Source: Mobula hypostoma
Lineage: Eukaryota
Assembly: GCF_963921235.1 (NCBI RefSeq)
Contig: NC_086108.1
Span: 16,554,001 to 16,618,000 of the forward strand
Reading direction: 5' to 3'
Length of the DNA stretch: 64,000 bases
In this document: piece after piece, positions 1-64,000 of the stretch
Layout: the number at the start of each line of letters is the position of its first letter
How positions within the stretch are numbered: position 1 is the stretch's first letter
Made by a program: the position numbers and the translations under genes
The notes under the pieces: model-generated
What the model was told of the DNA's origin: nothing
The model's database searches: none
Seen by the model: only the letters and a program-made list of their open reading frames with translations

Positions 1-90
1 GCACTAGATTCAGTGTAGAGGACATTCACCAGGATACTGCCTGGACTGGAGAATCTCTGGACCAATGAGAAACTGGAGGATTGGCAAAAT

Positions 91-1692
91 CATAGAAACC
101 ATAGAAACTACAGCACAGAAACAGGCCTTTTGGCCCTTCTTGGCTGTGCTGAACCATTTTCTGCCTAGTCCCACTGACCTGCACACGGACCATATCCCTC
201 CATACACCTCCCATCCATGTATCTGTCCAATTTATTCTTAAATGTTAAAAAAGAACCCGCATTTACCACCTCATCTGGCAGCTCATTCCATACTCCCACC
301 ACTCTCTGTGTGAAGAAGCCCCCCCTAATGTTCCCTTTAAACTTCTCCCCCCTCACCCTTAACCCATGTCCTCTGGTTTTTTTCTCCCCTTGCCTCAGTG
401 GAAAAAGCCTGCTTGCATTCACTCTATCTATACCCATCATAATTTTATATACCTCTATCAAATCTCCCCTCATTCTTCTACGCTCCAGGGAATAAAGTCC
501 TAACCTATTCAACCTTTCTCTGTAACTGAGTTTCTCAAGTCCCGGCAACATCCTTGTAAACCTTCTCTGCACTCTTTCAACCTTATTAATATCCTTCCTG
601 TAATTTGGTGACCAAAACTGAACACAATACTCCAGATTCGGCCTCACCAATGCCTTATACAACCTCATCATAACATTCCAGCTCTTATACTCAATACTTT
701 GATTAATAAAGGCCAATGTACCAAAAGCTCTCTTTACGACCCTATCTACCTGTGACGCCACTTTTAGGGAATTTTGTATCTGTATTCCCAGATCCCTCTG
801 TTCCACTGCACTCCTCAGTGCCTTACCATTAACCCTGTATGTTCTACGTTGGTTTGTCCTTCCAATGTGCAATACCTCACACTTGTTAGTATTAATCTCC
901 ATTTGCCATTTTTTAGCCCATTTTTCCAGCTGGTCCAAGTCCCTCTGCAGGCTCTGAAAACCTTCCTCACTGTCTACTACACCTCCAATCTTTGTATCAT
1001 CAGCAAACTTGCTAATCCAATTTACCACATTATCATCCAGATCATTGATATAGATGACAAATAACAATGGACCCAGCACTGATCCCTGTGGCACACCACT
1101 AGTCATAGGCCTCCACTCTGAGAAGCAATTCTCTACCACCACTCTCTGGCTTCTTCCATCGAGCCAATGTCTAATCCAATTTACCACCTCTCCATGTATA
1201 CCTAGCGACTGAATTTTCCTAACTAACCTCCCATGCGGGACCTTGTCAAAGGCCTTACTGAAGTCCACGTAGACAATATCCACTGCCTTCCCTTCATCCA
1301 CTTTCCTGGTAACCTCCTCGAAAAACTCCAATAGATTGGTCAAACATGACCTACCACGCACAAAGCCATGTTGACTCTCCCTAATAAGTCCCAGTCTATC
1401 CAAATGCTTGTAGATTCTCTCTCTTAGTACTCCCTCCAATAACTTACCTACTACCGACATTAAACTTACTGGCCTATAATTTCCTGGGTTACTTTTCAAT
1501 CCTTTTTTAAACAACGGAACAACATGAGCCACTCTCCAATCCTCCGGCACCTCACCTGTAGACAGCGACATTTTAAATATTTCAGCCAGGGCCCCTGCAA
1601 TTTCAACACTAGTCTCCTTCAAGGTCCAAGGGAACACCCTGTCAGGTCCCTGGGATTTATCCACTTTAATTTTCCTCAAGACAGCAAGGACT
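91..1692 (-). mobile_element. Young 5'-truncated CR1 LINE with open RT frame
   Basis: ORF 165-1715 has CR1 RT motifs ([41 protein letters not shown]). 3' tail reads catagaaac repeats on the plus strand. Confidence 0.95.
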
Positions 1693-2435
1693 TTAAAAAA
1701 ACAATGAACCACCAAGCAAGTTACAAGGAATGGGAAGATGGATTGTGAATATAAATTGGTACCAATTATAGAAACAATTTTTAATTATATAAGTCAGGTA
1801 AGGGTGGCTGGAGTGAACATAGGACTTTTGGAAGATGAGAAAGGAAACTAATATTGGGAATGTGGAAATGACTGAGGCCTTGAACAATAGTTGTGTCAGT
1901 CTTCATGGTGGAGGACGTGTAACATGGCAAAGAGAGATGTTAGTGTTGAAGTCAATTATGAAAGATGAGGTTTTGGGATACTTGGAGACTAATGGTAAAA
2001 TAAGTCAAAGTTTCTTTGAAGGGAAATCTTGCCTGATAAATCTGTTAGAGTTCTTTGAGGAAGTAACAAACAGGGTGGACAAAGGAGAGGTTGTGGATGT
2101 TATTTACTTGGATTTTCAGAAGGCATTTGATAAGGTGCCACACATGAGGCTGCTTAACAAGATAAAATCCTATAGCATTACAGGAAAGATACTGGCATGG
2201 ATAATGGAATTGCTGACAGGCAGGAGGCAGTGAATGGGAATTAAGGGGGCCTTTTCTGGTTGACATCCTGTGACTAGTGGTGTTCCTCAGGTGTCAATAT
2301 TGGAATTGCTATTTTTCACATTGTTTGTCAGTGATTTGGATAATGGAATTGATGGCTTTGTGGCAGAGTTTGTGGATGATACCAAGATAGATGGAGGGTT
2401 AGGTAGTGCTGAGGAAACAATGTGATTGTAATAGG

Positions 2436-3312
2436 TGTCACGTGATCGGCAACAATGAATTATCAATTGAGTCGGGTTTCATAAAAAACAAACAAACATT
2501 TATTAAACTCTGCTCAACAAATAGTGAAAAGTATTCAAACGACTAACATAACCAGAAGTTAACTGCTACATGGCAACTCTGGAACAGTTCTTAAAAGGGT
2601 AAATGCGAAAATAGTTCTTAAAGTGGTAAATTCAAACCCAGTCTTAAAATGGTAAATTCGAAAGTCCAAATGATTTACACAGTCAATAAAGACAGACTTC
2701 TCTGGAAATGGATTTCTTCAAAGACGTGATGTTACTGCTGATTCTCCAAAGGATTCACGACGAAGGAAATAATACGGCTTAAAGGAACTGACCTTTTCCT
2801 GGTGAGTGAACTCTGCACAACTTCCCTGCTCTTGCAGGAGTTATCTCAGATACGGGTCACTATATTATGAATGAATCCTCAATAAGGTCAATCCTTTATA
2901 AAGCTGCCGAACGACTCCAACTTTATTCTGATCCATCAGGTTCCCATCCTTTAATAAAGTCTTCACTCTCCAATACTACTGAAAAGGGAAAATTATATAT
3001 GCAACACACAAACCTGGCAGCAATTGGCGAAACTGCCAGAACCAATCTTTTCACCTTAAAATAGAAAGGAAAACTCCTTTTTAAAACAAAGCTGCATCAT
3101 GTCAAATACGCAGCATAACGGAGTAACTGATGAACTAACACAAAACTAAACTGAAAAACTAACTGTGTCACACCAGGGGTCTCCTTTATACCTGTTGAGA
3201 ACAGGTCATCATGTGACCTCACACTGACGGGAAAATTACATCATGTGACCTCTGCAAGACCATTACATCATGCTCATAAGACAGTCACAAGATATCCACG
3301 GGGTATGTAACA
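2436..3312 (-). mobile_element. Solo LTR (family A)
   Basis: TG...CA ends; 4-bp TSD tagg/cagg (1 mismatch) inside CR1; reverse-complement similarity to 60561-61442. Confidence 0.85.
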
Positions 3313-4075
3313 CAGGACTTAGACAAATTGGAAGAATGGGCAAAAAAGTGGCAGATGGAATACAGTGTTGGGAAATGTATGATAATGCATTTTGGTGAAA
3401 GAAGAAATAGTGCAGACTATTATTTAAATAGAGAGAAGGTTCAAACATCAGAGGTGCAGAAGGACTTAGGAATCCTCGTGCATGACTCCCAGAAGGTTAA
3501 TTTACAGGTTGAGTCTGTGGTAAAGAAGGCAAATGCAATGTTGGCATTTATTTCAAGGGGAATAGAATATAAAAGCAAACAGATAATGCCAAGGCTTTAC
3601 AAGACATTAACCAGGCTGCACTTGGAGTATTGTCAACAGTTTTGGGCCCCATATCTCAGAAAGGATGTGTTGTTATTGGAGAGAGTCCATAGGAGGTTCA
3701 CGAGGATGATTCAGGGAATGAAGAGGTTAACATATGAGGAGTGTTTGGCAGCTTTGGGCGGGCACTCACTAGAATTTAGAAGAATATGGCGGGGTGGGGG
3801 TGGGAATCACACTGAAACCTACCAAATTTTGAAAGGACTATATAGGGTGGAGGTGGAGAGGATGTCTCCTTTGGTGGGGGTATCCAGAACTAGAACAAAA
3901 TTGAGGGGCGACCTTTTAGAACAGAGGTAAGGAAGAATTTTTTAAGCCAGAGAGTAGTGAATTTGTGGGATGCTCTGTCAAGGTGGAGGTCAAGTCCGCT
4001 GGTATACTTAAGGCAGAAGTTGATAGTTTCCTGATCAGTCAGGGCATCAAAGGATATGGTGAGGTGGCAGGTGTA

Positions 4076-4365
4076 TCTTCTTCGGCTGTCCATCAATTTT
4101 CAATGTTGACTGAGGCCTGGGCAAGGTTGTATAAAAGACCGGCAGTTGCCTATGCTGCAAGTCTCCCCTCTCCACACTACCGACGTTGTCCAAGGGAAGG
4201 GTACTAGGGGTACTAGAACTCATACAGCTTGGCACCAGCGTCATTGCAGAGCAATGTGTGGTTAAGTGCTTGCTCAAGGACGCAGCACGCTGCCTCAGCT
4301 GAGGCTCGAACTAGCGACCTTCAGATTACTAGACCGACGCCTTAACCACTTGACCACGTGCCACA
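4076..4365 (-). mobile_element. tRNA-derived CORE-type SINE with (GAA)n tail
   Basis: A box TGGTCAAGTGG, B box GTTCGAGCC, CORE-like ccttgagcaagcacttaacc, short GAA tail. Confidence 0.75.
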
Positions 4366-4454
4366 CATGGTGTGTGGGGTTGAGCGGGATCTGGGATCAG
4401 CCATGATGCAGTGGCAGAGCAACTCGATGGGCGGAATGGCCTAATTCTGCTCCC

Positions 4455-6090
4455 ATGTCTTTTGGTCTAAGAGGAGACCAAGTGTAGTGTATTTAAGTTT
4501 GCTGATGGCACTAAATTGAGTGTAAAAGCAAATTATGCTGAGGATGTGGAGAGATATACCCGTATATAGATTGAGCAGGCAAGGGTCTGGGAGATAGAGT
4601 ACAACATCCACTTTGAAAGAGAAAATTAAAGTTATTATTTAAATAGTGAAAGATTCCATTGTGGAGAGACATTTGGGAGTGCTTGCGCATGAGTTTTAAA
4701 AGGTTGGTTTACAGGTGTAACAGATTATCAAGACAAATGGAATGTTGGCCTTCATTGCTAGAGGGATTGAATTTAAGTGTAGGGAGGTGAGGCAGCACCT
4801 GGAGTACTGCGTGCAGTTCTGATCTCTGTCTATGAGGGGAGATATACTGGCTCTGGAGGAGCTGCACAGGAGGTTCACCCGGTTGATCCTGGAGATAAGC
4901 GGATTAGCCTATGAGGAGAGATTGAATCAACTGGGATTATACTTGCTGGAATTCAGAATGAGAGGGTATCTTATAGAAATCTATGAAATTATGTAAAGAA
5001 TAGGTAAGATATAATCAGGAAAGATGTTTCCTCCATTAAGGGTGGCACGGTAGCATAATGGTTAGCACAATCATTTTACAGTGCCAGTGGGGTTTTGTTT
5101 TCCTTAACTGACTGGAAGGAGTTTGAATGTTCTCCCTGTGATTGTGTGGGCTTCCTCTGGGTGCTCCAGTTTCCTCCCACATTCCAAACATACATGGTTA
5201 TGGTTAGTGAGTTGGAGGCATACTATGGTGGCACCAGAAGCATGGCAACACTTGTGGGCTGCTCTCAGAACAATCCTCAGACTGTGTTGGTCACTGATGC
5301 AAAGTGCTGCACTTTATTGTACGTATGTTTTGATATACATCTTTCATATAAAACAAGTCTTTTCTTAAGTGAGATTAGAACTAGGGGATATGGCCTCAAG
5401 ATTCGGAGGAATAGATTTCAGACAGAGATGAGAAGAAACTGCTTTTCCTGGGAAAGCAGCAGAGGCTACCTCATTAAATACGTCTAAGACACAGATAGAT
5501 TTTTGTATAGTAGGGGAATTAAGGGTTATGGAAAAAAGGAGGTAGGTGGAGCTGAGTCCTCAGTCAGATCAGCACAATCTTATTGATTGGTGTAGCAGGT
5601 TCAACAGGCCAGATGGCCGACTCCTGCTCCTATTTCTTATGTTCTGAAAAGAACAGGTAATTGGGATGACCTTTTTTCTAGACAAACTTCCATAGAGCCA
5701 GGTATCTCTCTCTCAGAACTGTTACAGAGAAATTGGATCGGCTAGGCTTGTTTTCATTGGAGTGAAAGGATGAGAGGTGATCTGATAGAGGTAAATAAAA
5801 TTATGAGATAAGGTCTGCAGAATCTTTTTCACAGGGTGGGTATGTCAAAGACGTTTAAGATGAGAAGTTTTAAAGATTTCAGAGGTAATGTTTTTTTACA
5901 CTGTATTGTTAATATCTGGAACTGGCTGTCAGAGGAGGTGGTGCAATTAGATACAATTTAAGAGGAATTTACACAGGCACGAATAGACAAAGTAGGATAC
6001 AGACCTAATGAAGGCGAATGGGATTAGTATAGATGGAGACAGGTTCCAATGGGGATGAAGGGCTAAAAGGAACATTTCTGGTGCTGTAGT
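4455..6090 (+). mobile_element. Decayed CR1 3' fragments (two), the first interrupted by a V-SINE
   Basis: Degenerate CR1 RT C-terminal and 3' UTR sequence. Confidence 0.7.
5040..5355 (+). mobile_element. V-SINE-like tRNA-derived SINE
   Basis: tRNA-like head ggcacggtagcataatggttagcac; V-domain-like gttctccctgtg...gggtgctccagtttcctcccac. Confidence 0.7.
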
Positions 6091-8879
6091 TCATAGTAAC
6101 AGAACATCCTGAGTTTATAGCACATTGGAAACCATATGGATGTGATAGAAACAACCATAACTGATACTCCCCCTTTCTCCATTCAGTCCTTTAAAGCACA
6201 TTTGTTCACTGCCTTTTTTTTTAACAATGCTTCACCTATCCTGCTGCCTAATGAGAATCCCACAGAGTGGCTGTCTGATAACATTTGGTTAGTGTTTGAC
6301 GGTTGTGGTAGGGGAGTTTATCCTGTTTCTAGGCTCTGAAAAATCAATTCTTAAAAAGTTTCTTTAAATACTGATCCTCCCCCAACCCTCCTGCAACAGC
6401 AGCAGGCAAAGCCATGTGTGACCAGGCCAATTATTACAATTCCCATTTCAGGAGCAAAGTTTTATTTCAGAACTAACGGCAAACAATTTGCAATAGTAAA
6501 AATCCCGCTCAGCAGAATAAGATGCAGAGACGGTACAAAATGAAATTTCACAAGGTTTAACACCAAGACTAAAACCAAACCTTCTCCCATTGTCACATTC
6601 ACACCTCTGGGATGGAGGGAGATTGTTGGGATCAGTGACAAGGCCAGTCCAGGATAACATAACATTAGCCAGCAACTAATTAAATGAACACAGATGACAT
6701 CACATCAATTCTTATTTAAAACAAGCAGCACTGGGTACAGTAAGATAAATATCAGAATGTGATATATAAAACCCATCATGATCATCTCCATCTTGTGCTA
6801 AACATTTACAACCCATTTAATTTGAGGAAATAGATGTTCCTTACTGGCCATCTCCCTGTTCTGGAACTTGATTAATAAGATGAGGTGAAAGGAGTCTTCC
6901 AGTAATTGACATCAAAAGTGAAATGGATATCACACTCTGACATCTTACATCTGCTCTGATTATTTATAAATAAAAATCAACGTCACCCCAAACTTCTTAT
7001 ACTGTGTAAGGAGAACATATTGGTGAACCAATAAAGAGAAACAGTATCATTTCTGAGAGTTGAGTGGGAAAGGATTGGAAAGTCTACATAATCAAAATGA
7101 AACTAACACAAGCAAAGTGGCCTTAACATAGATCTCTGTAAATTGGAGTCAATACTGATCTCTGTTCAAACAAACATTGTACAAACTTTGTACGAACAAA
7201 CATTAATTGCAGCAATGCTGAAACCCTCACATTTACATTGTGACCTTGTGAATTTTCTGGTGGGCAGTATCAATTTGGCAAAAAAACCCCAGAAAACTTT
7301 GTCTTTTAAATCATATGAAACCAGAACATTGAGAGAGGGTAAATGTGGCATTTGAAAGAGTACGGGTGCACTTTAAAACAGGGAACACATGCAGTATACA
7401 ACTCCAAGTCAGGCAGATAAACCATTGAATGATCTGGATTAAAGGTTGCCATTCATCCCAGGTACTGTATTGAGGTGCAGTCACACTGCAAATGCAGTAA
7501 TGGTGCAGCCTTAAGAAGCTCTTGGATAAACAAGGATGCTAGTGAACTGGACAAAGGCAACAGTGGCAATGACAGCCTTAGTATTTGATACAGAAGGCCA
7601 AAAACCAAGCAGAATATTGCATCTGTTCTTTCAGTCAGAGGAAGTAGAGGAAAAGATGGACAGAGACCAGAGAAAATGGGAGAGGAGAGGGAATGTTCTG
7701 ATAATATTAGGTTTCCATTTGGTCACTTCACTGGCAATGGGCCAGCAATGATATTTGCCACATTAAGCTGCAACATTTAATGATATCAAATAATAGCCAG
7801 AAAAAGACAATTTGATCTCAGAGGAGAGTTTTCCTAAGGACACAACTTTCCTATTGTCTTAGTTAATACTGATCTCCATTCATTGATATTTTGTACAAAC
7901 ACTGATTGCAGCAATGCTGAAACCCTCATATTTACATTGTGACCTTGTGAATTTTCTGGTGGGCAGTATCAATTTTTCTTAGTCAATGGGTAGACAGCAA
8001 TCGCAAAAATTTCCAGGAGAAACAGATCCTCTAATGTCGATTGCAATGTCTGCCCTCCTTGGATCATAACTGAGTCTAACACCAGCAACTCAACCTTCCC
8101 TGCCAATATTTTAGCAGCACCCAGCTCTTACCGATGGGGCCATACAAATATGAGGATGTGTTGGTTACAATGTCTCATATGGTTCTTTTAAATATTTACA
8201 ATTCGTCAATTCTATTCAAGGATTAAGGCAGAGGAGTGGAAGGATGTGTTGAGATGGGGCAGGAGATACAAGGAGCTGTTGGGCTGAACACCTTTCCTAT
8301 GCTGCAAACTAAAAGCTGTTTATCAATATTCCGAATTTTAGGAGTTGCTTTCCTTTAATCAAGATCTGGTGTTTCTTTCTGCAAGATTCTTATTTTCCTT
8401 TCAATACGTTGGAGGTTGAAAAACAGATGTCAAACCAACTTATTTGTATCAGTGGTTGTCCATGTTTGATTGCTTAGTAGATCTTGGAGGGTAACAGTTT
8501 ATTATTCTTCATGGTGAGCATGGACAGTAATTTGAAGCACTAAAGCCCAATAGAGGAAGAGCAAAAGGAACTGGGGCAGATAAGAGGTGTAACCTTGCAT
8601 GGGTTTGCTTTTGGAGTTCAGGCAACTGTTGATATTGGTACCAATGAAGAAAAAGTGGTGATGGGAAATGGTTGAGTGGTTCACCCTTCTTATTAGAAGT
8701 GTTAGTACATTCAGAACTAGTAACTAAGCAATGCAAGTACCAGAGCAATGTTAAAGTTGGATACCTTTTAAACGAGGTATATAGTGTTAAGCAAAATCAT
8801 GTCAACTTACAATTTTCACAAAGAAACACAGTCGGGAGTAAAGTAAAAGAAAATGGAGTTGTATATTTCAAATGTTCCC

Positions 8880-11800
8880 TATGAAAAGAAAAACAAAGTT
8901 GTTTATTAAACTAAATGCCAAGACTGTGGCGTACACAGAAATAACTTGAGATCTTCAGGCACCATCAGAATACAGAGCAGAAAAACCAGTCACCATTTTA
9001 CAAACACTTCCATTAAAGGGAGATGGAGAATAGGTATCTTTCTCCAAGATCAACACTTAAACCACAGAAATCTATTTAGCATCTATCTTTCACATACATC
9101 AATTATCACAATGTACATCGTCCACAGGGCACGCCACAGACTACAAAGACTGCATTGCAAGCTTTGCTATTACATTATGGAATTGCAAGCAACTAGTCAG
9201 CAACAGTGAGAGGAACAAGAAAAGAGGGCACCAACATAAGACTAATTACATTCCACATTCACTTCATTTAATTAACAGGACTTGAAAGCATCATACTACC
9301 AATGTACTGCGGGCAGGTAAAAGCTACTGTACATTTCAAACGTGAAATAGTGTCCTTTCAAAATGGACAAAATATCCAAGGATACAAATATACGTACATA
9401 TAGATATAAAACACTATAAAGGACTGTCGTGTTGGTGTTTTCATATCTGTTCATAATGTGGGCTTTGAACTTTGGTCGTGGAAGCCAAGCTGTTCCAGAA
9501 AATGGTGACCCTGCGACCTAGCAAAGGGCTACAAAAGTAAGAAATACAATGCTACTTTTTAACTATGTTGCCTTAACATGAACATATTATACCTGTCTGT
9601 TCAGGGAAACTGATCTAGATCTGAAATGATATAAGAAAATCATTAATAGAATTAATATACACCATCCCCTTTCTGGTGTACCAGTTTTGAGAGTTGTTCC
9701 CTCAGTTTTATTGGAGTTATTATTACTCTGGTTAAGATGCAACTAGCTGTCATAATATAAAATTGAAAACAGTTCAGCTTGACAATTAAAGGGTGATTAT
9801 TATTAAATGTTGTTACTGATTTTTGTTCAAAAGTAAAATAAGGTTTAATGAATGAACATGAACATGGAGGAGGATCATATCATTTAATGCTCATTTCCTC
9901 CCTCCAGTTAAGATTTTCGGCAGAGTACAATCACATTTAATTGTCTGTGCATTATTAGTGTGTTAGGAGATGGAAGCTCCAGATAGGAGCAATAAAATCC
10001 CTGTGTGACTACATAATATGTCCTGCGCGAGATAGCCCTGAAGAGAACTCTCTTCATCTATAACTCCATACCCTTTGATACAGCATGCACAGGAATTCAA
10101 CCATCAGTTGGATTACCTTGTGAGCCCACAGATGAATAGGACAGGTTGAGTATTTGAAGTGTAAAGGGAACAGCAGTGACCAACTATGATCAGCCCTGGG
10201 AGAAATCTGTGTGATACATCAGCATGTGAGCAGTATCATAAAAGGTTTAGGACTGCTCCAGTGTTGTATAAAATCCAGTATTGGTAGCAAATAGATGTTT
10301 GTAGAGCATCTTTTACAGTTTCAGGATATCCTAAAACTGTTTACATCCAATGAAGTAACTTTGGAATGTCATCACACTTGTAAAATACAGAGGAACTAAT
10401 TCTGTTGGACATTGATAAAATCTTAGATCATTAGTGTTTGTATTATTAAAGCAATGGGATCCTTAAAACTAAACTAACCCAACTGAGTGAAACTGGTCCA
10501 AATGATTTAAGAGCAAAACAAAGCAGCAGATGCTGAAAATACAGAATAAAAACAGAAGATGCTGTATATTTGCAGTTGGTGACAGGACTTGTTGAGAGAG
10601 AGAGAGAGAGATTTAATGTTTCAGTTTGATGAATAGCTGATGAAAGGTCATTGGCCTGAAACAACTTTGTTTCTTGCTCTCCCCACCTGACCTGCTGTGT
10701 ATTTCCAGCATTCTTGTTTTTCATTCATTGTTCTAACTCGAGCAATTTTATTTTGGCATTGACTACATATCACAATTATTTAATATCTTTATCTGATCAA
10801 ATTTAAACAATATTAAAGTAACATGTTTAAATGAGAGCCCAAAGCCTTATCACTTAGCTCAAAAAATTGTGTTCAATTTCTATTGATTCTTAGGATTGCG
10901 TGCAAGGACTGACTAATCCTAGCAATGACCAAAGCCAGCAGCGCAATACAAATGAACTGTGAGATGGTGCCACAGTCTGATGTGCTCTCAGAGTGGCATT
11001 ATGGAAAGCTCTAATTTGATGATTCAGGTCTGCAGATTTCCTCTAGGATCATATTTCTTTGAACTAAACTCCAGCACCATGGTGATTCTCATTGTGAATC
11101 TTGCAAACTAATAGAAAATATAGTAAATAACTCAAAATAAATTCATCAAAAAAGTGGAGCTATTTTGACCTAGAATGTGCCAGTTACATTTTAAGGATAA
11201 CAGTCTGAGAACACATCTTCTTACAAGAAGTGTGAACCTGGTTTGTCACAAGCAAGCTGATAGGTACCAGAACAACTCCCAGTCATGGTCTTCTGGTATA
11301 TATTTTAACCATCTCCAAGACCACTTGTCTTTTGACCTGAGTACTGCAATAAAGTTCAGGAGGTGCAGTGTATTTGCTGAGACAACTACAGAGTTATTTG
11401 TGTTGCAGGCAATGTGGGAATGGCAGGAGAGTATGAGGGGAAGTGCCCAATGCACACACCAAGTCAACGATCCTTGAGAAGTACACCTGGTTTATAAAAA
11501 GGGGAATGTGTGAACAAAAGAGGGGTGTAGGGAATTTTACAGCACAGTGTCAGTGGCCGTTGATTTGTCTCTTGTAGAAATCAGGTCTCTTTCCATCTTA
11601 ATTAACTATTAAGTTGTAAGTGGGTCCATGCCAAATATTCAAACTGATTTCAGCCTCATCGGTGAAGTAGAAGTGAGCCCTGACACTCTACCTCTCCTAC
11701 CACCCTGCAGGCTAACAGTGAACTCCTGATAATACAGTGGTGGACTCCAGCACTGAAGGTGGCTGCCTCCATCTTCCCTCAGTTCTCTGTGTGCTCAACT

Positions 11801-14800
11801 TTGTATACAATGATTGTACATTTGCAGCTTGCATGTTCTTCAGACACCAAATAAAACTACAATTCATTATCCTGCTCATCCTATGCTCTAGAACACAGAC
11901 GCAGAGTAAAATAAAGCACAAATGCCCCATCAAGTTAGAAGACATAACAGCCCAATCTCAATGCAGTTTTGATGCAATTAAATATTTTTTGCGTGGTTAA
12001 AGACAGATTAGAGAGGAATATAATCATTGAAAGACACTGTACTGGTCTGTTGTTAGAGCACAACTTGGCCTCTCTGATCCTGATGCTAGAGACAGCTATC
12101 ATCTGAAATTATTCAAAGTCTGCACCCAAAACCCCACTGATGTGAGAAATCCAGTTTTTTCCCTGGATGACTGCATCAGCATTAGAGCAACAGTATCAAA
12201 GACCAGAAGTAAAAGACTGGTATCCTAATAACTGTCCCAGCTGGAGTACTAGGACTGGTGAAGGCATTAGTACCAGAGGTTCCCTGTTGGACACACCTTT
12301 TATATTAATGTGCTCTGATATAAAAGTATTTCCTTCATCACATAATACTGCAGCTTCACATTGCCATCAAATGAGAGGGACAGGAGGTCTTTTTGGTTCA
12401 GTGTGCTCATCAACTTTGCCACTAGTCCATGTTCTTTCCCATTGCATCACAAGTGTTCCAGAGTCTGCTTTCATAGAGTCCTTGATAAACAAGGACCTGG
12501 GTAAGAACTATTTCCTACAAAGCCTTTATTAATTAAGGTGCCAAGAAAATAGAAAGAATATTAATAGATGAATTGCATTGTTTAATTAGAAACACATTTC
12601 CTTAAAAACTCTGAAAGCAACTTACAGCAACATTGGTCCACCTGCCTGATGCTGAGCATCCTGAAGACCAAGACATTAAAGTCCAAAGCTCCGCGGCTTG
12701 ATTCTACTGCTAATTTACAAATTATGGCCAGATTGGAAATTAAACTCTGAATTGCAAGAGAGTGTGGAGTGGGAGCATTGTTGCACAGTTTCCATGCAGA
12801 GGAGCAAGGAGAAAGGCCACCACAGCTTTCTCTTCAAAAGGCTGGGTCAATAGGCTGAGTGCATGGTCAGGGCAGAGCCTATGTTTCAACACTTTGAATG
12901 TGTGCTTGCTAGTTGGGCTTGTTGGGGCCTTCTTAACATACCTTCTGAAAGCAAGTCTGAGTCAACAGTACATGCCAAGAATCAGGCAAGTGAATTAATA
13001 AATGGATTATCATTAACTGCAAGCAAACAGACCACTGAGCCAATAAAAAAATCTGTGCTTGATCCCGGAATTCAAAGCCTTCTGGTTACAACTATGATAG
13101 CTATTCCCCAAGACATTGGTCAAATAAACATCATTGTGTGGGTGAAAGGACCAGCTAACTGTGCAGGGAGTTGAGACTACCATTGATTTTTGAGTGTTTG
13201 ATGCCATGTTTTCTTGCTGGAGCCAGCAGTGCCATTTTGAAGTGCAAAAATACACACAGCATAATGTCATACCAGATACTAACAAAAACTATCTTTGGGA
13301 GCAGAATGCAACCTCCAACAGGGGGCAAAGAAACCACAACTCAGTTTATTCTGCTTTCTCAAATTAATAATGACTGCCTTCTATTTAATTATCTATTAAA
13401 ATGAAACAATAACTAAAAATGATTATTATTTTGTGGAGTTATATTTTGGGTTATGTGATCGAAGAAGTTAATATCTTGTTAATTTAATACAGTGTGAGTG
13501 CTCACTAAACTTACTGTAATAGAATAGCATCAAATTTAATGTATGACATTGACCTTCTTCCCAAAGTGATGTGCTATTGGACTGTCAGGATGTTGAATTA
13601 TCCCAACTGTGGACAATTCAGTTGTCTATACACCCCTGCAACTCTTTTCATTTTCTGTAATCATCCACTGTTGTTGGACTCCTATCTTGAAAGTGCACAT
13701 TGCATTCCCAAGCATCACGAGTTCCTGAATGGGATGGTTGGGACAGCCTTGTTGCAAGTGGCTCTGCACTCTGAAATAGGTCAAGCCAGTCATCCATTGC
13801 ACACTTTGTTATGTTTCAGTTGAAAGGACCAACATCAGCATTAAGGCTCAGATCAGCTCCTCAAATGGGTGGGCTACATTGTCCATGTGCCTGACATCAG
13901 ATTGCTGAAACAAACAGAATGCTTGGTGCTGTTTGTGGGAAGAGGTTTGCAGAAGCTTCATGGGTGTTTTCAAAGTTTATAACATCATCACTAACTCATG
14001 GGAATCCTTCATATATGACTCCTAAAAAGGGAACAGCACCACCAGCGGCATATGGACTTTCAAGATACTATAACAAAAGCAGCTCTCTCACAAACAACCC
14101 AGCTGTCTGTCCCATCAATCATCCTGACCCCTGGGCAGAGCTCACAGATCCATACACAGGATTCAATCAGCTCAGAATGCAGAGAGCTGTGTGAAAGGAA
14201 GTTATCCCCTGCTCCAGTGATGACTAAGGAGCAGCAAGGTACACTGGAATCATGGATAACGTTTGCTAAAGGCAACTTTAGATTTTTACGTGAAGAGCCC
14301 CATTGTCCAGTAGTGAAGGCATCTTGTTACTCTCGCATTGTCTATGATAACGGTAGGAAGAACCAAGAAATTGTGGACAGAACACAAGAAAAATAACTTA
14401 AGTGTTTTAAACCTTTCAGAAATCAGATAAATGTGCTGAGGCATCTTTTATCCCCAATTGCCCTCACCCTTTCCAGATTTTTCAGACTATTCTTTTCTGG
14501 CTGGTTGGGAATACATTAACTGTGATGACTGGGAGTCATGGACTCAAGAGCAATGATCTGTTCCCTAACCAAAGAAATACAGGCTGTCAAAAACACTGCA
14601 AGTCAAAGGAATCATTGAATATCTATGAAATTTAGCACAACTGTCATATCATTGCTGGCGCATCAAGACAATATGAAAACCCAAAGCAGTGTACTCTTCA
14701 GAGCAGATCAGTCTATGGCTAGAGAGTTCCTTATATCTGCAGTGCCAAAACTACAGACATGATCAATGCTATTGTATTTGATTCTGTATTTTGATTCATA

Positions 14801-17800
14801 ATGATACTTCTTGTCTTTCCTAGCTTTTTTCTGCACAAGGCACAGACCTAGTTCAAACCGATTTAGTGGTTCAGATTTAATCAGCCCTTGCCAGCATTAC
14901 TGCAACTGTATAAATGTGCCTTTGCCCACAGTGAAATTAGAGATTTGCTTTAAGGAGGATCTTATTGAAAACTTCCAAAAACGCAGTCCCCCTGTTTATG
15001 TAACTGTCAGAAACAGGTTTTGGATCTCCAAATCTCTTTTGCATACAGTTTTTCCGTTCCTGTGAAGAATTAGCAAAATAAGTGTTTGTGCTCACTCAAA
15101 AATCAACATTAGTGCAATACTAGTACAGGTTGTGTCTGATTCATAACGGTCCACTTATGCTATATACAGGCTTCTCATATGGTCCACAAGGTTTGATCTT
15201 TTTTTCCAGCCAGAGGTGGGAAGAGGAGGAAGATGGATATTTGAAAATCAAATTCAGAATAAAACATAACCAATGTTTTGTCACTTTTGTGTCAGTTATT
15301 CATTCTGCATTACAATTATATTTAGCAAAATCACATTGATAAAGAAGAATTATGAAAGAAAAAGAAATATGGGATTCTGGGATGACGACATTCATAACTA
15401 GATTGTGAAAATGATTTGAACCAAGTTGCTTTCAAACAAGGACAGATAATGGATGAATATCAATAAAATAGTGGATGCTAGAAATCTGAAATGAAAATAG
15501 AAAAAGCTGGAAACACTCAGCAGGTCAGGTAGCATTAGTGGGAAAGACAAAGGCCTGAAGGTTAACTCTTTTTCTTTCCACAGATGCTGCCTGACCTGCT
15601 GGGTATTTACTGTTGTTACATCAAATAATGGATATTCAGTGCTAATAGTAACACTGAACCTATTCTTGGTACTTGCTTCATTCACACTCAAGTTGGAAGT
15701 GCAATGCAGTTCTAATACCAGTTACTCAGCACACCACCATGGGCAACTCATTTCCCTGTGTATTTTCTCAGGAAAATAAAGCTCCTTTATATCTCTGTCT
15801 TCTCCATTTTTTAAATTAAAACTTAGATTGCCTATCCCAATCTAAACTCCCTGTGTTGTTGAACGATAGAAAACTTGGCTCACCAATGAGGGATCATGTC
15901 TAATGTGACCACTACCTAACTCTGCCCTGATTTCAAACAGATCCAGCCACAATGGGGACCAACTCCATTAAGAAAAAGCTTGCATTGGAAGTGGTCCAGT
16001 AACATGAAAGGAGCAGCAGAGGTTGCCTATGTTTGTACCGTGAAACCACTTTAAACTCATTTCCCGAGGCATCAAACCTCAAGGTTTACATTGGGCCTAT
16101 TTACTCTCTTTTTTTTTGTAGGTGCTAAAATGTAATTGAATTGCATCCATTTTCCATACACTTTATTAAAAGGCAACAGGAATGTGAAATTCTGTACAAA
16201 AGTTAGCTACTTTTGCAAAATGAAATATGGGTGAATGTTGTGACATGCGCTGGAGAATGAAATTTGGAAAGCTTTTATTTTGCCATTATTCTGTCTATGA
16301 ATAATTCATTAATAAAATGCTTCAACTTCTAGCTCCAAGTGTATGTGCTTGGCTATGCTGTTTTGGAAGGCAGTCCTGTGTCCAAGTGAGTCAAACCCAG
16401 TGCTCCTTTTGCATTAGTAGCTTCCTCCATTCCACAACAACAGCTTGCATTTTCAGCATACTGTAAATCACTCCTTAACCAGGCAGGATCAGCAAACATG
16501 TTGAGTGCTCTGACACAGAGCAAAACCTGATGGAGGTCCAAGATCAGGCACACTCTTACCTTGATCTCCTTTGCATGCCAAGGATCTTGTCCTTTGTTAT
16601 AATGGAGCCCACTTAAGACTATGTCAGAAGAAAGCTAATATTACATGGTAATTTCTGAATGTCCCAATTCAGCTAAATCAACTATATTAAAAACAGAAAC
16701 CTCTGTTAAAATCAAGTAGATGGAATGAATTCAGAACATGACATGAACCATCACTGAGCACTACACAACTTCTTCATTGTGAACTTTTGCTGTGGCACAC
16801 ATTATTAATGAATTCTAAACCTGACATATACAGCAATGTTTGGCACAGATAATAAATAGGACAACTATCCCTTTAAAATAATACACCACATTAAAATCGC
16901 TCTAGCATTGGCCAACTGAACTAGATCTTAAGGTGGCTCCACTGAACTATACAACTAAGGGGCTGTGTAATCACTTACATTGTCGTCGGCCTATGTTACT
17001 GGAGTAATTTGATGTGAATTTCTGTAGTTTGGAGAGGAAGGACAGCTTTATGAAAGACAGCACTGACCATTCCAGGGAAATGTTCCTCATGCAAGTCAAC
17101 ATTCCCATTGCTACAACAGGCTGGGTTATTAGCAGCTTTCAGGAGTGGCGCAAGCAATTGAAAAAAAAAATCCAAATCCTATCAATGATGGATTACATCT
17201 ATGCACTGAGAGAAACCATTTACTTGATATTAAACCTTTGGTAAAATCAGAAATATTACTAATGCTGAACTTGTGAAAATTTAAAGCAATTGTTTTCTGG
17301 GATATGTAAGCTTGACTGATAGAAAATTCTGAAATGAATAATTTCTTTTAAAATCTCCTGTTGTCACTGGCTTTAGATATGACTTATAAATAACGCAAGC
17401 ACATTTTGTAGCATCTGTAAAGTTATTTTTGCCAGCTATTATGGATATCTTGCAGCATTTGGAATGTAGCCTGGTGATCTGTGTTGGATGCAGGACTCTG
17501 CATTTGATAGCTCTGTGGGATCTGCCGCCTAGAAAACTTTGAAGTGCTCTTAATAAAGATGTTTTGCTTCCTTGCAACAGGAAATCTGATCACTGACCAA
17601 AACAGAAAAAAAAGTTCAACGAACATTGAGACTAAATTCTGCATCAACGTACAGGGCAGAAATTTCTCTCATAAATAATATGAATATTTCTGATAGGAAC
17701 AGAACAAATGCATATCAAAATTATTTTTTAAACACCATAACTTCACGTAGGAAGTACAATTAATTGCACTTTCCCTGCAAGTGCAACCAGGGCCATGAGC

Positions 17801-18116
17801 TGGTTAAAAAGATTTGAAGAACCCAGCTAAAACCAGCCCTAGCTATATGGAGCCTGAGAGAGAGAAAATAATACAAGACAAAACAAAAAAAATTGGTACT
17901 TTTCAGCTCTGAGTCTTTTCCATTTGATTTGATCCATGTGGATATGTTCTGTCTGTTGTAAAATTGTTCTTTACAACCTTCTTGAGTCGGTTTAAATATA
18001 TTAAAACAAAGGAAGAAAAATGGAATTGAGTCTGTTGCCACATGTGCTGGCAGATTGTGATCAGTGCCCGGTAGAACTGGAACGTGTGAAGGACAGTGCA
18101 CGCTCACTGCTGACTT
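8880..18116 (-). other. Probable long XPR1 3' UTR / repeat-poor downstream region (end uncertain)
   Basis: AT-rich, almost transposon-free sequence directly after the stop codon. Minus-strand AATAAA candidates at 16167-16162 and 8907-8902, the latter followed by a U-rich tract. Confidence 0.4.
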
Positions 18117-18177
18117 TCATGTGTATGCTTCATCATCTGTGTCTTCAATTAACACGGCTGCATCACGGGGTTTCACT
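18117..18177 (-). CDS. XPR1: XPR1 terminal coding exon: (L)VKPRDAAVLIEDTDDEAYT*
   Basis: Found by manual translation (too short for the ORF track). Acceptor ctttctaacccacag; resembles the mammalian C-terminus KARDTKVLIEDTDDEANT; TGA at 18119-18117. Confidence 0.93.
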
Positions 18178-18399
18178 CTGTGGGTTAGAAAGTGGTAAAC
18201 GTAAAAATTAAGACATGAACTCACAATACAAACCAAATCACTTACCTGCACCCAAGCTAACCTCCATTAAGCTGCTGCAGCTGCCCTTTTACAGCCCTTG
18301 GTCCTGGATTCTCTCATGTCTACACTTTTGATACTTTTCACACCAGGAGTAGTGTACCAAAGGTTCTAAAGGCTTCATATAAATTCCTTGTTGTTCTTC

Positions 18400-19170
18400 A
18401 GATGATACCAGAATTTTACTTTTTTTTAAAGCTTTCAGGTCACTCTTATAGCTGTCCTGTTCTGCTTTGACCCATAGTAGCCTCTATCTTAAAACTTATC
18501 TATGGATAACACCAAAGACTGAACCTGTACTGGTTCTCACCCAATAATCTGAGGTGATTGTGTTTGAACTGCAGTACTACCAAACTACTTGCCTTTATAA
18601 CTGTTTCCTGCACCTTGTGTTAGCTTCCAATGATTAGTGTTAAAGAACACTCAGATTCTTAACAACTCCCACTTCATCACTTAAATAACTGCCAGGGTTT
18701 CTGTTTTTCATAACAAGGTGGATAACCACATTTATCAAAGTAATACTGTGTCTGCCATGTGATTGCCCTCCTACTCAACTCATCTAGATTGCCTTCTTTG
18801 CATCCGCCTCACAACCATTATACTGTAGTATTCTGCGTTGTTACTTCCTTCATCTGGATTATTGGTATACATTGTGAATAACCGGGAATCACGCATTGAT
18901 TCCTATGGCATTCCTCTAGTCATGGCCTGCCACCTTATAAAAGATCCTGTTATTCCTATTCTGTTTCCTGTCCCTCGACCAAATTTCAATCCATGCCAAT
19001 ATATTTTGCCCAGTCTCATATACCTTAATTTTGCACACTAAGTTCTTATGCAGAACTCTATTAAAGGCCTTTTGAAAATCCAAATACACTACATCCACTG
19101 GTCTCATACATTCTACTACTTGCATACTCGAAAAACTCCAGTAAATTTGTCAAATGATTTTCCTTTCATA
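18400..19170 (-). mobile_element. Decayed CR1 fragment
   Basis: ORF 18916-19125 contains VDVVYLDFQKAF. Confidence 0.7.
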
Positions 19171-20850
19171 AATTGATGTCCAAAGTTGAAAATTCAAAGT
19201 AAATTTATTATCAAAGGACATACAGTATACGCCACTATATACTACCTTACGATATATTTTCTTTCAAACATCCACAGTAGAATAAACAAATACAAAAAGA
19301 GTCTTTGAAAGTGAGTCCATAGGTTGTGGAATCAGTTCTGAGTTAAGGTGAATGAAATTACCCACCCTGGCTCAGGAGCCTGATTGTTGAAGTACTCCTG
19401 AACCTGGTGCTGTGGGAACTAAGGGTCCTATACCTTCTTCCCAATGGCAATAGTAAAAAGAGCCTGGATAGTGGGTGTCCTTGATGATGGATGCTGCTTT
19501 CTTGTGGCAACACACCTTGTAGATGTGCTCAATGGTGGGGAGGGCTTTTCCTGTGATGGACTGGGCTGTATCCACCACTTTTTGTAAGCTTTTCTGTTCT
19601 TGGGGATTGATGTTTCCATACCAGGCTGTGATGCAACCAGTCAAGATATTCTTCATTGTGTATTAACAGAGATTTGTCTAAGTTTTAGATGACATGCTGA
19701 ACTTGCACAACTTCTAAGAAAATAGCAGTGTTGTTGTGCTTTTTTTTGTGATGGCACTTACTGTACCGGTTCCTCTGATATGACAATGACAAGGTATTTA
19801 ACGTTACTGACCCTCTCCACCTCTGATAGCTTAATGGGCACTGGCTCATCAACCCCCAATTTCTTCCTCCTGTAGTCAATAATGAACTGTCTGGTTTTGC
19901 TGATGTTGGTTGTTGTTCTGGCATCATTCAACCAGAGTTTCAATCTCCTTCCAAAATGCTGATTCATCACTACCTTTGATTCAGCCAACAAAAGTGGTGT
20001 TGTCAGCAAACTTAAGTAAGGCATTGGAGCTTACTTAATCAAGCAGTCATAGGTATAAAGTGAGTAGAGCACGGGGCTAAGCACAAAACCTTATGGTGTA
20101 TCTTGCTGATGGAGATTATGGAGACATTGTTGCCAATCTGTACCAATTGGGGTCTGCAAGTGAGGAAATAGAGGATCCAGTTGTACAGAGAAGTATCGAG
20201 GCCTAGGTCTTGGAGCTTAGTGTTTAGTTTCGAGGGGATGATAGTGTTGAATGCTGAGCTGTAGTTAATGGAGAGTATCTTGATATACTTCTTTGTCCAG
20301 ATGTTCAAGAGGAGATTGAAAAGCCAGTGAAATGGCATCTGCTGTTGACCTGTTGCGACAGTAGGCAAACTGGAACAGATCCAAGAGACTCCTCAGGCAC
20401 GATTCGATATGTTTCAGGATCAACCTCTCAAAGCACTTCATAACAGTGGATGCAGGAGCTACTGACAATAGTCATTGAGGCAGGTATGACTGAAGCCTGC
20501 TTGATGCAGATCGGTACCTCAGGCTGCAGAAGTGAGAGGTTAAAGATATCAGTAAACACTCCAGCCAATTGATTAGCACAGGTTTACAGTCCTTGGCCAG
20601 GTACACCACCTAGGAAAGATACTTTCTGTGGGTTCACCATCCCGAAGGATGCTCTCATATCAGCTTCAGAGATTGCGATCATAGGGTTGTTGAGGGCTGT
20701 AGGGGTTTGTGAAAGTACCTCCATGTTCTGTCGGTCAAAGGGAGTATAAAAGGTATTGAGCCCATCTGGGAGTGGAAACCTTGTTGTTATTTATGTTGCT
20801 TGGTTTGGCTTTGTAGGAGCTGATGGCATTCAAGCTCTGCCATAGCTATT
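19170..20850 (-). mobile_element. Decayed Rex1/Babar LINE
   Basis: Fragments [39 protein letters not shown]. Confidence 0.85.
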
Positions 20851-21800
20851 GAGAATCAGAATAAGATTTATTATTACCGGCGTGTGACATGAAATTTGTT
20901 AACTTAGTAGCAGCAATTCAATGCAATACATAATATAGAAGAAAAAGTAATAAAATAATAATAATAAGTAAATCTTATTCAGTATACTTTATACAGCATA
21001 TGTATATTGAATAGATTAAAAAATTGTGCAAAAACAGAAACACTATATATTAAAAAAAAGTGAGTTAGTGTCCCAGGGTTCAATGTCTATTTAGAAATTG
21101 GATGGCAGAGGGGAAGAAGCTGTTCCTGAATCACTGAGTGTGTGCCTTCAGGCTTCTGTACCTCCTACCTGATGGTAACAGTGAGAAAAGGGCATGCCCT
21201 GGGTGCTGGAGGTCCTTAATAATGGACGCTGCCTTTCTGAGACACTGCCCCCTAAAGATGTCCTGGGTACTTTGTAGGCCAGTACTCAAGATGGAGCTGA
21301 CTAAATTTACAACCCTCTGCAGCTTCTTTCAGTCCTGTGCAGTAGCCTCTCCACCCCCCAATACCAGACAGTGATGCAGCTTGTCAGAATGCTCTCCATG
21401 GCACGTCTATAGAAGTTTTTGAGTGTATTTGTTGACATACCACATCTCTTCAAACTCCTAATAAAGTATAGCCATTGTCTTGCCTTCTTTATAACTGCAT
21501 CAATATGTTGGGACCAGGTTAGATCCTCAGAGATCTTGAAACCCAGGAAACTGCTCACTCTCTCCACTTCTGATCCCTCTATGAGGACTGGTATGTGTTC
21601 CGTCCACAATCAGCTCTTTCGTCTTACTGACGTTGAGTGCCAGGTTGTTGCTGCAGCACCACTCCACTAGTTGGCATACCTCACTCCTGGACACCCTCTC
21701 GTCACCCCTGAGATTCTACCAACAATGGTTATATCATCAGCAAATTTATAGATGGTACTTGAGCTATGTCTAGCCATATAGTCATGGGTACATAGAAAGT

Positions 21801-21951
21801 GCTATCCCTCCCTGACACCCCAAAGGTTAGTCCACCTTTGGTCCCCACCTGGCACTCAGCTCTCACCTGTGGCTCCCCGTAGCTGTTTGCATGCGACAGC
21901 GGCCACACCCCGGGCAACGGCTTCGACAAGCTGGCTAAACCAGGTGAGGGT
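21801..21951 (+). ncRNA. HDV-like self-cleaving ribozyme (variant; P1 5' strand inverted in this copy)
   Basis: P2 ctcacctg/caggtgag; P3 ggc/gcc; L3 tccccgt; 7-nt P1' acacccc; P1.1 gg; gcaa; P4 cggctt-cgac-aagctg; J4/2 gctaa with catalytic-position C21935. Confidence 0.7.
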
Positions 21952-22330
21952 AGCCGACGGGTCTCAAACCCTCGGTGAGATAGGGAGTTGTCTATCCCAG
22001 CATGTGAAGACAGACTCCGGCGGATTGAGCAGACGAGACCAATGGAAGGTCCAACGGTCAAGAAGGCGGTCTCTGCAAGCGTCGCGGAACGTGTAGAGCA
22101 GGACAAGACACAGAAGGTGACCTGGTCATCCACTGTGCCTAGTCCCATCTCCAGCCGTCTAGACTCTGTCTTGCCACTGGACCCAGATGGGAATTGGGAA
22201 GAGAGAGTGAGGCTGACGCTGCGCAACTCTCCCTCACTTAAATCCAAATCACGCGCTAGTCTCGACAACATCATTATGGTGTCGAGGTCCTCATCGACAT
22301 CAATGATGGACGAACAACAACAACAACAAC
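21801..22330 (+). mobile_element. Short non-autonomous retroposon (probably RTE-derived) with HDV-like ribozyme head, inverted 5' terminus and (CAA)n tail
   Basis: Inserted in Rex1 with ~11-bp TSD acatagaaagt/atatagagagt (2 mismatches); CpG-rich; (CAA)6 tail; no recognisable protein. Confidence 0.75.
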
Positions 22331-24796
22331 ATATAGAGAGTAGAGCAGTGAGCTAAGCTCACACCCGAAGTGCACCAGTGTTGATCGTCAGCGAGGAGGA
22401 GATGTTATCAGCACATCGCACAGATTGTGGTCTTCTGGTTAGGAAGTCGAGGATCCAATTGCAGAGGAAGGTACAGAGGCCCAGGTTCTGCAATTTCTCA
22501 ATCAGGATTGTGGGAATGATGGTGTTAAATGCTGAGCGTTAGTCGATGAGTAGCATCCCAACAGAGGTGTTTGTGCTGTCCAAGTGGTCTAAAGCCGCAT
22601 GGAGAGCGATTGAGATTGCATCTGCCATCGACCTATTGTTGAGCATCCTTCTGTGATTCAATTTTGGTCTGGAATTGCCACCACATGTGAGATAGCTTTC
22701 TGAGGTTAGACCTGGATTTCTTGTACTTTCCTGGATTGCCAGTCCTGAACACCATCGATCCAGCTATCAGCAGGCTGTGGATCTCGTCTCATCCAGTGCT
22801 TCTGGATGGGGAAGACGTTTAACGATTTTGTGAGGATTCAAGTGTCTTTATGAAGTCTGTGACAACCATGGCGTATTCATTCAGGTCCTCTGATAAATCC
22901 TTCAACATGTCCCAGTGCAATGACTCAAACAATCCCATCATTGTGCCTCTGTCTTTCACAACTACCTCTCTGATGTCTTGCTCTTTACCCTCTGCCTGTA
23001 TGCAGGTAGGAGGAGGACAGCTAGATGATCAGATTTCCTGAAATATGGTCTAGAGATGGAACTGTAGGCATTTTTGATGGTAGTTTAGCAACGATTGAAT
23101 GTGTTACATGCTCTGGTGCTGCAGATGATGGTAAAAGGGCAGAGACCTCTTCAAGTAGTCTGATTGTAGTCCCCAGCTTTATATGAAAGGTGTCAGGATA
23201 AGCTGTTTCTTGTTTGATAATCATGCTACTCAATACATCAAGTGCTGGGACCAGGATCATAACAGAGAACTCTCAGTAAGTAGAACAGTCAGCACTTAAT
23301 CAGTAGATAAACCAGGTCAGGAGAACAAGAGTGAGACTACACTGCTACATCTGAGCACCACGATGTTTTTTACTTTGTCTAATTCCATTAATAATTTCTA
23401 AGTGTTATCACATCCTTGCTTGTAGATTTTAGTATTTTCCTTATTTTTGATGTTTGGCTAACCAGGATGCAGTTTCCTGTTCCCTCCTTTTAAACAGAGT
23501 GGCTACATTTGGCACACACTAATTTGCAGGAGCCATGCACAACCCATGAAAATTTGGGAGATGTCAACCAACGTATATACTAGCCTTTTCAGTATTCCGA
23601 GATACATTTTATCAGGTCCTGGGGATTTATCAGCATTTGATCCTATTAGTTTCTCCAGCAGTTTAAAAAAAAAACTAATACCGGTTTTACTCCTTTCTAA
23701 ACGATTTTTGGTTTTCAATCATTTCTGGGAAGTTATTTCTGTTCTTTGAGAGGGCAGAAGGCATAATCAAAGTATTTGTTAACTGGTTCTTCTCTTCCTT
23801 ATTATACAATTCCCTGTTACTGCTTTGAGGACACTACAATTTTCTTTTCTTCATTATAACTTTACAGTTCAAATTTAACATTCTTTTTGAGTTTTGCTTT
23901 TGCTTTCCTAGTCAGTCTCTTTCATCACTTTTGCTGAAGTCTAAACTGCTGCCATTCCTCGGAGTTAGCAGTTTCGCTAGCAACAACATAAGACTCCTTT
24001 CGAAATCCAGCATTTTTGTTAGCCATATTTGGGTTATTATTTCTTTTATGTTGCTACACCAGAAAGGTATGTATAAATATTGCAGTGTATTCATTTGCAC
24101 TCACTCATGGCTTGTGACATAATTTCATCAACTTTCACTGAGCTTATTCAGCTGCTTGTGCAAAATCATCAAGGATATAAATCTACAGAGAATTGTGTAC
24201 AAGAGCCAGGGTAAACCACAATGTTTAAATTTGAGAGGGAAACTAGTCAGGGTATGAGTGAAGTGACAAAGCTTATAGTGCATAAACATTGACAGATTGT
24301 TGCATTTGTAGGAAAATGGAGAGATCAAAGACAGAAGCTGAGAATTCTCCTCATGGATGTGGTACACTATATGTTTAAACATGTGAAGGACTGGGATGGA
24401 AGGAGGCTGAGTAAGGATAGCAGTGACCCATACTGCTGCTGTGAAACTAGGGAACAGTAGTCTACTTCCTACAAAAGTAACACTTTCATCAGGTCACTGA
24501 CCATTTTTGATGAGAAAGCATTGATGACACTCAAAAGCAACATTCATAACAACAGTCTGGATTTCAACTTACAGATGTCTCAAATGCTGCAGGTGCTCAT
24601 TCAAATCAGCTGCTCAGTGTCAGTTGCAAGTGACTACTATTCTGATACAAAAGAGTCTTTCTATCATCCATAACAGGACAAGTCAGAAGTGCGATCGAAT
24701 ACACTTCACCTGCCGGATGACTACAGCTCCGACAACACCAAAGGTACCACCCGGGCCACAGCAGTCTAATTGATAAGCAACCCATCCACCTCCTTA

Positions 24797-25384
24797 ACAC
24801 CTACGCTCTGTTCGCCAGAGAAAGCAGGATCTCCCAGTAGCTGCACATTTTAATTCCACGTCCCATTCCCATTCTGATATGTCTATCCACGGCCTCCTCT
24901 ACTGTCAAGATGAAGCCACACTCAGGTTGGAGGAACAACACCTTATATTCCGTCTGGGTAGCCTCCAACCTGATGGCATGAACACTGACTTCTCTAACTT
25001 CCGTTAATGCCCCACCTCCCCTTCGTACCCCATCCATTATTTATTTATTATATATATATATTTTTTTTCCCTCTCTGTCCCTCTCACTATACTCCTTGCC
25101 CATCCTCTGGGATTCCCCTCTCCCTCTTTCTTTCTCCCTAGGCCTCCCGTCCCAGGATCCTCTCATATCTCTTTTGCCAATCAACATTCCAGCTCTTAGC
25201 TTCATCCCTCCCCCTCCTGACTTCTCCTATCATTTTGGATCTCCCCCTCCCCCTTTCAAATTTCTTACCATCTCTTCTTTCAGTTAGTCCTGATGAAGGG
25301 TCTCGGCCCGAAACGTCGACTGTACCTCTTTCTATAGATGCTGCCTGGCCTGCTGCATTCACCAGCAATTTTTATGTGTGTTGC
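24797..25384 (+). mobile_element. Penelope-like element 3' end (GIY-YIG C-terminus plus terminal repeat with hammerhead)
   Basis: Translates to ...HFNSTSHSHSDMSIHGLLYCQDEATLRLEEQHLIFRLGSLQPDGMN; highly similar to 38741-39389. Confidence 0.85.
25285..25322 (+). ncRNA. Minimal type I hammerhead ribozyme
   Basis: tagtc-CTGATGA-a-gggtctcggccc-GAAA-cg-TC-gactg: stem I tagtc/gactg, stem II, palindromic minimal stem III. Predicted cut after C25317. Confidence 0.8.
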
Positions 25385-25646
25385 ACCTCCTTACATATTA
25401 ATTAACTTACCACCATCACTCGATTGTGGCTTTTGTATGAACATACACCACAGTTATTCACTAAGGTAATTTTATTTGACTACATCTACCAAAGTCACAA
25501 TCTCTATCCCTTCATCTCCTGAAGATCACAGCTCCCTGCTGTGATATTCCTAACCAAGCTGAGCTGTGACAAAAGGAGTTATATGGAAAGCACATCTGAA
25601 AGGAATAGTACAAAGCGAAAGCAGATTTTAACAGTTAGTGTATCGA

Positions 25647-26270
25647 CGAAGGGTGATTGATAAGTTCGTGGCCTAAGGTAGAAGGCGTCAATTTTAGAAA
25701 ACTCAGCACATTTATTTTTCCCCCATTTACACACTTACTCCAGCGGTCGTGGAGCATACGGATCCCTTCTTTGTAGAAGTCAGCAGCTTGGACCTCCAGA
25801 AAGTGGTCCACAGCAGGGGTGATTGATGAGTTTGTGGCCCAAGGTAGAAGGTGATGAGTTATTAACTTCAGACTTTCTGCATTTTCACTCAAAGAGTTGA
25901 ACTGCACGTGCCTGTAACAAGAGCTGTATAACTCATCTCCTTCTACCCAAGGCCACGGACTTATCAATCACCCCTGTTGTGGACCACCTGGAGGTCCAAG
26001 AAGTTCTTGTTATATGCATGTGCAGTTCAACTCTTTGAGTGATAATGCAGAAAGCTTGAAGTTAATAACTCATCTCCTTCTACCTTAGACCACGAACTTA
26101 TCAATCACCCCTGCTGTGGACCACTTCTACAAAGAAGGGATCCATATGCTCCACGACCGCTGGGCTAAGTGTGTACATGTAGGTGGGGACTATGTTGAAA
26201 AACAAATGTGCTAGGTTTTCTAAAATTAACTCCTTCTACTTTAGGCCATGAACTTATCAATCACCCCTCA
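25647..26270. mobile_element. Palindromic (foldback) mariner-derived MITE with five TIR-like copies
   Basis: TIR ggggtgattgataagttcgtggcctaaggtagaagg at both ends and three times internally; transposase C-terminal remnant FYKEGIRMLHDRW.KCV; TA at the right flank. Confidence 0.85.
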
Positions 26271-27545
26271 TATTTTCTATAAACAACCCTGCTGATAGTG
26301 ATCTCTCTTGCTATCCTCATACACGCAAACTATACAATAAGAATCACTGGCCAGCACAAAAATACGATTCTTGTCTGCTTACCGAGACTTATTTAAGTCT
26401 CCTAATAATAAACCCTTTTTACTTTGGGGAGTCTATATTTTGTAATTTTAATAGAATTTTGCAATTTTAATAAAAGAATCCTTTACTAGTTAAGCTTTGG
26501 TTTTAAGGAATAAATAAAAAAATTACTTCATTATTTTCACTATGAAATAAACTCAAACTTTCATTTGACAATGGGACTTTGAGTTGATCAACTAAGCTTT
26601 TGATGCAAGATTATGCACTATTCACTCTTATTACATTTCCCCATCTCTCTGTTAATACTCTGAAAGATGAAAAAGGATTTGCACCTTGTGTCCTTAAGTC
26701 TTCCCACCGTACATCACAGGCATAAAAATCTTTTGAAATATAACGTCTAATGCTGAGGCCTCAAGAAACTTATGGTGAGAGGAGACCATAGTTGTGTTCT
26801 GCAGGGAATTTAAGTTTCATAAAGACAAAAAAGTTTTACAGGAAATTTTCAGAAGGTGATCTAACAAAGAAGAATATTTTGAGTGATAAAACAATAATTA
26901 ATTGTACAGGGAACAAGGAATAATATGAAGCCTGAGCAAATGCATGGATTGTTACAGGAGTCTATGAGAGGACATACAATTGTTGAGGGCCTGAGAGCAG
27001 TGTAGCTCAGAATGACAAGTGATAGGACAGTAGGACCTGCAGATATGGATGAGATCCATTCTTTATACAAGTGTTATCTGTGGAGGTTTGGGTGAGCTAA
27101 GAGAACTACAAAGAAGCTGAGTACTCAAGCTTTTGATGTCTTTTTTCCATCATTAGCTGATACAACCCCACTACATTCCAACTTAACCAAAAGGGGCAGA
27201 AGAAAAGTCACATTAATAGCATACTATTTTCTTGTTTTGCCTCTGCCTCTATGTTTACATTCCCTCCAAAACAACATGAAAATGAAAGCAGTCCATTATC
27301 ATTGTAACATGAAGAAGAAAGTTTCTTAAAAGGCATTAGATATGAAAGTAGCCATGAGTATACTTTTAATTTAGTTTTTTCTTTTAGTTTTTGCTACTTC
27401 TTTCTTTCCCTAATAGACGGATGTTTCAGCTGTGGCAAACACCAGTCTTTCACTGGACAACACTTTTAGAATAGTGTTCTGCCATTCTGAATAAGCAAGA
27501 CCCTATTACCGTAGCTACAAATAAATCTCTTCACTCAGTACGTAC

Positions 27546-27755
27546 AGTGATTTACGCAGAGAGATGCTGTAAGTACGCTTCCACAATTTGGTTTTTTGAC
27601 GGTTCCGCACTCCATCCTCAAGGTCCATCATTTGCTCCAAAAGGGTCTGGTCATCAGCGTTAAGAGGTGCCACTGAGATATCACGCACGGCACGAAATTC
27701 ACCACAGTTGTTAAGATGCTCATTTTCCAGACGGAAGAAATTCCACACAAACCGG
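27546..27755 (-). CDS. XPR1: XPR1 penultimate coding exon: [69 protein letters not shown](L)
   Basis: Hallmark [23 protein letters not shown]. Acceptor tttttgctacag; donor CT|gtacgt gives phase 2, matching the terminal exon; 210 nt. Confidence 0.95.
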
Positions 27756-28804
27756 CTGTAGCAAAAAACAACTCAATATTAACAAGGCATTCTGCAATGA
27801 ATACACAAGACATGACAACCAGCAATTGATTTTTTTTGTTTAGGTATTCATTCCCACTCTTACTATTAAAATAAATATTTCCGCTGTGGTAAACATCTGT
27901 ATTGATATTCCCATGCAAGGACAATCTGCTATTCCAAATAAACAAGTACATGATCTACCTGTGAACTATATCACTGTAATGGACATTTGAGAACTTTTCA
28001 ATTGAAATCCTCATTCACAGCACAATCTCAAGATCTTTCTTCCTTATTATGAATTAAGGTAGTGATGAATTTTTGGGATACTAAATTGGAAGTTAATTAT
28101 TGTTTTGTTAAAAGAAACTTCACTATTATTTTGAGAGCTTAAAATTCCACCCTCTCCCAATCTATTGTTCAAAAGTGGTGAAGTTCTGTGACTTCAGTAA
28201 TCTTGACCCCTCATTTCCCATATGGCTTTCCAGGGATTTGATCAGAGAAGTTTCCACATGTGACAATCACAAGTACCTTTGACAAACCCTGGGTGCACAT
28301 CACGAGTTTGATCAAAAATTGTCTCATGGATAGCCATTCTCTTCTCCAAAGCTGAGATATTTGTGCTTGGCTGCAGATGGCTAAATTACAAGTGTGGATT
28401 GATTCGTGGTGTTCTAGATCACTGATCCATAAACATAAGTTTGAATCTTTCCATAACAACTGGTACATTGGATATATACTCCAAATCACTTATTGATACA
28501 AATGTGATGAGGCTTAGTCACCTCAGGTCTTCACTCCCTTGGTGCTTTCAAATCTTCTCATTTTTATAGATTCTTTCTGTAGGATACTGCTTAACTTTCC
28601 TCCTCTCTATTCTCACTCTTGACATTGAACTTCAGTGAATTGTGGGCCAATTAGAAAAGAATATACATTCTTTTCATTCCACACAAAATATCTGTTTCTA
28701 GGCTGACATGCTGTTCACCAGGTTCTAATGTAACTGTTAGTGGCCCTTACAACTCTCGATCCATAACATTTTATTCATCACAGTATGACTATGAATGATG
28801 TTAC

Positions 28805-28944
28805 CGGAAAACCTCCAGTGGAGCCAACACTGTGGCAATTATGTCACCCATTGAAGCAAAAGCACTCATTGAGGTGACTGAAATCTGCACTGTCCACGCA
28901 AATCGTAGGATGACATCCTCCACTATGGCACAGTAGTAATAGAT
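28805..28944 (-). CDS. XPR1: XPR1 internal coding exon: [46 protein letters not shown](R)
   Basis: XPR1 motifs [14 protein letters not shown] and APLEVFR. Acceptor tttatttacag, donor CG|gtaa; 140 nt, phase 0 to 2, compatible with both neighbours. Confidence 0.96.
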
Positions 28945-30366
28945 CTGTAAATAAAAGCAAAAAATTAATGCTTTAGTACATTTACAGGACATGAGAGTAC
29001 AACTGCAGGACTAAATAAACAATCTCTTTTTTTCCTTCCATGGTCTTGAGTTGACTGACAGCACTCTTCTTTGAAAACACCTCAAATAACTGATGTCAAT
29101 TTGCAATTATGCCTTCGGCATAGAAAAAAAAAACCATCTCCAGGCATTTAATAAGACCATCTCTCCAGAAATTATGACAAACCACCAGTCAGATAAAATA
29201 GAGAATTTATTCTCAGTGGTAGGTTTAAGCGGAAAGTAAGTAAACACCCCTAAGGCGATGGGGCTGGAGGAAATGAAAGTAGGCCACTTTCTCAAACAAA
29301 GACACTGACTTTGTTTGACTTGGTAGACTTAAAGGAGCACATTAGATGCAAGGTGTAAATTATGTATTACAGTCATTTAACAAGAAAATGTAATGAGGTC
29401 AGGAAATGGATGTCAACCTCTTTCCCCGTTTATTTTACTAAAGGCCTCAGCTCTGCTTCCTCGCGCTCCATCCCACCCTCATCTCCAATTTAATGAATTA
29501 TTAAACCACAGTATGATACCAAGCTTCTTTTCTACTGTCTTCAAGTCTGTTTCCATATCTTTGGCAAGAAATGTTCAAACTAGATCCCAGACTTCCCCAT
29601 CCAACTGGGCCTTTTTGTTTGCTGGGTAATGGATCATATCAGAAGTGTCACAGACTAAACAAGAAGAAAGTGTACCAATTCAGAGAGAATGGAGTCAAGA
29701 AAGGAGAAAATAAGCAAGTTGAAAAATAAGTCTACTCATAATGTCTTCCTAAAGGATATTTAGTAGAAGGTAGAAATGGGCTATGCAGGCTGGGAGACCA
29801 CAAAGCTAGATACTATGGAGGGAAAATCTCCTAAGGAAAGGAGGTCCATAACTACCTGGCGTTCAATATCTTATTTTCAGCAGTGTGGTCATATCCAGAG
29901 GTCACTTTGTGAAACTACAGAAGTTCCTCCCTTGTCAATGAGTTTGATGATGATATCAGGGGCTAATTCTCATTGCTACGTTCAGAAGGAGTGGGTTAGA
30001 AAGGCAGAAGAGAGAAGGGGACAAAAGGGTACATAAATCAGGAGAGGGCAAGTTCCTTTGGGGCTTTAAGAAGTTACTTCTTCATTTGTATTTAAGTGGC
30101 CTTTAGTACCTCAGGCCAACCCAAAGGATTCCTGCAGTAAATGAAGTAATTTTGAAGTGAAGTGAAAGGACTACGGACGACAATTTACTCACAGCCTGAC
30201 TTAGATAAACATCAACACAGACCTGCTGAGACAAACTATCTGTTTCTGTGCAGAAAACTTCCATGGAATTAGCTCAAGTAATTACTAGTGGATACTAGTA
30301 GACTCAGGTGTTGTAATTTGGTTGTATTCATTGATAAAGCAACCTCAGTTAAACAGTCTTTTAGGA

Positions 30367-31075
30367 CAGCGGTCCCCAACCACCGGGCCGCGGACCAGTA
30401 CCAGGCCGTGAGGAAACGATATGAGCAAGCTGCGCCTTTCCTTATTCCCTGTCACGCCCACTGTTGAACATGAACATAGGGTTGTTTGCCGGGACATCCT
30501 GTATATTGGGCTAAATTGGTTTGTCCCGTATTTCCCCCGCTAAGGTAGAGCGGTCCTATGAAACCTTTCGTGCCGAAATAGCGTGAAGCAAAGAAGCAAT
30601 TACCATTAATTTATATATGGGAAAAATTTTTGAGCGTTCCCAGACCCAAAAAATAACCTAACAAATCATACCAGATAACACATAAAGCCAAAAATAAATA
30701 ACACCAACATATAGTAAAAGCAGGAATGATATGATATGATAAATACACAGCCTATATAAAGGAGAAATAATGTATGTACAGTATAGTCGGGAAGATGAAG
30801 GCAAAACCAACTAGTGGGGAAAAAAATCGGCACATGCACACATCACATGCGCACACAGGTGCCTGTGCAAGGCTTCATGGTCATGGTAGTCTTCCCTGGG
30901 GTAAAGTGTCCCGGGATTTGACTGCTACTTTTGTCCCTTATTTGGAATGAGAAAGTTGGCAACCCTAACTGTAAAAGACACAGTGCGGTGAGTTTAACCC
31001 TACTTGAACACCGCACCACCCTCCCCCCACCCCTGATCGGCCGGTCCACGGTACAAAAAAGGTTGGGGACCCCTG
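30367..31075. mobile_element. hAT (Charlie-like) MITE, with possible internal second element 30477-30967
   Basis: TIRs cagcggtccccaacc / ggttggggacccctg; 8-bp TSD ttttagga/ttttaggg; inner tagggttg...caacccta ends. Confidence 0.85.
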
Positions 31076-31282
31076 TTTTAGGGCATTCAACAAGGCAAGC
31101 TAGTAGAAGCAGTGCTGTCTAGGTCTAGGGTTCTAGTCTGGACACCACTTCTATAAGGCAACCTACATCTCTGTTTACATCATTTTCTGCATTCATAGAG
31201 GGTAGCACTTAACCTTTGCTAACTTATTTAATCACAGGATGATGCTTGAAATGTTAGCTATTATCCCCTAACAGTCACATAT

Positions 31283-32680
31283 TAGAGAGGAGGGTTAGCA
31301 ACCACCTCAGGAGATAGCTGGGGCTGCCAAAGAGCCTGAGCAGCATCGCACTCTATCGACACCACAACAAACTGCAACTGCCCTTCAAATCCTTGGAGGA
31401 AGAATTCAAGGTAACAAGAGCCAGAGAAGTGCTATAGTATAGGGACTCAAGTGACCCAAAGGTGGTTAGAGCAGGGATCCAAGTAAGTACTGGCAGGAAG
31501 TGGAGGGCAGAGGAAGCTGTTCAGGAGGCAGAGGCGAGGCTGCGTCACAGGAGGCTGGTGGGAGTGGTCACACGAGGCCGAGCTGGGCTAGGATCCTTTC
31601 CAACTCCCCAAATGGACACCAGAGGGAAGGAAAGGCGTCGTCTAGTTCAGGAGGAGGTGAGAGCAGTAGTGGAGGAGTTGAGAGCCTGCAAGGCGGTGGG
31701 AATGAAGCAACAGGGAGCTTGGACAAGATGGGAGAATGTGGTTGAGAGGAAAGTGACCTGGGCTGACCTTTGGAAAGCCGAACCACACCGCATCCAATTT
31801 CTCATCCAGGCAGTGTACGATGTGCTTCCAAGCCCATCAAACCTACACACACGGGGCAAGGCAGAGTCATCTGCGTGCCCACTGTGCTCCAAGTGAGGAA
31901 CTCTGGAGCATATCCTCAGTGGCTGTGCAAGAGCACTTGGTGAGGGACGGTACAGGTGGAGGCATGATCAGGTCCTGAAGACCATCGCTGAAGCCGTCAG
32001 TGCAGGCGTTGAGTGGGCGAAGCGGTCCCGACCCTCCAAGCAGACCATTGCCTTTGTCAGCGCTGGGGAGCAGCCAATACCTGCCAAAAGAACATCTGCA
32101 GGCATTCTGACCTCTGCAAGGGACTGGCAGCTGTTGGTGGACCTCGAAGGGCAGCTGAAGTTCCCCAACCATATTGCAGCCACCACCCTGCGACCAGACA
32201 TTGCCCTAGTGTCTGAGGCTACTAAACAAGTGGTGCTGCTGGAGCTGACAGTCCCATGGGAAGATAGCTTGGAGGAGGCCTTTGAAAGGAAGCTCTCCAA
32301 GTACGCAGGACTGGTCAGCAACTGTCAGCAGGCTGGATGGAGAGTGAGGTGTCTCCCAGTGGAGGTTGGTTGTAGGGGATTCATAGCCCGTTCTTTAGTT
32401 AGGGCCTTCAGCATTTTGGGCATCGAGGGAGAGAGGAAGAGGAGAGCCATCCGCAGTACCACCGATGCGGCAGAGAGGGCCTCAAGATGGCTGTGGCTCA
32501 AAAGAGAGGAGCCATGGAGTCATAAGTAGCTAGCCATCCGGACACAAGCTGGGGTCTGATTAGCCCCGGCTGGGTCACCTGGAGGAGGTTGTATGATGTT
32601 GAAAGACCCGAAACACCCGATGATTCCAGGAACATCACTGAAGATGTGTCCAGAAGCATCAATAGATGTATGTACACAAC
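31283..32680 (+). mobile_element. HERO-clade non-LTR retrotransposon, 5'-truncated (CCHC plus restriction-like endonuclease)
   Basis: ORFs 31462-31896 and 32134-32529 share one frame, broken by a TGA. Motifs GRKW, CPLC...HILSGC, RHD, RPDI...ELTVPWE...K, VEVGCRGF, SRWLW. Confidence 0.88.
32540..32651 (+). ncRNA. Candidate non-circularly permuted hammerhead ribozyme in HERO 3' UTR
   Basis: All core nucleotides are in register (GUA 32591-93; GAAA 32610-13; CUGAAGA 32638-44), with stems I, II and III formed in rearranged order. Confidence 0.6.
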
Positions 32681-33283
32681 AGGCATGCAGGGCAAGGAAG
32701 ATAGGTATCCTAAACAAAGAAATGTGAACCAAATAGGTTTTATAACAACCTGGTAATTTCATGTATGTCGTTACTTATGTAAGGAATACTAACAGATCTA
32801 GCTGCTTGAACTTATACTCCCAGCTGCCAGGATGGTGTTGAAATTTAGTAGCTCAAAACTCTGGCTGCTTTTCTAGTATTTCAATTGTTGTACCACTGTA
32901 CTGTGAAATAAGCCTTATCTAGCACACTCCCCGGTGCTAATATCACTACTACTACTACTTCTCAAAATTGGAGCTATCCAACCACCTGTAGGTACCATAA
33001 TTATATGGATAGCTATAAATAAAGTTGCCAAGGAGTATGGGACAGGATCTTGGATTGGCACTAGTTTTAAATTTACAGCATTATTATTGAAACAGAGAAT
33101 TACGTGGTGGCTATGAGAATTCACTCAATTTAAACATGATTGGTATTTTCCTGAGAACATCAATTTCTGTTAATATGTTTCTGATACTTTTCTTCCTTTA
33201 GTCATGGCATCAGCTCTTGTCACAGGACAACTACACAGAGCGATACTTCAGTACATTACGTCATACACAAAGCAAACACATAC

Positions 33284-33450
33284 TTTTTGTGGATAGACAA
33301 TCTCCTCACGCAAGAACGTGTTTTCTCCAGCATTTTTGTCAAAGAGACCCCAGTCCATCTTCAGGTCCCAGGTAAGAGTATAACAGGAGCTGATCAATAA
33401 GAAGGTGATCCACAAGTAGAAAAACACCACTGCATCATCATGATTATGTT
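33284..33450 (-). CDS. XPR1: XPR1 internal coding exon (EXS domain): (E)[55 protein letters not shown]
   Basis: Peptide recognised as the XPR1 EXS segment [29 protein letters not shown]. Acceptor tgtctttcag, donor AAA|gtatgt; 167 nt, ends in phase 0. Confidence 0.96.
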
Positions 33451-34155
33451 CTGAAAGACAGACACAAATAAAAGCATTACTTTCTGCCTCATAAGTGGAG
33501 TTATCCTTTCTCGTTAACCTTGGCAAAAACAATGGCTGATGTGGTTATTGTTGTATTTAGGATAATTTATATTACAGGGAAATAAAACTGTAATATATCT
33601 GCACCTGGTGCTGCTGTCGGCTCAGCTGCAGTCCTGTTTGTTATATTTAGAATCATACAATCACAAAAGAGCCTGTAAAAATATATTTTAAATGTAGAAA
33701 TGTTATCTGCATCTACCCCACTTCCTCTGGCAGCTCATTGCAGATAATCACCACCCTCTGTGATGAAAAGTTACCCTTCAGATCTCTTAAATTCCTGTCA
33801 CTTTAAACATGTGCCCGCGAGTTCTGGACTCTTTTGCCCTGGAAAAAAAAAGACAGACTATCTACACACAAGAGATTCTGCAAATGCTGGAAATCCAGAG
33901 GAATACACACAAATTGCTGGAGGAACTCAGCAGGTCAGATAGCTTCTATGGAGAGGAACAAAGTATCTACGCTTCAGGCTGAGACACTTCATCAGGACTA
34001 GAAAGAAAGGGCAGAAAGACCATAAGACAGAGGAACAGAACGAAGCCAGAATGCTCTGCCATTTCATTATGGCTGATTTATTATCCCTCTCAACCCCATT
34101 CTCCCTGTAAACTTTGATACCCTAATAAAGAATCTACCAACCTCCGCTTTAAATA

Positions 34156-35007
34156 CAGTGGCACGCAAAAGTTTGGGCACCCCTGGTCAAAATTTCTGTT
34201 ACTGTGAATAACTAAGCGAGTAAAAGATGAACTGATTTCCAAAAGGCATAAAGTTAAAGAGGACACATTTCTTTAATATTTTAAGCAAGAAATCCTTTTT
34301 ATTTCCATCTTTTACAGAATCAAAATAACAAAAAAGGAAAAGGGCCCGAAGCAAAAGTTTGTATGGCCTGCATGGTCAGTACTCAGTAACACCCCCTTTG
34401 GCAAGTATCACAGCTTGTAAATGCTTTTTGTAGCCAGCTAAGAGTCTTTCAATTCTTGTTTGGGGGATTTTCGCACATTCTTCTTTGCAAAAGGCTTCTA
34501 GTTCTGTGAGGTTTTTGGGCGGTCTTGCATGCACTGCTCTTTTGAGGTCTATTCACAGATTCTTGATGATGTTTAAGTTAGGAGACTGTGAGGGCCATGG
34601 CAAAACCTTCAGTTTGCACCTCTTGAGGTACTCCATTGTGGATTTTGAGATGTGTTTAGGATCATCATCCTGTTGTAGAAGCTATCCTCATTTTATCGGC
34701 TTTTTTTTTTAACAGACAGCGTGATGTTTGCTTCCAGAATTTGGTGGTATTTAATTGAATTCATTCTTCCCTCTACCAGTATATGTTCCCTGTGCCACTG
34801 GCTGCAATATAAGCCCAAAGTATGATCAATCAAGCCCCGGGCTTAACAGTTGGAGAGGGGTTCATTTCATGAAATTCTGCACCCTTTTTTCTCCAAACAT
34901 ACCTTTGCTCATTGCGGCCAAAAAGTTCCATTCAAAAGATTCAAAGGAACATCTAAACAAGCCTGATGCATTTTGGAAACAAGTCCTGTTGACTGATGAA
35001 GTTAAAA
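34156..35007 (-). mobile_element. Tc1-family DNA transposon fragment with internal inversion
   Basis: TA-CAGTGGCACGCAAAAGTTTGGGCACCCC terminus with an inner direct repeat. Minus-strand transposase end IERLLAGYKKHLQAVILAKGGVTEY*; plus-strand piece KEHLNKPDAFWKQVLLTDEVK. Confidence 0.85.
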
Positions 35008-35383
35008 TGCCGCCATCTGTTCCGGCACGTCATGACAGCGTTTTAAAATATTCAAAAAAGCTCACTTTACAATTTAACTCTCATGCCGTTCACACTGACT
35101 GCGTGTTATAACAGCCGCCTGGCAGTGCTTGCGCAGTACCAAACAGAAGCAGAAAAAGCATTGTTGTTGTGGTGTTGTCATGACAACGTTTTAAAAATCT
35201 CTCCATTTACCCCGTCAACACTACAATGCGCAACAATCATTTTCAAATTTACACACTCTGGAGAGTGTTTTAGAAAAGCTCCATTTTTGGGGGATAAAAA
35301 CACTGTTACAATGTGGACAGAGGGTCAAAACGAAGAGAAAAAGCTTCGTTTTCAAAATTATCCGGCGTAGTGTGGACATAGCC
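35008..35383. mobile_element. Truncated PIF/Harbinger-like MITE
   Basis: Right end gtagtgtggacatagcct resembles GGCTATGTCCACACT-type termini; left end not seen. Confidence 0.55.
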
Positions 35384-35384
35384 T

Positions 35385-37620
35385 GACTCTCCTTTGTTTA
35401 TTCTGCTGTTATTTCCTCAAAGAATTTCAACAGATTTGTCAGAAACACTTTCCCATAAGGAAACCATGTTGACTACAGCCTATTTTATCATGTGCCTCCA
35501 AGTACCCGAAACCTCGTCCTTAATAATGTACGCCAACATTTACCCAACCACTGAAGTCTGGCTAATTGGCCTATAATTTATTTTCTTCTGCCTTCCACCC
35601 CACTTAAAAAGTGGAGTGACATTTGCAATTTTCCAGTCCTCCGGAACCATTCCAGAAACTAGTTTTTGAAAGATCATTACTAATCCCTCCACAATCGCTT
35701 CACTACTTCTTTCAGGACCCTGGAGTCATCTGGTCCAGGTGACTTAACTACCTTCAGACTTTTCAGCATCTCAAGCACCTTCTCCTTAATAATAGCGATG
35801 ACACTCACTTATGCCCCCTGACATTCGAATTTCTGGTATACTGCTAGTGAATTCCACAGTGAAGACTTATGCAAAATGCTTAAGTCCATCTGACATTTCT
35901 TTGTCCCTTACTACTACCTCTCTTTTACTCTTTATATATCTGAAAAAACTTTTGGCATCCTCTTTTATATTATTGGCTTATATACCTTTTTATTTCACCT
36001 TTTCATTAATGGCTTTTTAGCCTTCTGTTGGTTTTCAAAGCTTCCTAATCTAACCTCCTACAAATTTTTGCTAATTGTTGCCCTTAGAACGCGTCTTTTT
36101 CTTTGTGATGCATCTAACCTGCGCCTTCTGAATTTCTCCCAGAAATTCCAGCCACTGCTGTTCTGCCATCATCCCTGCTGGTGTCCCCTTCCAATCAAGT
36201 ATGGCCAGCTTCTCTATCATGCCTCTATAATTCCCTTTACTCCACTGTAATACTGATACACCTGACTTCAGCTTCTCCCTCTTGAACGGCAGGGTGAATT
36301 CCATCATAGTATGATCACCATCTCCAAAAGGTTCCTTTATTTTAAGCTGGTTCATTACACAACACCTTATCCAAAATTGTCTTTACCCTAGTGGCCACAA
36401 CAACAAACTGCTCTATAAATCCACCTCATAAGCATTCGATAAATTCCCTCTCTTGTGATTCACCACCAACCTGATTTTTCCAGTCCACCAGCATACTGAA
36501 ACCCCTCATGATTATTGTAACATTGACCTTTTTTACAAGCCTTTTCTATCTCCACATCCTGGCTTCTGTCCTGTATATAACACCCATCACAATCTTTTTA
36601 TCCTTGCAATTTTTTAACACGAGGATTTTACATCTTCCAGCCCTATGTCACCTCTTTCTTATTTTTTGGTGTGTGTGTCTGCGTGCGTGTGCGTCTGGCA
36701 TGTGCGTGATGATGTCTTTTTCAAGCCTTTACAAGCGCGGAGCGAGAGAGAGACTGTGTGGTGCGCCACTCCTCACAAAGACATTTTCGCAGTTTTTTCC
36801 CCTTTTATTTTACAAGGTCTAGTTGTGATCTTGACACTCAACCCGGCATGGATGGAAAGCGTACTTGGGAGCAGCCCCGACTGGATTCGAACCCGGGAAC
36901 CTCCGTTTCGGGACCCGGCGCTGATGTCATTGTGCCACCAGCTGGCCCATGTCACCACTTTCTAATGATTTTAAGACCCATTAGACATAGGAGCAGAATT
37001 AGGCCATTCAGCCCATTAAGTCTGCTCCACATTCCATCATGGCTGATTTATTATCCCTCTCAACCGCACTCCTGCCTTCTCCTTGTATTCTTTGATGCTT
37101 TCTCCAATCAACCTTTGCTATAAATAGTGTATACTCAGTGACACGCACAACATGCTGGAGGAACTCAGCAGGTCGGTCAGCATCCGTGGAAACGAACAGT
37201 CAACATTTCGGGCCGAGACTCTTTGTCAGGACTGAACAGGGAGGGGACAGGGGCCCTATAAAGAAGGTAGGGGGAGGGTGGGAAAGAGAGGCGTGTTGTG
37301 CATGTTGCTTTGACCCCAGCATCTGCAGAGTATTTTGTGTATACTCAGTGCCTTGTCTTCTGCAGCCACCTGTGATAATAATTTCTGTAGATTCACTGCC
37401 CTCTGGTTAAAGAAAATCCTCATCATTTCTGTTCTAAATGGACATCCCTCTATTCTGATACTGTGCCCTCTTGTTCTAGACTTACCCACTGTAGAAAACA
37501 TCCTCCCCACATTCGCTCTGTCTAGGCCTTTCAACATTTAATAGGATTCAGTGAGATTCCCCCTCATTCTTCTGAACTCCAGTGAATAGAGGCCTGGAGC
37601 TATCAAATGCTCTTCATATG
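35385..37620 (-). mobile_element. Decayed CR1 fragments (endonuclease, RT and 3' pieces) hosting younger insertions
   Basis: ORFs 36071-36355 (GDHTMMEF) and 37256-37537 (SRTRGHSIRI) are CR1-like. Confidence 0.7.
36660..36948 (-). mobile_element. Young tRNA-derived SINE with A-rich tail and 15-bp TSD
   Basis: A box TGGCACAATG, B box GGTTCGAATCC; TSD atgtcacctctttct/atgtcaccactttct; CpG-rich. Confidence 0.8.
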
Positions 37621-38740
37621 TTAACCAATTTTTATTTCATTTTTTTTTACTAATAGGGGCACCCAACCCTTCTGCCTACCTGCCTGCTCTTTCAATAAAG
37701 TGTGTATCATTGGGTGTTAAGCTCCCATCCTTGACCTTCTTTCAGACACGACTCAGTGATGCCTATGTCAAACCTGTCAATCTCCAACTGTGCTACAATT
37801 TTATCTATCTTAATCCGTATATCGTGTGCATTCAAATATACTATCTTCAATTCTGTATTCATCAATCTTTACAATTTTGCTACCATGCTACACGTCACCT
37901 CATCCCACTGACTGAAATTTTGCCCTATCATCTGCCTGTCCTTTCTCACAGACTCACTACGCACTGAATCAAATTGCAAACCAACTGTGCCACTTCAGCT
38001 CAGTCATTCTGGTTTCCATGCCCCTATACCAGATAAGTTTAAACCCTCAACAGCTCTAGGAAACTTGCCCACAAAGATATTGGTACCCCTCGGGTTCAGG
38101 TGTAACCTGTTCCTTTTGTACAGGTATATCTTTCCGAGAAGAAATCCCAATGATTCAGAAGTATGAAGCCCTGCCCCCTGCACCAGTTCCTCAGCTACGC
38201 ATTCATCTGCCAATTTATCCTATTCTTACCCTCACTGGCACGTGGCACAAGCAGCAATCCAGAGGTAGTGGAGGGGGAAAGGAGTACAAGCTGGTGGGTT
38301 ATAAGTGAAGCCAGATGAGGGGAAGCTGACAGATTGTAAGTGGTAAAGATAAAGGAATGAAGAAGGAGGAATCTGAAAGAGAATGAAAATGTAGAAAAGG
38401 AAGGTGGAGGGGCACCAGAAGAAGGTTATAGGCAGGTGAAGAGAAGGGGTAAAAGGGGAGTCAGAATAGGAAATTGAAAAAGAGATAAGGGGGCAGGGGA
38501 AAAATTACCAGTAGTCAGAGAAATTAATATTCATGCTGTCAGGTTGGAGGCTACCCAGATGGAATATGAATTGGCTTCGCTTAAAATATCACCCCAGCTG
38601 ACTCACAGGTGAAGTGTCGCCTCACCTGGAAGGACTGTCTGGGGCCTTGAATGGTGGTAAGGGAGGAAGTGTAAGGGCATGTGCAGCACTTGTTCCGCTT
38701 ACAAGGATAAGTGCCTTGGATAAAGTGCCTTTAATACAAG

Positions 38741-39389
38741 GATATATTGGCGAGACCTGACGCAGACTGGGAGACCGCTTTGCTGAACACCTATGCTCTG
38801 TCCGCCAGAGAAAGCAGGATCTCCCAGTGGCCACACATTTTAATTCCACATCCCATTCCCATTCTGACATGTCTATCCACGGCCTCCTCTACTGTAAAGA
38901 TGAAGCCACACTCAGGTTGGAGGAACAACATCTTATATTCCGTCTGGGTAGCCTCCAACCTGATGGCATGAACATCGACATCTCTAACTTCCGCTAATGC
39001 CCCACCTCCCCCTCGTACCCCATCCGTTATTTATTTTTATACACACATTCTTTCTCTCACTCTCCTTTTTCTCCCTCTTTCCCTCTGACTATACCCCTTG
39101 CCCATCCTCTGGGTTCCCCCCACCCTTGTCTTTCTCCCTGGACCTCCTGTCCCATGATCCTCTCATATCCCCTTTGCCAATCACCTGTCCAGCTCTTGGC
39201 TCCATCCCTCCCCCTCCTGTCTTCTCCTATCATTTTGGATCTCCCCCTCCCCCTCTCACTTTCAAATCTCTTACTAACTCTTTCTTCAGTTAGTCCTGAC
39301 GAAGGGTCTCGGCCTGAAACGTCGACTGTACCTCTTCCTAGAGATGCTGCCTGGCCTGCTGCGTTCACCAGCAACTTTGATGTGTGTTG
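38741..39389 (+). mobile_element. Penelope-like element 3' end with hammerhead, within older opposite-strand Penelope sequence (38270-39860)
   Basis: YIGET.RRLGDRFAEHL GIY-YIG segment; hammerhead at 39291-39328. Confidence 0.85.
39291..39328 (+). ncRNA. Minimal type I hammerhead ribozyme
   Basis: tagtc-CTGACGA-agggtctcggcct-GAAA-cg-TC-gactg; the first stem II pair is G-U. Confidence 0.7.
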
Positions 39390-39867
39390 CTGGAATATGA
39401 AGTGTTGCTTTTCCAAACTGAGAGTCGCCTCATCATGGCAATAGAGAAGGCCATGGACCAACATGTTGGAATGGGAATAGGGAATGGAATTAAAATGGGA
39501 GTGCATCAGGAAATTCTGTCTGCTGCAGACAGAGTGAAGGTGCTTGACAAAGTGATCCCCCAGTCTATGTCAGGTTTCAATAATGTCGAGGAGACCACAC
39601 CAAGAGCACTGCATACATTAGATGATCTTGAATGACTCACAGGTGAAATGTTGCTTCAACTGGAAGGGCTGTTTGGGGCCCAGAATGGTGCTGAGGAGGG
39701 AGATGAATGAGCAGGTATAGAATTTGTTCTGCTTTCAGGGATAATTACCAGAAAGGAGTACAGTGGAGAGGGATGAATGGAGGGAATGATCCCTGTAGAA
39801 AGCAGAGAGTTGGCGGGGGGAGGGGGCAGGGAGAGAAGGTAAAATTGTGTTTTGGAGAATGATGTCA

Positions 39868-41621
39868 CATAGAAACCATAGAAACTACAGCACAGAAACA
39901 GGCCTTTTGGCCCTTCTTGGCTGTGCCGAACCATTTTCTGCCTAGTCCCACTGACCTGCACACGGACCATATCCCTTCATACACCTCCCATCCATGTATC
40001 TGTCCAATTTATTCTTAAATGTTAAAAAAGAACCCGCATTTACCACCTTGTCTGGCAGCTCATTCCATGCTCCCACCACTCTCTGTGTGAAGAAGCCCCT
40101 CCCCAATGTTCCCTTTAAACTTTTCCCCCCTCACCCTTAACCCATGTCCTCTGTTTTTTTTCTCCCCTTGCCTCAGTGGAAAAAGCCTGCTTGCATTCAC
40201 TCTATCTATACCCATCATAATTTTATATACCTCTATCAAATCTCCCCTCATTCTTCTACGCTCCAGAGAATAAAGTCCTAACTTATTTCACCTTTCTCTG
40301 TAACTGAGTTTTTCAAGCCCCGGCAACATCCTTGTAAACCTTCTCTGCACTCTTTCAACCTTATTTATATCCTTCCTGTAATTTGGTGACCAAAACTGAA
40401 CACAATACTCCAGATTTGGCCTCACCAATGCCTTATACAACCTCATCATAACATTCCAGCTCTTATACTCAGTACTTTGATTAATAAAGGCCAATGTACC
40501 AAAAGCTCTCTTTACAACCCTATCTACCTGTGACGCTACTTTTAGGGAGTTTTTTATCTGTATTCCCAGATCCCTCTGTTCCACTGCACTCCTCAGTGCC
40601 TTACCATTAACTCTGTATGTTCTACCTTGGTTTGTCCTTCCAACGTGCAATACCTCACACTTGACTGTATTAAACTCCATCTGCCATTTTTCAGCCCATT
40701 TTTCCAGCTGGTCCAAGTCCCTCTGCAGGCTCTGAAAACCTTCCTCACTGTCTACTACACCTCCAATCTTTGTAACATCAGCAAACTTGCTGATCCAATT
40801 TACCACATTATCATCCAGATCATTGATATAGATGACAAATAACAATGGACCCAGCACTGATCCCTGAGGCACACCACTAGTCACAGGCCTCCACTCGGAG
40901 AAGCAATTCTCTACTACCACTCTTTGGCTTCTTCCATTGAGCCAATGTCTAATCCAATTTACCACCTCTCCATGTACACCTAGCGACTGAATTTTCCTAA
41001 CTAACCTCCCATGCGGGACCTTGTCAAAGGCCTTACTGAAGTCCATGAAGACAATATCCACTGCCTTCCCTTCATCCACTTTCCTGGTAACCTCCTCGAA
41101 AAACTGCAATAGATTGGTCAAACATGACCTACCACACACAAAGCCATGTTGACTCTCTCTAATAAGTCCCTGTCTATCCAAACACTTGTAGATTCTGTCT
41201 CTTAGTACTCCCCCCAATAACTTACCTACTACCAACGTTAAACTTACTGGCCTATAATTTCCCGGATTACTTTTCGATCCTTTTTTAAACAACGGTACAA
41301 CATGAGCCACTCTCCAATCCTCCGGCACCTCACCTGTAGACAGTGACATTTTAAATATTTCTGCCAGGGCCCCTGCAATTTCAACACTAGTCTCCTTCAA
41401 GGTCCGAGGGAACACCCTGTCAGGTCCCGGAGATTTATCCACTTTAATTTTCCTCAAGACAGCAAGGACCTCCTCCTTTTCGATCTGTACAGTTTCCATG
41501 ATCTCACTACTTGTTTCCCTTAATTCCATAGACTTCATGCCAGTTTCCTTAGTAAATACAGATGCAAAAAACCTATTTAAGATCTCGCCCATTTCCTTTG
41601 GTTCCGCACATAGCCAACCAC
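39868..41621 (-). mobile_element. Young 5'-truncated CR1 LINE, same family as 91-1692
   Basis: 445-aa RT ORF nearly identical to ORF 165-1715; same 3' tail. Confidence 0.95.
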
Positions 41622-41651
41622 TCATATGTGAAAGTTCGTGGGGTGGTATGT

Positions 41652-42180
41652 ATTATAAATAAGCCTGTGAAACAGTGATAACTGCTTTGGTGCTGAGCTT
41701 GTTAATTTCATCAACTTTGCCTCCAACTTCCACCCTGCCAAGAAGAACTCTATTCCTTTTATGGCAGCAGGGGGATAGAGTGAGTGTGGATCTCCAGAAA
41801 ATAGATACGAGGGTAGAATCAATGGTAGAGGAAGAGAAACTCCATTCTTTGAACAAGAAAGACACCTCAGGAGTTCTGGAATGGAAAATCTCATCCCAAT
41901 CACAGATGCCACATAGAGGAAGAAATGAGAAAAGCACTTTTACAAGTGACAGGATGGGAAGTAGCTGTCCAGAGAGCTGTGACAGTCAGTAGGTTTATAA
42001 AAGATACCAATAGACAGTCTGTCATCAGAGATGATGATAGAGATATTGAAAAAGAGGAGAGAGGTACTAGAGATGGATGAAGTGAATTTAAGGGCAGGGT
42101 GGAAGTTGGAGGCAAAGTTGATGAAATTAACAAGCTCAGCACCAAAGCAGTTATCACTGTTTCACAGGCTTATTTATAAT
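41652..42180. repeat. 88-bp perfect inverted repeat around a Penelope RT fragment
   Basis: 41652-41739 is the reverse complement of 42093-42180. Confidence 0.9.
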
Positions 42181-42242
42181 TTTATAAAGCTAGACTAACC
42201 AATTTCTCTTTATACCTACCACCCTCCATTCCAGGCAGCATT

Positions 42243-42800
42243 CATAGAAACACAGAAACATAGAAAACCTACAGCACAATACAGGCCCTTCGGCCCACAG
42301 AGTTGTGCCAAACATGGCCCTACCTTAGAAATTACAAGGCTTACCTCTAGCCCTCTATTTTACTGAGCTCCATGCACCAATCTAAAAGTCTCTTAAAAGA
42401 CCCTATCATATCCGCCTCCACCACCGTTGCCGGCAGCCCATTCCACACACTCACCACTCTCTGAGTAAAAAACTTACCCTTGACATCTCCTCTGTACCTA
42501 CTCCCCAGCACCTTAAACCTGTGTCCTCTTGTGGCAACCATTTCAGCCCTGGGAAAAAGCCTCTGACTAACCATAGTCATAGTCATACTTTATTAATCCT
42601 GGGGGAAATTGATCCACACGATCAATGCCTCTCATCATCTTATACACCTCTATCAGGTCACCTCTCATCCTCCATCACTCCAAGGAGAAAAGGCCAAGTT
42701 CACTCAACCTATTCTCATAAGGCATACTCCCCAATCCAGGCAACATCGTTGTAAATCTCCTCTGACCCTTTCTATGGCTCCACATCCTTCCTGTAGTGAG
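42243..42800 (-). mobile_element. Short CR1 3' end
   Basis: TRGHRFKVLG..RGDVKGKFFTQRVV; catagaaa tail. Confidence 0.85.
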
Positions 42801-42825
42801 GCGACCACATCCTTCCTGTAGTGAG

Positions 42826-43660
42826 GGCAGATGTGTGTGAAATGGAAGAGATGCTGTTAAAGGCAGCGTTGATGTTGGAGGAAGGGAAGCCCATTTCCTT
42901 GAAAGAGGAGGACATCTCCTTTGTTTTGGAATGAAAAGCCTCATCCTGAGAGCGGATGTGGTGGAGGCAGAGGATATTGAGAGAAGGGAATGGCATTTTC
43001 ACAAGTAACAGGGTGGGAAGAGGTACAGTCCAGGTAGCAGTGAGAATCTGTGGGTTCATAATAGACATTAGTAGATAAGCTGTCTCCAGCGATAGAGACA
43101 GAGACATTGAGAAAGGGGAGGGAGGTGTCAGAAATGGACCAGGTAAATTTGAGGGCAGGGTGGAAGTTGGAAGCAAAGTTGATGAAATTGACGAGCTCAG
43201 CATGGGTACAGGAAGCAGCACCAATGCAGTCGTCGATGCCCCTACACCTTCTCCCTCACAACCATTCAGGACCCCAAACAGTCCTCCAGGAGAGGTGACT
43301 CTTCACCTATGAGCCTGTCAGGGTCATATACTGTGTCCGGTGCTCCCAGTGTGGCCTCCTATGTATCAATAAGATCCGATGTAGGTTGGGAGACCGCTTT
43401 GCTGAGCACTTAAGCTTTATCCGCCAGAAGAAGTAGGATCAAGCTTTATCCGCCAGAAGAAGTAGTGGCCACCCATTTTAATGTCTAACCATGGCCTCCT
43501 CTACTGTTGCAATGAAGCCACACTTAGGTTGCAGGAACAACACTTTATACTCCAGCTGGGTAGCTTCCAACTTGATGGTATGGACATCGACTTCTCAAAC
43601 TTCTGGTAATGCACCCTCCTCCACCATTCCTTATCCCCTTTTCCCTCTCTCACCTGTCGA
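42826..43660. mobile_element. Rearranged Penelope-like fragments (RT piece minus, GIY-YIG piece plus)
   Basis: Similar to the other Penelope copies; strand switch near 43240; local 22-25 bp tandem duplications. Confidence 0.7.
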
Positions 43661-44121
43661 CTACAGTTGGGAATATTTGTATTTTGCATAGTAAAGAAAT
43701 CTAAAAAAACTGCTAATAGAAATGATCATGGTCACGAAACTATTGAATTATCATGAAAACTGTTTAATTTACTGATTCTTTCAGGGAAATGAATATCTTA
43801 GGGAAGAATATATGCTATTGTTGTCAACCTGACTCGCATGTGATTTCAGCTTCACGATTTGTTTAACTGCAAACTGCTTTTGAAATGGCTGGAGCAGTTA
43901 CTCAATTAAGAACATTAAGGAGATGGGTTGAGCTGTCACTGATCTTGGCAATTTACTTGCAAATGTTTTGTCACCATGTGAGGAGGCATTGTCAGTGCAC
44001 TGTTGATGTCAAGTAAGTTGCCAAGATCAGAGTACAACTCAACTCAACCCAACCCAACCATTAACCACCCGAGTTACACATCTTCAAAATTATTTCCAAC
44101 AGTTAGAAATGAATAATAATT

Positions 44122-47100
44122 AGAAACATAGAAAATAGGCGCAGGAGTAGGCCATTCGGCCCTTCGAGCCGGCACCGCCATTCAGCATGATCATGGCTGA
44201 TTATCCAACTCAGGACCCTGTACCAGCCTTCCCTCCATACCCTCTGATCTCTTTAGCCACAAGGGCCATATCTAACTCCCTCTTAAATATAGCCAATGAA
44301 ATGGCCTCAACTGTTTCCTGCGGCAGAGAATTCCACAGATTCACCACTCTCTGTGTGAAGAAGTTTTTCCTCATCTCGGTCCTAAAAGGCTTCCCCTTTA
44401 TCCTCAAACTGTGACCCCTTGTTCTGGACTTCCCCAACATCAGGAACAATCTTCCTGCATCTAGCCTGTCTAATCCCTTTAGGATTTTATACGTTTCAAT
44501 AAGATCCCCCCTCAATCTTCTAAATTCCAATGAGTATAAGCCTAGTCGATCCAGTCTTTCATCATATGAAAGTCCTGCCATCCCAGGAATCAATCTGGTG
44601 AACCTTCTTTGTACTCCCTCTATGGCAAGAATGTCTTTCCTCAGATTAGGGGACCAAAACTGCACACAATACTCCAGGTGTGGTCTCACCAAGGCCTTGT
44701 ACAACTGCAGTAGTACTTCTCTGCTCCTGTACTCGAATCCTCTTGCTATGGATGCTAGCATATCATTCGCCTTTTTCACCGCCTGCTGTACCTGCATGCC
44801 TACTTTCTTTCTTTCTTTTTCAATCTTTTTATTAATTTCGAAGTATAGAAACAAAACATAGCAATAATACAAATAGTAGGAGAAATATTGTTACACTTAG
44901 GAAAAGTAATTGTAAAATTAAATAGTGAAAGTTAACAAAGCTCCCAATCATGTAGAACTGACAACGGATAATACAAATCAAAAAAAAACTGAAAAAAAAA
45001 ATCATGGAAAAGAAAAAACAAAACCAAAAAAAAACAAACCCCATCCCCAAAGAAAAACAGAATTAACCAACTAAACTAAAAGACTTGGGCAAAACTAACA
45101 ACATAAAAATGGAAAAGAAGAAAACCTCAGCGTCGACGACTCCATTCCCCTCCAACAACAGTACAGAGAGATAAAACAAGTTTGGAAATGATCAAATTAC
45201 ATCAAGTGAAAATGCTGAATGAATGGCCTCCAAGTTTTTTCAAACTTAATGGAAGGGTCATAAACTGCACTTCTAATTTTCTCCAAATTCAAACACAACA
45301 TAGTTTGTGAAAACCAATGAAATACCTTAGGAGGGTTAATCTCTTTCCAATTCAACAAAATGGACCTTCTAGCCATTAAAGTAAGAAATGCAATCATCCT
45401 TCGTGATGAAGAGGTTAAATTATTTAAGTCTATCATTGGTAGTCCAAAGATAGCAGTAATTGGATGACGTTGTAAGTCTATGTTTAGGACCGTTGAAATA
45501 ATATCAAAAATATCTTTCCAATATTTCTCCAACAAGGGACATGACCAAAACATGTGGGTTAAAGAAGCTATCTCAGAATGGCATCTGTCACATATTGGAT
45601 TAATATAAGAGTAATAACGAGATAGTTTATCTTTGGACATATGAGCCCTGTGCACTACTTTAAACTGTATCAACCTATGTTTAGCACATACCGAGGATGA
45701 ATTCACCAACTGAAGAATTTTTTCCCATTTTTCAGTCGGTATATTAATCTCAAGTTCTCTTTCCCAGTCAGCTTTAACTTTATTAGAAGCATCAGGACAT
45801 AAATTCATAATTATATTATATATAATTGCTACTACACTTTTCTGAGAGAGATTTAAATCTAAGATTTTTTCCAAAATGTCCATTGGATATGGGTGTGGAA
45901 AATTAGGGGAAACAGTAATTAAAAAGTTTCTAATCTGTAAATATCTCATGCCCACTTTCAATGACTGGTGTATAATGACACCCAGGTCTCGTTGCACCTC
46001 CCCTTTTCCTAATCGGCCACCATTCAGATAATAATCTGTTTTCCTGTTCTTGCCACCAAAGTGGATAACCTCACATTTATCCACATTAAATTGCATCTGC
46101 CATGAATTTGCCCACTCACCTAACCTATCAAAGTCACCCTGCATCCTCCTCACAGCTAACACTGCCGCCCAGCTTTATGTCATCCACAAACTTGGAGATG
46201 CTGCATTTAATTCCCTCACATAAGTCATTAATATATATTGTAAACAACTGGGGTCCCAGCACTGAGCCTTGCGGTACCCCACTAGTCACTGCCTGCCATT
46301 CTGAAAAGGTCCTGTTTATTCCCACTCTTTGCTTCCTGTCTGCCAACCAATTCTCTATCCCCATCAATACCTTACCCCCAATACCGTGTGCTTTAAGTTT
46401 GCACACTATCTCCTGTGTGGGAACTTGTCAAAAGCCTTTTGAAAATCCAAATATACCACATCCACTGGTTCTCCCCTATCCACTCTACTAGTTACATCCT
46501 CAAAAAATTCTATGAGATTCGTCAGACATGATTTTCCTTTCACAAATCCATGCTGACTTTGTCCAATGATTTCACCGCTTTCCCAATGTGATGTTATCAC
46601 ATCTCTGATAACTGACTCTAGCATTTTCCCCACCACCGATGTTAGGCTAACCGGTCTATAATTCCCTGGTTTCTCTCTCCTTCCTTTTTTAAAAAGCGGG
46701 GTTACATTAGCCACCCTCCAATCCTCAGGAACTAGTCCAGAATCTAAAGAGTTTTGAAAAATTATCACTAATGCACCCACTATTTCTTGGGCTACTTCCT
46801 TAAGCACTCTGGGATGCAGACCATCTGGCCCTGGGGATTTATCTGCCTTTAATCCCTTCAATTTACCTAACACCACTTCCCTACTAACATGTATTTCCCT
46901 CAGTTCCTCCATCTCACTAGACCCTCTGTCCCCTACTATTTCCAGAAGATTATTTATGTCCTCCTTAGTGAAGACAGAACCAAAGTAGTTATTCAATTGG
47001 TCTGCCATGTCCTTGTTCCCCATAATCAATTCACCTGTTTCTGTCTGTAGGGGACCTACATTTGTCTTAACCAATCTTTTTCTTTTCACATATCTATAAA

Positions 47101-48038
47101 AGCTTTTACAGTCAGTTATTATGTTCCCTGTCAGTTTTCTCTCATAATCTTTTTTCCCTTTCCTAATTAAGCCCTTTGTCCTCCTCTGCTGGACTCTAGC
47201 ATTTTCCCCACTGGGAATTTCTCCCAGTCCTCAGGTGAGCCGCTTTTTCTAGCTAATTTGTATGCTTCTTCTTTGGAATTGATACTATCCCTAATTTCCC
47301 TTGTCAGCAATGGGTGCACTACCTTCCCTGATTTATTCTTTTGCCAAACTGGGATGAACAATTGTTGTAGTTCATCCATGCGACCTTTAAATACTTGCCA
47401 TTGCATATCCACTGTCAACCCTTTAAGTGTCATTTGTCAGTCTATCTTAGCTAATTCACGTCTCATACCTTCAAAGTTACCCTTCTTTAAGTTCAGAACC
47501 TTTGTTTCTGAATTAACTATGTCACTCTCCATCTTAATAAAGAATTCCACCATATTATGGTCACTCTTACCCAAGGGGCCTCTCACAACAAGATTGCTAA
47601 TTAACCCTTTCTCATTGCTCAATACCCAGTCTAGAATAGCCTGCTCTCTAGTTGGTTCCTCGACATGTTGGTTCAAAAAACCATCCCACATACATTCCAA
47701 GAAATCCTCTTCCTCAGCACCCTTACCAATTTGGTTCACACAATCTATATGTAGATTGAAGTCACCCATTATAACTGCTGTTCCTTTATTGCACGCATTT
47801 CTAATTTCCTGTTTAATGCCATCCCCAACCTCACTACTACTGTTAGGTGGCCTGTACACAACTCCCACCAGCGTTTTCTGCCCCTTAGTGTTATGCAGCT
47901 CTACCCATATCGATTCCATATCCTCCCAGCTAATGTCCTTCCTTTCTATTGCGTTAATCTCCTCTCTAACCAGCAATGCTACCCCACTTCCTTTTCTTTC
48001 ATGTCTATCCCTCCTGAATATTGAATATCCCTGAATGT
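44122..48038 (-). mobile_element. CR1 LINE (partial AP endonuclease plus RT, frameshifted), interrupted by L1
   Basis: ORFs 47437-48054 (GVVYRPP, MGDFN, SDH), 46406-47089, 46134-46406 and 44210-44872. Confidence 0.93.
44808..45946 (-). mobile_element. 5'-truncated L1/Tx1-clade LINE (CCHC C-terminus, 3' UTR, A-rich tail)
   Basis: QFKVVHR, CDRC...HMFWSC, W.PF motifs; AATAAA plus (GAAA)n tail; 13-bp TSD catgcctactttc/catgcccactttc. Confidence 0.9.
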
Positions 48039-48162
48039 TGGTTGGTTTTACCAACAGAACCCACAGATCATGAAAATCTTAATGAAAAGCCACAAAAAAA
48101 GTAATACTTCATGAAGAATTCACATTACCCAATAAGGTGATGGGAAATGAACAATACACCTC

Positions 48163-48967
48163 TGTGACGGGATCCTGAATTATCTCTTATGAACTGTGCT
48201 TTTAAAAAGAGAGAAAGAGAGCTGTACAGCACAAACACCTTGTTATTAAGAGGGAGGGAGAGAAAGAGTGAGAGAGAGGCAAAGACTGCTCACAGTTTGT
48301 TTGGAATTTCTGCAAGGACACTGCCAGCTTCTGAATTCCTACAGAGAGAGAAGGGAGGAGCTACTTGATGAACGGCTACGGCTGGTGTTCAGCATGGTGA
48401 GATAAATAGAAGGTCAGCTGGTAGACAGACAGACACATGATTTTGGACACTGGATGAGCTTTGTTGTGCCCACAAAAAAGTGTTTTTTTTTAGATGATTG
48501 ATCGGGAGAATCGATCAGTGGCTCTCGCAGTGTGGAAAAGGTGTGACAGGTGGGAAATTATTAGTATGTCCAACACTCGCCTGGGTTGATAACTCCACCA
48601 CAGAAAACGGTCCCTTTGTTATGGTCAGATTCGGTGACTTCTAAAGGACTTCAGAGAACAATGGGACAAATCGATGGCATCGGCTTACTTGAACAACAAC
48701 AACACCTCTCTCTCTCCATCACTACTCAACTCAATACCACGAACTGAACTGAACTTTACTCAGCATCATAAGACATTTACCCTTAGGCTTGAAGAATATT
48801 TCCACACACACACACACATATATATGTAAAATCACCACTAACCTGTTTAATTTATCTGAATTATATTACTGTATTGTGTAATTACTAATAAAATAGCATT
48901 AGCTAATAGCAATACCAGACTCCAAGATGTCTTCCATTTCTGCTGGTTCTTTAACCTGTACGTGACA
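48163..48967 (+). mobile_element. Solo LTR (family B)
   Basis: TG...CA ends; perfect TSD cctc; AATAAA near the 3' end; shares (GAACT)n and ccagactccaa...ccatttctgctgg with 62378-63353. Confidence 0.88.
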
Positions 48968-50379
48968 CCTCAGCTTTGTTAATTTAAAATAACTTTGGAA
49001 AACCACTTAAAGATGCCCAGTAGAGGGCAGCCTGAAGCAAGCCACAAGCAACAGACTTAACATTTTATTTTTTTCTCTCTACTTGAATATGCAGTTGATG
49101 AAGGCAGTCTGCCAACCTGCTCACAACTGAAGTCTAACAACTTATAGAAAGATTAAAAGCATTTCTGTTTTGAAGAATCATAGTAGGACTTAAATTTTAA
49201 AGAAAAAATGTAAACAACCGTCCAAAATGTAAACAAATCATTGGTGTTTGGTTAGGAAAAGATGCAGCTTTGCTTCGAGTTTACCTATTCATTTTTGGGG
49301 GATTTGGGGAAGGCAAGCATTTTCTGCCATTGCTCGTTGCCCTTGAGGAGCTATCTTTGCAAGTCACTGCAGTCCCAATGCATCATGCTTGATATGGCAA
49401 CTGCCCTGTACGTCTACTAGAAAATGTACATCACAAGATACAGCCTCCTCTCCCTGGTCTCTGTCCGCACTTCTCACTGCCTCTGTAAAATGGTTATAAT
49501 AATCAAGGACTCCGCCTACCTCAGACAGTTTCACTTCTCCCTCCCAACAGGCAACTCAAGACAGCTTCTATCTCCTATTATCAGACTATTGAATGGACCT
49601 CTTGTTTGATAAGATGGACTCTTATACCTTATTGCCTTTCTCTGTAATTCTAACAGTAATTTCTGATTTCTACTACCCTTGAACGTCAATGTGGCTAGCA
49701 TGCAAAAGTAAGGTTTTCACTGTACGTGTGATAATAATAAACACCAGTCCTTTTGGTGAAGTTGTTCCTGCACTTCGATTGGAGAGAGTTCGAAGATTTA
49801 ACAGCAACAAGAAAAGAAACAGTAATATAATTACAAGGGAAACCTGCAGATGGTGGTATTATTTCCACAACTGTTACCTATGCTTCTCCTGGTGTAGAGG
49901 TTTTGGGTCTGGGGAATGCTGCTAGACTATTCTGAACATTTTGTAGATGGTTATTATATAGAATGTAAACAAAATTTGAACATCTTGCTCAATACAACAG
50001 CAGAAGGCTCTTTAGCCTCTCAAACCCATTCCACCAATGAGCCAGATCATAGCTAACCTGGATCAGTCATTCTACAGCAAATAATCACCAATACAGCAGT
50101 AATATACAGTATCAACATTCCATCTGCAGTTTTTTAGCACTGGAATGTACATGATGGACATTATAACCATGATCAAAGCAAACAGATGGTACTACAACAA
50201 GACAAGTGGCAGTACTTATCTAAAACATGCATGCACACATGTCTACCCAAGGATACTGGCTAGCATTTCTGATCAGAAACTAGTTTGCCCAAATTACCAC
50301 TCCTATACTCTACTTGGGACCTAAAACTAACTTGTTTCTTCACCTTCCCATCCCAACTTGAAATGTTAATTCTGCTTCT

Positions 50380-50562
50380 TTTTTTCCACAGATGCTGCCT
50401 AACCCATTGAATGCTGCTGATAGATTTTCCACAGCTACTGCCTGACATGTTGAATGCTGCTGATAAATTTTCCATAGATGCTGCCTGATCCACTGAATGC
50501 TGCAAATAGATTTTCCACAGATGCCGCCTGACATGTTGAATGCAACTGATAGATTTTCCATT
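50380..50562. repeat. Minisatellite, ~38-39 bp unit, 4-5 copies
   Basis: Repeated ttttccacagatgctgcctgac...tgaatgctgctgataga; the unit resembles the Penelope terminal motif gatgctgcctgacc. Confidence 0.75.
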
Positions 50563-50599
50563 TCACAATTTTCCTGCAGGGATGTTGATAAGTCTGAAG

Positions 50600-53180
50600 G
50601 TAGATAACTCACCAGGATGGACTACACCCCAGGGTTCTGAAAGAGTTAGCTGAAAAGATTGTGGAGGCATAAGTAATGATCTTTCAAGAATCACTCATTT
50701 CTGGAATGGTTCTGGAGGACTGGAAAATTGTAAATATCATTCCACATTTTAAAAAGGGAGGGAGGCAAAAGAAAAAATTATAGCCAGTTAGCCCAACCTC
50801 AGTGGTTGATAAGATGGTGGACTCCATTATTCATGCTGATGCTTCTGGATACTTGGAAGCACTTGATAAAATAGGCTATAGTCAGCATGGTTTCCTTAAA
50901 AGAAATCTTGTCTGACAAATCTGTTGAAATTCTTTAAGGAATTAACAGGCAGGTTGACAATGGAAAATCAGTGGATGTTATTTACTTGGAGTTTCAGAAG
51001 GCTTTTGACAAGGTGCCACACAAGATAAGAGCCCGTGGTATTAAAGGAAAGATACAAACATGATAGAAGACTGGCGGATTGGAAGGAGGCAGAGTGGGAA
51101 CAAAGGAGTCCTTTTCTAGTTGGCTGCCGGTGACTAGTGGTGTTTTTCAGGTGTCAGTGTTGGGACCACTTCTTTTCACATTATATGTCAATGATTTTTC
51201 AATGATTTGGATGACGGAATTGATGGCTTTGTGGGCAAGTTTGCGGACGATACGAAGATAGGTGGGAGAGCAGGTGGTATGCAGAAGGACTTAGATTGAG
51301 AAAATGGACAAAGAAGTGGCAAATATTCTACAGTGCAGGGAAGTGTATAGTCATGCAGTTTGGTAGAAGGAATGAAGGCACTTACGATTTTCTAATTGGG
51401 GAGAAAATTCAGAAATTAGAGGTGCAAAGGGATTTGGGGGTCTTCATGCAGGATTCCCTCAAGGTAAACTTATAGGTTGAGTCGGTAGTGAGGAAGGCAA
51501 ATGCAATGTTGGCATTCATTCCGAGAGGACTAGAATATAAAGGCAAGGATGAAATACTGAGACTTTATGAGGCATTTGTCAGACCGCACTTGGAATATTA
51601 TGAACAGTTTTGATGCCCTTATCTAAGAAAGAATGTGCTGGTCTTGGATAGGATCCAGAGGACGTTCAAAAGAATGATCCCAGAAACGAAAGAGTTGATG
51701 TAGTTGACGTATTATGGCTCTGGCCTGTTTAGAAGTTTAGAAGAATGGGTGGGGGTGGGGGGATATCTCACTGAAACCTCTCAAATATTGACAGGCTGAG
51801 ATAGAGTGCATGTGGAGAGGATGTTTCTTATAGCGGGGGAGTCTAGGACCAGAAGACACAGCCTCAGAATAAAACAGAGATGAGGAGGGATTTCCTTAGC
51901 CACATGGTGATGAATCTGCGGAATTCATTGCCACAAACTGCTGTGGAGGCCAAGTCACTGGGTATATTTAAAGCAAAGGTTGGTAGGTTTTTGATTCGTA
52001 AGGATGTCAAAGAAGGCAGGAGAATGGAGTTGAGAGAGATAATAAATCAGCCATGATGGAAAGGTGGAGTAGACTCTATCTGCCAAATGGTCTAATTCTG
52101 CCCCTATGTCCTTTGGTCTTATGGTCTTTATTGCATCTTTTTATCATCTCCCAGCAGGCTGTTTAGCCAGTTCAGTCAATTTCGTGAGACCACAGATGAT
52201 CTGTGACCTAATTCCTTACAGGCGTCTCTTTCCCTTACTGTTTTTGTAATATTAGTTGTCAAATGCTTTAAAAATGAACAGCCATTAGTAGAAGAGAGTT
52301 TCACATTTCTACATCCTCTGTGTTTTACAATTTCACTTCTGAAAGCACAAGCCCAAACTTTTAAAACTACTTCCAGTTTCTTCTATTAGCAGAGATAACC
52401 ATTATCTCCAATCACACCAGTTCCTTTTATTTTGTAAATTTAAAACAAATAATCCTTTAACCTTCTCAATGCAAATAAAACCCTCAATTTTCGTCATCTT
52501 CCCTTTCAAAGCCTAGGTAACATTCTGTGAAATCTGTCCATCACTCCCTCTAAAGCTAAAGTACACAAATCTTATGGTGTGTTGGCCTTCATTATTCAGG
52601 GGATTGGGTCCAAGAGCTGCGAGATAACGTTGCAGCTCTATAAAACCCTGGTTAGATCACACATGGAATGTTGCCACATTATAGGAAGGATATGAAACCT
52701 TTAGAGAGGGTGCAGAGGAGATTTACCAGGATACTGCCTGGACTAAAGGGCATGTCTTAGGAAGTGTGCTAGGGCTGTTCTCGTTGGAGTGAAGGAGGAT
52801 GAGAAGTGACTTAATAGAGGTGTACAAGACGAGAAGAGGCATAGATTGAGTGGATAGCCAAAGACTTTTTGTCAGGGCAGAAATGGTTAATACAAGGGTC
52901 ATAATTTTGAGGTGAGAGGCTGAAAGTATAGGAGGGATGTCAGAGCTCGGTTATTTATACATAGATTGGTGGGTGTGTGAAATGTCCTCTACCTGCAGTG
53001 GTGGTAGAGACAGATATATTAGGGGTACTTAAGAAACTCTTAGTTGGCACATAGATGATAAGAAAATGTACAGCCTTGTAGGAGGGAAGGGTTAGATTGA
53101 TCGAAGAATAGGTTAAAAGGTTGGCACAACGTTGTGAGCTGAAGGCCCTCTACCCTTCTGTAATGTTTTATGTATTATGT
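50600..53180 (+). mobile_element. Decayed CR1 copies (50600-52130 and 52575-53180)
   Basis: Degenerate RT motifs (VTSGVFQVSVLGP) and CR1 3' UTR. Confidence 0.8.
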
Positions 53181-54040
53181 TCTATATCCTTGATGATAAG
53201 GAGGCTTGTGCCCATGACGGTGCTGGCTGAGTTTACAACCTTCCGATTCTGTGCAATGACTCCTCCACACCAGACAGTGTTGCAACCAGTCAGAATACTG
53301 TCCATAATACATCTGTAGAAATTCATTAGAGTCTCTGGTGACATACCAAATCTTCTCAAACTCCTAATGATGTATAGCTGCCGGTGTGCCTTCATGATAA
53401 CATCAATATGGTGGCACAGGATAGGTCCTCTTAGATGTTGATGGCCAAAAACTTGAAGCTGCTCACCCTTTCCACCAATGAGCCCTCAATAAGGATTGGT
53501 GTGTGTTCTCCCGAATTCCACAAACAACTTCTTCATTTTACTGATATTGAGTGCAAAGCGTCTGCACTGTTACACAGTCATGAGTGTAGAGATTAGATCA
53601 ATTGGATAAACATACATCCTTGAGATGCAGCTGTGTTGGTTGTCATTGAGGAGGGGATATTATTATCAATTTGTATGGATTGTCATTTCCCATTGAGGAA
53701 GTCAAAGATCCAGTTGCACATAGGCCCAGGTTGTGAAGGTTGTTGACTACTGAGGGATGATATATTGAATGCTGAATTGTATTCGTTAAACAACAGCCTG
53801 ATGCAGGTATTGCTGCTATCCAGGTGGTCCAAAGCCCAGTGAAGAGCCAGTGAGATTGTGTCTGCTGTAGACCTGTCGTGGTGGTAGGCAAATTGCAGCG
53901 GGATCAGCTCACCGCTCAGGCAGGAGTTAGGTTTAGCAATCAACAACCTCTCAAAGCACTTCTTCACAGGAGATGTGACTCATTGAGGCAGCTCACCCTG
54001 CACATTTTGAGCACAAGTATGATTGATGCCCTTTGAAGCA
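53180..54040 (-). mobile_element. Decayed Rex1/Babar fragment
   Basis: KCFERL, PLQFAY..RSTADTIS, DSILTGC motifs. Confidence 0.8.
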
Positions 54041-56084
54041 TAAATAATTATTGTTAAAAGGCTACTTGTGGTTTTAATTGTCAGATTTTTTTGCAGTAAA
54101 TTGGGGAAATTAACGTGCAAATCCAGCGAGTTCTTAAAAATAGCAGACAGGCCAAAGGCACATTGTGTACATTAGCCGGAGACTCACTCTCATGCTGTAT
54201 CTCTTAAATCATAAAGTTGCTGTACAATTGTGCATTTATAACAATGTACATATTTAATGTTATGGTCTGTTTTCATTAAGAGTTGTCCCAATTTCACTTC
54301 CTTACACAACATGCAACTATAGAGGCAAAGCAACGGGGTACTGTATCCTAACCAATCAGCTATACAATTTCAGTGCATCACTCTGACAGATGTGACTAAA
54401 TCTGCTTAACAGTCGATAGAGCTTAATTCCCACAAACGTTAATGGACAATGATGGGTCAGCATCTATTTGGCACACACACGTACACAATTAGATGAACAA
54501 TTCCAAATCAGTAGTAATTGGTATGAAAACATGTCTTGTTAGGGCTATGCGCTGCATTAGGCTGAGGCCATGGAACAAATTGTTAAATCATGCAAATACG
54601 TATCAGAATATGCTTCTTAATCATTTATCAAAATTCCTACTTATTTACTCATCTACTTAAGGTTCGAAAATGTGAAAACAATGCCTAAAGGTAGAAAGAA
54701 ATCAGTTGTAATTTGGCATATCTTATTTGCTGATCCTGAAAGCAGATGTCGTTCCCTAGCTTCACTAACTCCCTGTTTCCCAAAAACTGATTCTGAATTT
54801 TTTTTTATTTTTTCATTTTAGTGCCTTGGGCATCCTTGGCATAGGCATGTGAAAGAGTGGAGAAGAGCTGCCTTCATAAATGGCTAAAGTGCTTCTATGG
54901 AGCTAATGGGGAGGGAGTTCCAGAATTTGGCCCCAACAAAAATGTAGTAGATGGGTAGAGAACTTCTAAGACTCACAGCTCTCTGGGTGAAGAAATTTCC
55001 TCTCATCTCAGTTCTGAATAGCAAACCATTACTTTGACATAGTGATTTATGGTTATAGGTTTCCCAGTAATGGAGATCATCATCACTGCATCTTCACTGA
55101 TAAGTCTCATTACATTTCAGTATGCTCAATGAGATTGTCTCTCATCCTCTAAACTCTGGAGCATACACTCAATTTGTGAACTTCTGTTGCACTCTTTCTA
55201 TTGCAAATATGTACTGTACATCCTTCCTTAGTCCAAACATCATGTCTGTAGACAAGATTCCAGGGAGAGTCTCATCAGGCACCTATATATTTTCAGTGAG
55301 AAGTTACAGCGTCTTTATGGAACAAAGTTCTGCTAGTAAGAGGATGGAAATTGATTGCTTATACAAATACATAGGGGCATAGGGTTAGTCATGATTGTTA
55401 TTTCCAGTTTGTTTGGTGTGTTTATGATTTACTCTTTCATTCTCTCTTACTCCCCTCAAAATGCTAACTCTTGCTGTGGCATTCTAAATGTAGTGTAAGT
55501 AAGGGCAGCAAAAGCTAGTTTATTAAATCTGAAGTTTGCATTATGATTAAATCCAATCTGTTCTATTGCAATGTTCCTGCAAACATAAGCTAGCAAAGAT
55601 TATTGGACAGGTTTAATGAGTGAGGAACTTTATTGACTTCTGAGTTCTGCAGAGACTAGTCTGAAGCACAGATCAACTAAGTAAGGAAAGAATCACCAAG
55701 TTCTTAGCATCATGTTTCAAACAAGCTGGCTTAACTTGGACCTAGGTGACAGCCACTTCTGATAATGACATCCTAGCGCTAACTGAGAAGGTATAGATAA
55801 TTTTAAGTGACAGCTTTAAGCTAAAATTCAGAAGAAATTTGAAAGATGGAGACTGCAAAGCTATGGTCATTCAAGGGATGTTTTAAATGAGATTACATTT
55901 TTTAAGCATTGTGTATAAAAGAGCTCCAAACAAATGAGATGTTGGGATTCCAAACGTGGTTACCAATGAGGCTTTGGTACCTTAACATGGAATATTAGTA
56001 CACATTGTGCAGTTACTGGAGGCAAAATAAATATCGGGTCAAAACTTTTCCCTATACCAAATCAAGGTCACACCTGTTTTACGA

Positions 56085-57760
56085 AGACCACTATCATCCT
56101 GGTGCTGAACAAAAATAAGGTAACATGCCTTAATGATTAGCACCCAGTGGCTTTGACATCCACCATCATGAAGTGCTTCAGGAGAAGAGTCATGGAATGC
56201 ATCTCTCCAGCCTCAAAGATACTCCACTGCAATTCATCTTTGAACAAAACAGGTTCATGGCAGACACATCTTTGGCTCTACACAAATCTCTAGAGCATCT
56301 GGATAACAAAGATGCCTACTTGTTAACGAATACCGATTTACTGACTACCCCTCCGCCTTCAATTCTATAAATTCAAACAAACTCATATCCAAATTCTGAG
56401 AGCTAGGGGTTGGCACTTTATTTTGTAAATGGATCCTTAACTTCTTTACCAATAGATTTCAATCAATAAGGATATTTTTTATATTGAGATACAGCATGGA
56501 GTAGGCCTTTCCAGCCCTTCGAGTCATGCTGCCCAGCAATCCCCCTATTTTATTCCTAGGTCTAATCATGGGACAATTTACAATGACCAATTAACCTACC
56601 AACTGATAGTTCTTTGGACTGTGGAAGGAACTGGAGCACCTAGAGGGCATCCACACAGTCAAGAGGAGAACATACGAACTCCTTCCCTTTCCTTTCTTGA
56701 TCTCACTGTCTCTATCTCTGGAGACAGTTTATCCACCGATGTCTATTGCCTGTATACAAAACTCCTTACAGGTTGCAGTGGGAACTGAACACGGGTCACT
56801 GGTACTGTAAAGTGTTGTGCTAACCGCTATGCTATCAAGCCGCCCTGACAGACAGTCACAGCTCCACCATGATTATTATCAACACTGGTGCTCCATGAAG
56901 CTGCATCTTCAACCCCCTATTTGACTGTTCAGTCGATTCTGCTCTAACCCAAAGTTTGCAGATAGCACCAGTGTAGTTGGTTGGATCTCAAATAATGACA
57001 AAATGGAGTACAAGAAGCAGATGGACAGCCTAGTGGCATAGTGCTATGACAAGAACCTCCCATCAATGTCAGTAAAACAAAAGAGCTGGCCATTGATTTC
57101 AGGAAGCAGGGTACAGAACATGTGCTGATATAGAGATGGTTCAGAACTTCAAGTTCCTAATTGTAAACATTCCTAATAGTTTGTCCTGATCCAACCATGT
57201 AGTTGCTATGGCCAAGAAGCCATAATAGAACCTCCACTTCCTCAGAACTCTAAAGAAATTTGAAATGTCCTCATTGGTCCTCACCAACTTTTATCAATGC
57301 CCCATAAAAAGAATCCTACCCAGATGTATTGCAGCTTGGTATGGTAACTGCTTTCTAAGACTGCAAGAAACTGCAGCTTTGTGGACATAGCTCTGTCCAC
57401 CATGAGAACCAATCTCCCCTCCATGGATTTTGCCTCAAGAAAGCAGCCAAATTAATCAAAAGCCCCTTATCCCAGCCAATCTAACCTCTGCTTCCATTGG
57501 GAAAATGATACAAAAGCTTGAAAACAACAGCACCAGGCTGAAGATCAATTTCTATCCGTCTGTTTGATAAAGCTTGACCTCACAATCTCCCTCATCGTTG
57601 TTCTTGTAATTTATTGTTCACCTGCACTGAACTTTCTCTATAACAGTATATCTTGCTTTTTCCTTTGTACTATCTTGATCTAGTTATGTTTTGAAATTAT
57701 CTGTATGGATGGCACGTAAACATAGCTTTTCATTGTATCTCAATACATGTGATAATAATT
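56085..57760 (+). mobile_element. Decayed Rex1/Babar LINE with nested minus-strand V-SINE (56470-56845)
   Basis: PLQF, ALHKSLEHLDNKDAY motifs; SINE tRNA head and V-like domain. Confidence 0.75.
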
Positions 57761-60560
57761 AGGCAATTACCCAAATCTAGGAGTGGAAAGGGGATGCACC
57801 TCTGCTTTTCAGACAGAACTTGAAATTATGGCCCTGTCTGCCCTGTCAAGTATAAGTAAAAGATCCCAAGATACAATTTAAAAGGTCTATAGGGAGCTCT
57901 TCCTAACGCCCTAGCCAATATTTGTTCCTCAATTAAACAGATTATCCAGTTATTAACAGGCTAACTGTAGAAACCACCATATGAAAAATACTTAACACAA
58001 CCCTTGATTTACAATAGAGAACAACAAAAGTACCTTATTATTCAAAATCTACTTTGGGACAATTCTAGTCTTGTAAATGACACAACATAAGTATGTATCT
58101 TTCCTACAGCAGCATGTTCAGTTAGAGCTGGGGTACATTACCCTATTTAACCCAAAAGATGGGGCACAGGTCTGAATATTGATAAAATAGCAGCATTTGA
58201 GTGCAGATCCTAATTGCTGGCTATATTTGTTTCAGCAAAACATTTACAAGAGAAATAAAAGATAATTCAGTTGTTGGTCTACATTTTGTTGTTATTCTCT
58301 ATGTTCAGGCATTTTCTCCAACCCTCCCTCTATTTATCTCATTATTATTCAGAGCAGGTTTTAGAAGCTGTTATCACTGCAGGCAAGTAATTACAACTCA
58401 ATCACTGCCGAGTTCTCCTCATGCCCCTGCACACTGCCAGCATCTGAAAAAAAACAAGAGCAATGGTATTCCGCCCTAGCATGCAGTTCCATTTATTATA
58501 CAAAACTTAAAGTAATTCTATTCTAACCTCAGGCACTTCACAGCAGCACAGACTGTGTCAATGATAATTTTCTTCTCTTGTCAATCAACTAAATAACACA
58601 AATGGTTTATGCACCAGTGGCAATAATGCACTAGCAGAGAATTTCTGAGCACCTAAATGACAGTTTTCATCAAAAATCACAAGTGTTAATTATACTGAAA
58701 ATCGTACTTCAGTTAAAAAAGTTAGCTCAGATTATTTATATTTCATATTGAGCAGGATCCCACAAGCAGTCCAGCATATTCTTAAAATTAGTTGGATTAA
58801 ATTATATCTGTAAATTAAAATAGGTGGAATTTTGATGAGTTGATTTGGAATCAAGCATTTGAAGTTGACCCAGAATAATTCCCCAAATGTTTGCATAAAA
58901 ATAAAGGACCAATGCTTAATGCACATACTGTAAAGCTCTAGGAATTGTAATATACACCTCAATAATAAATTACTGGTTGGCAAATATGCTTGCCAATTTA
59001 TATAATGTCTTACAAACTAGAATGAGGCAATATTCATACCTTACTATCAGGAAAATAGGAAACAATATGGAAATACAACAAAAGTAAAATATGCCAAAAT
59101 GCATTGCAGTACATCTTTATTTAAGATAGAGAGAGGTTGGAGGTGAGATGGAGTTACCAGCAGTATTAACAAGTGTTATTCATTCATCAATGACCTATTC
59201 CCTGATACCTAGTCTGGGTTTCACCAAGTCCTTGACTCCAGACCTCATCTCTGCCTTGGCCTAAGCATGGAACAAAACAACTGAATTCCCCAATAAAGCT
59301 CTGATATCAAGGGCAAACTTGACTTGAGTGTGTCACTGGAGAAAACACTGCAATGGCTGGAGGCATACTTCACACAAAGGAAGTTGTGTGGAAGTCAGTC
59401 ATTTCAGTCCCACAGAATTCCTCAAGGAAATTACCAAGGCCTGACCACCTTTAGCTGCTTCATCAATGACTTTCCTTCCAGCATAAGATTGGAAATAGGG
59501 ATGTTTCCTGATAGTTGCACAATATTAAATTCCAATTTCATTTCTTTAGGAAATGAAGGAGACCATGTCTTTCACAGCAAGACCTGGACACCAATTAGGC
59601 CTGGGATGATATGTGGCAAGTAACATCATGCCATAATCGTGTCAGGCATGAGATTGGAGTTTACCCACCTACCCTTCAAACTAAATGGTATTTCCAAAAT
59701 TGAGACCCCAATTATCAGTACCCTGGTGATCACCAATGACCAGAAGCTCAAATGAAACAAACACATAAATACTATATCGCCTAAACCCAAGGCCTTCTGA
59801 CAATAAACAAAGCATAACCCAGGAGTGCGATGGAATATTCTCCACTTTCCTAGATGAGTGCAGCTCCTACAAACCCTCAGACTGACCATCCAGAGCAAAG
59901 CATTTGATTGGTATCTCATCCATCACCCAAAACATCTGCAGTAGTCTTTCCACCACCTGTGATTCACGGCTGGTGATGATCGTCTAGAAAATATACTGCC
60001 ATTACATGCATTAACACCTCCCAAACCACAATCTTTGCCATCAAGAAAGGCAAGGACAGCAGATACGGGCAATAGCAGGAGTTCTGCAGGTTTATTGTGT
60101 TGCCTCAGTGAGGGAGAAAACTATCTGACACTTTGAAGTCATATCCCTCAGGTTGAGGACACTAGAAATAGTTAATGGGCAGGGACATAACAGTGTGAAG
60201 ACAAATGAGGCAGAAGAGGAGTTTAGGAGTTGCCTCAGGTCTTGCACTTGTCCAATAGGTGAGTGGTCTCTGCATCTTCTGTGAACAGAGGTGATGGGTA
60301 AACTGAAAAGGAATGCAATGATTTTCATATATATAGCATGGTTAGGGGGACAAACACTTGCTCTGTGAAGCTATGACAATGAATCCCAAAGGCTGCATTG
60401 TCTACTTGGTGTCATGTTTAAGGTAATCTTTTTGAAGTGAGATGGGAACTGGACGAGAAAGGGAAGGACCCTATTATGATGACCTATATAGGTAGCAATA
60501 ATACATCAAGGACTAAGAAAGATGTTTCTTTAAGGAATTATGAACAAAAGCACAAAATAC

Positions 60561-61442
60561 TGTTACATGCCTCACGGAGATCTGTGATCTTTTTTTGTGA
60601 GAATGATGTAATGACCTTTTGGAGGTCACCTGATGTAATTTTCCTGCCGATGTGAGGTCATGTGATGACATGTGCACCACGGGTATATAAGGGAAGACCC
60701 CAGATGATGCAGTTAGTTTTTTTGTTTTTAGATTTCCAGCTAGAACGTACTGTGTCTCCATCTCTTGCGCATTTGTTTTTATGACGCAGTTTCATTTTTA
60801 AAACGGTTGTACGTTCTGTTGCAAGGTACAATATTACAGGACTGGAAATTTTTGGCTAGATGTGCTGATGTACCTTATTCCAGCAGTAGAAGGGAGAGTG
60901 AAGACTTTATCAAAGTACAGGACCCAAAGGATTGAGAGGAGTCGGTATCGTTCGGCAGTTTAACAAAGGATCGACCTTATTGAGTCTTCGTTGAAGGAGT
61001 AGTGACCTGCATCGAACATAACTCTTGCCAAAAGAGTAAGGAGTTCATGCAGGATTTGCTCTCTAGAAGAATTTAAGGTCAGTTGTATTAAACCGTTTAT
61101 TTTCGGCATCGTGAATCCTGTGAACAGAACCAGCAGGAAAGTTGTGTCTATGAAGAAATCCTTCTCCAGAGAAGTCTCTCCCAATTGAACGTATAAATCT
61201 GTTGGAGTTTCGAATTTACCATTTTAAGAACTATATCTGACTTTACCGCTTTAAGAACTGTTTTCGCATTTAATGCTCTAAGAACCAGTGCTGAGTGACG
61301 ATTTGTTGAACGGCTGCATAATGGTTAACTTCCGGTTAAGGTATTAGTTTGTTTTTTTATCGTTTATTCGTGTTTGATAAATGTTTGGTTGTTTTTATAT
61401 AACCTGTCTCGATTGATATTCATTGTTGCCCGTTACGTAACA
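60561..61442 (+). mobile_element. Solo LTR (family A)
   Basis: TG...CA ends; perfect TSD atac; TATA-like tatataa near 60684; related to 2436-3312. Confidence 0.9.
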
Positions 61443-62208
61443 ATACTAATGTCTGAATTGAGTCACAGTCACACAGATGTTGGCATACGGTCACAAAATC
61501 AGAGAATTAAAAGCACGACAAACAGATTAGTTTGGGAGTAAAGAATTTCAATTCACAGGTTACTGGCACCATTATTGAGGAAAGAGAGAACTTCTTTTCA
61601 GGAAAAGCTTCACTACAATTAGCTGGGATCAGCATACTAATGGATTAAGCAATTGGAGCTATCAAGTGAGCTGGGGTAGAGATGAGAAGGGAGCAGGAAA
61701 GGGCTCAGAAGAGGGAAAATTCAAAAAAATTAAAGACCAGGAACAGATGAAAAATTGAGGAAATCAGCTACAATAATGATCATCAATGCAATAGGAAGAG
61801 AGAACATAAAAATTAAGTAAGAAGTGGTCACTAACAAATTTAAGTTCTTTTTACAGGGGTGGAGGGAATGGGGAGATTATGTTCTTGAAAATGATGCTGG
61901 TGAGTCAAAAAATAGAAAGATAGACGAGATGAATGTGTGGCTAAAGAGCAGGTGCAGGAGGGTAGGGCCTACAGGGACGAGGTCCAGCACCTGGCCGCGT
62001 GGTGTGCTGACAACAACCTGGCTCTTAACACCCAGAAGACCAAGGAGATCATTGTGGACTTCAGGCATGCTAGGAGCCACACTCATGTCTCTATCTACAT
62101 CAACAGAGCTGTAGTGGAGTGTGTATCAAGCTTCAAATTCCTTGGTGTCCACATTTCTGAGGATCTCACCTGGTCCTGAACTCCTCCATCCTGATCAAAA
62201 AGGCGCAA

Positions 62209-63860
62209 GATTAGATTAGATTAGATTAGGTTATGAGGATACGCAGTCCTCTTTTATTGTCATTTAGTAATATATGCATTAAGAAATGATACAATTTGTT
62301 CCTCCAGAATGATATCACAGAAACACAAGACAAACCAAGACTAAAAAACCTGACAAAAACCACATAATTATAACATATGTGACAAGAATACACATAGATG
62401 ACGATGTAGCTGTCCTGTGCTGGCACCAGTGGAATCAGCAGTTGGTCTGCCACCTGTCTTCAGGAGAGAGAGATAAGGAAAACAATGGAGCAGCATTTGG
62501 AGATGTTAATGAAGGAAGGAGAGCTGTCAAGAGCGGCTCACCCTTTGAACCCCGAACTGTTTGAAGTGATGGACAGGCGATACCCCAGCAGGGGGATAAA
62601 AAGGGACAGGTTCGCTAAGGCGACACACACACGACACCCGAGGTAACAAGACCCTGGAAGCGGTGCGTCTCTCACAAGTCGGTGGGAAGTATCGGGCCAT
62701 AGACGCACAGGGTGAAAAGGCACGATCGGCGGGAACCTGGTGTGCGTCCACCCTTGCCTGGGTGCCAGGTTCGCCGCAGAGAAACGATCGCATCTGGAAA
62801 CGGAGGGGTCACGGTCGGTGACCTCAGATGACATCACAAAGGACTCGCCCGAAAGCTGACTGCGAAGGTCTGTGTGGAAGTCGTTTTGAATATTCATTCG
62901 TTTTGCTCTCTCTCTCTCTCCTTCCCCCACACTGTCCATCTCCCACGGCAGCGATTACTGCGAACTGAACTGAACTAAATTGAACTGAACTTTGTGTCAC
63001 TTTGAAACTGGTCATTTACCCCTAGACAACGATAAAGCTTGATTGATCCTGTTATCTGAATTCTGTGTACATGTACATGGGGATCAGGGGGTATGGAGGG
63101 AAGGCTGGGGCGGGGTTCTGAGTTGGATGATCAGCCATGATCATAATAAATGGCCGAATGGCCTACTCCTGCACCTATTTTCTATGTTTCTATGTATGTT
63201 TATCATTGCTGAACTGTTGCATTCATTATCCTTTTGATTAGAGTACTGTGTTGCTTGTTTCTTTAATAAAACTTTCTTAGTTCTAGTAATCCAGACTCCA
63301 ACTGAGTGATCCATTTCTGCTGGGTTGGCAACCCAGTTACGGGGTACGTAACACATATAGTTACAACAGTGCAAGCAATACTGTAATTTGATAGAAGAAC
63401 AGACCATGGGCACGGTAAAAAAAAATCTCAAAGTCTCTCGAAAGTCCCATCATCTCATGCAGACTGTTGAAGGAAGAAAACTCTTCCTGCCATGAGTTTC
63501 CAGCGCTGCAAACTTGCCGATGCAGCATCCTGGAAACACCTGACCACAGTCCGACTCAGAGTCCGCCCGAAAACTTTGAGCCTCCGACCAGCTCTCCGAC
63601 ACCGAGCACCATCTCTGCCAAGCACTTCGACCCCGGCCCCGGCAATAGGCAAAGCCGAGGATTTGGGGCCTTCCCCTCCGGAGTTTCTCAATCGCACAGT
63701 AGCAGCAGCAGCGAAGCAGGCAGTTTCTCCATATGTTCCTCCATGCTTCTCATGGCTGTCTCCATCAAACCAGGATTGTGGATGGCATCCTACTTCACAA
63801 ATACGATATCAATTCGGAGCGGCTGCACGCACTGCGTCGCGTCGCCATCTTCTCCTCCCC
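62209..63860 (-). mobile_element. Short non-coding retroposon with GGGGAGGAGAAGATGGCG 5' end and AATAAA/(CTAAT)n tail
   Basis: About 675 bp after removing the LTR; interrupts the Rex1 frame; no recognisable protein. Confidence 0.65.
62378..63353 (+). mobile_element. Solo LTR (family B-related) containing a ~115-bp CR1 3' tail (63079-63194)
   Basis: TG...CA ends; perfect TSD cata; the inserted piece matches the 3' end of the CR1 family at 44122. Confidence 0.9.
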
Positions 63861-64000
63861 TCTTATTTCCTGCAGAACATCAAGATAGCTCACCCCTGTC
63901 CCAGGATACTAACGGACTTCTACCGCTGTATCATTAAGAGCATATTCACCAACTGCACCTCAGTGTGGTATGGCAATTGTCCCATATTGGACCGCAAAGC

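Follow-up and report, generated by a model that had tools for sequence, protein, structure and literature searches.

The ribozyme drz-Agam-2 itself heads an RTE element, and position 27 of the HDV ribozyme is dispensable. HDV-like ribozymes are described from RTE elements (PMC6765202, PMC5786205), and in the study of Webb et al. (2016; PMC4908430) a structured J1/2 pinch is reported to make drz-Agam-2-1 faster by orders of magnitude. In the literature text covered, natural HDV-like ribozymes vary in J1/2 and P4, and L3 is treated as a short conserved loop. Bipartite RTE derivatives, as an element type, and RTE-linked HDV-like ribozymes are both already in print. The short retroposon family analysed here is of this element type and has an HDV-like head, in which L3 is enlarged.

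One such element lies in the window, that is, the whole stretch of 64,000 nt that was analysed (Table 1). It is inserted in an older decayed LINE, whose reading frame runs on across the joined flanks of the element; one of the five frames tested in this LINE gives a Pfam hit, to PF09004 only, which does not settle its clade. The window appears repeat-rich, with further LINE remnants (RT or endonuclease Pfam hits) at 168-1784, 40291-41652, and 45200-48078 and no host gene among the frames tested. All the segments that an earlier, sequence-only reading had named in the element (P2, P3, L3, the insert, P1′, GG, GCAAC, P4, and GCUAA) are in place between 21859 and 21951, and the extra pairs U21870-A21939 and G21869-C, with one bulged C, bring P2 to 12 bp.

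Table 1. Features of the element in the window and of its insertion site (coordinates of the window; rows are those of the 12-row alignment described in the text).
Feature	Coordinates	Strand	Evidence or remark
Probable 10-bp target-site duplication, 5′ copy	21790..21799	+	8/10 match to 22331-22340
Inverted 5′ piece of the element, family positions 10-31	21800..21821	-	Sequence comparison with the family
3′ remainder of the J1/2 domain	21825..21858	+	21848-21857 is the 3′ arm, base of P1.2
P2, 5′ strand	21859..21870	+	Pairs with 21939-21951 (12 bp, one bulge); L100, L136, and L076 have two-sided changes
P3, 5′ strand GGC	21871..21873	+	Invariant in 12/12 rows; fixed by the pattern in the 5 metagenome rows
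L3, canonical part UCCCCGU	21874..21880	+	U20 = 21874, C21/C22 = 21875-76 (P1.1), G25 = 21879; features of the PMC6326823 descriptor
L3 insertion, 21 nt	21881..21901	+	A, then a hairpin of 5-6 bp (21882-87/21895-900), then G; relatives have 19-22 nt, sister family E has none
P3, 3′ strand GCC	21902..21904	+	12-row alignment
P1, 3′ strand (P1′) ACACCCC	21905..21911	+	Partner is family positions 1-7, absent in the window copy
P1.1 GG (21912-13) and J1.1/4 GCAA	21912..21917	+	Sub-threshold alignment to the Rfam RF02682 consensus
P4 hairpin, 6 bp	21918..21933	+	Two-sided changes at 3 pairs; G-U pair at 21932 through a copy-specific C>T
J4/2 GCUAA, putative catalytic C21935	21934..21938	+	C in 41/41 aligned near-full-length copies
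P2, 3′ strand	21939..21951	+	12-row alignment
Rest of the RTE 5′ UTR	21952..22270	+	Similarity to LINE family B, L089, RTE-11_PSi
RTE-type 3′ end (hairpin) and (AAC)n tail	22271..22330	+	Similar to RTE-1_PSi 3726-3767 and to the end of MAR4_MD; approximate junction with the 5′ part
Probable target-site duplication, 3′ copy	22331..22340	+	Pairs with 21790-21799
Older decayed LINE, insertion host, not part of the element	21134..23028	-	RT-like frames to either side of the element

The 5′ end of the window copy consists of the reverse complement of family positions 10-31, followed by three A and then by family position 69 onward, so that positions 1-9 and 32-68 are missing. The 7-mers of 21600-21860 reach at most 5/7 pairs with P1′; because no upstream 7-mer restores P1, this helix cannot form and the copy should be inactive. 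The window copy is, judging from its sequence, a dead, 5′-inverted, partly deleted insertion. Its inversion looks like one produced by twin-priming, and similar 5′ inversions occur in L046, L056, L075, and L077. The sequence-only reading chose the inverted piece as the 5′ strand of P1, a choice that has to be given up. The GGGUGUCAGG of this piece is the 5′ arm of the J1/2 helix, pairing at -15.3 kcal/mol with 21848-57 versus -11.8 with P1′ and with a probability of 0.83-1.0 within that helix, and the true P1 strand lies 9 nt upstream. The reconstructed RNA proposed in that reading for a cleavage assay lacks the true P1 5′ strand (the first 7 nt of the element) and the 37 deleted nucleotides, for which reason a false negative would probably be expected from it. 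The inverted piece was also considered as a mark of the cleaved 5′ end of the RNA, an idea dropped on finding that most copies begin 9 nt further upstream. Around the junction of the 5′ and 3′ parts (22259-22287) the family has a near-perfect palindrome, and a second hairpin precedes the tail.

A DNA search of the 3.48-Gb assembly with 21780-22340 gives 3,187 candidates, of which the best 39 other matches are 96-98% identical and start at query position 46-57. The core pattern has at least 1,505 exact matches in this genome versus 0 for the reversed control; hence, the arrangement of these segments in the window is not chance. Intact copies of this family, hereafter family A, are ~570 bp long and end in (CAA)n, and 41 of them diverge by 1.2-4.1% from the majority sequence. 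They start with GGGGTRTAT GGGGTGTC, which contains two copies of the P1′-complementary strand at a spacing of 9 nt; the 5′ strand complementary to ACACCCC, whose absence would have told against the sequence-only reading, does therefore exist in the family. After removal of nine loci that were repeat retrievals of the same insertion, there are 68 pieces of family A, 13 lacking more than 20 nt of the 5′ end and 55 having it. The 9-nt leader, with at most one mismatch, is found in 39 of these 55 (position 6 being G in 21 and A in 18), and the internal repeat is the start in at most 3. Since the loci were chosen with queries that lack the leader, its frequency is not a selection effect. The sequence upstream of position 1 is unconserved except for a T bias at -1 (23/39).

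Exact target-site duplications (TSDs) of at least 7 nt flank 33 of the 51 copies that have both ends; for shuffled pairs the mean is 0.37 and the maximum 3. They measure 7-13 nt in 32 of the 33, and in 21 they end within 3 nt of G1. The first base is A in 26 of the 33, a count biased towards A by the search, which allowed up to 3 nt of overlap with the tail. RTE elements with (CAA)n ends and TSDs of up to about 13 bp starting with A are reported in PMC6007223. Some copies have extra partial 9-nt leaders between the TSD and G1 (L015:1427-1441, L083:2837-2845, L038, L047, L059), a pattern suggestive of the RT slipping back by one repeat on reaching the template 5′ end. In others the usual tail is replaced beyond ~517 by a different repeat (L082:697-1213 and 3769-4280, L075:4868-5305, L083:2268-3412), possibly a chimeric subfamily, and L083 holds two family A copies head to tail. 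Among 24 listed sequencing runs, none of them raw RNA reads, the element or part of it occurs in 20 rows (organisms A-H); four runs were examined, with 0 reads from two of raw DNA and 46 and 2 records from two sets of contigs. Two other element types were considered and rejected. A Pol III SINE would have a tRNA, 5S, or 7SL head, and Rfam gives no such match over the element, whose head is RTE UTR from its first base. An R2 SIDE is rejected on the grounds that copies are dispersed over many contigs with unrelated flanks and that the relatives encode an N-terminal APE endonuclease.

These relatives are RTE elements; the sequence-only reading had named both R2 and RTE elements as carriers of such ribozymes, and the link to RTE is supported. 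Family B, found in the same genome via matches to a variant motif, is a 4-kb LINE in which the same head is followed by endonuclease and RT frames. Over about 500 nt the element is 70-71% alike with family B and 77% with the metagenome locus L089. Family A aligns only to the UTR of family B, not to its coding part; the head of B is ~70% shared with that of A, and the 3′ sequence is different. A scan of metagenomes gave at least 60 loci, with a pattern that demanded an insert of 8-36 nt, so that hairpin-less relatives are uncounted; the full fold is present in five of them (L089, L100, L101, L136, and L142), and 55 of the listed 60 were rejected for having no P2. Long endonuclease frames lie downstream of the head in L089, L100, and L136, with Pfam Exo_endo_phos in the first two and CFDP2-like clusters among the Atlas neighbours. 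In family B, L089, L100, and L136 alike, the head stands upstream of EN-RT frames. In the two other metagenome loci the head is followed by intronless cargo instead of RT: a ubiquitin-specific protease frame in L101:2389-3978 (PF00443, E 6e-41), and a peptidase M16 fragment with an OTU deubiquitinase frame in L142:1-2056, which has another head 1.8 kb further on. Such loci may represent ribozyme-headed tandem units with captured deubiquitinase genes. Family C is a 70% alike relative with 4,347 candidates, known from one decayed, 5′-truncated copy only (L083:4196-4517), which keeps the L3 hairpin and has a different P1′ and P4.

Family positions 357-505 correspond to positions 370-519 of the Repbase element RTE-11_PSi, with differences in 11 of 150 columns (about 93% identity, counted by hand from the print of the Kojima 2018 supplement), and the 3′ end of family A resembles those of RTE-1_PSi and MAR4_MD in the same supplement. 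The combination of an RTE UTR segment with an RTE 3′ end makes family A a bipartite non-autonomous RTE of the MAR4_MD kind. Its composition indicates that family A is a non-autonomous bipartite RTE derivative with a deleted coding region. The likeness of the window UTR (22113-22261, ~93% identity) to a turtle element suggests horizontal transfer if the host is not a turtle. A search with the 3′ end returned short copies only and no LINE among 30 loci, and no LINE sharing both ends with family A was found in the genome. A further LINE family (G000:C12:114339853-114342297 and others) matches L089 from query position 223, directly downstream of the ribozyme, through the coding region. The match excludes the head, so that the 5′ structure of this family may be of another kind.

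The fold was analysed in an alignment of 12 rows: three of family A, three of B, one of C, and the five metagenome loci, in which P3, P1.1, and J4/2 are fixed by the search pattern. The named structure is paired in 93.9% of 410 cells, with 8 two-sided pairs. None of 500 shuffles reaches this pairing, a test inflated by kinship among the rows, and slid controls pair in 30-49%. Two-sided changes occur in P1, P2, and P4. On the covariation check suggested by the sequence-only reading, support comes from these three helices; P3 and P1.1 do not covary, and the hairpin stem shows mostly G-U-tolerant changes. Intact heads share a 7-nt P1 at the first base of the element, a long structured J1/2, a 12-bp P2, the CC/GG of P1.1, and the C in GCUAA, so that the HDV-like fold with an L3 hairpin that had been read at the head of a short retroposon is seen in intact copies of the family. 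The P1.1 pairs and G25 are each intact in 39 of 41 aligned copies. Position 24 (C24) is A in L089, L100, and L101, and the CUAA of J4/2 differs from the CRRA of the PMC6326823 descriptor and equals the RF02682 consensus. It is nearly certain that the family head has an HDV-like fold.

P1 is the helix that the window copy has lost, and in the relatives its columns are misaligned in L100, L069, and L073, P1 having been anchored by hand too. In the upstream register P1 covaries (U2-A in L089, A1-U in L100, A6-U in the sister family E, see below), and in L089 only this register pairs. As is typical of HDV-like ribozymes, whose P1 has 6-7 bp, the helix opens with a purine paired to a pyrimidine at the putative cleavage site. 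Pairing is complete (7/7) in L010, L089, L100, L101, L136, and E, 6/7 in the family A variant with A at position 6, and 5/7 in the decayed family B copy L068. The A-C mismatch of this variant is present in 18 of 39 full leaders (-8.3 kcal/mol, versus -11.8 for the other form); in family B the mismatch is C-A, at position 7. Mismatches in P1 can lower activity, and about a quarter of R2 ribozymes have one or two at the top of this helix, according to PMC3774820. With the upstream register, J1/2 forms one long domain closing 0-1 nt before P2, and this domain is more stable than with the internal register in 7/7 heads folded. The pinch architecture of J1/2, with the internal repeat as its 5′ arm, explains the inheritance of the leader.

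Rfam gives no HDV-type match on 20000-24000 of the window, nor on five further loci; the best alignment, to RF02682 over GGCAAC-P4-GGCUAA, scores 13.2 bits against a gathering score of 44. The sequence-only reading had expected standard descriptors to miss the ribozyme on account of its hairpin. Rfam does miss the head, but a sister with a canonical L3 is missed too, and hence the miss is not attributable to the hairpin and the comparison is non-discriminating. Among viral contigs, a loose pattern has 7 matches, none with P1 and P2, and a tighter one has 0; 12 matches in prokaryotic genome contigs were all judged to be chance. One viral locus (L062:1499-1561) resembles the 3′ half of the ribozyme (model E 0.006) and has no P1 partner, probably also by chance.

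In all hairpin-bearing rows the L3 insert is 19-22 nt long, is bounded by A and G, and has a stem of 5-6 bp. The structural variant family of the sequence-only reading is thus recovered, with this hairpin between L3 and the 3′ strand of P3 in intact copies, RTE LINEs, and the five metagenome relatives. The stem, which lies outside the search pattern, is paired in 98% of cells, and the loop has 5 to 9 nt of variable sequence. At two stem positions U-A is replaced by U-G, and L136 has a single G-A at the stem base; the only two-sided change comes from the single decayed copy of family C, so that covariation support for the hairpin is modest. The hairpin by itself is weak evidence, as 4% of shuffles of the insert fold as well, and the case for it consequently rests on the relatives. 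L3 has 26-29 nt in families A and B and in the five metagenome relatives, and 7 nt in the sister family E; the usual length in HDV-like ribozymes is 7-8 nt, and for this reason the head is classed as a variant and not as a plain member. A pairing of the 5′ strand of the insert with similar bases just before P2 was rejected, being broken by three relatives. We think it quite probable that the L3 hairpin forms as drawn.

The sister family was found without the pattern, by searching a model built from the alignment over 63 sources, which returned L076:813-1000. Family E is a high-copy short retroposon (L076:530-1000, minus strand, ~460 bp, GAA-type tail, 1,281 candidates). It has its own G1 start, A6-U in P1, a swapped P2 pair, and a 7-nt L3 with no insert, and its head lacks the repeated P1 strand. 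Exact matches number 29 for its canonical motif, 9 of which fall among the 39 other top matches, and 1 for the copy-specific form. The equivalent of the catalytic C, U20, G25, and CC/GG are all kept. Because family E has the same fold with a 7-nt L3, the scaffold is HDV-like and the hairpin is the difference between sister lineages. One would take the hairpin for a lineage-specific insertion rather than a loss in family E, since L3 is short in other HDV-like ribozymes.

The best explanation is probably a ribozyme-headed, self-cleaving RTE derivative with a tolerated L3 hairpin. The element would be copied by RTE proteins via target-primed reverse transcription, and the first ~200 nt of its RNA would fold into an HDV-like nested double pseudoknot. 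In a read-through host transcript, cleavage would take place 5′ of G1, the first base of the element, via the nucleotide corresponding to C21935; it would strip the host sequence and leave a template with a defined, protected 5′ end. The long J1/2 helix may pinch P1 against the 12-bp P2, as in the RTE-linked drz-Agam-2, and by hiding the internal repeat would cause the upstream P1 to be used. The 5-6-bp hairpin, inserted on the 3′ side of L3 (after position 26), would in its presumed three-dimensional placement point away from the core and be tolerated. On this model, self-cleavage is likely in the source elements of the family.

The fold may also be real and cleave poorly or not at all, being kept as a protective or protein-binding 5′ structure while the 5′ end is set by an internal promoter at G1. 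Such an explanation, which we consider unlikely, would account for the P1 mismatches that family B and roughly half of the full leaders have inherited, and for a 21-nt insert beside the active site. In primary sequence the head is strongly conserved among elements that are 70-77% alike elsewhere, which could result from protein or promoter constraint, and the trypanosome Pr77, both promoter and ribozyme (PMC3383444), counts in the same direction. However, the catalytic C, U20, G25, and CC/GG are kept in a hairpin-less sister found without the pattern, the pinch architecture is the one reported for fast ribozymes, and P1 is a perfect 7 bp in the autonomous L089, L100, and L136. Quite improbable is a rearranged core or switch with P3 lengthened by 2 bp into P1′, a pair between U20 and the final G of the insert, and the hairpin stacked on P3; the RNA would then stay inactive until P1 invades. 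RNAalifold does draw P3 extended into P1′ and U20 paired with that G (alignment columns G119-C157, U120-A156, and U124-G152, the U-G in 12/12 rows), and with pseudoknots left out the ensemble of a full copy favours a different fold (hairpin 0.1, P3 0.0). The mismatches at the top of P1 fall where the P3 extension competes, and the flanking A and G of the insert are invariant. Yet the extension pairs never covary, RNAalifold cannot draw pseudoknots, and family E has the same core without the insert, with covariation of P1 position 6. That the HDV likeness is chance pairing in a G+C-rich RTE 5′ UTR is scarcely credible, for although no Rfam threshold is reached and shuffles can equal the hairpin alone, three helices including the pseudoknot P1 have two-sided changes, G1 is the first base of the element in several lineages, and a sister has a textbook L3.

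If the self-cleaving derivative is accepted, it offers a mechanism for 5′-end definition in this RTE lineage and for its mostly full-length short parasites. The hairpin lineage and its hairpin-less sister in the same genome form a natural pair for probing the tolerance of the active site, and the lineage argues for wider search descriptors. No natural L3 insertion in HDV-like ribozymes was found described in the literature text and the Kojima supplement, which were the scope of this comparison, nor is one mentioned in the available parts of PMC13188248, PMC4035085, and PMC9901934; the L3 hairpin may well be undescribed, the chances of a prior description being near even. A bolder and rather doubtful proposal is that of an undescribed active subclass with a structured domain in L3, heading a whole wide-ranging RTE lineage, in which the conserved hairpin is a functional handle beside the active site, for RTE protein binding or as a folding switch. 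The UTR segment behind the head is common to Repbase RTEs of sea anemone, annelid, lamprey, coelacanth, turtles, alligator, and opossum (including RTE-1_MD), and the UTR segment of family B, compared by eye, is shared with RTE-1_MD. The UTRs of RTE-1_MD are described as template arms of a gene-writing platform (PMC13708176). Should RTE-1_MD share this head, template design would have to reckon with self-cleavage or 5′ protection, as it does for R2.

Among known systems, drz-Agam-2 of Anopheles is described in PMC4908430 with the same large structured J1/2 (P1.2), short linkers, 12-bp P2, and expected cleavage at the first base of P1. It differs in that the text of that paper mentions no L3 insertion and in that the 5′ arm of P1.2 is here a near-repeat of the P1 5′ strand; the drz-agam models of Rfam give no match on the element heads. 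As for the element as a whole, MAR4_MD, RTESINE1/2, and WALLSI3 (Kojima 2018, PMC5786205) are likewise bipartite, with the same UTR segment and the same kind of 3′ end. The segment begins at 346 in MAR4_MD and 370 in RTE-11_PSi versus family position 357 (PMC5786205), and total length is similar, the MAR4_MD alignment in that paper reaching 552 compared with ~570 bp for family A. In the Kojima supplement, whose print of these elements omits their initial ~340 nt, the head motifs have 0 matches. R2 ribozymes and R2 SIDEs (PMC3774820, PMC3414825) show the same minimal parasite made of a ribozyme head and a 3′ end, the long J1/2, tolerated mismatches at the top of P1, and duplicated P1 strands able to shift the cleavage site (PMC3774820); the R2 ribozyme passages of PMC3774820 describe no L3 hairpin. 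Unlike R2, which is rDNA-specific and has a different endonuclease, family A is dispersed, with 7-13-bp TSDs and an APE-type partner. Finally, the element has the equivalents of U20, C21, C22, G25, and C75, as do the genomic HDV and F. prausnitzii (RF02682) ribozymes, and it departs from HDV in an L3 of 28 nt versus U20-U27 (as given in PMC1874588) and in a J1/2 of about 95 nt.

Follow-up and report, generated by a model that had tools for sequence, protein, structure and literature searches.

Cervera and de la Pena reportedly found hammerhead ribozymes in Penelope-like elements and in retrozymes. These are minimal or type I/III hammerheads, borne by non-autonomous repeats or, in GIY-YIG elements, by the terminal repeats. 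The closest described architecture to the one considered here is type SGC (the HRIMA-1 motif and its variants), which was experimentally validated by Eckert, Friedrich, Weinberg and Weinberg in 2023 (PMC10085705). In that work, only six orders of the hammerhead blocks are held possible, given blocks that cannot be broken; block C is assumed to be uninterruptible, and a fourth helix is described as needed for cleavage. As the original prediction for our locus had stated, non-circular permutations of the hammerhead were already in print with this work.

We analyzed a 64,000-nt stretch of Mobula hypostoma DNA, hereafter the window, that contains a candidate hammerhead in the 3' UTR of a retrotransposon. 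Our best explanation, to which we assign a probability of roughly 70%, is that positions 32539-32652 hold a genuine hammerhead with undescribed wiring in a dead copy of the element, multimer trimming being its most likely role. The wiring of this hammerhead domain has not been described before; full-text literature searches returned no paper on the retrotransposon association or on the wiring.

The host element and the layout of the domain

Homology between the window copy of the element (Table 1) and other copies begins at ≈31282. Poly(A) is absent from the window copy, whose 3' terminus reads ...GTACACAAC(AG); this 3' end is common to 30 copies with unrelated flanks beyond, and the 5' ends of element copies are scattered. 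At E ≤ 1e-3 the ORF in the window has 651 longer homologues, which carry RVT_1 and zf-RVT domains, and relatives of the element protein are found in many teleosts and in amphioxus (Tetraodon, 63%; Branchiostoma, 57-58%). Tetraodon and Branchiostoma are the hosts of HEROTn and HERO-1/3_BF in Repbase (PMC7650587), and the HERO label fits the element insofar as its protein relatives occur in hosts of Repbase HERO members.

Table 1. Positions in the window of the retrotransposon copy and of the parts of its putative ribozyme domain
Feature	Position	Strand	Description
Retrotransposon copy	31282..32682	+	non-LTR, restriction-enzyme-like endonuclease type; decayed, 5'-truncated, ≈1.4 kb
ORF C-terminus	31897..32529	+	210 codons, CCHC and endonuclease region; stop codon 32527-29
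P0 closing helix, 5' strand	32539..32546	+	ggacaca 32540-46 pairs with tgtgtcc 32645-51; the chain enters here
P1 hairpin	32547..32571	+	agctgggg 32547-54 / ccccggct 32564-71; 9-nt loop
Stem II strand 10.1-10.5	32572..32576	+	gggtc; pairs with gaccc 32605-09; 5' of the other blocks, separate from CUGANGA
Fourth helix ("brace"), 5' strand	32578..32583	+	cctgga; 1 nt after strand 10.x
Stem III strand 16.6-16.1 and H17	32587..32593	+	ggttgt; H17 is A32593
Stem I strand 1.1-1.7	32594..32600	+	tgatgtt; 7/7 pairs with aacatca 32631-37
Linker, distal end of stem I to distal end of stem II	32601..32604	+	gaaa, 4 nt
Block G	32605..32618	+	stem II strand 11.5-11.1 (gaccc), G12 A13 A14, stem III strand 15.1-15.6 (acaccc)
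Fourth helix ("brace"), 3' strand	32625..32630	+	tccagg; directly abuts stem I strand 2.x; covaries in relatives
Stem I strand 2.7-2.1 and core	32631..32644	+	aacatca, then C3 U4 G5 A6 N7 G8 A9 (CUGAAGA 32638-44)
P0, 3' strand	32645..32652	+	begins immediately 3' of A9
Small tail hairpin	32656..32669	+	gcatc aata gatgt; between ribozyme domain and element 3' end; by eye

All of the hammerhead motifs listed in the original prediction are present in register when read from the sequence, as are its strand order (cleavage, GAAA, CUGANGA) and its 4-nt linker joining stems I and II; its helix coordinates were exact in every case but that of ccccggct, which it had placed at 32565-72, one position too far downstream. 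The blocks follow one another in the order S, G, C (32587-600, 32605-18, and 32631-44), with GAAA at 32610-13 and a GUA cleavage triplet that puts the predicted cut at 32593|32594. Stem III forms five of its six pairs in the window (ggttgt 32587-92 with acaccc 32613-18), the exception being a mismatch between t32589 and c32616.

The chain would enter via P0, form the P1 hairpin, and supply strand 10.x of stem II and the first strand of the fourth helix; it would then run through the cleavage strand (16.x, H17, 1.x), a short linker, and the GAAA strand (11.x, G12 A13 A14, 15.x), and finally through the second strand of the fourth helix, 2.x, and CUGANGA to exit via P0. In the window, strand 10.x precedes CUGAAGA by 68 nt, and in 40 of 40 relatives CUGANGA is followed by P0, not by 10.x, with no alignment column between A9 and P0. 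The three core strands are not each uninterrupted, 2.x-CUGANGA-10.x being the broken one. At the break, P0, P1, stem II, and the G.A-pair domain would meet with zero spare nucleotides in a linker-free four-way junction. P1 would stack on P0 within this junction, and we infer, by analogy with stacked four-way junctions, that A9 stays stacked on G10.1.

Read in this way, the wiring is that of a type-SGC hammerhead that has undergone circular permutation, with the opening placed between A9 and G10.1. The original prediction had called the layout the reverse of every circular permutation; the order was right, and the type-SGC description is the more exact one. The canonical type-SGC layout was rejected, the tgtgtcc that follows CUGAAGA being unable to pair with gaccc and having ggacaca as its partner. 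One block broken between A9 and G10.1 and bridged by a four-way junction would mean a larger search space for ribozymes.

Several parts of the domain vary in their own right. At 32539 the window copy has a C of its own instead of the T of its family. For the pair 32539-32652, family A has U-A where the sister families have G-C; for the fourth-helix pair 32583-32625, A-U in family A likewise corresponds to G-C in the sisters. The P1 loop sequence YUGAUCA is largely conserved, and 18 nt of the P1 hairpin are missing in one contig of a relative. By eye, the tail hairpin takes the forms CAUC/GAUG, CACC/GGUG, and CUUCC/GGAAG in relatives.

Detection and covariation among relatives

Rfam models gave no match in the window at gathering score, none at E ≤ 10 in 32300-32900, and none at E ≤ 1 in loci L021, L022, L185, and L195; the broken block explains why standard models fail to detect the domain. 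The nested fold of the window copy has a z of -1.36, with 17 of 200 shuffles folding equally well, and a relaxed descriptor finds two further places in 128 kb (both window strands; ≈1 per 64 kb) and, among 300 shuffled sequences 660 nt long, matches 3. The pattern in the window copy alone does not exceed the chance level. All of this is what one would expect if an ordinary structured 3' UTR had acquired hammerhead-like words beside its helices by accident, as is the chance occurrence in viral contigs of 38 exact matches to a 16-base CUGANGA-box pattern, where the longest alignment to the motif is 20 nt. Accident is nevertheless extremely improbable, given that a strict descriptor matches 0 of 200 shuffles and nothing on either strand of the window (128 kb) and that six helices covary around an invariant core in relatives down to 33% protein identity. 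The motif stands above chance because related sequences share it. The strict descriptor does match loci L198, L200, and L222, at 18-35 nt from the end of the ORF.

The window's own family supplied 64 copies spanning 32500-32690; they are 95-100% identical to the window copy and show no covariation, so we turned to sister families and to other sequence collections. Among 65 metagenome loci with proteins 33-85% identical to the window's, the same domain of ≈115 nt follows the stop codon in 44. In 40 of the 44, the motif was detected directly after the ORF by a covariance model built from the nested helices only (E ≤ 4.6e-7), which leaves stems I and II, the pseudoknot helices, outside the search model; the other four were recovered by cmsearch without filters and/or by descriptors. 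By both model and descriptor the motif is absent from seven loci with ≥260 nt downstream (L189, L191, L207, L214, L221, L228, and L237). The domain also occurs in sister families of the same genome and in contigs of four other organisms; the latter served only for reading variant letters.

Across 40 aligned sequences, 93.1% of cells pair, versus 34.9-41.6% when partners are slid by 1-3 columns. Changes on both sides occur in 31 of the 40 pairs, and the alignment contains 283 double-change cells versus 71.7 ± 6.9 in shuffles, with 0 of 500 shuffles reaching 283. For stems I and II only, the helices outside the search model, 87.9% of cells pair versus 32-44% when slid, with 66 double-change cells versus 16.8 ± 3.2 in shuffles. 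Compensatory changes are found in all eight pairs of P0 (95.4% of cells paired in the 40 sequences) and in seven of the eight pairs of P1, and covariation extends to four of five pairs in stem II (94.4% of cells paired), three of six in stem III (95.6%), four of six in the fourth helix (93.8%), and five of seven in stem I (82.8%), whose outermost pair is poorly conserved (10/34). The stem III U.C mismatch of the window's young family stays uncompensated in 75 of 85 copies, and one sister family has A.C in its place, which is a structural point against the hammerhead reading.

Both stems take different sequences in different lineages: GGGUC/GACCC in stem II accompanies UGAUGU/ACAUCA in stem I, GCCCC/GGGGC accompanies CCGAG/CUCGG, GCCC/GGGC accompanies CUGGGU/ACCCAG, and GGUGC/GCACC accompanies AAGAUC/GAUCUU, with GACUC/GAGUC and GGCGC/GCGCC as further variants of stem II. 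The linker varies in both length and sequence (GAAA, GUGA, CAAA, CGAAUA). G10.1-C11.1, the usual though not absolute closing pair of hammerhead stem II, is GC in 31 and GU in 3 of 36 sequences.

The core, by comparison, is nearly fixed, with C3, U4, and G5 each present in 39/40 sequences, A6 and A9 in 40/40, G8 in 38/40, A13 and A14 in 38/38, A15.1 in 38/39, and U16.1 in 37/38. G12 is G in 30 and A in 8 of 38, C11.1-G12 forming a CpG. All four bases occur at N7 (U26 C6 A6 G2), and at H17 C and A together account for 35 of 38 (C19 A16 U2 G1). Conservation of the core and covariation of all six helices among relatives are as the original prediction anticipated, with N7 and H17 the positions that vary. 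Because distant relatives preserve the fold and each of its helices shows matching changes, we take it to be real; it is almost certainly under selection, and the sequence comparison indicates that the domain is very likely a genuine self-cutting RNA. With the exact core 24-mer of the motif in at least 1881 copies in the 3.5-Gb genome and with relatives in teleosts and amphioxus, an abundant class of animal ribozymes may have stayed unseen.

Predicted cleavage and possible roles

Self-cleavage at 32593|32594 is likely. By analogy with known hammerheads, the cut between A32593 and U32594 would leave a 2',3'-cyclic phosphate and a 5'-OH, and ≈25 base pairs (in P0, stem II, the fourth helix, and stem III) would clamp both products, so the nick should be reversible. 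In the genomic record, none of the 39 copies that retain the last 89 nt begins at 32594, nor does any of the 14 upstream partial units in dimers. Both bases before 32594 are altered in only 11 of 1881 copies genome-wide, seven of which resemble point mutants, and at most these 11 could begin at the predicted cut. These counts give no support to templates that begin at the cut. Every longer copy is unbroken across the site, from which it follows that insertion templates were uncut or resealed.

Such continuity would also be seen if a hammerhead-derived fold did not cleave in vivo and served only as a 3' UTR handle for the reverse transcriptase in target-primed reverse transcription. An internal-deletion derivative of the element retains the last 328 nt, as expected of a cis-acting 3' signal, and R2 elements are reported to bind a pseudoknotted 3' UTR (PMC12222951). 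The break itself counts against catalysis, in that detachment of 10.x from CUGANGA is without precedent and a break adjoining both A9 and G10.1 might disable the ribozyme. However, a handle gives no reason for the exact catalytic nucleotides to be kept in 95-100% of the 40 sequences with N7 free and H17 avoiding G, and helix sequences have been wholly replaced between lineages, which leaves the protein no helix sequence to read. One role does not exclude the other, and the folded domain may be a recognition target of the reverse transcriptase as well as a ribozyme. We therefore consider a handle devoid of cleavage improbable.

The organization of the copies points to what a self-cleaving domain might do. 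Of 20 copies with a 5' UTR, 14 have the tail of another unit directly upstream with one identical junction, and two more begin 1-2 nt before that junction. A complete upstream motif is present in 7 of the 14 dimers, where the motif precedes the 5' UTR of the next unit by 87 nt. Same-strand copies ≈3.6 kb apart occur on C1. A Tetraodon non-LTR element "with tandem structure" was reportedly described by Bouneau et al. in 2003; the Tetraodon relative AAN12398.1 is possibly this element.

The presence of head-to-tail dimers in 14 of the 20 copies suggests trimming of multimers, in which transcripts that are multimeric or read through would be shortened by the single ribozyme of each unit. Because the cut falls where the catalytic body begins on its 5' side, the ribozyme of the upstream unit would set a 5' end 87 nt before the next 5' UTR, and since the motif in dimers precedes that 5' UTR, the terms "3' ribozyme" and "5' processing" can be compatible. 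We put trimming of multimeric transcripts to unit length forward tentatively, at a little short of even odds.

An active ribozyme might instead limit or partition the RNA, with molecules not bound by reverse transcriptase cutting themselves and being discarded, or act only on host read-through. Most copies of the element are single and 5'-truncated, of the 28 metagenome loci that bear the motif and extend ≥450 nt downstream only L185 and L195 have a next unit in tandem, and insertion templates that were uncut would suit such a role. It has no direct support, however, and it leaves unexplained both the precise junction shared by the dimers and the position of the cut at the edge of the catalytic body; we regard it as quite improbable. 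Template jumping by the reverse transcriptase could account for the dimers equally well, the ribozyme being uninvolved.

Multimer trimming could also form part of a retrozyme-like LINE cycle, in which head-to-tail copies would be transcribed as multimers and cut by their hammerheads into unit RNAs whose clamped ends could be resealed, possibly as a circle. The resealed circular or nick-sealed RNA would be both translated and reverse-transcribed, and a reverse transcriptase circling more than once would remake the genomic dimers. A circular intermediate seems to us unlikely, and the full cycle is likewise doubtful. With a ribozyme linked to a dimer-forming LINE of the restriction-endonuclease type, the question of how such elements set their RNA ends becomes addressable.

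Comparison with known ribozymes

The domain shares with the classic types I-III (Rfam Hammerhead) the CUGANGA and GAAA sequences, a UH cleavage site, stems I-III in register, and the pairs G10.1-C11.1 and C15.2-G16.2. The classic types form a pseudoknot-free three-way junction, whereas here all three stems cross. With the hammerheads of Penelope-like elements and retrozymes it has in common one hammerhead per unit, head-to-tail repeats, and proposed cutting of multimers to unit length; it differs in its large size and pseudoknots and in its host, an autonomous element that has a restriction-enzyme-like endonuclease.

The HDV-like ribozyme of R2 and other non-LTR elements offers a functional parallel, as it is reported to cut at its own 5' edge and can free element RNA from an upstream co-transcript (PMC3774820). 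That ribozyme is of another class and lies in the 5' UTR, whereas the present domain belongs to the 3' UTR and takes an "upstream" position in dimers only. When the 5' UTR of our element was searched for an HDV-like ribozyme, there was no match at E ≤ 1.

The strongest likeness is to type SGC (PMC10085705). The two share the order of the cleavage, GAAA, and CUGANGA blocks, all core nucleotides, a crossing of the three core stems, and a short linker between stems I and II, typically 3 nt in type SGC and mostly 3-6 nt here. Both also have a fourth helix that connects stems I and II on their other sides, and by our reading of the text cctgga/tccagg, which covaries in our alignment, is this helix; what the original prediction had taken for one of several bracing helices is likely the one that type SGC requires for cleavage. 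The differences lie in the connections. In type SGC, 10.x is directly 3' of CUGANGA and the RNA ends at stems III and II, whereas here 10.x and its fourth-helix strand are on the 5' side, CUGANGA leads into P0, and P1 completes the four-way junction. The context differs as well, type SGC coming from metatranscriptome RNAs alongside hairpin ribozymes and the present domain from the 3' UTR of an animal retrotransposon.

The motif and its host element

Every motif listed in the original prediction, which had read a scrambled-order hammerhead core in the 3′ UTR of a HERO element, is present in the window sequence; the one correction is to the 3′ strand of P1, which had been placed at 32565-72. Taken alone, the motif in the window sequence is weak evidence. 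Rfam gave no match to the window at the gathering score and none at E ≤10, and the nested fold of the window copy is unremarkable (z = −1.36, with 17 of 200 shuffles equally stable). A strict descriptor found no other match in the window and none in 200 shuffles; a relaxed descriptor for this layout found two further matches in the window's 128 kb and matched three of 300 shuffles.

Elements of the motif in the window copy, all read in the window sequence, and pairs changed on both sides in the 40-sequence alignment of relatives
Element	Sequence and window positions	Strand	Pairs changed on both sides
P0 (closing helix)	ggacaca 32540-46 / tgtgtcc 32645-51	+	8/8
P1 (hairpin)	agctgggg 32547-54 / ccccggct 32564-71	+	7/8
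Stem II	gggtc 32572-76 / gaccc 32605-09	+	4/5
Extra (fourth) helix	cctgga 32578-83 / tccagg 32625-30	+	4/6
Stem III	ggttgt 32587-92 / acaccc 32613-18, 5/6 pairs	+	3/6
H17	A32593	+
Stem I	tgatgtt 32594-600 / aacatca 32631-37	+	5/7
GAAA	32610-13	+
CUGAAGA	32638-44	+

The host is a non-LTR retrotransposon that lacks poly(A). Its ORF, which includes both a CCHC motif and an endonuclease region, has its stop codon at 32527-29; the motif starts 10 nt past that codon and ends ≈30 nt short of the element's 3′ end. The window copy begins at ≈31282. Thirty copies share the 3′ end ...GTACACAAC(AG), beyond which the flanks are unrelated, and the 5′ ends are scattered among copies in the pattern of target-primed reverse transcription. 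An exact 24-mer of the motif is kept at 1881 places in the 3.48-Gb genome. At E ≤1e-3, 651 longer homologues of the protein were found, with RVT_1 and zf-RVT domains. Teleosts account for many of them; a Tetraodon polyprotein is at 63% identity, and Branchiostoma proteins are at 57-58%. Because Tetraodon and Branchiostoma are listed as hosts of Repbase HERO members in text of PMC7650587, the HERO label is plausible by host overlap. The C-terminal domain is 83 to 87% identical in very distant teleosts (eel, flatfish, pipefish, herring), which is unusually high for a transposon and makes horizontal transfer worth testing.

Other forms of the element were also seen. In a non-autonomous derivative (L021, L022, L028; also L015, L026), the 5′ UTR and approximately the first 45 codons, matching the N terminus of protein P0004, are joined directly to the element's last 328 nt at window ≈32354, and 5 of the 30 sampled copies share this start point. 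At locus L031 (763-2154, minus strand), the first ≈110 residues of an open frame (FYLLPKIHKP...GRPIVS) resemble a Penelope-type reverse transcriptase and are fused in frame to a 5′-truncated copy, so one element was probably inserted into another. Within the 31-nt tail, a hairpin (gcatc aata gatgt, window 32656-32669) seems by eye to covary in relatives (CAUC/GAUG, CACC/GGUG, CUUCC/GGAAG) and may be a priming or RT-binding end.

Conservation and covariation among relatives

The 64 copies of the window's own family over 32500-32690 are 95 to 100% like the window copy and uninformative on the fold; the window copy carries two private changes, C at 32539 (T in 80 of 85 family copies) and T at 32561 (C in 81 of 85). 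Contigs of four other organisms gave the first hint of motif variants: T32589>G, restoring the mismatched stem III pair; A32593>C; CUGAUGA or CUGAGGA in place of CUGAAGA; and A32583>G accompanied by CC at 32624-25. Two single contigs, to which we give no weight, join 32501 to 32597 (X12; 95 nt skipped, junction 3 nt from the predicted cut) or lack 18 nt of P1 (X9).

Pattern searches for older sister families in the same genome returned 532 places with N7 other than A, and two longer patterns matched 129 and 137 places. Because each pattern fixes some positions, we used sister copies only at positions left free by it. Across 130 aligned copies, covariation between family-level majorities is seen in P0 (32539-32652, U-A/G-C), P1 (32551-32567, G-C/A-U), and the extra helix (32583-32625, A-U/G-C). 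Loops and joiners vary, and within stems I to III and the core blocks the majorities differ only at N7, H17, two distal stem III positions, and the outermost stem I position. C11.1-G12 (32609-32610) and C15.6-G (32618-32619) are CpG sites at which TG or CA is common in old copies; this is ordinary methylation decay, which has inactivated G12 in many fossil copies.

Starting from 13 aligned proteins, we retrieved 65 metagenome loci encoding relatives at 25 to 85% identity. BLASTN located the motif directly after the ORF in 26 of these loci, plus one partial, and a covariance model trained on 29 sequences and restricted to the nested helices (P0, P1, extra helix, stem III) found it in 40 loci at E ≤4.6e-7. 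An unfiltered model search added L222 (3e-10) and gave weak matches on L198 (0.09) and L200 (1.1) that coincide exactly with strict-descriptor sites having all helices; the relaxed descriptor added L211, bringing the total to 44 of 65. Seven loci with enough downstream sequence lack the motif, and the other motif-less loci end too early.

All six helices covary among these relatives. In a MAFFT alignment of the 29 sequences, 93.0% of cells are paired and 20 of 40 pairs change on both sides, values reached by none of 500 shuffles. In the 40-sequence alignment, which was fitted to the nested helices and so favours them, 93.1% of cells are paired versus 34.9 to 41.6% with slid partners, 31 of 40 pairs change on both sides, and there are 283 double-change cells versus 71.7 ± 6.9 in shuffles. 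Stems I and II lie outside the model, their columns being fixed only by adjoining invariant words; alone, they show 87.9% paired cells versus 32 to 44% slid, and 66 double-change cells versus 16.8 ± 3.2 in shuffles (0/500); by a coarser pair count 9 of 12 pairs covary, a number reached in 32 of 500 shuffles. The two stems differ outright between lineages, which combine stem II GGGUC/GACCC with stem I UGAUGU/ACAUCA, GCCCC/GGGGC with CCGAG/CUCGG, GCCC/GGGC with CUGGGU/ACCCAG, and GGUGC/GCACC with AAGAUC/GAUCUU; stem II also occurs as GGCGC/GCGCC and GACUC/GAGUC. A YUGAUCA word in the 9-nt P1 loop (window 32555-32563) persists even among distant lineages with wholly different stems, and could be a tertiary contact or protein site.

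The core is nearly invariant: C3, U4, and G5 (39/40 each), A6 and A9 (40/40), G8 (38/40), A13 and A14 (38/38), A15.1 (38/39), and U16.1 (37/38). G12, within the C11.1-G12 CpG, is G in 30 and A in 8 of 38, and G10.1-C11.1 is GC in 31 and GU in 3 of 36. N7 varies freely (U26 C6 A6 G2), H17 is C19 A16 U2 G1, and the linker joining stems I and II differs in sequence and length. This pattern is that of a hammerhead, beyond mere structured RNA. The hammerhead reading of the original prediction, which had staked itself on core conservation and stem covariation among related copies, withstood that comparison.

Predicted cleavage and head-to-tail dimers

We put the probability of self-cleavage at 32593|32594 at roughly 0.7; catalysis is the only apparent reason for keeping G5, A6, G8, and G12 and excluding G at H17. 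Copies in the genome speak against cut templates having been used often. None of the 39 copies that retain the final 89 nt (39 of 40 places examined) starts at 32594, and both bases before 32594 are changed in only 11 of 1881 copies, 7 of which have CC, as expected of point mutants from a sister family. Resealing of the cut RNA is plausible because ≈25 bp, contributed by P0, stem II, the fourth helix, and stem III, would continue to hold both products together.

Using the beginning of the 5′ UTR as query in this genome and examining short upstream stretches (L246-L279), we found that in 14 of 20 copies another unit's 3′ tail abuts the 5′ UTR, with an identical junction each time; two more start 1 to 2 nt before the junction and four inside the 5′ UTR. 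Because most 5′-UTR copies are thus preceded by another unit's tail, templates are usually longer than one unit. The upstream units start at scattered points (five beyond the examined stretch; ≈32486, 32531, 32610, and 32615; five at ≈32630-32647), and seven contain the whole ribozyme domain. Same-strand copies on contig C1 lie 3614 and 3622 nt apart (54852514/54856128, 119849649/119853271), suggesting arrays of ≈3.6-kb units, and 2 of 28 metagenome loci with at least 450 nt downstream (L185, L195) have the next unit's N-terminal coding region ≈280 to 290 nt past the motif.

Template jumping by the reverse transcriptase would produce such dimers equally well, with no ribozyme involved. Our preferred role, held tentatively and at a little under even odds, is nonetheless that the ribozyme processes multimers to unit length. 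In a dimer, the cut made by the upstream ribozyme would fall 87 nt before the 5′ UTR of the following unit, leaving the catalytic body on the downstream RNA in the geometry of a 5′-processing ribozyme; two successive cuts would yield unit-length RNA with clamped ends.

Wiring and comparison with type SGC hammerheads

Full-text literature searches returned no description of this wiring, nor of any hammerhead in such an element. By fold and conservation, the motif is a hammerhead whose block C is split, and it sits in the 3′ UTR of an abundant LINE encoding a restriction-enzyme-like endonuclease. The break between A9 and G10.1 is a linker-free four-way junction, because in all 40 aligned sequences P0 abuts P1, P1 abuts 10.1, and A9 abuts P0, with no intervening column. 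P0 would stack on P1 and stem II on the G·A-pair domain, so that A9 could stay on G10.1.

As described in text of Eckert et al. 2023 (PMC10085705), the hammerhead divides into blocks S, G, and C, assumed to be uninterruptible, and a non-circular type SGC has been validated, in which a linker of ≈3 nt runs from stem I to stem II and a fourth helix, required for cleavage, joins the other sides of these stems. The window RNA likewise has the order S, G, C, with a 4-nt linker, and its extra helix, which pairs the stretch following 10.x with the one preceding 2.x, is, going by that text, identical to the fourth helix described there. It differs in one respect: 10.x and the fourth-helix strand lie at the 5′ side rather than after CUGANGA. 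As these types are set out there, the layout falls outside the six of Eckert et al., and the wiring is that of type SGC circularly permuted, with the opening placed between A9 and G10.1.
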